Shown here piece after piece: positions 1 through 64,000 of a stretch of 64,000 bases of DNA. A model generated the notes under the pieces. The model saw only the letters and a list, made by a program, of their open reading frames with translations, did no database searches and was not told where the DNA came from. The position numbers were made by a program, and so were the translations under genes. Within the stretch, counting starts at the first letter, position 1. The number at the start of each line of letters is the position of its first letter. Source of the DNA: Octopus bimaculoides (lineage: Eukaryota); NCBI RefSeq assembly GCF_001194135.2, contig NC_068991.1:643982-707981 (forward strand). The letters are read 5' to 3'.

Positions 1-12980: not shown

Positions 12981-14749
12981 CTTTTAAGGGAAATGGATGT
13001 AAGAGAAAAAAAACAAAAAACAATAAGCTACCGGATGTGGATTTGACTCTGAGAAAAGTAATAGATCCTTCCCCCAAATAAGGTCCAGCTGATCAGTTAT
13101 TCTTCCGAACATCCTTCGAGAATTTTCAGCTTTTTTCTGTTCTTTTTTTTCTGAGTACTTTGCTATATTTTTTTATAAAGTCAATACAATCATACCCCGC
13201 GACACACATACATTCACATACATCCATGCATATTGGTTATTTCGTTCCGTTTCACAAGGAGAAAAAAATCGCTTGCAACAATTCATGAAAAATGGGACGA
13301 GAAAAGAAATTTGATGAATTCGCATATTTTCATATCAGCAGCGCTCAGATGCTCTTGATAAGTTAGACAAAAACTAAAAACTAGGTGGACCACGTCGAGT
13401 TATTATCTGGTCTGTTTTATGAAGACTCGGAAACTATACCCTACTACAAGAATGTGATGGGAGCTGGCAGATAAACGGATAAGATTAAGCATATTCCTAA
13501 ACTTCCACTTCTCCTTGCTAACGAAAAAGATACCGTAATATATTCAAGTTCTCGATTTCTATCTCAGAGACGCATCACATTTCTTAGAACAAAGTATTTC
13601 CTGACCTTAGTAAATAAATATGCTTTCCATTAACCACTGTGACTAATCATCTTATAGAAACAGCTTAAAACTGAGTTTAATTAATTTAATGAAACAACTG
13701 AGGCAAACTGCACGTACAATTTTGCATTTATCAGGTGGATTACTCTATTCTTTTGTTGAGTACAAATTTATCATTCTTCAAGAATATTATCGACAATCAC
13801 TTCGAAGTTTCTGTCAGTGAAGCCATCTTTGGATGGCTTAACTGTTCGAAACTTTGAACTCATTGTCAATATATTGGATTAAGAATAGTATGTGTGTATA
13901 TACATACATATACATACATACATACACACACACATACATACACATACATACATGCATACATACATACATACATACATACGTATAGGAGTAAATGTAAGCA
14001 AGTCAATATACAAAAAATATTAAATGCATTTAATACAAAAAATGCGTATAAAAATGTCCGACTTACACAGAATAGCAATAATATCAGACGTACATACAAA
14101 CACAGACGTACAACAATCCATGAGCTAGCTATATTCTAAATACCATTTCCTCACGCTATCAATAAACGAATAACTTTTTTCTCTTCCCGTCGCCATCACC
14201 TCCGCCTTCTGATCGAGTGGATGAGATGATGACGGGGTGGTGGGTTAGGGCTATTCTTCATATTTAGGGTCACGATAGAATAAACATTGGCCATATGTAT
14301 CTTACACATACACACACACACATATACTCACATATATTTATATCTATATACACAAACGTCTATATGCATACATATATACACACAAACGCATATTGTATTC
14401 TCTAAAATGTGAGCACCATGTTGCAGGAAAGCTGGGAGAGGCATCGAGAGCAACAAGATGTAGGAATGGGGAAGTGTGTGGGAAATAGGGAAAGAAGGAA
14501 ATTGGGAAGATCACAGCAGGAATAGCAGCAACAAAAAGCAACAACAACAACAACAGCAACAACAACGACAACAAAGAAAAGAGCAACAGCAATCATAACA
14601 ATAAAAGATATAACTAAAGATTAAAAGAAAGAAAATAGGAAGAAAAGTTTTTGAAAAGGAACTAGATTCCAACCTCCATATGTATGTATCTATGTATGTA
14701 TGCATGTATGTATAGATAACTATATACAAATATATACTCACACACACAC

Positions 14750-14821
<72 letters not shown>

Positions 14822-15142
14822 NNNNNNNNNNNNNNNNNNNNNNNNNNNNNNNNNNNNNNNNNNNNNNNNNNNNNNNNNNNNNNNNNNNNNNNNNNNNNNN
14901 NNNNNNNNNNNNNNNNNNNNNNNNNNNNNNNNNNNNNNNNNNNNNNNNNNNNNNNNNNNNNNNNNNNNNNNNNNNNNNNNNNNNNNNNNNNNNNNNNNNN
15001 NNNNNNNNNNNNNNNNNNNNNNNNNNNNNNNNNNNNNNNNNNNNNNNNNNNNNNNNNNNNNNNNNNNNNNNNNNNNNNNNNNNNNNNNNNNNNNNNNNNN
15101 NNNNNNNNNNNNNNNNNNNNNNNNNNNNNNNNNNNNNNNNNN

Positions 15143-15189
<47 letters not shown>

Positions 15190-15192
<3 letters not shown>

Positions 15193-15390
15193 CTTCCAGT
15201 GTATATAGGTCCCAACCCTGTCTTGTCTGTGAATATATTCCTTCTTAGCCAGGACTGGGCAGCCAGAGACAATATGGTTTATTGTTTCTTGTCCATATCT
15301 ACATATTTTGTAGTTACTTGTTATGCTTCTTTTCATTATATGTTTCTGGTAATTTCTGGTGGGGAGCCTTAAGTAGCCCTCAATAAGTAA
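15190..15390 (-). mobile_element. R4/Dong-type LINE fragment (CCHC region)
   Basis: Reads CRYGQETINHIVSGCPVLAKKEYIHRQDRVGTYIHWKL; truncated by (TA)n and a gap. Confidence 0.75.
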
Positions 15391-16159
15391 AAATGACCTG
15401 TCTTATTGTAGCCATTAGAGGTAAGCTCTGTTAAGGAATTGGCCGCTGATAATACGGACACACTACCATGAACCTATTTAATTCAAGCCCAATACGGCAG
15501 AGTCTATAATTCCTGCTGCACGTTAAGATTACAAGCTGCTATAATTCTTATTGGTCCCGAAAACAGATACGCAACGTGAAACCATCAAATCCTTGACCTT
15601 CCCACGTGATAACTACTGCACTGAAATCTAACAGAATGTCGACTCTCTGACGCCAAAAATTCATCTGCCCTACCACGTGCAGAAGACGTTGTAAAGAGCT
15701 GATGTTGAAATAGTGATATTTCAAACGCCGACACAGCGGCACAAGCATTCTGCCTGCCCCATCACATACCAATAAAATAAATGATGTCCCTATGGTAGCA
15801 AAGATGATTACGACGAAGAACTGACTTATGGAGGCGTAAAGATTCTTACCAAAATGGCATTTTAAATAGCTTTTAAATTCTTTGTATTCTATCACAGAAC
15901 ATCTGATGATGTGGATATGCCCTTCGCCTACGAAACTGTTATTCAATGCATGTAACATTAACCAAATGTGTTGAGTATTAGTTTCTTTCGTTCGTTTGTT
16001 CACTCACTTGTACACACACACCTGCATACATGTTTGTATGATTATATGTAAGTATATATAACTTTATGTATGTATGTATGTATGTATGTATGTATGTATG
16101 TATGTATGTATGTATGTATGAATGTATGCATGTGTGTATGTATGTGTATTACGTGTCTG

Positions 16160-16193
<34 letters not shown>

Positions 16194-16319
16194 CCTCTCT
16201 AATGTATTCTCCCGGAGACTTAAATTGCTGTAGAAGCCATTATTTTTGCATCACATTTGTTGAAAAATCAAATTATATAAATGGATTCTCGTCTTACAGT
16301 GTTAGAAAAGGAGCGCTTA

Positions 16320-16390
<71 letters not shown>

Positions 16391-16597
16391 ACACACACAT
16401 ATTCATGTATGTGTCTAAGTGTATATGTATCTCTCTATGTATATGTCCATGTAGTTATATATTACTATGCTTGATACATAACGTAAATAATATCAATGAA
16501 ATATATTGCACTCAATACAGCGATCACGACTAATGCATTTGTAATCATAAAACAGCGACATGAGTAGACACACATCAGGCTTTTGCAGTCAACTTAA

Positions 16598-16652
16598 GAC
16601 ACAGGCGTGATACAGGTGTGACACAGGTGTGACACTGGCGTGACAGGCGTGA
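16598..16652. repeat. About 11-bp degenerate minisatellite
   Basis: (gtgacacaggy)-like units. Confidence 0.7.
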
Positions 16653-17434
16653 AAGTGTTGGGGACTGCCAAATCTGAGATAGTCTCCACGGTGTGCCTTT
16701 AGACACACACACATACATACATACATACATATACATACACATACATACACACACGCACGCACATACATACATACATACACACATACACGCGCACGCATAT
16801 ATTCATACATACTGAAAGGTTGACAGACAGATAGGCAGACATATTCATCTGCACAGCGTTGAGATGGTTGATATGTGTAACAGTACGAATCTCCATTTTT
16901 TTTCATTTTGATTTTGTTTTGTGTTGAAGAATTAACAGATGTGATTACAATATAGGAGAGCCAAAAATCATTACAATCAGTTGGGCGGTGTGGGAGGAGT
17001 TAAGAGTAACCTCAAACACAGACAGACAGACACTATTACACATTTATCTATATAGATATGCGTATGTGTGTGTGTGTGTGTGTGTGCGTGCAGGACACTT
17101 TGGGCAGCTGTCTCCTTTCACTGCCTTGGGTTGACCAAAATCTTGTGAGTAAATTTAGTAGGCGGAAACTGTAAGGAAATTCGTCACTAGACATTGTTAA
17201 GGGGTGGCAGATCTAATGTATCACGTGGTCCCCCCCACCTGTTCCTCAGGTGCCTTTAGCAGAGTCACCTGTCTGATGATACTTTGCACCTTCCCACTCA
17301 AAGTCTTGGAGTCCTAAAAATGTCATAAGTGGCGCTATTCTTACTTCTTTAATCTGGTAAACTCTATTAATATAAAGAAAAAAAAATGAGAGGAAATATT
17401 TCCAAGATGGCTGTCATTAAGTTTAATAACTTAC

Positions 17435-17845
17435 CGTAAAACACTTGCTCTATATCATCACTTCTGATATCGGAATCTCTCTTACTACTGCGACTGCTCG
17501 CCGACCCTCTTCGATCTGATTCTGAAGCCAGGGATGTTCTCCGACTGTAATAACTGCTAGCTGAACCCCTGCGGTCTGTATCTGATGCTAAAGATGTCCG
17601 CCGACTACAAAAGCTGCTGCCTGAACCCCGCCGATCACTTTCGGAAGCAAACGAAGTTCGTCGGCTGCTGTTGCTGCTTAGTGAGATCCGTCGATCAGCC
17701 TCGGAAGTGTACGAAGTTCTCCGACTGCCATAGTCGACGAAAATCTGAGGAACAACGAACGGTGCCTGTACTTTTGAGCTCCGACAGATTGCTGGAGCTG
17801 TTACCAATTGCATTTTGTCTTCTTTTTTCTCCTTGTGGCATATTG
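17435..17845 (-). CDS. Ser/Arg-rich coding exon with four 20-aa tandem repeats
   Basis: Acceptor tattttattttctgctattttgcag|, donor TACG|GTAAGT. 411 nt, phase 1-1; covers most of ORF 17367..17813. The 60-nt repeats differ largely at synonymous positions while the RRxS pattern is kept. Confidence 0.85.
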
Positions 17846-17934
17846 CTGCAAAATAGCAGAAAATAAAATAATCGACTTTTAAGAAACTTTATAAACGATT
17901 TTCAAGAACAATAGCACAAACAACAACAACAACA

Positions 17935-17994
<60 letters not shown>

Positions 17995-18699
17995 NNNNNN
18001 NNNNNNNNNNNNNNNNNNNNNNNNNNNNNNNNNNNNNNNNNNNNNNNNNNNNNNNNNNNNNNNNNNNNNNNNNNNNNNNNNNNNNNNNNNNNNNNNNNNN
18101 NNNNNNNNNNNNNNNNNNNNNNNNNNNNNNNNNNNNNNNNNNNNNNNNNNNNNNNNNNNNNNNNNNNNNNNNNNNNNNNNNNNNNNNNNNNNNNNNNNNN
18201 NNNNNNNNNNNNNNNNNNNNNNNNNNNNNNNNNNNNNNNNNNNNNNNNNNNNNNNNNNNNNNNNNNNNNNNNNNNNNNNNNNNNNNNNNNNNNNNNNNNN
18301 NNNNNNNNNNNNNNNNNNNNNNNNNNNNNNNNNNNNNNNNNNNNNNNNNNNNNNNNNNNNNNNNNNNNNNNNNNNNNNNNNNNNNNNNNNNNNNNNNNNN
18401 NNNNNNNNNNNNNNNNNNNNNNNNNNNNNNNNNNNNNNNNNNNNNNNNNNNNNNNNNNNNNNNNNNNNNNNNNNNNNNNNNNNNNNNNNNNNNNNNNNNN
18501 NNNNNNNNNNNNNNNNNNNNNNNNNNNNNNNNAAAACATAGATCGTCCCTGGGCCGACAACGCAAACCTCTTCAATGAAAGAGTTGATGGAAAGTGTAAA
18601 TTTCTGTCGCGAATCCGAGGGAAGTTAGACGCGATCTGAATTCAAAACATTGTCTTCTGCAACAGAAGGGTCTCAGTCGCTAATTATATCTCATAATAA

Positions 18700-18860
18700 T
18701 TTAGATCCGCCCCACCGCCACCCGTGTCTAGCAGTCACGTGGCTTAAATACAAGACTGCCCGGAACAGACAAATGTAGCAAAAAAAAAAAAAAAAAAGGA
18801 AAAGGCACGTTTATGTAGAAGTGAATAAAATTATTTTAGGAAGGAAAGCAACCATCGGTG
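18700..18860. promoter_or_regulatory. Promoter-like cluster inside intron
   Basis: GC box (ccgccccaccgcc), GTCACGTGG, TATA-like TTAAATA and a plus-strand donor CATCG|GTGAGT at 18857. Confidence 0.3.
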
Positions 18861-19144
18861 AGTAACATAATTAACTTGCTACGAGATCACACACACATAC
18901 ACGCACTCACGCTCACACACACACGCATACACACACACATACACACACTCACGCTCACACACACATACGTACACACACACACACGCACAAGCAAATACAC
19001 ACTATATCTTCTCATGTGGTGGACGGTACAGTTCCGTTGAACATTGATGTGGGAAAAAAACTATTTACAGCGAAAAGATTGATTCAATGCAGAAGAAACG
19101 AATAAAAGAATGAAGTGAAAGTAATAAAGGAATACAAATCTAAC

Positions 19145-19177
<33 letters not shown>

Positions 19178-19284
19178 ATTGTATGTACATGTGTGCACAT
19201 GTATGTATACACGTATTTTATTTATGTGTACGTGTGTATGTGTATATATGTTCATATATACCGAGAGAAGAGAGAGAGAGGGAG

Positions 19285-19344
<60 letters not shown>

Positions 19345-19799
19345 CCACATCCACCAACCATTCTACGATGTTAATTCGATTCCTTTGTGCAAGAATTAAC
19401 CAATATTGAAAATCCACCAATTATCTAATCAAGTTGTAAAAGAAAAATGAAACCAAATCGAGTTGTTTAATGGAATAATTTAGAATTGCTAAATCAAATA
19501 ACTGAACATTTTAATTAGCGATTGGATTGGTTGAATAACTGAACACGTTTCACAGCTTCGCTTCAGCAACACACCCTGTCAGCAGACAGCCAATTGTAAT
19601 CTATCCGTTTCGTAGCCTGTCAAACCATTATCGTTGAGTTGTTTAAGCCACCTAGCCGTAAGAAGATACCATTTGGAAGCAGCCCTCACCCCGTTATTCA
19701 AACTGTGTAGATGATTTGTTTTTTAATTATCTCTAAATGAAATAATAACCGATATAAATGTTGGTTGGTCGAGTGATTTCTCCAGTCACGGTTTACATC

Positions 19800-19835
<36 letters not shown>

Positions 19836-20099
19836 AGCATAAGACGTCAAAGTTGATGGCGGAGCGTTGAAATTGATATGCGGTGGCAGGACGATGGTGA
19901 AGATGACAAAAGTTACGTACTCGACCGACACCAAATACATAGAACACACAAGCACGTACAGACATAACCACAGTTTATGAAGAAGGATAAATTCAGCCAC
20001 GGTTGGTTGAAGCTGAAAATAACTCTGCAATAGTTAAAATTACGATAAATGTAAACAAACTGTTTGCTTTCAGAAGCGTTGAGATGTATTGTAAGATAC

Positions 20100-20220
20100 A
20101 GATAAGGAAATAAACAAAGCAACCTCGACCACGGTAGAATTTGAACTTGGAACGTTAAGACGGACGAAATGCCGCTGAGCATTTTGCCCAGCACCGTAAC
20201 GATTCTGCCAGCTTGCTGCG
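20100..20220 (-). mobile_element. tRNA-derived SINE (family A)
   Basis: Reverse complement reads gctggcagaatcgttacggtgctgg...gttcaaattctaccgtggtcgag. Confidence 0.7.
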
Positions 20221-20226
20221 TTACTT

Positions 20227-20272
<46 letters not shown>

Positions 20273-20286
20273 TAATAATAATAATA

Positions 20287-20345
<59 letters not shown>

Positions 20346-20394
20346 AATAGGGAAATGGATAGATTGATGGAGAAAGAAATGACAGAAAAATTCA

Positions 20395-21089
20395 AGGTGT
20401 AGTACTTGCACAGACTGGACTGATCCTTAAGTCGAAATTAAATGGACGGAATAAGATCCTTAGACATGGAGCAAGGGTAATCGCATGGCCAGTAGACGAA
20501 CTAAACATCTTAGACAGAAAGACAAGGAAGTTGCTAGCTAGATATGGGATACTCCACCCAAAAAGTGAAACAGACAGACTGTATGTACCAAAAAAAAAGA
20601 GGGGGAAGAGGACTGATTGGATGCGAACACAGCATTAGAGCAGAAGAAAACAACATAGCATGGTATGTAGAAAATGCCACAGAACCGCTGTTACTAGAAG
20701 TAAGAAGGTCAGGCTTGCGTTGGATAAAAGATTGCAAAGATAAAGCACTGTACAAGAAATTGAAAACGAATGAAACTGAAAATAGGTGGGTAAAGAAAAG
20801 AATGCATGGTCAGTTTCATTGGGATGTTGAAGATAAGACAGACAGAGAAAAAAGATGGCTATGGATGACTAAAAGTGATTTAAAACCGGAAACGGAGGCT
20901 CTAATCTGTGCTGCCCAAGAGCTAGCACTAAGAACAAACTACATAAAATGCAGGATAGACAACGCATCAGAAAGTGATGAGTGCAGAATCTGTGGACAAA
21001 ACGGTGAAACCGTATGGCATATTACCAGCCAAAGTACGCCACTAGCCCAGAAGGAATATAAGAGACGCCACGACAATAAAGCCAGGCTT
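20395..21089 (+). mobile_element. R4/Dong-type LINE fragment (post-RT to CCHC)
   Basis: RLYVPKKKGGRGL motif (shifted frame), then HGQFHW, LKPETEALICAAQELALRTNY and CRICGQNGETVWHI...EYKRRHD; runs into a gap. Confidence 0.8.
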
Positions 21090-21824
21090 NNNNNNNNNNN
21101 NNNNNNNNNNNNNNNNNNNNNNNNNNNNNNNNNNNNNNNNNNNNNNNNNNNNNNNNNNNNNNNNNNNNNNNNNNNNNNNNNNNNNNNNNNNNNNNNNNNN
21201 NNNNNNNNNNNNNNNNNNNNNNNNNNNNNNNNNNNNNNNNNNNNNNNNNNNNNNNNNNNNNNNNNNNNNNNNNNNNNNNNNNNNNNNNNNNNNNNNNNNN
21301 NNNNNNNNNNNNNNNNNNNNNNNNNNNNNNNNNNNNNNNNNNNNNNNNNNNNNNNNNNNNNNNNNNNNNNNNNNNNNNNNNNNNNNNNNNNNNNNNNNNN
21401 NNNNNNNNNNNNNNNNNNNNNNNNNNNNNNNNNNNNNNNNNNNNNNNNNNNNNNNNNNNNNNNNNNNNNNNNNNNNNNNNNNNNNNNNNNNNNNNNNNNN
21501 NNNNNNNNNNNNNNNNNNNNNNNNNNNNNNNNNNNNNNNNNNNNNNNNNNNNNNNNNNNNNNNNNNNNNNNNNNNNNNNNNNNNNNNNNNNNNNNNNNNN
21601 NNNNNNNNNNNNNNNNNNNNNNNNNNNNNNNNNNNNNNNNNNNNNNNNNNNNNNNNNNNNNNNNNNNNNNNNNNNNNNNNNNNNNNNNNNNNNNNNNNNN
21701 NNNNNNNNNNNNNNNNNNNNNNNNNNNNNNNNNNNNNNNNNNNNNNNNNNNNNNNNNNNNNNNNNNNNNNNNNNNNNNNNNNNNNNNNNNNNNNNNNNNN
21801 NNNNNNNNNNNNNNNNNNNNNNNN

Positions 21825-21880
<56 letters not shown>

Positions 21881-21934
21881 GAGTATGCACTTATATATGT
21901 ATATATATACGCACATACATACACAGACAGATCA

Positions 21935-22140
21935 TCATCATCATTTAACGTTCATGTTCTCGGCTGGCATGGGTTGGACAGTTTTCCAGGATCTGATGGG
22001 TGCAAGGCCTGCATTGTACTCTGAAGTCTGCTTTAGCATTGTTTCTACAATGTGACTCCCTTCCTGATGCCAACCATTTTACTGTGTTTCTCATGCTGCC
22101 AACCACTCTTGTAAGATCACCATGCAGCTTGCAAGACTAG
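21935..22140 (-). mobile_element. RTE-type LINE/SINE 3' tail
   Basis: catcatcatttaacgtt...gctggcatgggttggac...cccttcctgatgccaacc, ending in (GAT)n on the minus strand. Family call is from memory. Confidence 0.4.
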
Positions 22141-22789
22141 AAACCCCGAAAGGAGATGAGGGGTTGAATGAAAGGACCAGGGCAGGAGAGATTTCTTGCT
22201 GTAGATGCGTTACATTTTAGAATAGACAGGAAACGGACGGGAGTGAGATGACGTTTGGTTGGGTAGATTGCCAGAGTGTGTTGGGAGTGGGGACGGGTAG
22301 AAGGAGGCAGGTATAGCGTGTGGAGAGAGGGAGAGAAAGAACGATAATTTGGTGGCGTGGAGATGTGATCAATGTAAAATGAGGGTGGAGAGAACAACAG
22401 AAGGATGAAGAGCGGAATATCAAGTGAAATGGCTACGAGTAACCTCCGACACATATCCAATTCCAGCCACCCGTAATCGACCCTGCAATAGCCAGACCCT
22501 TAATAACTGCACTTTCACATTTTTGTTGTAGGCTATTTAAAGGAGTGTACTTCATTGTACTCTTTACTTGTACTTTATTTCCCTCATTTAAGAATATGAA
22601 TAAATTATAAATTATAACGAAGCAAGGCATTCTCTCCGCACGATTGCCGATCTCCTCTAATAATAAGCTATTAATATTACATGATGCCTTTCTATTGTAT
22701 TCTCCCTCAACTGTATTTGTTGACATTCACAATAAACAATGCTGTTCTCCGCCGTCTGTTTTAATATAAATACCGATTAATCGAACGTT

Positions 22790-23240
22790 TTGTCATTTGC
22801 TTCCCAACCACAAGGTTCCGGGTTCAGTCCAACTGCAGAGCACCTTGGGAAAGTGCCTTCTATTACAGCCTCGGGCCGCCCAAAGCCTTGTGAGTGGATT
22901 TGGTAGACGGAAACTGAAAGAAACCTCTCGTATATATATATATATATATATACACACACATATATATGTATATGTATGTGTGTGTATGTGTGTGTGTATG
23001 TGTGTGTGTATGAGTGTGTGTGTGTGAGAGACTTCATGTCTCCGTTTGTCCCCTACCATCGTTTGACAATCGGTGTTAGTGTGTTTACGTTCCCGTAACT
23101 TAGAGGTTCGACAAAAGTCGCCGATAAAATAGGTATTAAGCATTAGGACTAACAAAACATTAAGTCGCTTCATTCGACTTGAATTCTTCAAGGCGGTGCC
23201 CCAGTATGGCCGCAGTGCAATGACTGAAACAAGTAAAAGA
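22790..23240 (+). mobile_element. Near-complete SINE (family B) with an internal (TA)/(TG) microsatellite
   Basis: Head ggttccgggttcagtcc...ggaaactgaaagaa, then microsatellite, then a 3' half ending gactgaaacaagtaaaaga. Parts recur at 10700-10775, 29232-29415, 34112-34300, 37898-38220, 38395-38550, 54920-55095 and 63420-63735. Confidence 0.75.
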
Positions 23241-23675
23241 TAAACAATAACAGAACTGAGTAGAATAGGTGCCACTAATGAGGTCTGATAACATCGAAAC
23301 ATGCCTTTTTTTCAACAATTAACTTTCAACGCCAGGCACACTCCCAAATGCGTCGTTTTTATTATCTACGAACTTTGATTGTTTCACTTTGTTGCGATTA
23401 CTTTCCTTAATTGCTTTTTCGATCATCAACTACCCGGATATTGATATTTCCATTGCTAGAATGGGAAAAAAAATTCTGTGACTGGGAGATGTAAACTGCC
23501 ACAGCCAACCGACTAAAAAGAATCGTTCAAAGAATTTACTGTAAAAGTAAAAAAATCAAAGAAAATAGAGCGAAACCAGATTTTTCATGTTGAGTAATGT
23601 TCTGTGATTCTGTGTGGTCAGTGGAGCGTAGTTCGGAAGTGAGATTCTGCCCTTCCTATAGTACACACACACACA

Positions 23676-23727
<52 letters not shown>

Positions 23728-24149
23728 NNNNNNNNNNNNNNNNNNNNNNNNNNNNNNNNNNNNNNNNNNNNNNNNNNNNNNNNNNNNNNNNNNNNNNNNN
23801 NNNNNNNNNNNNNNNNNNNNNNNNNNNNNNNNNNNNNNNNNNNNNNNNNNNNNNNNNNNNNNNNNNNNNNNNNNNNNNNNNNNNNNNNNNNNNNNNNNNN
23901 NNNNNNNNNNNNNNNNNNNNNNNNNNNNNNNATATGTGTGTGTGTGTTTGTATAGGAAGCAGGAAATATAAAATAATTTGTTACAATAATTATAGAAAGA
24001 AAATTTTAATTAAGAAACAAAATAAAATAAACATTAAAAAAATGAATTATCAATAGTGTTCGAAGTCGTTTTACGTCGGCCATTGTGATGAGAAGGCGGA
24101 GGAGGAAGAAGAGGAGGACGACGAAGATATGAAGGAGATTAAGAGGGTA

Positions 24150-24217
<68 letters not shown>

Positions 24218-24406
24218 GTAAAAGCGATGGAAGCTGGAAGATAATTTTCTGCCTGATGAATTTAACGTAAAGCAAATAGAATTAGAATCTTTGTCGCAGT
24301 GTTGTGTATCAGCTTTAATTTAAGTGGAAAAATATCTTCCTGAACGAAATGTCTTAAGGAAACACTTAGCGAAGCCGCCGCTGGATATGGCGGCCAAGTA
24401 GACATT

Positions 24407-24468
<62 letters not shown>

Positions 24469-24496
24469 ATAATAATAATAATAATAATAATAATCA

Positions 24497-24850
24497 ACAT
24501 ATCAATCTCAATAGATGACAATGTATCTCTAAAAGAAACGGAGAAACTCCCGAAATACAATGATATGGGAATGGAGATAACAAGAATATGGAACCTAAAA
24601 AGAGACAATAATCGGTGCATGAGATATGGTAAAAAAACATACAAACAAATACATAAGCAAAACAGCAGAACTGACAAGTATATACAACATACAGAGAATA
24701 ACACTTCTGGGCAGCGCACACATCCTACGCAAACCACTTTCCATAAAGTAAAAGAAATAACAATACTAAAACAAACCAGAGCAAATACCAAAGGCACACA
24801 GAGCTGCACTCAATAGCGTAGTGAAAACAAGCGATAGAGATAAGGCTACT
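24497..24850 (+). mobile_element. 5'-truncated R4/Dong-type LINE 3' end
   Basis: Reads VSLKETEKLPKYNDMGMEITRIWNLK...IQRITLLGSAHIL; flanked by (TAA)n on the 5' side and (GAT)n on the 3' side. Confidence 0.7.
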
Positions 24851-25089
24851 GAATGATGAAGATGATGATGATGATGATGATGGTTTCATCTGTTTGACAC
24901 CAGGGCAAAGGATGAGGAGGAAAATACAAAGGCAGACACAAAGTGTGGAGGTTTACATATAATGAAATGATAAAATATGTAAATAAAAAAAAAGGAGTAA
25001 GTATAGACGGAATGCAATGAAAAGGAAGGGAAATAGACATGGAGTAGAAAGGTGAAAGAAGTGGATTGTGATAATAATGATGTAGTTGC

Positions 25090-25640
25090 TCTGCTGATAC
25101 AGGGGGAGATAATTGAGGCACCCCACCGCAAGTGTCTCCACTGTGCCGAATCTGTAACCATTGCCCATATAGTGACCGAATGCCCTTGATTAGCCCCCAC
25201 ATTATTATAGGTTGTAGCGACATGATGTGGCAGCGAAAGTGCCACATTGGAAACTATGTGAAAAGTGGAGTCTAGAGAGAGGCGTGGTATGAACACAAAC
25301 CGCAAAGAGTGGCGGAGACGGGGACCTGCAAAATCCTGTGGAATCTCCCAATCCAAACATAACAAACCGGAGCTAGTGATGGGGGACAAGGTGAACCACA
25401 AAGGCTATATAATTGTTGTTGCGTTGCCCCTTTGATCCACGGATAGTTAAGAACGAAGGCTAAAATATAGATATATACAATCTTATTAAGTAGACGATAG
25501 CCCGACTACGGAAAATGAAGGTGAAGATAGTGCCAATTATGGTTGAATCAGTATCAGACGGCGTCAAAGTGCTCAGTAGAGTTCTGGTCACGGCCACAAT
25601 AATCAGGAAAGTATTAGTTGAAAAGAACAGATAGCATGGC
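25090..25640 (+). mobile_element. Degenerate R4/Dong-type LINE RLE domain
   Basis: Reads CLHCAESVTIAHIVTECP...AWYEHKPQRVAETGTCKILWNLPIQT...KVKIVPIMV, with stops and frameshifts. Confidence 0.65.
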
Positions 25641-26062
25641 AGCGTAAGGCTGGAGGTAGCGAACCCGCTACGCATGCAAGAAACTGATAGTGCAAGTGGC
25701 ATACATTGCTTGTTGTCACATGAGAAGACATCAGAAAATCCTTCAGGAAGAATTTGGAAATGGTTTCATGTCGCTCTTTAAGAATGCTGTAAGATGGCAG
25801 ATGATGTAGGATTTCTCCGTGAAAGAGAGACGGCAACATTTTGACCGTCCAGAAATGCTTGTGCCTTTTCTAACATTGCTCACCACTGGTCTCCGTTTGT
25901 CCTATTTACCAGTGACCTTTCTGCAGCAGATTAAATAAAAGCAAAAATCTCAGATCAAATTTTGTGACTTACTGTTCTTTCTCTCCTAAGATATGTGCGT
26001 GAATGCATGTGCGTCGTATGCATGCGTGTATGCATGTATATGTATANNNNNNNNNNNNNNNN

Positions 26063-26093
<31 letters not shown>

Positions 26094-26798
26094 TATATCG
26101 ACAGAGAGAAAGAGGGGGGAGTAGGAGAGAGTAAGAAGAGACAGAAAAAAAGTGAAGGGCCGGCATCGTGCCGTGTAATTTAACAGTGTGTATTCACAAA
26201 TTATGTAGCATTTAGAAATTCTAGATCAGTTGAATAGAGAGGCGGGGTTGGTGTTGGTGCTGCAGGCGGCGGGAAGTAAACGAGAAACAAGTAAGTTAAT
26301 TAGGTAAAGCTATCAATAAGTTAATTAACTGTAACATGTAGAACATAGAGTGGAGACCTGTCATCATCAAACCCTTTATTATTATACGTTCATTTTTCTT
26401 ATGCTTTACAGTCAGACATGTGTATATATGCTGCAATGACATGTATGTGCACAGCAGATAGCTTCCATAAAAGCAAGCTGCATGCACGTGTATAGACACA
26501 CACACACACGATATATATTTGTACATGTTTATAAATAGATACACACAAACACATATATGTATATGTATGTATACACACACACATACATATGTACGCATGC
26601 ATATGAATGTATTCTGTTTGTGTCTGTGCAATGTAGATATTCTGCGTTAAAAATAATAAAAAAACAAAAAAAAAATCACCGAAGATTACGGAAGACTGTA
26701 TTCAATAGAAGTGCTCAATGCTTCGTATGATGTAGAGCTTATTGATAAAGTTCATTTCTGGAGTATTACAGATTGTTTCAACGAGGAAGGGGAGAGAC

Positions 26799-26924
<126 letters not shown>

Positions 26925-27136
26925 TTAAGACTCGGTGGAGAAGAGTCCAGGCAAAAGCCTCAGGGAAAATATAAACAAGAATAGAACCAGAACACAATGG
27001 TTGGAAGGTATGGTAGGAGCATAGATCACGTGGTTTCTATTGAGGGCCACGAGGAAGATTTGGGAGCATAACAGGGGGGAGTTTGAGGAACCAGATAAAA
27101 TCAGTAAAACAAAAGAAGTCTGACAATATATATATT

Positions 27137-27170
<34 letters not shown>

Positions 27171-40350: not shown

Positions 40351-40828
40351 TGTTTACATCTGATATCTAGGATTCGAAACGTCGTAACAAAGTCAGTGCT
40401 CGTTATAATTTCTATAGAAAATCTGTAGAGATGACCTTAACTCGTGAGTTAATGGCACTGCTAACACAGGAGTACACGGTGTTGACTTATAAAAAAAAAA
40501 CTTTTAATATACTTTGTAGTATATAATGGCTGCATCACGAAATACCGTGTCTCTACATGTCATTAATGCTTACTTACCAGCTTCTAGGAATGTGTTTAAT
40601 ACACCGCTGTATGTAGTGGCTATTTAAGCAACGAGTTCATGGATAGTTAATGGTTTGAATGGGCGCTGATGAAAGCGCAAAGATTCCCGAAATATGACAT
40701 ATACGCTCATTATTCTTTTATCATCTTCAATTTCACTGTTTGTTTACATCTGACGTCTCGGATACGAAACGTCGAAACAAAATCAGTACTGGATAAAATT
40801 TCTACAGGAAATCTGTATAGATAACTTT
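40351..40828. repeat. Diverged 88-bp direct repeat (40351-40438 and 40741-40828)
   Basis: tgtttacatctga...gaaacgtcg...aaatctgta aligns without gaps at a 390-bp offset. Confidence 0.85.
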
Positions 40829-40861
40829 ATTATTATTATTAGTAGTAGTAGTAGTAGTAGC

Positions 40862-40921
<60 letters not shown>

Positions 40922-41660
40922 TATATTTTTATTATTCGGCAAAGTTGGCGGGCTAGATAAAACGTTAAAGTATCGGAAAATGAATGCTTTGCAATATTTC
41001 TACAAGTTCTTTACATTCTGAGTTCAAATTCTGCCGTGGTTAAATTTGGCCTTCATCCTTTCCGAGATCATTAAACATAAATTATCAGCTTGCGTACATT
41101 AGAAATGATTATTAGTGTTATTAAGACAACTAGCTGGCAGAATCGTTAGCAGTGTTTCGTCCATCTTTAACCTCGGTGTTCCTAGCGGTCGTCTTCCACT
41201 TTCATTCTTTTAGGGCCGATAAAATATGTACCAGTTCAACACTGGGATCGATGTAATCAACTTACAGCACTCCTTACAATTGCTGGTCATGTGATTTGGA
41301 GATAAAACAGAGTAAGAAGTTTTCTCAGAGGAGATGAGTCGTAACAACTGGCCATGTTGTAAGAAACGACAAACGCCACACATACACATACATATGTGAA
41401 TGCTTGCCTGTAATATGTAGAAACTCTGTGTGTTAGAAGGTGATAGAAGAAATGGGTCTAAGTTACATAAACGAATGCAGCTGTACAACTACACCATTCG
41501 CCGAAATACATATATATATATATGTGAATCAACTACAGCGAATTTCATTTGGGAAGTACAATTCGGCCATTACAAATGCCGTCTCTGCAAGAATACATTA
41601 TCTTCAAAAGAAAAAACTTTTTTAAAGGACATGGAGATAGACATCGTAGTTACTACTAAC

Positions 41661-41683
41661 GTTAGCGGTCGTGATTCGATAAT
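41661..41683 (-). CDS. Candidate 23-nt alternative micro-exon
   Basis: Strong acceptor (poly-T, then gtcttcttttcctgccag|), donor TAAC|GTTAGT. Phase 1-to-0, reads (D)YRITTAN. Its frame matches the 30475 acceptor. Confidence 0.3.
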
Positions 41684-43000
41684 CTGGCAGGAAAAGAAGA
41701 CATCTTCATCAACAAAAAAAAAGAAAAAAACACAAGCTAACAATTAACAAAAGGTTAGAAATGAATAAACGCTTGTGGCTAGTATAAATAACTGCCATAA
41801 ATAGTCAGCATGCAGCACAATTCTTGACCCAATTCTCTTTATACACATGATTATCGATGAAACACAATGCACAGCGCCAAATTATACAGTAACATANNNN
41901 NNNNNNNNNNNNNNNNNNNNNNNNNNNNNNNNNNNNNNNNNNNNNNNNNNNNNNNNNNNNNNNNNNNNNNNNNNNNNNNNNNNNNNNNNNNNNNNNAACA
42001 ACAACAACAACAACAACAACAACGGTAGCAGAAGAAGCAACAACAAAAACAACAATAACACGCATCTTAATTACCGCTACATGAAAAAACAAGTTGATTT
42101 TTATGTGACGAAAGTAAAGAAGCCGTTGGATGAAAGGGGAACAACCTGCGGCCCCGAGAGAAAAGTTGACATCGTTAATTTCACGAATATGAAAATGATT
42201 GTTGCGTACTCAAATATTGTTGTGCGTACATACATGCATACATGCACACATGTATGCATGCATGTATGTATGCATGTATGTATGCATGTAATACATATAT
42301 GTACGTCATATGTATGTATATATGTATGTATGTACGTACGTATGCACGTACGTACGTATATATGTATGTATGAATGTATGTACATATGTTTGTATGTATT
42401 CTGAAAAAGCATCTTGTTATGACTTGTACTTATATTCGAGTGTTGTTTGTAAATATGTGTCGGTGCGGGGGATGTTCTTAACGCGTTCTCTTCGTTTTCT
42501 TCTCGTTCATAGTTGGCAAGAATTTCTTTTAAAGTTGTCATAATAACCAACAAAATTCCTCTGCTTTGAACTTTCTAGGGACCAAATTCCCTTGAAATTA
42601 TTTCAAATATAAGAGCTTATACTCGAGAGTATTAAGGCCAAAATATTTTATCACGACAGTGAATAGTTTAATTTAAAAGCAAGGAACACACATACAATCA
42701 CAATGACTGTCCATTTTCATTTGAGCCTGGATTCTCAGACATTCTGATGATTCTGTAATGAGATAAAGTCGGTTGATCTCTGTGAGGAATTGTGTCTTTC
42801 ATCAACAAAAGTATATAATGGTGACACTACATCAACGATGTGCGGAATCCATAAAACACGTAAGAGGACAGACTGCGTACTTCTTGGACACCGACCAAAC
42901 TCTGAGTACCAGCATCTACACTGAAGAGGTAAGTTATATTAGATGTGCGGGAATGGAAGGGGCTGAGTTGGCTTGTTCGTGTTTGAATATCTATATCATC

Positions 43001-43041
<41 letters not shown>

Positions 43042-43086
43042 AAAGATCTTCAAGATGAGATCTAGGTTAGTGTTGACTGTACTTAC

Positions 43087-43239
43087 CGTGAATTTTTCTG
43101 ATGAGTTTTTTAATGTTGTTATCCCAAAAGCCTCTTGTCCGACAGTAGGAACATTTCCAGCAGACAAAGGCCATTGCTACAATACTACACAGTAGCAAGA
43201 AGGTGCCAACAACAATGCCGGCAACTGTAGGCATGCTCA
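43087..43239 (-). CDS. Transmembrane-helix exon of an uncharacterised single-pass membrane protein
   Basis: Acceptor tattccgtttatatttttcag| and donor CACG|GTAAGT. 153 nt, phase 1-1, open: SMPTVAGIVVGTFLLLCSIVAMAFVCWKCSYCRTRGFWDNNIKKLIRKIH. About 23 hydrophobic residues are followed by a Cys cluster and basic residues. ATG at 43234 has A at -3 and could be the start. Confidence 0.75.
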
Positions 43240-43279
43240 CTGAAAAATATAAACGGAATACAAAATAATAATAGTAATG

Positions 43280-43321
<42 letters not shown>

Positions 43322-44011
43322 GTAATAATAGTAATAATAGTAATCATCATCATCATCATCGTCGTCGTCATCATCGTCGTCGTCATCGCCGTCATCCTCT
43401 TCATCTTGCTCCTCGCCCTCATCGTCGTTGTCGTTGCCATAAACATCTTAATAATGTAGTTATTTTTGTTGTAGTTTGGAAAAGTAAAATATGATTATCA
43501 AATCCGGTCATTACATACATACACACACACGCACATATATGTGCAGATATATACAGACGCGCAAACAAATGTATGTATGTATGTATCTATCTATATAGAT
43601 ACATGTATGTATGAAAAAGAGCGAGAGAGGGAGAGAGAGAGAGAGACAAAGAGGGAGAGAGAGTGTAAGAGCGAAAGAGTGTGTGTGCATTTATAAGACA
43701 ACATTCAAAGACACAACACCCTGCCCGCTCTGGGAATTGAACCCGCAACCTTATGATAATGAACCTAATATCCTATCCTCTAAGTCACCAAAGTGAAAAA
43801 CGATAAAGCAAATGATGTTCTACAGCCTTCCCAGAATTCATTATTTCCTTCGTTATTTTTATTTATTCCCTTCTTTTATATCTTTCATTTCGTTAGTCCT
43901 TCATCGCGGCCATATTGTTTAACTTCTGTATATTTTCTATTTATGTTGATCGATTTTTTTACCTCCATTGTTTTCTTTGATAGATTATTTAATACTTGTG
44001 CATTCAGTTAC

Positions 44012-44078
44012 CGACAGAGCTGTGGATTAATATATTCTGTGGAATAGAATTCTGGAGATGTTGGGGACCTCCATTCAT
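44012..44078 (-). CDS. Candidate first coding exon (short N-terminal ectodomain)
   Basis: ATG at 44078 with an in-frame upstream stop; reads MNGGPQHLQNSIPQNILIHSSV and ends in phase 1 at a modest donor GTCG|GTAACT, compatible with the TM exon. Confidence 0.2.
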
Positions 44079-46655
44079 TATCAATTCTTCTTTCTTACAA
44101 ACAATCTAATGTTTCTTTTCATTACCGCACATCTTCGTCTATCAGTTTCGCTCCTTACCAGAAGCTTTTATCAATTCAGTGTTTTTACTTCAACTCGTCT
44201 CTGTCATCTTTTTTTTTTTTTTACATATTGATAAACTCTGGCTAATTTTATTGGTATAATAAACATTTGTGTTATGTTTTGGCTAAAACTTGAAATCCAC
44301 AGAAACTGGCAAAATTCCGTGTCGGTAGCGATGGTAACGAAGATTAAAGTGAGTTGCATTGTGTCAGGAGGTCGGCTGCTATGAAAAGAAGGAAGGACAT
44401 AACTACACCAAAATCTTACATTTTTCTCACCTCAAACCAAACTTAAGGATTCATATTTTATATTCTTCCAATTAGCCATATTCTTCGCTCACAATTTCTT
44501 AGAGTTAGAATTTTTAATAATTTTATAAGATGACTAATTGCTTGGATGTTTTCGATCTTTTCATTCAAAGTTCAAACTTTACCAAGTTTAACTTTACCTT
44601 TCATCATTTCGGAATCAATACGTGCAACCGTTAATTCAGAGACGCTTTTTCTCTCGCAATTTTTGTCTCTCTCCATCTTTGTTTCTCTTCTCATTCCTTT
44701 TTGAAGAAGAGCGTAGACTCGAAATGTCAAAGTCTTCTTCCATTTTTCCTGAGCGTCAAACTAATAATACTAAAAATAATTTGTGAATTCTCTCTCTATA
44801 TATATATGTATGTATGTATACACAACCATACAGATGTCCGATATATAACAATATGGTGAGCCACAGGTACAATAATATTGTTAAACCTGTCATAGAAAAA
44901 TCAAACTCACCCTGTCCAGGATTTGAACTGAGAACGTAAAGAAACAAAACTCGATGGCGTAAGACATCCAGCCTGACCCACCACCACAGCGCTTCGTTGC
45001 TGTCATCGCAAGAATTTTCACACGGTGTTCATTGCTATATTTGTGAGTTTTGTTATTGTTGTCGTTGTTGTTACTGTTGTTTTTGATGTTATTGTGTTGT
45101 CGCCGTGGTCAGGTGAAGTAATTATATCCTTAGTGAGTTTCTATTAATGAGATCATCAAAATTACATTTCTAATCAAAACATTACGGGGTTTGGTCATCA
45201 TTATTTTAATTACCGCTGATGATGGTGTGAGTTGGAGAGAAGAAAAATGGAGACGAAAAATGCAAGAAAAAAAAAAGGAGGAGGGAAGGACGGAAGGAAG
45301 GATAGAAGGACGTAATAATTGATGTAATGTAAAGGAAGATGAAGAAACAGGAGAGAGAGAGAGAGAGAGGAAGAGGAAGAGGAAGAGAGAAAGGAAGAGG
45401 AGGGAGATTAAAGGAAGGTGAGAGAGAGAGAGAGAGAAAGGGAGGAGAAAGATGGAAGACTGATTAAAAAAGTAAAAAGTAAACATAAAATGAAAAAGAC
45501 ATTTTGAGATATCTGGGTCTACTAGAAATAGCAGCCAAATGTTCTTCAAAACACTCCTTATTGCCTTTAAAAAATGGAGACATTGACTAATATAGTAAAG
45601 ACACAGTATATCTGAATATCAGACGGGATGATCATGGTTATAACGCTTTTAATCCTATGCCACCTGGATCACATTTGGAGCTAAACAGAACAACAACAAC
45701 ATTTTTGATTTATTTCTCAATTCCATCACTGGACTTTTTTTCTAGATGGGGCTGTTAGACTGAGCGATAGATCAACTCTAGCAGTAAAGTAGGACATGCT
45801 GGGATTTGATTTCTGAATGCAATGGGTCGGAATAAATAGCGCAAGGCATCTGGTCAGACGGCTTTCAGTTCTGTCTCTCTACCGCCTCGGATTGCCACTT
45901 TTGTTTCTTCAAACGATAAAAAACAAAGTTTACATGGTTGAGGTTTTGAACTCAGAGCTCAGAGAATCGGTATAAATACCACCAGTTATTCTGTCTGATC
46001 CCTCTAACCATTCTGTCAATTCACTTCCCCTATAACGAACATGTAACATCCTAATTATTTATTATTTTCGTTATGGTGGAACAGTCCAAAACCATGATTC
46101 CTCTCTCGGTCTTCGATTCTTCTTGTAGTTTCGAAAATTTCAGAAGAAACGTAAAAAATTACATAAAACAAAGATAACATTTAATATATTTAATAACGAA
46201 ACTTTGTAATTTCTCTGGTCTTATTTGCGTCAGAGAAAACAAGAGAGAAGATTAAATATCTCCTGGATAAGACGCTAATCTACAATAGGTAACTCTCTCA
46301 ACACCCTGTTATTATACCACAATGATTGGCGATCAGAAGTGTGTAGGTCTGAGTTCTAGTTGCAACCAAATCCACTTAAAACATGAACCAAACCAGAATG
46401 AAGTACGGAAATATATGAAAGTTGGTTCCAGTATTTCGTTGGTACTCTATTTCATCGACTTTTGAAAGCTGAACGGCAAAATCAATCTCGGTGGGATTTG
46501 AACTCACAATGTAAGCAGCAAAGAAAAAGAAAAAAAAAAGGAAAAATAACGAAAATGAAAAAAAAAAATTTACCCGATGATCTAACGATTCTACCACCCA
46601 ACTAACCTACCGAGCCGTTTATCACCTTAATTAATAAATCAGTATTTCAATGGGA

Positions 46656-46746
<91 letters not shown>

Positions 46747-47393
46747 GAGAGATTTTTAACGTTGTTTTAATTAACATAATGACATAATGATAATTAAGAT
46801 TTCGAAGTTTCAGCTGAGAACAATCGACTGTGACAGGTGTGTAATGAGAAGTGGCACTCGAGGCGACGACATGCGCTCCTTGAAAGACTCTCACTTGTAG
46901 CTGCTGCAGGACTCGCCGACAGCCGTCCTCATCGCTTCTCAAAGTGGGGACAGTTTCCAGCAGCTTTACATAAGTGCTTCGGTTACAATGACATTACGGG
47001 TGGCCGGCTGAGTAGCAGAGGAAGAAGCTCGTTTCGTAGCCACCTGGTTGCGTGTTCAATCTCACAGGATGGCAGTTTAGACAAGGGGTCTTTCACTGTA
47101 ATCTTTGACTGGCCAATACTTTGTCAGGGGAATTTGGTGAAAGGAGATTGTTTGGAATGGTAGGCACAGTTCGTGTGTCTGTGTTTGTCTGTTTGTGTAT
47201 GTGCGTTTGTGTGTATGTGCACATGTAAATATGCATATGTGTGTGCGCGTGTGCAATAGACATTTCTTTTACTTGCCACAGCGCAATGAGGGGAAAATTA
47301 CAAATTGAGTATTTACATAAAAGTAGCGAGAGAAAAACAGAGGAAGAGGGAGAGAAATGAGACTGTGTGTGTGTGTGTACACACGTACACACA

Positions 47394-47437
<44 letters not shown>

Positions 47438-47479
47438 CACACTCACACACAAACATATATATTATGTATAATGCACAAT

Positions 47480-47930
47480 ATATATGGATACATGGGGGAT
47501 GATGCAGTCCTCCTGATAGAAGAGAGCCTCCAATTAGAGCCAATCAAGGAATTCCACACATCCAGGATCACCTTGTTACCCCCATCCTACTGTTGCTCTA
47601 CAATCTACAGACACGGCCTAGAGTAGCTCCATTCATTCCTAACCATTTTCCCCACAATTACCCATCTTTTCACAAATCAAGTGGAGGAAAGCACTTCCCT
47701 CTCCATCCTCATTTTCCTTTCCAAATGCAGCTTAAAGGAGTCAATGAGGGCTTGACCAGAAGGAAAGGCGTTTGACATCAATAGTTTCAGTCTCAACCAT
47801 CTCACAACCTTTCCCACTAAAGTCACCAGATAGAAGAACCCTGCCTTCTCAAAGGAGAGCGATGAGGCGATCTTCAAGATGGACCCGACCGATTCTAATG
47901 CGTTCTATTCTAGACACAAGGTCAGCAATT
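47480..47930 (-). mobile_element. Tx1/L1-type LINE 3' remnant
   Basis: Reads ALIDSFKLHLERKMRMEREVLSST and is similar to the second copy at 50575-50830. Clade assignment is from memory. Confidence 0.5.
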
Positions 47931-47937
47931 TTAGGAG

Positions 47938-48112
47938 AGGGGGTTAGTCGATTACATCGACCCCCAGTACTCAACTGGTACTTATTTCATTGATCCCGGA
48001 AAGATGAAAGGCAAAATCGACTCCAGCGGATTTTGAAGTCAGAAAGTAAAGACGAACGATATACCACTATGCATTTTGTCCGGCGCGCTAACGATTCTGC
48101 CATCTCGCCACC
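47938..48112 (-). mobile_element. tRNA-derived SINE (family A)
   Basis: Reverse complement aligns by eye along the 40169-40320 copy. Confidence 0.8.
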
Positions 48113-48209
48113 TTACTCAGCCACTTACTTTAAAACTCAATAAATACGTCGAACTCTTGATCGAGCAGCTAGACTACTCATCGTTGAAACCGACGGAGGA
48201 TTAATCTTC

Positions 48210-48253
<44 letters not shown>

Positions 48254-48984
48254 TGGAGAGATGTAGAAGATACTGCAGAAATAAAAAACCACCTTCCAGG
48301 TTTTTCTGTCTCAAAGCGCTGCTAAGAAAGTGAAGCAGATGATTAATAGGATGGTCAAATAGCCAATGCTTCTTCACCGTTTACTTTGCATTTGCCATCG
48401 GAGTTTCAACTGAGGCACAACAAGTGTTTTCTTTAGAAATGTTTATCAAGATTAACGAACCTGAGCGGGTTTTTTTCTTTTACCTTACCTTATGTATACG
48501 CGGATGAGTGTGCATGCGTGAATGTGCATGTGTGCGTGTGCGGGTATATATATATGCAACTGTGGATTTTATGGGAGATAGTGTATTTATAAGTGTTAAT
48601 ATGTGTATTTGTATGTATGTATGTGTGCGTGTGTGTGTGAGGGTATATCAAATGTCATTACTGCGCATGTCTACGCACGTGTGTCTGCATGTCACGCTGT
48701 GTGCCTGTATACCCATATGCATGCATAATGATGTAGATGTGTACACGCATGCATGCGCTATTATATGCAGGTGAGCATAGATGCATGCATGATTAAATAC
48801 ACATATGGCCATATGACCATGTACATAGGTAGACATACGGATGAGCAGCGATGTATATGCGTGTGCCTGTATATGCAGACTTACGTCAGTGTCGCTGTGT
48901 GTTTCGTACGATGTATGCACATAAACACATCAATGTGCGTACGTATGCATGTATGTGCACATATATATAAATGTATATATACAC

Positions 48985-49025
<41 letters not shown>

Positions 49026-49209
49026 CCATTATATATATATTTATATATATGCACACATATTATGTGTGTGTGTATATGCGTACGAGTACATGTATATATG
49101 TGAATGTGTGTGTATGTGTGTGTGTATAATTATGCGCGTGCGTGTATTTCAGTTTTGTCTTTTTTTTCACTTGTAAAACAGTTTAAAGCAACAAGTTGTA
49201 TTGGTTGAG

Positions 49210-49231
49210 CCAATGAGAAGACGCCACGTCA
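49210..49231. promoter_or_regulatory. ERSE-I consensus (CCAAT-N9-CCACG) overlapping a UPRE (TGACGTGG on the minus strand)
   Basis: ccaat-gagaagacg-ccacg-tca is an exact match; extra ATTGG boxes at about 49200 and 49261. Function is untested. Confidence 0.45.
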
Positions 49232-49534
49232 CAAACCGAAGGTCAAGCTTAACAGAATCTATTGGATTGTAGTACACTACTGTGGTGCATACAGTCACAT
49301 GGCCGTGTGTATGGTGCGTGTATATAGGAGACTTCTGTTAGATAACACTGTAATAGCTGCTCTATACACTCAGGCACACAGCGTGTATAACTGTGTCAAA
49401 TTATGTATGTATGTATTTGTGTGTGTGTATGTATGTACGCATTTATACATGTAAATTATTCTACACCCATAGAAACACGTGAATTAGATGATTAAGCCAT
49501 TGTAAACATACAAACACACTTGCATATACACATC

Positions 49535-49575
<41 letters not shown>

Positions 49576-49611
49576 ATACATATATTTATACACACACACA
49601 CNNNNNNNNNN

Positions 49612-49663
<52 letters not shown>

Positions 49664-50187
49664 CAGACACACACATATATATAGTATGCATGTAGACGTT
49701 AAGTATGTACACAGATTTTACACACATACATGCATATACACACATAAAAACACACATAGACATACGCACACACATACCCACATACTGCACACACCGCGCA
49801 CACACATACATAGATATAGGTATGTATGTGTACGCATGTGTGTGTGTATGTAAGAGAGAGAGGGAGAGAGGGAGAGAGAGAGAGGAGGAGAGAGATAAGA
49901 GTGAGAGAGAGATAAGAGTAGGTAATAACACGTCACTTTATCTCTCTGGTTACGCCCTCCTTACTTCCTTTCTCTCTTCCTTCTCTCTCTATCACTTTCC
50001 CTCACTTACTCTTCCCCTCCCCCCTTACATTATCCATCAAACCTCTCGTTACCTGGAATCTCTCTCCTCTTTCGTCTCCCTCTCTAACTCTACTTTCACT
50101 TTCCATTTTACACTTCATTTCGTTCGTCTCTCTATTCCTTGTTATAAACTCATCGTTTCTTCACTTTTCTTTCTTTCTTTCCTTCCT

Positions 50188-50226
<39 letters not shown>

Positions 50227-50316
50227 ATACTGTCAATGTGTGTGACTAAATTCAAAGTAATTTAGTCGGTTCCTTACAGATTCTATTGTGTAATAATAAT
50301 AATAATAATAATAATG

Positions 50317-50347
<31 letters not shown>

Positions 50348-50574
50348 TGATGATGATGATGATGATGATAATAATAGTAATTTCTTTTATTTGCTACCAG
50401 GGCGACGGATGAGAGGAGACATTGCAAAGACAAACATAGAATGTGGAATTTATACAGAATGAAATGATATAAGAAAACAATGTAAAAACGAATACACGGT
50501 CTACATTAAAAATAATCGAAAGAAGCACACGTTGTATACGTCAGTAAAAACAAAAAAACAAAGAGTAAAAGGCG

Positions 50575-50830
50575 ATGGGCCCATCTTGATACAGGAGGAC
50601 TTCTAGGGCGAGCTGAGGAACTCCATCCTCCAATATGTCCCTGAACACCAAGGGTCAGTACCCTTTCCGTTTCTTGTTCTCCGACTCATAGCTTTATACT
50701 TTTTTACCATTTTTGTTACTTTCAATAAATTCAGTCGAGGATAGCACTTCCCTCTCTACCCTCACCTTCCTTTTCAAGTAAAACTTGAAAAAGTCGATGA
50801 AGGCTTTACCAAAGAGAGATGTCTTTGACC
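50575..50830 (-). mobile_element. Tx1/L1-type LINE 3' remnant
   Basis: Reads AFIDFFKFYLKRKVRVEREVLSSTEF, homologous to 47480-47930; joined head-to-head to the R4/Dong element. Confidence 0.5.
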
Positions 50831-50849
50831 TCTAACCCTCTAACACGAA

Positions 50850-52890
50850 AAGTTACTCCACTTATTCAATGAAATTATGAGAGGTCCTACCTAAACACTT
50901 GACTTGTTAGCAACAGGTATTACTTATCTATTACCGAAGAATAATGAAACTAAATATCCCCAAAACTATCGGCCCATAACATGTCTATCTACAACATATA
51001 AACTTTTATCATCCATCCGCGTAGAGAAAACATAGAAATTTATGAAACAGAACGATATTTTCGCCACTGAACAAAAAGGGTGCCGACGACCATCGATGGA
51101 TGCAGAGACCAACTCTTAATCAGTCGCAGGGTCGTTGAGAACTGTCATAACAAACGCAAAAATCTCAGTTCCGCCTGGATATCTTCAAAATTTCTCCTGT
51201 GATTTCGAAATTCCTGAAGTACAACATGTCAATGTGGAATACAAATCTCCAACTATACCACTCGAATGGAGTATTGACCACACAAAAAAATATTAATATC
51301 AACTGCGGCATTTTCCAAGGTGACTCATTTTCACCTTAAATTTTTTGCATAGTCCTATTTAACATAACAGGGTATGAATATCAAATTGGCGACCAGAAAA
51401 TAAGTTATCTATTTTATATGGATGACTTAAAACTCTATGGCAAAGGTGGTAATGAGCTTGAAGGACGGACTACGTACTGTGAAAGCATTTTAGTGATGAC
51501 ATCGGGATGGAAGTTGGTCTTGATAAATGTGCCAAGGCCACTCTCCAGAAAGGGAAACTGAAGACCTCAGATTCAGTTATGTTGGATGTTGACACAGTCA
51601 TAAGAGAACTCAAGCAGGAACAAACTTACAAATACCTCGGAATAAATGAGAAGTCTGGCATTCAACATGCAAGTATGAAAGAGAAAATCAGGGTGGAATG
51701 TTACAGGAGAGTTCGAGCAGTCCTAAAATCCGAGGTGAATGCACGTGACAAGGTGTTAGCCATAAATTCCTTAGCAGTTCCAGTTGTTATTTATAGTTTC
51801 AGTATTTTGAACTGGAATATGAGCGAAATAAGGAAGATTGTCAGGAAAATCTGTAAGCTGCTGACTTGCAATAAGATGCACCACCCAAAGGCAGACAGAT
51901 CGTCTTTACCTACCCGGAGCTCAAGGAGATCGACGCTTGTTCCAGTTTGAAATATCTTACAAAACCACCGCAAACTGGACTGACAAAATATCTTGAAGCA
52001 TCTAACGACTGAAAACCACAGAAGACGTAAGAAACTTCATTCTGTTATGAAGAAGAGCAAAACTTTTCAAGTGAGTTTATGCATAATACCCAGGTTGAAC
52101 AGCATGATGGAAGTACAGCAACTGTAGTTGCAAAGAATGTGAAATTAATAGCAAAGCAAAATGTGTTTCAGCAATTGGATGATAGGTGGGAACAAAAACC
52201 CCTGCATGGCAAAGAAGCTGATGTAGGCCAGAAGCACACCCATCATTGGCTACGGAGCTCAGGGCTAAAGGCAGATAGTGAAGGCTTTATCTTGGCTGCT
52301 CAAGAACATATTGACCCAGAACTATCAAGCCAATGTGATGAAAAATGGTGTAGAACCAAAGTGCCAATACTGCAACGATAAGATAGAAACAGTGGACCAC
52401 CTAATCTCTGGATATAAGGTTTTAGCACCTGTAGGATACAAATCAAAACGTACAGTGTTGGCCAATATCTACATTGAATAATGCGTCGGCATTGTAGAAT
52501 CAAAACTGCTGACAAATGGTACCAGCACCACCCTGAGGTTGTAACTGAGGGAGAAAATGTAACGATTCTTTGGGACTTTCCAGTATATACAGACTGGACC
52601 ATCAAAGATAATAAACCAGATATTGTTGAGAAAGACCAAAACAATAAAGTCTGTTTATTGATTGACATGAGGATACCTTGTGACCATCATAATATTATGG
52701 CAAAAGAATTTAACAAGCTCAGAAAATATAAAGATTTGCTGATTGAAATGGAAAAGACATGGCACCTCAAGATGGTTATAATAGCAGTGATTGGAGGAGC
52801 ACTTGGAATGATCAAAGAAGGAACTGAAATTATTTAAGAATGATTGTCTTAACTGGTAACCGGTCACACGTACCGAGAAAAGCATTGTCA
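50850..52890 (+). mobile_element. R4/Dong-type LINE, about 2 kb with RT and RLE remnants (dead)
   Basis: NYRPITCLSTTYKL, GIFQGDSFSP, LFYMDDLKLYG, GLDKC and TYKYLG RT motifs; then C..C...ETVDHLISG, KPDIV and IAVIGGALG; many stops and frameshifts. Confidence 0.9.
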
Positions 52891-53505
52891 CTGTGACTTT
52901 TCTTCGCCTTTTCCCCCTTTATTTGTTTTTTTTTCTTTTCCTCTCTGTCGTTGTTCCCCTTTTTCTTTATCACATGACTTTGTCAATGAACAATCTAGTG
53001 TCTTTATTTTAATGGCCTACCAATGTATAAAGTGCGTTTATCTGCCCTAGGTGCCAGGAAGACACTCGGTAAGAAATGGAAACAACTGAAAGATGATGAT
53101 AATGAAAATAATAATAATAATAATAATGATAATAACAACAACAACAATAATCCTTTGTGCACAAGGCCTGAATTTTCTTTCAACACTGAACAGTTTACCT
53201 GACGCTCTACCGATTCAGTCACTGAACAACGCCTGATGACGACGACGACGACTACGACGACAACAACAATAACAACCACAACAACGGTTACCATAGCAAC
53301 GGGAAACAACAATAACAACAACAATCACAAGCACTACAACAATACCAGTTCTGTAAAGGTTTCCATAGACAAGAAATATCACATTTCACGTTGAACTGAC
53401 ATCATCATCATCATCATCATCGCCAAACCCACATCATTACGACGTCATCATCATCATCATCATCGTTGTCATCATCGTTTTATTCATTGTATTCGTCGTC
53501 GTCGC

Positions 53506-53538
<33 letters not shown>

Positions 53539-55425
53539 TGCAATCACAGATACCACTTCATCACCACCATCAACATCACTAAACTTGTTACTATCTTTGC
53601 TAACCTTGACCTAACGATTTCTATTTGGCGCATTTACGCACATGCACGCGCGCGCGCAAACACACCTGCACGCACACAGACACAAACACACACACAAACA
53701 CATACATACACACACACATACACAAATATACACACCATATACATATGCGACGCATATACACAATGCACACACACTACAAACAATATATACACACATATAC
53801 ACATGCATATACACACAACATACATGTATACACATGAACGTTTTACACATCGTATACACGCCGTACACACAACACTCAGTATATATATATATATACATAC
53901 ATATATATATATATATATGTATATATATGTATATAGGCACACAACAGAAATCCAGAATCTTTTCATAGTAAAAGCAGAGTTGAGCTAAAACCCAGGGAAA
54001 GAAGTGACAACACGTGTTTACAAAATGCTGGCCTCTCATTGGTCAATTATCCAACCCTTCTTTCTGACGTCATTATCTTATCGTCTGCAAAACATGTCAG
54101 TTGCAAGCTTGCAGCTGATGTGATCCAGTACAACGTCGGTTTTTATCACAGAATTACAATAAGCAGCAGCAGCAGCAGCAGCGATATTGAGGTTCTATCT
54201 TAAACATTACACTTCCTTTTGTCATTGCTGCTACTACTGCTACTATTGCTGCTGGTAGGGCTATTGTTGTATCTACCGTTGGTATTGCTTTTGTTGATGT
54301 TGTTGTTGTTATCGGCGGGCTAATGGTGCGACTCACGTATTTGCTTGTATTGTTATTGTTATTGTTGTCATCGTCGTTGTCGTTGTCGTTGTTGTTGTTG
54401 TTGTAGCTAGTATAATCATTGTTATTGTTGCAGTTATTGATGCTGCTGTGTTATTAACGTTATTATTGTTGATTGTATGACTGATGTTGTTGTTGTTGTT
54501 GTTGTTGTTGTTGTGCTCGTTGCTGAAACGTTTGTTGTTTTTGTTGCAGCTGTAGGTCTTTTTATTGTTGTTGTTGTTGCTGTTTCAACTGTAAGTGTCT
54601 TTGTTGTTCCTTCTATTACAGTTAATGTGTGTTCCTGAGGCCAAACGCAATCAAATCACCAACTTCTCCGCTTCACAATTATATCGAACCAAAAATATCG
54701 AACATTTTAACAAAAGGACGAATATGAAACAAGGAACCGAAAGAAATTGTCAACAACAGCTACGACGACGACGACAACATCAACAACAAAGCAAGAGTTG
54801 TAATTCCAATAACTGATATGATGCAAAGGACCAAAAATATCATACACACTCGTGTACATATATACATACACATACATACATACATACATACATACGCATA
54901 TATATATACATTCGGCAAAACACTTTATTCCACGTTACCCCAGTCCACTTCGTAGGCAAAGATGAGCTGTCCTTATAATTGAAAGGAGCAACCTTGTCCC
55001 ATTTTGCTTCACGCTGAATTTCCCTGAGAGCTACGTTAACGGTACGAGTATCGGCTCAACTGGAACTCTTGTCGTCGTAACCGACCGAGTGTCAGATGTG
55101 ATGTTACATATACGTATATATACACACTCACACAAACTATACACACATACATATAAAACACTGTTTAGGTGGATGTACTTACAATCCAATTAATGTCCAC
55201 ATTACACAAAGTAGAATGAAATGTTTACTGGAACGAATTCTTTAGCACTTGGACGTCGCAACTTCACTTTTCAGGATGCAAATAAGATCAGAGCAAATAC
55301 CTCCCTAGGATACTAATTTGCAAAATAGGGATCATACCCCTGGTGATTAAAATTTTGTTGTAATTGATTTTCATCGATAACAACAGCAACGGGACCTCTA
55401 AATGACAGTAAGAAAGTCATCAAGA

Positions 55426-55728
55426 CCGCTGCTTCTCAAACTCTCTGATGTGGCATTTTGGTAGTTTTTGTCTTCAATGTGTCAGGGACCGGTTATATCT
55501 CTTAGTAATATTAATTCATACCGGGGACAATACATATATAATGAATATAATAAAAGTTGACAATTTTTAAAATTTTATATTTATTTTGTAAACAAATAAT
55601 ACAATATTACATAAATATTTTATAAGCGTTTTATAATGTTTCTTTCTTTTCTGGAAATTCACCGCGTACCGGCAGCTGATGGCTCGCGGACCGGCACAGG
55701 TCCGCGACCACCACTTTGAGTAGCACTG
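55426..55728. mobile_element. Non-autonomous hAT/Charlie-like MITE
   Basis: Imperfect terminal inverted ends ccgctgcttctcaaa ... tttgagtagcactg, with GGACCGG-rich subterminal motifs. No clear TSD. Confidence 0.55.
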
Positions 55729-55744
55729 TTTTAGAAGTTCGGTT

Positions 55745-56636
55745 TAAACAGTTCCACAACCATAGGACGAATTTGATCAGATAAAATGCTTAAATTGTTT
55801 TCACTATTAATTCTGCCATGAAGGGAAACCATTGGGCCGGTAGATTTCCAAGATATAGCCCATCCCCAAGATCATCACATATCCCCCTCCATGTTTAACA
55901 GTTGGAAGGAGGCAGTCTGGGTCAAATGCTTCTTTTGGCTATCTCCACACGTATACTCGGCCGGTGGTCAGAAATAAGGTAAAGGGTGACTCGTCTGAGG
56001 AAATATCATTCTTCCATTGCTCTAGGGACCAATTCTGTAGGTTTTTACTCCACTCTAAACTCTTTGCAACGTTTATTTTTGAAAGTAGGGCTGATTGCAG
56101 CCTTCTCGTGAAAGCCGGCTTTGTGCAGCTCTCGGCGAACAGTTTTTGTGGAAACTGGATTCTCGGGGTGTTCAGTAAGCTCTGCATTAATTTTGGGAGC
56201 TGTACTTTTGTGATCCTTTCTAACAATTCGCGTAAGAGTCCGACGCTCCCTATTTGAACGTTTTGGTTTTCTTCCGGAGTTTTATTTCGACGATGAAGTT
56301 TTTCCTGTTTCTCAAAGGTTGTCATTACTTTCGAGACAGTACTTCTTAATACACCAAACATTTCGGCTGTTTTCGTTACGCTAGCGCCTGCCATACGAGC
56401 ACCAACAATTACACCTCTTTGAAAGTCCGATAGATCTGTCATTTCAATGAATTTTAATTACCTTTTCCTGATGATATCTGAAAAGAAACAGCAATTTTAG
56501 CAAAACATACTAAGCAACACTGATAATGATTAAATAAAAAAAACATAAAAATGAACAAGCTTTTGACGGTTTTATAGATATTTCAAAATTATGATACTAT
56601 GATGCTAGATGTTTCCATTATTTTGTCCAACCCCTG
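55745..56636 (-). mobile_element. Tc1-family DNA transposon, 3'-truncated
   Basis: TA|CAGGGGTTGGACAAAATAATGGAAAC TIR at 56636. Transposase reads MTDLSDFQRGVIVGARMAGAS..., a shifted-frame segment GRKPK...TVRRELHKAGF, then WKNDISSDESPFTLF and PTVKHGGG. The second and third catalytic residues are missing. Confidence 0.9.
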
Positions 56637-56769
56637 TAGATATAACTTAGATATGTTTCGACCAGAGATTGGTTCAGGCCATGTCTAACGTAATAGCACC
56701 ACCTGATAGAATTTGCTAAATCCTCTTGATTTTACCACAAAACTTGACCACCACCTTCTGTGGTGGTCA

Positions 56770-57370
56770 AGTTTTGTGGTATCATGGCCCATTTAAGTAA
56801 GGAGTTCTTGTTGAGTGAGTTGTACCCAGGTATAGGTGGCTTATCTGGTATCAAGAATTTTCTCCAGATTCCGTTTAAAGGTGACGGGATCCTTTTCTGC
56901 TTCAATCTGTTTCGGGACACTGTTAAATAGGGCAGGGCCTGTTGAGGAAAAGAAATTGTGTTGCAGTGTATTTATGTGTTGTGATCCTGAATTGGGTAGA
57001 GGATGTATAGCCCGTGTTCCTATCCCTGGATGAACTCTGAAACTAATAATGAAGTCGTTTGGGCGCTGATCATGGTATATTTTTCGCATCATGCAAATGA
57101 TGTATCGCTCACGGCGGCGCTGAAGGGAATAGGGTTTCAAATCTTTTATGGTGGTTCCAAAAATCGAGATCAGAAATGCCCTTAATTCTTTTAGAGAATG
57201 CTCTCTGGGGTGATTCAGTTTTCGAGGGGCAGCAGTATTCGAGGTGTGGTCGTACAAAGGAAGAGAAAAGAGGAATGATGACCCCTTGTTCACTGGACTT
57301 CATTTCCCCCCTCTCATCCCTTTCCGTCAAAGAGCAGAGGCTCGAAGCATCAAACACTTTTCTATTCTTC
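56770..57370 (-). mobile_element. CR1/L2-type LINE RT C-terminal remnant
   Basis: Reads FVRPHLEYCCP, YSLQRRRERYIICM and GPALFNSVPK...FKRNL, with frameshifts. Confidence 0.75.
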
Positions 57371-57420
57371 CTTGCTTGTTGTTTCCTCACCTGTTTTCGT
57401 CTTTTGTTTTCTGTAAATTC

Positions 57421-57476
<56 letters not shown>

Positions 57477-57589
57477 CTGATGCGGGTTTCTTTCAGTTTC
57501 CGTTTTCAATTTTTGATGAGAGAGATGCGGAGGGGCAGCGCAGTTGAATATTTGCAAGGCTTCTGTGACTGATAAGAATAATAAGAGTA

Positions 57590-57800
57590 AAGCAGAAAGA
57601 AAAGAAATGAAGGAAGAAGGGGAAGGGGAGAGGAAGAAGGGGAGGACGGGAGGAAGAGGGTGAGGAAGGGATGAAGAGGAGGAAATGAAGGAAGAGGAGG
57701 AAGTGGAGGGAGAGGGGGAAGTAAAAGAACAGGAGTAGAGGAAGAAAGGAGGAAGGGGATGTAGGGGAGGATGAGAGGACGAGGAGGGAGGAGAGGAAAG
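57590..57800. repeat. Long polypurine (GGA/GAA-rich) tract
   Basis: About 200 nt almost exclusively A/G on the plus strand. Confidence 0.85.
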
Positions 57801-58471
57801 CAAAAGGTTCTGTCACCAAAGATCTGGTTTGAATATTTGCAACGAAGTGGATTCTGTTAAAGTCACGTCGCCTCTCAAAAACCTGGCGTCGGAGTCGGAT
57901 CAGTCAATGGATGACTGTTGGTCTTACATTCAAAACATGATATTGTATTATGCAGAGAAGAACTTGGAGGCCGTATTGAAAATGTCATGTACTCTTTAAA
58001 TCCTCTCGTAAATCATCATCTCTTTTATAAAGGCAATTCTTTACATTTTCAGGTCATATTTCAAGACAGCTTCACTTGTATGACACAACAATACTTATAT
58101 TCCTTTTCAGGACTAGAATATAGTTCGGTTGTCATTGGTTACGGAGACATTACAAAAGTCAAAGGTTACTCCTACAAGAGTACAGTCTGTGAAATACTCC
58201 GTTAAATCATCCCAACTTGAGACGCCGCTTGAAACATTTTATTAAACCTCTTTGACGAACTTTCTCGATGAAATTACATTCAAAATTTCTAAAGTTTTAT
58301 TCCAAAAAATAAACTGTAATTTCACGTTCAGAAATTACTTGAAATTGCTCGTTGATCTTCTAATTGATTATTGATCTTCTACGAAGTTTAAGTGAACGTT
58401 ACATAAATCCAACAATTCCATATACAAGACGAAACAGCTGCTACACTTAGACATATCAAATAATTGTACGA

Positions 58472-58535
58472 AACCATCCGGTTTATAAACCATCCGGTTT
58501 ATAAGCCATCCGCTTTAGAAGCCATCCGCTTTAGA
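58472..58535. repeat. 16-bp tandem repeat x4 (2+2 variants)
   Basis: aaccatccggtttata x2, then agccatccgctttaga x2. Confidence 0.9.
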
Positions 58536-58638
58536 AGCAAATTATTCACAAATATATCAAAAACGAAATCCCATCGACCTTCTGCAGATTCTCACTAGGT
58601 TTCTTCTATTACAAAAGTCTCTACTTTTCTCAATTTTC

Positions 58639-58744
58639 TACATTTGTAGCCCCTTACAGCTCCTTACATTTGCAGCCCCTTACAGCTCCTTACATTTGCA
58701 GCCCCTTACAGCTCCTTACATTTGCAGCCCCTTACAGCTCCTTA
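58639..58744. repeat. 26-bp tandem repeat x4
   Basis: tacatttgcagccccttacagctcct units start at 58639, 58665, 58691 and 58717. Confidence 0.95.
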
Positions 58745-58867
58745 TACTGCCTAAGATTTACAGCCCCATACTGAAATATAGGAAACCATTTTCTTTTCAA
58801 TTCAACTGTGTCTCAACTCAACACCTTAAATAGACAGGCTTCCCATTCCCTTTTCATCCCTATCCTC

Positions 58868-58869
<2 letters not shown>

Positions 58870-58902
<33 letters not shown>

Positions 58903-59068
58903 CCCTCTCTCTCATTCCCTCTCTCTCATTCCCTCTCTCTCATTCCCTCTCTCTCATTCCCTCTCTCTCATTCCCTCTCTCTCATTCCCTCTCTCTCATT
59001 CCCTCTCTCTCATTCCCTCTCTCTCATTCCCTCTCTCTCATTCCCTCTCTCTCATTCCCTCTCTCTAC
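58870..59068. repeat. 14-bp polypyrimidine minisatellite
   Basis: (ctctctcattccct)n, about 12 copies. Confidence 0.9.
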
Positions 59069-60069
59069 AAACATCCATCCATATAAGGTCAAACTCAATA
59101 TGAATACCATCCCTCTCTGCAAACTCATTTCCAGTCTCGAGAAAGATCAATAAATCATCTCTGTTAATTAATTAATCTTGATCAGGTTAGACATTAATTC
59201 CTAATTTTGACACAATGCCACACTTTGGCGGAAGTAAAGGTCAGAAGTTCTCAGTTTTGTTGACTTTCTGCCACACTTGACGTCAAACAAAACATTACAG
59301 GTGCTCTTGGCACACAAAGTTTTAAGCAATTATGTTTTAAAGTTCAAAATTTAGAAAAGAATAACACAACATCCGCTTTTAAGTGGGGATAAATGATATC
59401 TTTTGGTATCGATACTGCTTCTGTCGCTATTAATTACGAAAATCAAGCTTAAGTTGTTTGTCTACAAAAAATATAATAAACAAAATGGTTTTCGAAACAT
59501 TAAAAGTCTGGATTTTCTCGGAAGTTTTAAAACTGTGTTTAAATTCTCACGGCCAACAAATTTGCTGCCGCTGCACGGCGTTCGCGAACAACTGGGCTAC
59601 AAGCAAAGATACGTCCACATTGATAACTGTCCTACATCCCAGTTTATTGCTGGTATAAACACATTGCGGTATATGTTGTATTTAAGTAAGGCATGGTATA
59701 CAACTACAATCAAGTAAAGAAGAAAAGACGATCGAAAGTGTAAAAGAAATACAGCAGCATTCAGAATCCGAATGAAACGATGTGCAACGGGGTTTATGGT
59801 GAGGTGCATAGAGGACGAGTTTCTAGAAGAGTTTATTGAATTGAATAATTGATGTGGGGAGGTTCAACGTTTCAGACATTGGTCCTTCGTCAGAAAGAGA
59901 GAGAGAAAGGGCGTGGTTGTTGTTTTGGTTGTGGGCAAATAAAGAGCTATATATAGAGGTGGACACTCAAATCAGTATAAAAACTCGTATAGAGCAGAGT
60001 ATGACGGCTGAGAGACAGTGTTGATAACACAAATGGATATATAATCACGCTAATGTAAGCAGACACACA

Positions 60070-60112
<43 letters not shown>

Positions 60113-60219
60113 ATACACACACACAAAGCACATACATACATACATGTATGTATGTATGTATGTATGTATGTATATACATATATATATGCAGATATATATG
60201 TATATCTATCTATCTATCC

Positions 60220-60271
<52 letters not shown>

Positions 60272-60290
60272 GTCTGTCTGTCTGTCTGCC

Positions 60291-60351
<61 letters not shown>

Positions 60352-61631
60352 ATAGACACTCATATATGTATACGGATGGCTGTGTGTGTATATGTATGCA
60401 ACTAGAGGTACAATTCGTCACCATATGGCTCCTAGTAAACATGTGCAACACAACACAAACCTGTGTGTATGTATCTAATATGCTGTGTTGCATGTGCATG
60501 TGTGCAGCATGATGTGTGTGTGCGTGTATAGCATGATGTGAATATGCGTGCATGTCTAACATGACGCATATTTGTGACTGCGTTGNNNNNNNNNNNNNNN
60601 NNNNNNNNNNNNNNNNNNNNNNNNNNNNNNNNNNNNNNNNNNNNNNNNNNNNNNNNNNNNNNNNNNNNNNNNNNNNNNNNNNNNNNNNNNNNNNNNNNNN
60701 NNNNNNNNNNNNNNNNNNNNNNNNNNNNNNNNNNNNNNNNNNNNNNNNNNNNNNNNNNNNNNNNNNNNNNNNNNNNNNNNNNNNNNNNNNNNNNNNNNNN
60801 NNNNNNNNNNNNNNNNNNNNNNNNNNNNNNNNNNNNNNNNNNNNNNNNNNNNNNNNNNNNNNNNNNNNNNNNNNNNNNNNNNNNNNNNNNNNNNNNNNNN
60901 NNNNNNNNNNNNNNNNNNNNNNNNNNNNNNNNNNNNNNNNNNNNNNNNNNNNNNNNNNNNNNNNNNNNNNNNNNNNNNNNNNNNNNNNNNNNNNNNNNNN
61001 NNNNNNNNNNNNNNNNNNNNNNNNNNNNNNNNNNNNNNNNNNNNNNNNNNNNNNNNNNNNNNNNNNNNNNNNNNNNNNNNNNNNNNNNNNNNNNNNNNTA
61101 TAAACACACATATATGTATCTATCTATCACAATTTTTATACTTAATTGTAACTCAGGATATATATATTAATTTTTTATATAGATAGATAGATACTCATAT
61201 ATGTGTACACACACACACATGCACACAAATACATATATAGACACACATACACATACACGTATACATACATTGCTATGTGGATAAAGCGTCACAGAAATCA
61301 AACATATGCTGACATCAATATCTCACCGCCACACACAAACACAGCCACACATACATACAAGCACACAAAGGCACACGCACACACACACACACATACACAG
61401 AATGACAAATAAACTCTCTCACACACGGATGCATCAGCTGACACGCATGCGCAATAGAAAAACAGGGAGCCACAGTTATTTAGCTAAAGGACTTAACGAA
61501 GTTTGATATTCGGGAACGAAGTTCGAGGCCCCTCGGCAAACCCCGTCATAGTTTCAGCTCAAACAAGACGCAAAACCTTACAAACTCTATACTCGGCCCC
61601 ACTCGCTGGTTTATTTTGCTCCTATTTATAC

Positions 61632-61689
<58 letters not shown>

Positions 61690-61933
61690 NNNNNNNNNNN
61701 NNNNNNNNNNNNNNNNNNNNNNNNNNNNNNNNNNNNNNNNNNNNNNNNNNNNNNNNNNNNNNNNNNNNNNNNNNNNNNNNNNNNNNNNNNNNNNNNNNNN
61801 NNNNNNNNNNNNNNNNNNNNNNNNNNNNNNNNNNNNNNNNNNNNNGTATGAATGTATGTATGTGTCTGTCTGTCTATCTATCTATGTCTCTCTATCTCTC
61901 TCTCTCTCACAATATATACACACACACACACAC

Positions 61934-61974
<41 letters not shown>

Positions 61975-62239
61975 ATATGTACACATTCATACACACACAA
62001 ACGCACACACATAGACACACACACACACACATTGTACTTTATGGCGATTCTGTTCAATCTTGCACCAATCACATGTTCACGGATTTACACCTCAAACATT
62101 TCCTCATATATCTTCCTCCCTCTCTTCCTCCTCCTCCTCCTCCTCCTCCTCCTCCTCCCCTCTCTCCTTCCCGTGCAACCCCTTCCTCCCCTCTCTCCTT
62201 CCCTAGCACCCCCTTACTCCCATCTGTACTTGCGTGTGC

Positions 62240-62277
<38 letters not shown>

Positions 62278-63419
62278 GCGCGCGCGCACACACACGCACA
62301 TACACATATACATATATGTGAAGCGTTACCTTGCACATGTGGTCGTTCTTGGACGTGATGACGTCACTGATATGTAATTCGATTCGGTAGTGGTGATAGT
62401 GGTGATGGTGGTGGTCATGGTAGGGATGTAGGTGATGGTGGCAGTGGTAGTGGTAGTGTTGGTTGTTTAGGTGATGATAGGGGTGAAGTTGTTGATTGTA
62501 GTAATGGTGGTGGTAGTGGGGGGGGGAGCAGTGTGGTTGGTGTTGGTGTTGTTGTTGGTGTGGCTTGATTAATTGATGAAATGGCAGATGATGGAAACAA
62601 AATTTGTTTGAACTGAGGAGGGGTGAGGGGGAAAGGAAAAGAGGAAGAGGGTGAAAGAAATCGAATGAGTGAGAGTAAGAGAGAAAGAGATAGAGAGAAA
62701 TGAGGGAAGGAGACAGAGTGAGATAGAGAGAGAGTTTGAGGGGAGGTGGTAAGGTAGCGGAGAAACTAACAAATTGAAACTGTATACATATATACATACT
62801 GAGAGAGGGAGAGAGAGGGAGGAGGTGAGAGGGAGAGAGTGAGAGGGGAGTATAACCAGGCATGAGGCAGACATGTGGACAGTCATCAGAAAAGCAAATT
62901 TTATATACATGTGTATATACATGTGTATATACATGTGTATATACATAACACATATACGTATACACACATGTGCATGCATGCACACATACATACATACGTA
63001 TATACATAGATTCATGACTGCTTACATATGTCTATACTTCACGTACAGGTACACAGATACACACACATACACACACAAACACACACACACATACACACAC
63101 AAGCACACATACGTGCAAAGATGCACAAACACATGGTTACGTATACACATAACGCAAAGTGAAAAGACAGAGACAACAGTTTGCAAATGACACAGAAATA
63201 CGACGAATAAAGGACTTTTGTTGAACGATTTCGACGAAAAGATAAAATAGATTCTTTGACGTTTCGAGCGTTTGTCCTTTCTCTGAAAAAACAAGGACAA
63301 AATGGTCAACCAGAAAAGAAGAGGAAGAAAATGCGTTAAAAACCAATAATAACAGGGAAGAGAGGAAAGCAAAGCAAGAAACCGGATATGTCCTTCAATG
63401 AGGTGGTTTCAGAAACGGA

Positions 63420-63735
63420 GATATGGCTGCTGTTGAATGTGTATAGCTTAGTGGTTAAGAGTATTCAGCTCACAAGGACTTGAGTTCGATTCTCGGCTGT
63501 GCGTTGCGTTCTTGAGCAAGACGTTTCATTTCACATTGCTCCAGTCCACTCAGTTGGCAAAAAAGAGTTGTACCAGTAATTCCAAGGGGGCCAGCCTCGT
63601 CACATTCTGTGTCATGCTAAACCATGTTACGAGCATGCGTGTCTGTGAAGCTTCAGTTTCCTGCACGTTAATTTCACAAGCAGGCTGTTCCGTTGATCGG
63701 ATCAAGTGAGAGACTCATCGTCGTAACCGAGTGCC
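63420..63735 (+). mobile_element. SINE with tRNA-like head (family B variant)
   Basis: ttagtggttaagagtattc...gagttcgattctcgg head; the 3' part (catcgtcgtaaccgagtg) is shared with 54920-55095. Confidence 0.6.
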
Positions 63736-63962
63736 AGTTTATGGTTGTTGTGCTGGTGTTTGCGTCGTCGGTGTGTGTAAGCGCACTTGGTATCAAGTAT
63801 GTGACAGGGGATGCATTCGTGGATGTATGGGGTCGGTGTAAGGGTATGTGTGTGTGTGTGTATGTATGCATGTGTGTGCGTGAGAGGGTGAGCGGCAGCA
63901 GTGTATATTTCTCTCCGCGGGTTGCGTTTGACGTATGTGTATGAGCACTTGTGTGTGTATGC

Positions 63963-64000
<38 letters not shown>

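What the first reader, a model, noticed from the sequence alone, without database searches (positions are those of the whole stretch)
17490..17750. Phospho-ruler: eight RRxS sites spaced exactly 10 residues apart, preceded by a PxIxIT-like motif
Seen: PQIFVD (17750-17733) followed by GSRRTSYTSEADRRISLSSN / SSRRTSFASESDRRGSGSSF / CSRRTSLASDTDRRGSASSY / YSRRTSLASESDRRGSASSR. The 60-nt units keep Arg and Ser while using different codons, which suggests selection on the protein. Knowledge: RRxS is the PKA consensus and PxIxIT is the calcineurin docking motif. Inference: a multisite cAMP/Ca2+ opposed switch or 14-3-3 binding array in a single skippable exon.
Basis: partly seen in the sequence, partly recalled or inferred. 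Interest (0 to 1): 0.7.

Follow-up and report, generated by a model that had tools for sequence, protein, structure and literature searches.

The report
Nine-site phospho-array in octopus synaptotagmin linker
The repeat is a real coding exon of an uncharacterised, probably calcium-insensitive octopus synaptotagmin, and its nine kinase-type serine sites have stayed unchanged across cephalopods, snails and bivalves, which marks them as a likely cAMP-controlled switch on a membrane-trafficking protein.

Summary
A 411-nt minus-strand exon (17845-17435, AG/GT, phase 1 to 1) encodes FVVPQIFVDYG followed by four 20-residue units. That gives eight RRxS sites exactly 10 residues apart, plus a ninth site, KRDS.

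The exon matches Octopus bimaculoides UniProt A0A0L8FKI2 at 100%. Together with a transmembrane exon that I found at 43239-43087, it forms the N-terminal anchor and linker of a tandem-C2 synaptotagmin. This gene is the orthologue of Lottia "Syt21", an invertebrate-only, uncharacterised group. Its C2 domains have lost most of their Ca2+-binding aspartates.

- **Conservation:** all nine sites are invariant in 15 or more mollusc orthologues.
- **Selection:** synonymous sites are saturated (pS 0.78), while dN is 0.05.
- **Codon class:** the acceptor serines keep TCN codons in 53 of 54 cases.
- **Spacing:** the exact 10-residue spacing is not conserved. Other species show 9-21, so "ruler" overstates it.
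- **Exon skipping:** it would stay in frame, but all five scallop RefSeq isoforms keep the exon.
- **Calcineurin motif:** PQIFVD fits the loose PxIxIT pattern, resembles TRESK PQIVID and varies only at its even positions. There is no LxVP motif, and binding is untested.

Best reading: a multisite PKA-type charge switch, from about +10 to about -8 net charge. This is a new variant of a known kind; mammalian Syt12 has one PKA site in its linker.

The parts
17435..17845 (-). Linker exon of the Syt21-type synaptotagmin gene. It is 411 nt, phase 1 at both ends, with acceptor AG at 17847-17846 and donor GT at 17434-17433.
   Evidence: Canonical splice sites, with a pyrimidine tract before the acceptor and G|GTAAGT at the donor. 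Similarity to another cephalopod contig (L009) starts at the acceptor and ends at the donor. The exon is 100% identical to residues 1-126 of UniProt A0A0L8FKI2.
17727..17759 (-). FVVPQIFVDYG, an invariant hydrophobic motif that contains the PxIxIT-like core PQIFVD (17733-17750).
   Evidence: P, I, V, D, Y and G are invariant, and F, V, V nearly so, in 19 sequences. The family pattern is P[QR]I[FY][VI][DH]. The core matches the loose PxIxIT expression.
17490..17729 (-). Four 60-nt (20-aa) units holding eight RRxS sites. Type A (xSRRTS-hydrophobic-AS[DE]) alternates with type B (xDRRGSxSSx).
   Evidence: All R-R and acceptor S columns are invariant in alignment A1.
17472..17483 (-). Ninth dibasic site, KRDS (RK[GSN]S in other molluscs), in the same 10-residue register.
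   Evidence: It is conserved as [RK][RK]xS in every orthologue examined.
17436..17477 (-). Acidic tail of the exon, DSDIRSDDIEQVFY. The last G of the exon (17435) joins the next exon to give Asp.
   Evidence: P0038 continues ...QVFY-DYSDSD, and the next exon is not in the window.
17802..17813 (-). Internal Met (MQLV), used as the start of the incomplete UniProt model A0A0L8FKI2.
   Evidence: An in-frame stop lies 15 codons upstream of the acceptor, so the exon has no upstream coding extension in octopus.
43087..43239 (-). Upstream exon with the probable start codon (43234-43232). It encodes MPTVAGIVVGTFLLLCSIVAMAFVCWKCSYCRTRGFWDNNIKKLIRKIH: a very short N-terminus, a transmembrane helix (43157-43225), a Cys cluster CWKCSYC (43142-43162) and a basic stretch.
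   Evidence: tblastn against Biomphalaria, Littorina and scallop N-termini gave E values of 3.5e-11, 2.5e-12 and 1.8e-8. AG and GT flank the exon, and its phase-1 donor joins the phase-1 acceptor at 17845 to give codon GCA. Kyte-Doolittle 19-residue maximum is 2.71.

Best explanation
The feature is the main linker exon of the Octopus bimaculoides orthologue of 'Syt21'. The protein has an N-terminal transmembrane anchor and two C2 domains that have lost most of their Ca2+-binding aspartates.

Shown here:
- The exon is real coding sequence under strong purifying selection.
- It sits between the membrane anchor and the C2 domains, on the cytoplasmic side by the positive-inside rule and by analogy with all synaptotagmins.
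- Its eight RRxS sites and one [KR][KR]xS site have been fixed in number and order since before cephalopods, gastropods and bivalves diverged.

Inferred:
- The roughly 90-residue array is an intrinsically disordered, multisite substrate for a basophilic AGC kinase. PKA is the most likely candidate, with PKG second.
- Full phosphorylation would change the array's net charge from about +10 to about -8.
- That change would work as a graded or thresholded electrostatic switch. It could alter how the linker sits on the acidic membrane surface, how it contacts the C2 domains, or whether it binds phospho-readers, and so tune this synaptotagmin's trafficking function in response to cAMP.
- Serines at +3 (SxxD/E) could be secondary CK1 or CK2 sites.

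More speculative: the invariant beta-strand-like motif FVVP[QR]I[FY][VI], just upstream of the array, may dock a partner. Calcineurin is one candidate, at roughly 0.25-0.3 probability, and would provide Ca2+-dependent resetting.

The 10-residue period is a legacy of an ancient 20-residue duplication unit. It is not a strictly maintained ruler.
For: Gene identity:
- The exon is 100% identical to UniProt A0A0L8FKI2, Octopus bimaculoides.
- Full-length orthologues have TM, linker array and two Pfam C2 domains, E 8e-34.
- The best solved-structure match is Syt1 C2AB, E 1e-33.
- The Lottia orthologue is named Syt21, 'N-term unidentified' and 'completely uncharacterised', in Craxton 2010. Its C2B is 78% identical to the octopus protein, E 6e-96.
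- Each C2 domain keeps only one of the five Ca2+-ligand aspartates (alignment; A2).

Constraint:
- All R, R and acceptor S columns are invariant in 19 sequences.
- Every mollusc orthologue has 8 RRxS sites plus 1 [RK][RK]xS site.
- Window against cephalopod L009: 72.7 of 93.3 synonymous sites differ, against dN 0.051.
- Similarity stops at the splice sites.
- Synonymous sites between units are saturated.
- Acceptor Ser is TCN in 53 of 54 cases across six lineages, whereas about 70% of the other Ser codons are AGY.

Motif fit:
- RRxS with a hydrophobic +1 residue at five of eight sites, and net charge +10 falling to -8.

Precedent:
- The linker of Ca2+-independent Syt12 is phosphorylated by PKA at Ser97, and this controls spontaneous release (PMC2063632).

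Disorder:
- pLDDT is about 25 across the array, though the whole model is weak.
Against: - There is no phosphorylation, expression or localisation data for any member of this group.
- Kinase identity rests on the consensus alone. CaMK-type or other basophilic kinases could also use R at -3.
- The AlphaFold model is poor overall (mean pLDDT 41, 12-sequence alignment), so it is only weak support for disorder.
- The invariance of Arg and Ser could also reflect a non-phospho role, such as lipid or partner binding by a fixed Arg/Ser pattern.
- No 14-3-3 mode I site and no LxVP motif is present.
- Octopus transcript evidence for the TM-exon to array-exon junction was not available. It is inferred from reading phase and from orthologue models.
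Confidence: 0.6

Rival explanations
1. PKA loads the nine sites, and calcineurin docked on PQIFVD removes the phosphates when Ca2+ rises. 14-3-3 may read the phosphorylated state.
For: - PQIFVD matches the loose PxIxIT expression.
- It differs from the validated TRESK site PQIVID only at positions 4 and 5, by conservative swaps.
- Across the family only the even, solvent-facing positions vary, as P[QR]I[FY][VI][DH], including in the divergent homologue P0045.
- FVVPQIFVD resembles the composite LxVPxIxIT motif LDVPDIIIT of the membrane-anchored calcineurin recruiter CLMB.
- The motif lies directly upstream of a phospho-acceptor cluster, as in NFAT and TRESK (my own knowledge).
Against: - The loose pattern is common. 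It has 21,791 non-validated matches in the human proteome, and about 0.7 are expected per 300 residues.
- Position 6 is D or H rather than T.
- No L.[ILV]P motif is present, because F replaces L.
- The first RRTS site starts only 4 residues after the motif.
- No site has Pro at +2 for canonical 14-3-3 binding.
- No binding data exist.
Confidence: 0.25
2. The array works without phosphorylation. The fixed Arg pairs bind acidic lipids or a partner, and the serines provide flexibility and solubility.
For: - The unphosphorylated array carries net charge +10 next to a membrane anchor.
- Synaptotagmin linkers and C2 polybasic patches are known to bind acidic lipids (my own knowledge).
- Invariance alone does not prove phosphorylation.
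Against: - The invariant register is R-R-x-S, with Ser fixed at +3 from the first Arg in 9 sites across 15 or more species, while the x position and the flanks vary.
- The acceptor Ser codon class is frozen, unlike that of neighbouring Ser.
- A purely electrostatic role would tolerate K/R swaps and shifts in Ser position, and neither is seen at sites 1-8.
- The pattern is the textbook PKA/PKG consensus.
Confidence: 0.12
3. The feature is a non-coding or recently expanded low-complexity or microsatellite-derived ORF that resembles a phospho-array by chance.
For: - The window is rich in microsatellites. A (CA)28 tract and an assembly gap lie about 100 nt upstream.
- Pfam finds no domain in the exon.
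Against: - Exon-limited conservation, with dN 0.05 against saturated synonymous sites.
- The same nine sites occur in cephalopods, gastropods and bivalves.
- Units diverged long ago, with pS up to 0.99 between them.
- The exon is included in UniProt and RefSeq gene models joined to C2 domains.
Confidence: 0.01
4. The RR pairs are dibasic proprotein-convertase cleavage sites or Arg-based ER-retention signals rather than kinase sites.
For: Repeated RR pairs occur in a membrane protein. Arg-based retention signals are sometimes masked by phosphorylation or 14-3-3 (my own knowledge).
Against: - Basic residues follow the TM helix (RTRGFWDNNIKKLIRK), and the C-terminal C2 domains are cytosolic. That places the array in the cytosol, out of reach of luminal convertases.
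- Arg-based retention signals need an RxR-type pattern, and none of the sites has one.
Confidence: 0.02

Closest known systems
Synaptotagmin-12 (vertebrate), a Ca2+-independent synaptotagmin phosphorylated by PKA at linker Ser97 (PMC2063632)
   Same: Both have an N-terminal TM, a linker and two C2 domains that do not bind, or are predicted not to bind, Ca2+. In both, a PKA-type site lies in the linker between the TM and C2A. In Syt12 only the linker is phosphorylated, and the S97A mutation abolishes the effect on spontaneous release.
   Different: Syt12 has one functional site, and it is a K-x-S type site. Here there are nine invariant dibasic sites in a periodic array. The gene is not Syt12: the Lottia orthologue falls in the invertebrate-only Syt21 group. 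Maximov et al. found no homology between the fly and vertebrate Syt12 linkers.
Syt21 group of Craxton 2010 (PMC2823689)
   Same: The octopus protein is the orthologue of Lottia gigantea Syt21, with 78% identity over C2B and a shared pre-C2A motif IGLPDxP...LNLxE..PRYAPP.
   Different: Craxton's Lottia entry lacked the N-terminus ('N-term unidentified'), so the TM and the phospho-array were not described. The group is stated to be completely uncharacterised.
TRESK (K2P18.1) regulatory loop: the PQIVID calcineurin docking site plus a nearby serine cluster
   Same: A PQI-x-[IV]-D motif is followed by a cluster of regulatory serines in a cytoplasmic disordered segment of a membrane protein. The PKA and 14-3-3 involvement in TRESK is from my own knowledge.
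   Different: The protein family is unrelated. TRESK has few sites and no periodic array. Binding is shown for TRESK but not here.
Calcimembrin/C16orf74 composite LxVPxIxIT motif (PMC12612047)
   Same: A short disordered membrane-anchored segment carries x-x-V-P-x-I-x-[IV]-x, LDVPDIIIT against FVVPQIFVD, next to phospho-acceptors.
   Different: F replaces the L of LxVP and D replaces T. The PPpT enhancer is absent. Anchoring is by a TM helix rather than by lipidation alone.
Multisite PKA substrates such as the CFTR R domain (my own knowledge)
   Same: A disordered region with about nine dibasic PKA sites, whose cumulative phosphorylation acts as a graded switch.
   Different: CFTR sites are irregularly spaced and not repeat-derived. 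The protein context is different.

Membership tests
Synaptotagmin family | Single N-terminal transmembrane helix with a short luminal N-terminus | tested here: met
   The exon at 43239-43087 encodes MPTV plus a 23-residue hydrophobic helix, with a Kyte-Doolittle 19-residue maximum of 2.71. It is homologous to the TM of full-length orthologues. AlphaFold predicts a helix at residues 7-33 in Biomphalaria.
Synaptotagmin family | Juxtamembrane cysteine cluster (palmitoylation region) followed by basic residues | tested here: met
   CWKCSYC followed by RTRGFWDNNIKKLIRK. This shows the sequence feature only; lipidation is not testable here.
Synaptotagmin family | Tandem C2A-C2B domains at the C-terminus | tested here: met
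   Orthologues P0033 and P0035 have two Pfam C2 stretches, E 8e-34 and 2.7e-31. Syt1 C2AB structure 2r83 matches residues 341-610 at E 1.1e-33. The octopus model P0038 has C2B and the start of C2A. The C2 exons lie outside the window.
Ca2+-sensing synaptotagmins (Syt1/2/3/5/6/7/9/10 type) | Five conserved Ca2+-ligand aspartates in each C2 domain | tested here: not met
   Alignment to Syt1 gives, for C2A, D172 kept and D178N, D230S, D232H, D238H. For C2B it gives D303S, D309N, D363H, D365 kept and D371K. Octopus C2B shows the same pattern, T/N/H/D/R.
Syt21 group (Craxton 2010) | Closest similarity to a named Syt21 member, and absence from vertebrates | tested here: met
   BLASTP of Lottia Syt21 against the octopus protein gives E 6e-96, with 78% identity over C2B. 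Every named protein among the 29 hits from 1.84 billion cluster representatives is molluscan, and none is vertebrate.
Synaptotagmin-12 orthologue | Orthology to Syt12 | not tested
   No Syt12 sequence was available for direct comparison. Craxton's classification places the Lottia orthologue in Syt21 rather than Syt12, so the resemblance is functional and does not indicate membership.
PKA/PKG substrate site (R-R-x-S/T-hydrophobic) | Arg at -3 and -2 of a Ser/Thr, preferably with a hydrophobic +1 residue | tested here: met
   Eight RRxS sites, five with Y, F or L at +1, plus one KRxS site. All are invariant across molluscs.
PKA/PKG substrate site (R-R-x-S/T-hydrophobic) | Actual phosphorylation by the kinase | not testable with these tools
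   This needs an in vitro kinase assay or phosphoproteomics.
Calcineurin PxIxIT docking motif | Match to P[^PG][FILV][^PG][FILV][^PG] in a cytosolic disordered region | tested here: met
   PQIFVD is the only match in the TM-plus-linker-exon product. The pattern is taken. pLDDT is about 25 there, but the model is weak overall. The pattern is non-specific, with about 0.7 matches expected per 300 residues.
Calcineurin PxIxIT docking motif | Accompanying LxVP motif (L.[ILV]P), needed for dephosphorylation of most substrates | tested here: not met
   No match in the window-encoded part. FVVP has F in place of L.
Calcineurin PxIxIT docking motif | Physical binding to the calcineurin A docking groove | not testable with these tools
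   This needs pull-down, fluorescence polarisation or ITC with wild-type and mutant peptides.
14-3-3 mode I site | R[SFYW]xpSxP | tested here: not met
   No match, and no Pro at +2 of any site. Non-canonical RxxpS binding cannot be excluded.
Cassette (skippable) exon | Length divisible by three with matching phases | tested here: met
   411 nt, phase 1 at both ends.
Cassette (skippable) exon | Existence of isoforms that lack the exon | tested here: not met
   The five scallop RefSeq isoforms (P0033, P0048, P0050, P0052, P0053) all contain the array and differ only at the N-terminus. No octopus transcript data were available.

The most novel reading that the evidence does not exclude
The array is the cAMP/PKA input, and FVVPQIFVD the calcineurin reset, of a vesicle-anchored Ca2+-insensitive synaptotagmin. 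This protein would convert second-messenger history into a graded change in release or trafficking. It would be a dedicated mollusc-wide effector for PKA-dependent presynaptic facilitation of the Aplysia type, with nine sites giving a thresholded, counting-like response.
Probability: 0.12. Interest if true: 0.85.

Novelty: new variant of a known kind. Interest (0 to 1): 0.55.

Why it matters
Molluscs, Aplysia above all, are the classic system for cAMP/PKA-dependent presynaptic plasticity, yet the PKA targets on the release machinery are only partly known (my own knowledge). This work identifies an uncharacterised synaptotagmin present in cephalopods, gastropods and bivalves. Its linker carries nine invariant PKA-type sites that are among the most constrained residues in the protein.

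In vertebrates a single PKA site in the linker of Ca2+-independent Syt12 controls spontaneous release (PMC2063632). A nine-site version suggests a graded or switch-like form of the same principle. It gives a concrete target for phosphoproteomics and for Ser-to-Ala and Ser-to-Asp mutants.

The work also corrects the octopus gene model, which lacks its transmembrane exon. It supplies the N-terminus that Craxton (2010) could not find for molluscan Syt21.

Tried and rejected
- Tandem Repeats Finder at minimum score 30 did not report the 60-nt repeat because identity is 57-68%. The repeat finder did report it.
- Pfam found nothing in the exon or in partial homologues, apart from a sub-threshold MLANA hit on the TM region.
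- The first homology search returned only genomic ORF fragments and unnamed mollusc models, and did not list the identical UniProt protein.
- Searching with the Candidula pre-C2A exon found only four unnamed fragments.
The next exon lies beyond coordinate 1. Introns in relatives reach 49 kb.
- Look-ups for P0032 and P0013 were not on record.
- I first guessed Syt7 from memory, because of its alternatively spliced linker. I dropped this once the Lottia orthologue proved to be Syt21 and the Ca2+ ligands proved absent.
- AlphaFold2 on a 12-sequence alignment gave mean pLDDT 41, so it cannot show whether FVVPQIFVDYG packs on a C2 domain. I ran no fold search.
- Literature searches found no description of this array.
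- Transposon-like ORFs elsewhere in the window gave no significant Pfam hits.
- An RS-domain (splicing factor) reading was rejected. There are no RS dipeptide runs, and the context is a membrane protein.

Full report
**1.

On the minus strand, an AG acceptor (17847-17846) preceded by a pyrimidine tract and a G|GTAAGT donor (17434-17433) bound a 411-nt exon at 17845-17435. Its translation is (A)ICHKEKKEDKMQLVTAPAICRSSKVQAPFVVPQIFVDYG, then four 20-residue units, then SSKRDSDIRSDDIEQVFY.

The eight RRxS sites are 10 residues apart, and a ninth dibasic site (KRDS, 17483-17472) continues the register. The repeat finder sees four 60-nt copies at 62-72% identity. Tandem Repeats Finder misses them. 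Composition-matched shuffles give a mean of 0.68 RRxS and never more than 5 in 100,000 trials.

**2. It is coding sequence under strong constraint**

- Between the four units, synonymous differences are saturated (pS 0.57-0.99), while pN is 0.11-0.29.
- Against a second cephalopod contig (L009, Logan run ERR12921338), nucleotide similarity begins at the acceptor and ends at the donor.
- In that comparison 72.7 of 93.3 synonymous sites differ, but dN is only 0.051.
- In an alignment of 19 homologues, every Arg-Arg and acceptor Ser column of the eight sites is invariant. So are P, I, V, D, Y and G of PQIFVDYG.
- The acceptor Ser of all nine sites uses TCN codons in 53 of 54 cases across six lineages, with free third positions. 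About 70% of the other serines in the array are AGY (Fisher p between 1e-4 and 1e-2 per lineage).
- Those positions therefore appear to have remained Ser continuously since the units arose.
- Type A sites (xSRRTS-hydrophobic-AS[DE]) alternate with type B sites (xDRRGSxSSx). Orthologous sites are slightly more alike than same-type paralogous sites, about 7.5 against 7.0 identities out of 10, so there is no sign of concerted evolution.

**3. The gene**

A Biomphalaria model showed a transmembrane helix upstream of the homologous exon. tblastn then located the octopus counterpart at 43239-43087 on the minus strand: MPTVAGIVVGTFLLLCSIVAMAFVCWKCSYCRTRGFWDNNIKKLIRKIH. Its phase-1 donor fits the phase-1 acceptor at 17845 and gives codon GCA.

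An exhaustive HMMER search of 1.84 billion cluster representatives gave only 29 hits. Three matter here.

- **P0038** is UniRef100_A0A0L8FKI2, 'C2 domain-containing protein', Octopus bimaculoides. It is 100% identical to the window over 126 residues, so the window most likely comes from that genome.
- **P0033 and its cluster members** are scallop RefSeq proteins named synaptotagmin-7-like or synaptotagmin-11-like.
- **P0057 and P0059** are Biomphalaria XP_055878635 and a Bradybaena protein. Like the scallop proteins, they show the complete architecture of TM, Cys cluster, linker with the array, C2A and C2B.

Pfam finds two C2 domains. The best solved relative is Syt1 C2AB at E 1e-33.

In Craxton's manual synaptotagmin collection, the Lottia gigantea orthologue is listed as Syt21, 'N-term unidentified'. 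Syt21 is one of the groups absent from vertebrates and is described as 'so far completely uncharacterised'. Lottia Syt21 and the octopus protein are 78% identical over C2B.

The alignment to Syt1 shows that only one of the five Ca2+-ligand aspartates survives in each C2 domain. The protein is therefore predicted to be Ca2+-insensitive.

The UniProt octopus model is incomplete. It starts at the internal Met at 17813, lacks the TM exon and lacks most of C2A. The next downstream exon (DYSDSD...) is not in the window. Introns in relatives reach 49 kb.

**4. What is conserved and what is not**

Every mollusc orthologue examined has eight RRxS sites plus one [RK][RK]xS site in the same order. The spacing, however, varies.

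| Lineage | Intervals between RRxS sites |
|---|---|
| O. bimaculoides (window) | 10 ×7 |
| Other cephalopod (L009) | 10, 11, 10, 10, 10, 10, 10 |
| Gastropods | 21, 10, 10, 10, 10, 10, 11 |
| Scallops and bivalve-type sequences | intervals of 9-15 |

In gastropods an 11-residue hydrophobic insert, SDH[VM]MLGALAL, accounts for the 21-residue interval. Ten residues is the modal, ancestral interval, since the unit is 20 residues with two sites. It is not strictly maintained, so 'phospho-ruler' overstates the case.

A divergent homologue of unknown taxon (P0045) keeps FVVPQIFI-H but has a different unit, DRRGSxSS(R)SSRKSSDGG, repeated 4-5 times. This again points to constraint on the density of sites rather than on their geometry.

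Further basophilic sites occur in the downstream linker exons, namely [YK]RRSxSLAE and RRxTLSxLV.

**5. Exon skipping**

The exon is 411 nt with phase 1 at both ends, so skipping it would stay in frame. The five scallop RefSeq isoforms all retain it. They differ only in having a TM first exon or a TM-less first exon. No octopus transcript data could be reached with these tools.

**6. Mechanism**

*Shown:* the array lies between a membrane anchor and two C2 domains, after a positive-inside juxtamembrane segment. It is Ser/Arg/Asp-rich, with 37 S/T, 20 K/R and 10 D/E in 90 residues. It has no hydrophobic character and very low AlphaFold confidence, although the whole model is weak at mean pLDDT 41.

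*Inferred:*
- RRxS, with a hydrophobic +1 residue at five sites, is the PKA/PKG consensus.
- Nine phosphates would move the array's net charge from +10 to about -8.
- The S at +3 of type A sites also fits the CK2 (SxxD/E) and primed CK1 patterns.

The closest functional precedent is vertebrate Syt12. It is a Ca2+-independent synaptotagmin whose linker, and only its linker, is phosphorylated by PKA at Ser97, and the S97A mutation abolishes its effect on spontaneous release (PMC2063632). I therefore favour a multisite cAMP-driven charge switch in the linker of a Ca2+-insensitive synaptotagmin, with confidence 0.6.

**7. The calcineurin idea**

In favour:
- PQIFVD matches the loose PxIxIT expression of Wigington et al..
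- It is close to the TRESK site PQIVID.
- In the family it varies only at positions 2, 4 and 6, as P[QR]I[FY][VI][DH]. That is what a beta-strand docking motif with buried odd positions would show.
- FVVPQIFVD also recalls the composite LxVPxIxIT motif LDVPDIIIT of the membrane-anchored protein calcimembrin.

Against:
- The loose pattern is very common. It has 21,791 non-validated human matches, and about 0.7 are expected per 300 residues.
- F replaces the L of LxVP, and no L.[ILV]P motif occurs.
- The first acceptor lies only a few residues from the motif.

I give calcineurin docking about 0.25-0.3. No site fits 14-3-3 mode I.

**8. Novelty and value**

The held literature contains no description of this array, and the 2010 collection lacked the N-terminus of molluscan Syt21. 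The principle of PKA regulating a synaptotagmin linker is known. The nine-site, deeply conserved, repeat-derived array in an uncharacterised invertebrate-only synaptotagmin is a new variant of it. Its appeal is that molluscs are the classic system for PKA-dependent presynaptic plasticity. Its weakness is the complete absence of expression or phosphorylation data.

Noticed in passing
window 43087-43239 (-): An unannotated first coding exon (start codon, TM helix, CWKCSYC cluster) of the same gene lies 25 kb upstream. The public octopus model A0A0L8FKI2 lacks it and also lacks most of C2A.
   Followed up: yes
L001 3001-3660, L008 7588-8253; proteins P0005, P0009, P0012, P0013, P0015, P0016, P0048, P0050: In bivalve-type homologues the array exon is continuous upstream with a conserved ORF that starts MG[DE]x[VI]S[KR], a myristoylation-like N-terminus. 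Scallop RefSeq isoforms X2 and X3 have a TM-less N-terminus. This looks like an alternative promoter producing a non-TM isoform. Octopus has a stop 15 codons upstream of the acceptor and no such extension.
   Followed up: partly
window 17472-17729 (-); L009, L006, L001, L004, L008: The acceptor Ser of the nine sites is TCN in 53 of 54 cases, while the other array serines are mostly AGY. In coleoids, A-to-I editing cannot recode TCN Ser but can turn AGY Ser into Gly. Snails and bivalves show the same pattern, so it reflects old constraint rather than an editing adaptation.
   Followed up: yes
P0057 residues ~104-119; P0026, P0059, P0003, P0014: Gastropods carry an 11-residue hydrophobic insert, SDH[VM]MLGALAL, between sites 1 and 2. 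AlphaFold predicts it as a short helix at low confidence. Its function is unknown.
   Followed up: no
P0045 (Logan contig, taxon unknown): A divergent homologue keeps FVVPQIFI-H but has a different repeat unit, DRRGSxSS(R)SSRKSSDGG, repeated 4-5 times. This suggests independent re-expansion of basophilic sites in another lineage.
   Followed up: no
outside the window; alignment A2 columns ~285-345: Two more conserved basophilic sites lie further along the linker ([YK]RRSxSLAE and RRxTLSxLVxxS), followed by a conserved pre-C2A motif, IGLPDxP..LNLEE..PRxAP.
   Followed up: no
window 17919-17994 and 17995-18532: (AAC)6 and (CA)28 microsatellites and a 538-nt assembly gap lie 75-150 nt upstream of the exon's acceptor. 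Any branch-point or regulatory sequence further upstream is therefore unresolved in this assembly.
   Followed up: no
window 55942-56442 (-); 20544-21089 (+); 51507-52837 (+); 14662-15336 (-): These ORFs look like transposon remnants. One has a weak, sub-threshold HTH_23 hit like a transposase N-terminus. The others resemble retrotransposon ORF2 tails by eye but have no Pfam hit. They lie in the 25-kb intron, upstream of the TM exon, or downstream of the array exon.
   Followed up: partly
The word-indexed protein search did not return the 100%-identical UniProt protein P0038. The exhaustive HMMER search did return it, so negative results from the indexed search should be read with caution.
   Followed up: no
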